Source: an uncultured Thermococci archaeon (GTDB taxonomy: Archaea; Methanobacteriota_B; Thermococci; Thermococcales; Thermococcaceae). Taken from it: a stretch of 16,371 nucleotides of DNA. A program made the position numbers and the translations under genes. The stretch is from the NCBI GenBank assembly GCA_964615185.1, contig CAZTOS010000052.1, positions 1 through 16,371 on the forward strand, read 5' to 3'. A model generated the notes under the pieces. That model was not told the DNA's origin, ran no database searches, and saw nothing but the letters and a program-made list of their open reading frames with translations. Shown one piece after another: positions 1 to 16,371 of the stretch; position 1 is the stretch's first letter; each line of letters begins with the position of its first letter.

Positions 1-428
1 TTGTCGTTGGGTATCCTAAAGAAATTGCAAGAGAACCTAATAAGGGTAAAAAGCAGAACTTCATACTCTCCCACGTCTGGCGTTTCAATTACGTTATCAA
101 ACGCTTAACTGAAGTTGCGGAAGAGTATGGTATTCAAGTTGTAATCACGGATGAGGCTTTCACTTCAAAAACTTGCCCCCTCTGCGGCCAACGCCATCCA
201 AACGGGCGTATTTTTAGAGGTTTGTTTAAGTGCCGCAGAGAGGGCGTTGTAATGAACGCTGATTTAGTTGGAGCTTTCAACATTTTGAAGAAGGTTGTGA
301 GAACGATAACCCCGAACTTGGGCGGTTTGCATGCCCAAGGGAGGGGTAACTGGCCGGAGACCCGGCCAGAGGGGCTGAAGTTAAGTTATGAAGCCCCTCA
401 AACCTTCCCGTCCATGGCGAGGGGTTAA
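1..428 (+). CDS. tnpB: RNA-guided endonuclease TnpB (IS200/IS605 OrfB), 5'-truncated by the window edge
   Basis: Frame from nt 3 is open to the TAA at 426-428: VVGYPKEI...[37 protein letters not shown]...[19 protein letters not shown]. This contains a zinc ribbon and the RuvC-III NAD motif typical of TnpB. The track ORF 222..428 is its C-terminal part. Confidence 0.93.
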
Positions 429-469
429 TTTATTGGAACCCTCGCCCTTCACGGCGGGGAGGAGGTCAG
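1..469 (+). mobile_element. Right part of an IS200/IS605-family insertion sequence; right end at about TCAG 466-469
   Basis: tnpB is followed by a subterminal hairpin (CCTCGCC-cttcac-GGCGGGG, 440-459) and GGAGGAGGTCAG. Host coding sequence resumes at 470. Confidence 0.88.
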
Positions 470-489
470 TTAGCACTAAAAGCAAAAGA
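306..489 (+). ncRNA. Putative TnpB omegaRNA/reRNA scaffold overlapping the tnpB 3' end, with guide from flanking DNA (about 470-489)
   Basis: Stems 317-323/333-339, 350-357/362-369, 369-376/392-399 and 440-446/453-459, plus a possible long-range pairing 307-313/421-427. Position matches known TnpB right-end RNAs. Boundaries are approximate. Confidence 0.7.
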
Positions 490-625
490 AAATGGAGAGG
501 AGAAAGTTATCCTATTCAATCTAAGCGGGCATGGATTATTGGATCTGAAGGGTTATGAGGACTTCCTGGAGGGTAAACTCCAAGACTATGAACCTAAAGA
601 AACTCAGATTGGAAATGGATATTAA
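470..625 (+). pseudogene. trpB2: 3' fragment of a TrpB-like PLP-dependent enzyme (TrpB2), interrupted by the IS
   Basis: Manual translation [51 protein letters not shown] carries the [11 protein letters not shown]-terminal signature of TrpB2. There is no in-frame start between the TGA at 389-391 and nt 470. Confidence 0.88.
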
Positions 626-1267
626 TCACGTGTGGCCTATTTTCTTTACAATTTTTTCAGGATAGAAGCTTAAGGACGCTTTAGCCTGTGGAATTTCCAT
701 CCCTATAGCAACTCCAAGGCTCATTAAATCTCTCGGAGCCCTAACTTCCCACTTACTTTCTGCTGAGGATGTAAGGAATCTTGGAACCTTATACTTCTCA
801 ACAAGCTGCCAGTTCTTCATCATGAACTTCAAAATGTTAGCCCTCTCATATGGATTTGCCCTTAAAAGCTGAGATATAGAAAAGCCAATTGCAACGTCAT
901 TCTTTGCGGCAATTTTTGCAAGAACATGGTCAAATCCGTTATCTTTCCTCCCAAATTCTGGGCTTATAAGGGCATCAACGCCAATTTCAAGGGCAAAGCG
1001 GTTAACTTTCATATTGCCTCCCTGAACATAAATTAAAGCCTTGAGATTTCTGTTTTTGATTTCTCTAATTAGTGAGGGTTTGTTTGTAATCACGAGAAGA
1101 GCAACTTTTTTGTATTTCCCCCTAAGCTCTCTGATTTCTTCTTTCAGCTTTTCATAATCTGGACTGCCGTTTAATGGGAGCTTTTTAGTAAAAACTACCT
1201 CATCATACCACTCCTCAGCCAACTCGTAAGCTTTCTCATCCCTGATGTCCAGCTCAATCCATTTCAT
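626..1267 (-). CDS. rnp3: Ribonuclease P protein component 3 (Rpp30 homolog)
   Basis: 213 aa with motifs [22 protein letters not shown] and [14 protein letters not shown]; lies in the usual neighbourhood of rpl15e. Confidence 0.92.
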
Positions 1268-1719
1268 TCACTCAGCCACTCCTTAACTGATTTTACAACG
1301 CTTTCTTTCTTCATTGGAAAAGCTTTGACCTTAATTCTCACATGGATTACATCCTCTCCCTCAGTTACTTTAACCTCACCGAGATAAGCTTTTTGCTTAT
1401 CAAAGCGAATGTAGAAGGTTCCAGTCTCATCAACTTTTTCCTCAGCATGCTCCGTGAGATAGGTCTTATCCTCTTCACTAAGCAGAGCTTTGAGGTTCTC
1501 AAGGAATTTTCTTACGTTTTTGCTTCTCTTAATTTCTGTGTCCATGACAAGGATTGGGTTTCCAAAGTAACCCTCCGTCTCAATTATCTCAAAGTTAACG
1601 TCTTGAGGGGATAAATCCTCAGGGAATAAAGCTTCTAATGCTTCCAGCACCTTCTCAGGGTCTTCAGTTGCATGAATGAACGTCCTGATTTTTACACTAT
1701 GAGCTTGAAGCTTTGCCAT
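1264..1719 (-). CDS. Conserved archaeal RNA-binding protein (DUF54/COG1325-like, exosome superoperon)
   Basis: Motifs [17 protein letters not shown] and [10 protein letters not shown]. Start moved to the ATG at 1719 because GAGGTGA precedes it. Overlaps the rnp3 start (ATGA). Confidence 0.85.
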
Positions 1720-1891
1720 AGCTCTCACCTCAAACATTTTTCACTCTCTCACTTTAAAATATGTTGCTCATGAAATTTAAGCATTTCTCCTAAAATCGTC
1801 AAATTCACGAATTTAAACCAATTAAAGCGAAATTATTAAAAATCTACGCTAAAAGAGGCTAATCGGGGTAAAAGAGAATAAGAAAAGCAAA

Positions 1892-2470
1892 TCACTTACC
1901 CTTGTTTGCTCTAATGCTTGGCCTAATCTTCTCAGCGCCCTTACCTTTGTTTCTGAGTCCTCTTGACTTCTTACCAGCGCTTGTGAGACCTCTAAAAACT
2001 CTACCCTTGTGAACCTTCATTGCAATCCAAGCTATCTTAGGATCGGACTTGATGACTGGGTGGTGTGGGTCAACCATTATAACCTCAAACCACTTGTACA
2101 TTCCATCCTCGCCAACCCAGTAGGAGTTGAGCACCTCAAGGTTGGGGAACTTTCTTGCTGCCTTTTCCTCAGCAATCCACTGGAGGCTCTTTTTGGGTGA
2201 GTACTTGACCATACCCATCTTGCTTGGCTTTCTACCGCCCCTCCACCTTGGTCTCTTTCTTCCACCTTTTCTCACTCTAACCCTAACGAGAACATAACCT
2301 TGTTTTGCCTGATAGCCTAAGCTCCTTGCTCTATCAAGTCTTGTTGGTCTCTCAATCCTAATAACGCTTGGCTCCCTTCTCCACTTAATCATTCTAACCT
2401 TCAAAAGCTGTCCAACATAGCTCTTCTTTGGGCTCTTCCAAGCTTCCCTAATGTATTTGTACATTCCCAT
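1892..2470 (-). CDS. rpl15e: 50S ribosomal protein L15e
   Basis: Motifs [32 protein letters not shown] and [10 protein letters not shown]. Start set at the ATG at 2470 (MGMYKY); the track's GTG lies inside the GAGGTGA ribosome-binding site. Confidence 0.97.
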
Positions 2471-2475
2471 ATTTT

Positions 2476-2550
2476 TCACCTCGCTTTCACTGTTTGTGGT
2501 TCTCCGCAGAGCGGAACATCCCGCGGGTTTCCCCGCCCAGTCGAGGTGAG
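2476..2550 (-). promoter_or_regulatory. Structured 5' leader of rpl15e (probable eL15 ribosomal leader)
   Basis: On the mRNA, UCACCUCG (2549-2542) pairs with CGAGGUGA (2483-2476, the Shine-Dalgarno). The helix encloses GCGGG-GAAA-CCCGC (2536-2523) and UUCCGC-UCU-GCGGAG hairpins. Confidence 0.75.
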
Positions 2551-2562
2551 TTTAGAGTTTGA

Positions 2563-2622
2563 GTTTTTAAAAGTTGCGATTCTTCCTTCCAAATCCCAAA
2601 GACAACCACAACTTTTAAATAC
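2563..2622. promoter_or_regulatory. Back-to-back TATA boxes for rpl15e (minus, about 2564-2572) and leuS (plus, TTTAAATA 2614-2621)
   Basis: Both boxes are preceded by the same CAACTTTTAAA context on their own strand and sit just upstream of the structured leaders. Confidence 0.6.
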
Positions 2623-2643
2623 TCCAATTCCAAATCTATGGCG

Positions 2644-2746
2644 ATGCCAATGAGGGGGGAGTATCTTCTCAACTATCAAGGCTGAGCATTTCTTCGATAA
2701 TCCCCCTATTTGGCATTCTCAAGAATTCTCCGTGCATGCTCTTTTT
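2644..2746 (+). promoter_or_regulatory. Structured 5' leader of leuS
   Basis: Nested stems ATGCCAA 2644-2650/TTGGCAT 2710-2716, AGGGGG 2653-2658/CCCCCT 2702-2707 and TATC 2662-2665/GATA 2696-2699; T5 tract at 2742-2746. Confidence 0.55.
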
Positions 2747-2777
2747 GCTGTTCAAACAACATTAAGGAGGTCAGACT

Positions 2778-5654
2778 ATGGTAGATTTTAGGGCTATTGA
2801 GGAGAAGTGGCAGAGGAAGTGGAACGAAGAGAAAGTCTTTGAGCCAAAGATAGATAAAAATAAGCCAAAGTTCTACATCACAGTTGCTTTCCCATACCTA
2901 TCAGGACATCTGCACGTTGGACACGCAAGGACGTACACAATTCCAGATGTTATAGCGAGATTCAAGAGAATGCAAGGTTACAGTGTCTTGTTCCCAATGG
3001 CATGGCACATCACAGGTTCTCCAATAGTTGGAATTGCTGAAAGAATAAAGCACCGTGATCCCCAGACGATTTTCGTTTACAGGGATGTTTACAAAGTGCC
3101 AGAAGAAATTCTGTGGAGTTTTGAAGACCCAATAAACATTGTCAAATACTTCATGAAAGCGGCAAAGGAGACATTCATTAGGGCTGGATTCAGCGTTGAT
3201 TGGAGCAGAGAATTCCACACAACCTCACTGCATCCGCAGTTCAATGCTTTCATAACTTGGCAGTTCTTGAGGCTGAAAGAGAAAGGACTGATAGTTAAGG
3301 GAGCACACAGGGTTAGATGGGATCCAGTTGTTGGAACACCTCTTGGCGACCATGATTTGATGGATGGAGAAGATGTTCCAATTTTGGAGTACATCCTGAT
3401 TAAGTTCATCTTGGAGAAGGATGGTGAGATTATTTACTTGCCAGCTGCAACACTGAGACCAGAGACAGTTTACGGAGTAACTAACATGTGGCTGAACCCC
3501 AATGCCATATATGTCAAAGCCAAAGTGAAATACAAAGGAAAGGAAGAGGTATGGGTGGTCAGCAAAGAGGCGGCATATAAGCTAAGCTTCCAAGACAAGG
3601 AAATTGAAGTTCTGGAGGAGTTCAAAGGAGAGAAGCTGATAGGCAAGTGGGTTAAGAATCCTGTCACTGGAGATGAGATAATAATTCTGCCAGCAGATTT
3701 CGTTGACCCAGATAATGCAACTGGAGTTGTGATGAGCGTTCCAGCACATGCACCGTTCGACCATGCCGCCTTGGAAGATTTGAAGAGAAACACGGAGATT
3801 CTGCTGAAGTATGATATTGACCCAAGAATCGTCGAGAACATCGCATACATCTCGCTAATTGAGCTGGAAGGCTACGGCGAGTTCCCAGCAGTTGAGGAAG
3901 CAGAAAAATTGGGAGTGAAAAGTCAAGAGGATAAAGAAAAGCTGGAGCAGGCGACAAAGATCATTTACAAGGCTGAATACCATAAGGGCATCTTCAAGAT
4001 TGAGCCATACAAGGGCATTCCAGTCAGCAAAGTTAAGGACTTAGTTGCCGAAGACATGAAGAAGAAGGGAATTGCTGATATTATGTATGAATTTGCCGAC
4101 AAGAATGTCATTTCAAGATTTGGAAACAGGGCTGTAGTTAAGATAATCCACGACCAGTGGTTCATTGACTATGGAAACCCAGAGTGGAAAGCCAAGGCTT
4201 TTGAGTGCCTGGAGCAGATGAGGATAATTCCAGAGTCAAGGAGAGCCCAGTTTAAGGCAGTGTTTGATTGGATAGAGAAGAAAGCATGTGCAAGAAAGAT
4301 TGGACTGGGAACTCCACTACCTTGGGATCCAGAGTGGGTGATTGAGAGCTTGAGTGATTCAACGATTTACATGGCTTACTACACAATCTCAAGGGCGATT
4401 AACAAGTATGGCATCAAAGGAGAACAGTTAATTCCAGAGCTATTTGACTACATATTCCTGGAGGAGAGGAACGAGGAGAAAGAGAAGGAGCTGAGCGAAA
4501 AGACTGGAATTCCAGCAGAGGTCATCAGGGAAATGAAAGATGAGTTCGAATACTGGTATCCGCTGGACTGGAGATGCTCTGCCAAAGACCTAATTCCAAA
4601 TCACCTAACGTTCTTCGTTTTCAACCATGTAGCAATCTTTGACAAGAAGTACTGGCCGAAGGGAATAGCCGTCAACGGCTATGGAACGCTGGAAGGCAAG
4701 AAGATGAGCAAGAGCAAAGGAAACGTGCTGAACTTCATTGATGCGATAAAGGAGAACGGAGCCGATGTTGTGAGACTATATATAATGAGCCTGGCTGAGC
4801 ATGACAGTGACTTTGACTGGAGAAGCAAAGAGGTATCAAAGCTGAAAGGACAGTTGGAGAGGTTCTATGAGCTGGTAAGTGAATTTGCAAGTTACGAAGC
4901 AAAGCCAACCGAGCTGAAAGACATTGACAAGTGGATGTTGCATAGATTAAACAAAGCGATTGAGGGAGCAACTAAAGCCTTGGAAGAATTCAGAACAAGA
5001 ACCGCTGTCCAGTGGGCATTCTACAGCATATTGAACGACTTGAGATGGTACATGAGGAGAACTGAAGGCAGAAACGACGAAGCAAAGCGCTATGTCTTGA
5101 GAACACTGGCAGATATATGGGTTCGCTTGATGGCACCGTTTACACCGCATATCTGTGAGGAGCTGTGGGAGAAGCTAAGTGGAGAGGGATTTGTCAGCTT
5201 GGCTAAGTGGCCTGAACCAAATCCAGAGTGGTGGAATGAGACAATAGAGCTGGAAGAAGATTACATTAAGTCACTAATTGAGGACATCAAGGAGATCATA
5301 AGGGTTGCAAAGCTTGAGGATGCAAAGAGGGCTTACATCTACACAGCTCCAGAGTGGAAGTGGAAGGTTGCTGAGATTGTTGCAGAGAAGAGGGACTTTA
5401 AGGCAGTAATGAGCGAAGTCATGAAAGACCCAGAGATGAGAAAGAAGGGCAAAGAAGTTGCAAACTTAGTAAACAAGCTGATAAAAGAGAGGGCTTTTGA
5501 GGTAAAGCGCATTGATGAAGAAAAAGCCTTGAGGGAGGCAAAAGATTTCATTGAGAAAGAGCTTAGCTTGGAGATTGTTATTAATCCAGAGGAAGACAAA
5601 GGTGGAAAAGCTAAACAGGCAATGCCGATGAAACCAGCTGTGTTTATTGAGTGA
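2778..5654 (+). CDS. leuS: Leucine--tRNA ligase (archaeal/eukaryal type)
   Basis: 958 aa with [12 protein letters not shown] (HIGH motif), KMSKSKGN, editing-domain motifs ATLRPET and [14 protein letters not shown], and [20 protein letters not shown] ribosome-binding site upstream. Confidence 0.98.
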
Positions 5655-5657
5655 GGC

Positions 5658-5690
5658 AGGAGAGGGGGAGAAGAATCTCCCCCATCTCCT
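5658..5690. terminator. GC-rich hairpin immediately after the leuS stop; possible terminator or 3' stabiliser between convergent genes
   Basis: AGGAGA-GGGGGAGA / AGAA loop / TCTCCCCC-a-TCTCCT forms a 14-bp stem with one bulge. Function is inferred from position only. Confidence 0.45.
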
Positions 5691-5758
5691 ATCTTACCTA
5701 CTCCCCCACTCTTTTCCACTACCGGGGAAACTACGTTTCCCGCACCCTTCCTTTCTTC

Positions 5759-7261
5759 TCAACTATTGGGGGAGCTTCGCTCCCCTCGCCCCTCAAGCTT
5801 TTTGTAAACTCTAAGAACATCACGGAAAATTTCATTAACAATTCTTAGATGATGAAGAAAGCCGAGGTATTCGAGGGTTGAGGAATAGGGTGGAAAATCA
5901 ACGAGAACAGGGTTATGCACAGCATCGCTGAGCTTATGATATTCAGCATATGCCTTATATTTTTGTGACTCTTTCAACCTACCCTTCTTGCTGGGCACTT
6001 GAATATTTGTATTTATAGCATCAAATACTAACATTTTGTGAAGTCTCAAGATATCAATTGTTTCAATATATACAGTGTCTCTGAAGTTGATAGCACGGAC
6101 AGTAGCTTCTATAATCCTTTTTTTCTTTTTTATCATTGCTCTACTCTTTGTTATTACACTTTGAATGTTTCCAGCGTTATAGTGGCTTTTTAATTCTTCA
6201 AAATTCCTAATTTCCAGATTCTCACCAATGTTATCTCCCACTCTTTCGATAATAATTGGAGCTAGGAGAGGTGTACCATCTGAGTCATAATACACTTTCA
6301 TCCATTTTGTTTCGAAGTTGCTTGTGTATTGTCTAAGTCCTAAATAAAGCATCCTCACCTTTTCTTCCTTTGATATTTCTTCTATTTCTATAATTTTTGA
6401 AAATTCCTCAGCAAACGACTTGATGAACAGAACAATTCCTAAATCTACAAGTAGTTTTCTGAGTAGTAGATAACCAGAGAAGAAATGCCCACTGTCCAGT
6501 ATATTGTATAGCTGGTGCACTATTCCAAGCATATCAGAAAAAGTTGCATCAATGTCTCCCTTCAGCTCAATCTGATAAACATTGGTAGTTGGAACAATAA
6601 TCATTTGTCTGAGCTTTTCAATCATTTTGGTTAGTGTCCTAATTTCATTAGTCATGTTTAAACCAACAAATTCAAAAACTTTGAAGATTTCAGGCATGAC
6701 AACTCTCAATTGAAGTTTTTGATATTGTGGTGAGAGCTCACTCGCCATACCATAAATCTGGTTTGGATAATCGTAACCTTCATTGAGTTTTTGGACAAAA
6801 TCTCTAATCTTCTCACTCCAGAACTTTTTATAGTATTCATTGCTGTCTATTATTATCACAGGCTTTTTGTAGTGGCTTCCAAAGTTAATCCACCATTTGA
6901 TTCCAATCCTTTCAAAATTCTTTGAAATGTAGCCAATCTTTGTTTGTTGATCTTCTTTCTCACGCTTTATTTCCTCTATTATCGCTTGAATTTCATTAAT
7001 CCACTTGTCAAATTCCTCTTGTATTTTTGGCTTAGCTTTCATAACATCCTTAAACTTTTCATCACAGTAGTTCCTAATGAACACAAGTAGGTTCTCTGTA
7101 GCTATCCTTGGGAAATCTGCAAATACTTTTCTTGTTCCAATCTTTATGCTTGCGTCTCTGGGATTTTGGAGTGTGAGATATGGAATCTCAAAAAGCTTTG
7201 CTGGATTTTTAGAAGACTGAACATAAGAAATAAGAGAGAATACTTCTTGCTTGGTTATCAT
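5759..7261 (-). CDS. Hypothetical protein (500 aa) with a possible HEPN-like C-terminal domain
   Basis: Long AT-rich ORF with a GGAGG ribosome-binding site (7271-7275). Motifs GYLLLRKLLVD and YHKLSDAVHNP resemble the LLR..LE and Y..LS..VH pattern of DUF5677-like HEPN proteins. The ORF is secure; the domain call is tentative. Confidence 0.7.
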   Translation of the reverse strand: MITKQEVFSLISYVQSSKNPAKLFEIPYLTLQNPRDASIKIGTRKVFADFPRIATENLLVFIRNYCDEKFKDVMKAKPKIQEEFDKWINEIQAIIEEIKREKEDQQTKIGYISKNFERIGIKWWINFGSHYKKPVIIIDSNEYYKKFWSEKIRDFVQKLNEGYDYPNQIYGMASELSPQYQKLQLRVVMPEIFKVFEFVGLNMTNEIRTLTKMIEKLRQMIIVPTTNVYQIELKGDIDATFSDMLGIVHQLYNILDSGHFFSGYLLLRKLLVDLGIVLFIKSFAEEFSKIIEIEEISKEEKVRMLYLGLRQYTSNFETKWMKVYYDSDGTPLLAPIIIERVGDNIGENLEIRNFEELKSHYNAGNIQSVITKSRAMIKKKKRIIEATVRAINFRDTVYIETIDILRLHKMLVFDAINTNIQVPSKKGRLKESQKYKAYAEYHKLSDAVHNPVLVDFPPYSSTLEYLGFLHHLRIVNEIFRDVLRVYKKLEGRGERSSPNS

Positions 7262-7280
7262 TGTTGTCTTCCTCCTAAAC

Positions 7281-7544
7281 CTAATCTAATACCCCGACTA
7301 TCTTAAGTTTAATTGTTGCAGTTTCGTGGTTCTTTATGTTTGAGATTATAAAGCAAATATTCCCTTCAGGAGCATACCACTCAACATTTAGCTCTCTTAT
7401 TTGTCTTCTTGAAGGTTTAGTATAAATCCGGTACGGCTTTTTCTCTTTAAAGTTCATATAATACTCCCTTTTGTCCATTACTAAGAAAATGAATTTTTAA
7501 GTGTGATGAATAATTCCAAACCAAAAAAGAACACGCTTGCTCAT
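7281..7544 (-). pseudogene. Remnant of a small exported or membrane-anchored protein
   Basis: GAGGTGA plus ATG at 7544 gives MSKRVLFWFGIIHHT*, with an in-frame TAA at 7499-7497. The same frame continues KFIFLVMDKREYYMNF...ICFIISN...LKIVGVLD* (track ORF 7281..7478). Confidence 0.55.
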
Positions 7545-7686
7545 AAAACCCTCACCTCTTGTTAAACTTTGCTTTACAAAGCTTTTAAATTTTCTCTCAA
7601 GTATGAGTAAATATATCTCAAAGCACTCGGATAATTATGAAGACTCTCCTAAGAAAAGTCAAAATCGAAACTCTTAAATTTAATAA

Positions 7687-7705
7687 CATGATATTAAATA
7701 TCATG
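7687..7705. promoter_or_regulatory. Perfect palindrome, candidate operator at the ATPase start
   Basis: CATGATATT-A-AATATCATG (9-bp arms) lies just downstream of a BRE/TATA-like GAAACTCTTAAATT (7667-7680). Confidence 0.6.

Positions 7706-16371: not shown

Follow-up and report, generated by a model that had tools for sequence, protein, structure and literature searches.

A fragment of a TrpB2-like enzyme stands directly behind the right end of a TnpB-encoding insertion sequence in the genome of an uncultured Thermococci archaeon. This raises the question of whether the element split trpB2 and, if so, whether RNA made from its right end would direct TnpB against intact copies of the same gene. 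The window analyzed here comprises the first 16,371 bases of contig C52 in a genome (G000) of 138 contigs that is 95.6% complete; named matches to a sibling TnpB suggest that it belongs to Thermococcaceae. Because the window begins where the contig does, it contains no sequence 5' of the element. The reading that we consider highly probable is that a non-autonomous IS200/IS605 element, pasted at a TGAC motif, splits trpB2 and leaves a null allele, and that it carries a trpB2 guide with which a TnpB with a rearranged RuvC-II site would cut empty alleles. Two gene features flank the right end of the element.

Positions 470-625, plus strand: 3' remnant of trpB2, cut off from the gene's start and comprising codons 396-446; it includes the NLSGHG motif, before which there is no in-frame start.
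Positions 626-1267, minus strand: rnp3 (RNase P protein component 3), intact and convergent with trpB2 (NF003023, 369 bits, above cut-off).

Translated in frame, positions 470-625 give 51 residues and a stop, which match positions 395-440 of the 441 in the TrpB2 profile NF009057 (E 1e-12), with TIGR01415 also matched; the intact trpB2 ortholog of the nearest species, G002, matches the solved TrpB2 chains 6hul_B, 4qys_B, and 6hte_B at E 1e-143 or better. The initial annotation was right to read a TrpB2-like end from a codon boundary immediately after TCAG, and to place it flush with its neighbor, as the trpB2 stop (623-625) directly adjoins the rnp3 stop (626-628, minus strand). In four of seven same-genus genomes, no more than about 50 nt separate rnp3 from the trpB2 stop. 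In G002, ~4.3 kb of methionine-synthesis-like genes (assigned by eye; C15:27818-32147, L181) lie between trpB2 and rnp3, and these are absent there in the window. Further along, at window positions 2493-2536 on the minus strand, an eL15-Euryarchaeota leader scores above the Rfam gathering score.

The missing 5' half was found on another contig. A search with the intact TrpB2 of relatives recovered codons 1-395 at C130:418-1602, ending in Ile-Asp at residue 395, the dipeptide that had been expected just before the insertion and that 18 of 19 relatives share. The two parts add up (395 + 51) to 446 codons, the frame length in six of seven same-genus genomes, the seventh being cut by a contig end. 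Joined at nt 470, as the initial annotation had proposed for the left flank, they restore the 446-codon gene in frame, split at the codon boundary after Ile-Asp and without duplication. The matching empty site, TTGAC followed by TTAGC and likewise without duplication, is present in trpB2 of G003, G006, and G007, and the gene order on both sides of the split (C130 and C52) is that of relatives. The split is, thus, real, and the element divides trpB2. The 5' part reads on into 28 foreign residues without the NLSGHG motif and the 3' part lacks a start, so the allele is probably null. Rescue as a split gene was considered and rejected, as a TTG at 539, beyond the NLSGHG motif, is the sole in-frame start codon in the stretch 392-622.

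The remnant had also been described as undegraded, which is accurate for codons 396-439 (no private amino acid relative to six intact relatives) but less so for codons 440-444, where four private changes fall in a stretch that is variable among the relatives too. The accompanying suggestion that the insertion is recent stands relative to the species split, as no decay was seen across the 395 codons of the 5' part in comparison with intact relatives. It does not extend to the divergence of strains, since the same junction occurs in a strain whose flanking gene differs by about 1%; the insertion either is older than part of the strain divergence or has passed between strains. Decay was also tried as a clock and rejected, the 5' part having four private amino acids versus 14 private synonymous codons and intact relatives having 3-10 versus 5-64.

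The element itself is represented in the window by the following features, all at its right end.

Positions 3-428, plus strand: 3' part of tnpB, the last 141 codons (NF040570 and PF07282 matches; 79% identical to the intact paralog on contig C56).
Positions 9-11, 153-155, and 261-263, plus strand: RuvC residues of the tnpB fragment, namely Gly at the canonical RuvC-II position, an alternative Glu, and the RuvC-III Asp (C56 numbering D202/G292/E340/D376).
Positions 436-439 and 440-459, plus strand: right-end DNA guide tetramer GAAC and subterminal UUCA-loop hairpin, visible in the sequence and conserved across copies.
Positions 466-469, plus strand: right-end cleavage motif TCAG, the final bases of the element (right-end search, 15-copy alignment, and empty sites in G003, G006, and G007).

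In the right-end search, 21 of 27 rows stop at the 469 boundary (20 at TCAG, one at TCGG) with varied bases beyond, the other six being left-end hairpins or cut ends; conservation is likewise lost after the TCAG in the alignment of 15 copies. At the opposite end, codon 395 on C130 is followed by a T-rich left end with a hairpin after CAAG, then by a 52-residue ORF (C130:1721-1879, L021) whose stop overlaps the tnpB start, and finally by 121 tnpB codons that run to the contig end. Subterminal hairpins at both ends, with no terminal inverted repeats, are IS200/IS605 traits. No tnpA is present in the assembled part of the element; the one intact tnpA of the genome (PF01797 match over cut-off) lies in trans, on contig C16, in a copy whose left end is of a second type (AAAG). 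C130 and C52 do not overlap, and TnpB residues 123-289, including RuvC-I, fall in the unassembled middle; the RuvC-I Asp, whose position in the trpB2 copy falls in this gap, is present in paralogs. One metagenome contig with the same insertion (L022), which starts inside tnpB and may share its source with the genome under study, narrows the gap to residues 123-231, with RuvC-I still within it. Three of the five paralogs with both ORF ends assembled are frameshifted.

The 52-residue ORF weakly resembles ribbon-helix-helix (RHH) proteins (Pfam E 0.065; Atlas neighbors 0.94), and an RHH-like ORF of 50-55 residues overlaps the tnpB start in seven copies within transposon ends (C130, C1, C27, C42, C56, C61, and C113). 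This recalls the archaeal RHH/MazE-TnpB clade, in which a small RHH-like gene also stands upstream of tnpB and the active site is also rearranged (PMC10691335). That clade is described in the same source as non-mobile and possibly toxin-antitoxin, with the RuvC-III Asp changed to His in a named branch, whereas the family studied here keeps the RuvC-III Asp and has at least seven copies inside transposon ends; the RHH-tnpB pair here behaves as a mobile element. In the TnpB fragment, the alternative Glu (Glu51) follows Gly3 by 48 residues, an arrangement shared with C56. Comparison with solved structures returned distant Cas12f/TnpB chains only, and the closest named plasmid records were Sulfolobales TnpBs at 41-42%. 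A promoter scan with a bacterial-type model, which is not suited to archaea, returned no sigma-70-type site. Elsewhere in the genome, minimal fused-end elements of about 50 nt occur on C6, C13, and C32, and gene-less elements of about 400 nt that keep the RNA scaffold occur on C1, C4, and C31.

The left ends identify the target. At trpB2 the flank is TTGAC, from the codons ATT GAC, and the initial annotation's forecast of TTGAT, the ISDra2 motif, proved wrong: ATT GAT occurs in none of 19 relatives, and TTGAT precedes none of 15 CAAG-type ends. The left-end count is based on 23 rows in the genome, one of which was dropped as a false match, leaving 15 CAAG-type and seven AAAG-type ends. Among the former, 12 of 15 follow TGAC (11 of 14 distinct flanks), with one TGAT, one TGGC, and one unresolved, and the base preceding TGAC varies; among the latter, none of the seven follows TGAC and five have motifs ending in TAC. 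On C6, for three sites of AAAG type or without assignment, the corresponding empty site of G002 carries TTAC. Thus, the target of the CAAG-type family is TGAC, and insertion occurs 3' of the motif without target duplication. In other genomes the rule is looser, as CAAG ends follow TGAC in three of six cases and TGAT in two of six, and one of four AAAG ends follows TGAC. The target motif, then, covaries with the left-end DNA guide (CAAG with TGAC, AAAG with TAC-ending motifs), with one exception among the 10 ends elsewhere. The pairing rule of IS608 fits both CAAG with TGAC and GAAC with TCAG. The predicted TAM of this TnpB is NTGAC, perhaps TGAY. Both end types are combined with a single kind of right end and RNA scaffold while their targets differ, and the TnpBs on C56 and C16 should differ in TAM, with a TTAC-like motif predicted for C16, which would make them a natural pair for mapping specificity.

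Several characterized systems share parts of this arrangement. TvTnpB of Thermoplasma volcanium (TnpB2) cleaves at NTGAC, which matches the motif at its left end (PMC10530073); like the family here, it has Gly/Pro at RuvC-II with an alternative Glu about 45 residues on, a left-end TGAC, and a right-end ncRNA. The likeness is one of motif arrangement, and TvTnpB has its own tnpA, in place of which the trpB2 element has the RHH-like ORF. ISDra2 of Deinococcus radiodurans is also pasted 3' of a short motif without duplication and also takes its guide from the right flank, but its target is TTGAT and its RuvC-II Glu is canonical (PMC8612924), in contrast to TGAC and Gly in the trpB2 element. In Geobacillus stearothermophilus, with its ISGst elements and PATEs, a single TnpA acts on several end families, gene-less derivatives exist, and the target motif covaries with the left-end DNA guide (10.1101/2023.03.14.532601); there, the host is bacterial, the motifs are others, and activity was measured, whereas that of the trpB2 element is predicted. 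A Sulfolobus TnpB, finally, uses TTTAA (PMC11579290, 10.1101/2023.03.06.531077).

The question of what RNA the right end would make turns on two further features.

Positions 304-469, plus strand: predicted omegaRNA (reRNA) scaffold, HgcC/sot0042-like, overlapping the tnpB 3' end (Rfam, fold, and covariation).
Positions 470-489, plus strand: predicted guide of about 16-20 nt, equal to trpB2 codons 396-402 (by analogy with ISDra2; target, TGAC plus guide).

No Rfam family matched the scaffold at its gathering threshold; below that score, sot0042 (RF02656) matched 304-460 (E 2.8e-8, 36.8 of 88 bits) and HgcC (RF00062) matched 349-482 (E 8.3e-7, 35.5 of 50 bits). The right end is structured: the fold of 304-469 has a z-score of -6.0, none of 200 shuffles was equally stable, and 10 of 37 consensus pairs carry two-sided changes across 15 copies. 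Gene-less copies retain the scaffold region, beginning at the same 5' motif. Five listed RNA sequencing runs contained at most 0.06 of the sequence words searched for. HgcC RNAs arise from transposase genes in T. kodakarensis (PMC4247193) and have the same right-end UUCA tetraloop hairpin (PMC4615843). As in these and in the sot0042 RNAs, the predicted RNA lies over the tnpB 3' end, and the element's right end resembles the end of the HgcC consensus; the scaffold differs from them in scoring below the gathering threshold and in being known from sequence. Because 304-469 resembles an omegaRNA scaffold of the HgcC/sot type, the right end likely encodes an omegaRNA that ends in a trpB2-derived guide. 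In ISDra2, the last ~16 nt of the reRNA come from the flank (PMC8612924), and the flank that would form the guide here is trpB2 coding sequence, as first annotated, since 470-489 lies in codons 396-402. With the element sitting in trpB2, the guide RNA should match intact trpB2 copies.

The two gene halves, both element ends, the TGAC target, the matching empty sites, and the structured right end are the direct observations on which we build the following sequence of events. A non-autonomous IS200/IS605 element of ~1.6 kb (left end, RHH-like ORF, tnpB, omegaRNA, and right end) would have been pasted into trpB2 on the 3' side of TGAC without target duplication, giving a presumably null allele; the most likely agent is the sole TnpA of the genome, working in trans. 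The omegaRNA made from the right end would then finish with 16-20 nt of trpB2 (codons 396-402), and with it the RuvC-II-rearranged TnpB, from this copy or a sibling, would cut empty alleles at an NTGAC TAM. Such cutting would restore the element after excision, and may have aided its takeover of the first cell's chromosome copies, with the loss of trpB2 presumably tolerated by the host.

That the loss would be tolerated is suggested by the absence from the genome of the other pathway genes searched for and by the frequent loss of trpB2 in the family. Specifically, no TrpB1, TrpA, or TrpD scored over cut-off in the 95.6% complete genome, TrpA was found in one of eight genus genomes, and a search for the trpB2 3' end succeeded in 77 of 97 genomes of the family (64 of the 79 of good quality). 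A lone TrpB2 may serve in indole salvage. Two short-frame cases of trpB2 were inspected: in G043 (C1, L182:1328-1330) the gene is frameshifted near codon 350-355, and in G019 (C62, L183:793-1140) an independent, gene-less element of the same family lies in the trpB2 3' end on the opposite strand, after TTAC. The latter is about 12 codons downstream of the site studied here, and most of the upstream gene is missing at that locus. P. horikoshii also has a lone trpB2, the function of which was left open in the source consulted (PMC1854888). Elements of the same family interrupt an S9-type peptidase gene elsewhere in G000, and probably also a third gene, on C3; gene-breaking insertions by this family are, thus, ordinary there. 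The peptidase gene (646 residues, named by sequence) is split at TGAC (C39:20975 and C27:10806), and the empty site has TGAC in three of five relatives. The copy at C27:10806 carries the left flank of another site, and the same flank is seen on C1.

The predicted guide has few matches elsewhere in the family. TGAC plus the 20-nt guide, with up to two mismatches, occurs in three of 96 other family genomes, namely G003 (no mismatch), G006 (one), and G007 (one); G002, the nearest species (94% in the rnp3 region), has AGAT and six guide mismatches, and so is not among the targets. Within G000, no self-target of the trpB2 guide was found (TGAC plus 12 nt, one mismatch), and the sole match to the longer pattern was the filled site. 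A different filled site does have an empty counterpart in the same assembly (C27:26395 and C1:15977; TGAC plus 12 matching bases), as a possible self-target or a strain mixture. Viral targets were considered and set aside as chance: the 32 exact 18-nt matches all have 3-6 mismatches over the 20-nt guide, bear no TrpB2 similarity, and lie in unrelated contexts.

One alternative, which we regard as possible but doubtful, is an active drive in which the trpB2-guided TnpB cut empty alleles at TGAC, both on chromosome copies and on incoming DNA, and so spread the null allele through the species. Its extension to trpB2 is reasonable because T. kodakarensis is polyploid, with 7-19 chromosome copies (PMC4502288). 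Further, TnpB drives elements through multicopy plasmids by cutting element-free copies, fixing insertions that disrupt genes (PMC11870625), although that work concerns E. coli plasmids and makes no mention of archaea. Homing at the empty allele was proposed for ISDra2 (PMC8612924), and restorative homing has been reviewed (PMC13565253). The vent metagenomes are consistent with such a spread: each of four runs, from four studies, has a contig that reaches across the filled junction (two of them, X2, possibly the source sample, and X4, under a 31-base junction criterion), and no contig end indicative of an empty allele was found at 470 among the loose ends listed (24 of 118). Differences are few overall, five in 523 nt for the X4 contig, and those listed for X3 and X4 start at 630 or later, save one at 491. 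Yet, a common insertion is equally explained by descent from a single ancestor, and contigs drop rare alleles. In X3, two contigs diverge at window position 491, one with an A to C change in the remnant and the other compatible with a filled or an empty allele. Gene conversion also equalizes chromosome copies in polyploid haloarchaea without TnpB (PMC8223754, PMC11276520), trpB2 is lost or broken elsewhere without a trpB2 guide, and this copy's TnpB, its middle being unassembled, may not be intact. Drift and ordinary gene conversion fit the data as well.

A second alternative, which we consider unlikely, is that the halves on C130 and C52 are no longer adjacent, owing to recombination between copies or to metagenome assembly joining different copies, and that the element as described is a chimera. 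The copy on C27, with flanks of two different sites (the left of one joined to the right of another), shows that shuffling or misassembly of element halves can occur. Compared in bins of 60 nt, the copies prove to be mosaics of one another, from gene conversion or from assembly, and L022, although identical over 2,931 flank bases, has 21 differences inside tnpB (window 95-179). Even so, the original insertion would still be one event, given the exact codon complement, and the gene order on both sides is as in relatives. Moreover, the element part on C130 is nearly identical to paralog C56, as are the first 60 nt of L022, which argues that the C130 and C52 halves belong to one element.

The trpB2 sequence around the insertion site bears on a third alternative, and includes one more feature.

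Positions 470-523, plus strand: right half of a patch of G003/G006/G007 type (about -16 to +54 around the site) in a G002-type gene (informative sites).

Within the patch, 18 of 19 informative sites are of G003/G007 type, and in the flanks 17 of 18 and seven of eight are of G002 type, so that the TGAC target was supplied by a patch of sister-clade type of 70-108 nt. This could mean that recombination or homing brought in the element with its short flanks from the G003/G006/G007 clade, the patch being a co-converted tract, which we judge to be quite improbable. The patch is sharply bounded and includes the insertion site, the target is found only in that clade among 96 family genomes, and the 5' part of the element is matched in G003 and G007 but not in G002. 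The contrast between 22 mismatches to G002 and two to G007 in 76 nt (a difference of 20) exceeds all background windows, none of 35,782 reaching 16, but the patch edges were chosen after seeing the data, and a symmetric window gives 14, which six background windows reach. Mosaicism is also common in the background: equal one-sidedness is seen in 65 of 4,937 runs of 18 informative sites, and about 8% of the sequence (4,721 of 59,225 nt) falls in tracts with at least 14 of 18. Kilobase-long G003/G007-type tracts at C6:15800-20800 indicate frequent recombination between these species. Among eight other right ends compared with relatives, flanks on both sides could be aligned to G002, G003, and G007 at the C39/C27 site only, and this single control showed no clear patch, with only two informative sites nearby. 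The insertion is absent from G003, G006, and G007, and the element resembles the genome's own copy C56 (97%) more closely than any G007 copy (81% at best). Homing by TnpB is not a good fit, because a G002-type recipient, with AGAT and six guide mismatches, would escape cutting. A patch acquired first, with local transposition into it later, is the simpler order. The boldest alternative, a natural TnpB drive across the species boundary in which the element and 70-108 nt of flank homed from the G003/G006/G007 clade and then made a trpB2-guided sweep, is the least probable of all; were it true, G003 would still be convertible, as it has a perfect TGAC plus 20-nt target in an intact trpB2.

The preferred reading, of a local insertion at TGAC that split trpB2 and left a guide against it, describes the expected behavior of a common mobile element in a heat-loving vent archaeon. 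TnpB homing and plasmid drive have already been published (PMC8612924, PMC11870625), and the value of the locus is mainly practical because the mechanism is known. In literature searches that covered few subscription journals, no work was found that combined TnpB, Thermococcus, and TGAC, none was found on TsiTnpB, and a test of TnpB drive on a polyploid archaeal chromosome was absent among the matches listed. In this context, the locus offers a well-defined TnpB family from a hyperthermophile of vents, with TGAC as a target derived from empty and filled sites, an HgcC-like RNA, and an intact paralog (C56), and with a natural, perfect trpB2 target in the related species G003. It may, thus, serve as a test case for whether TnpB helps to fix a recessive null insertion among many chromosome copies.
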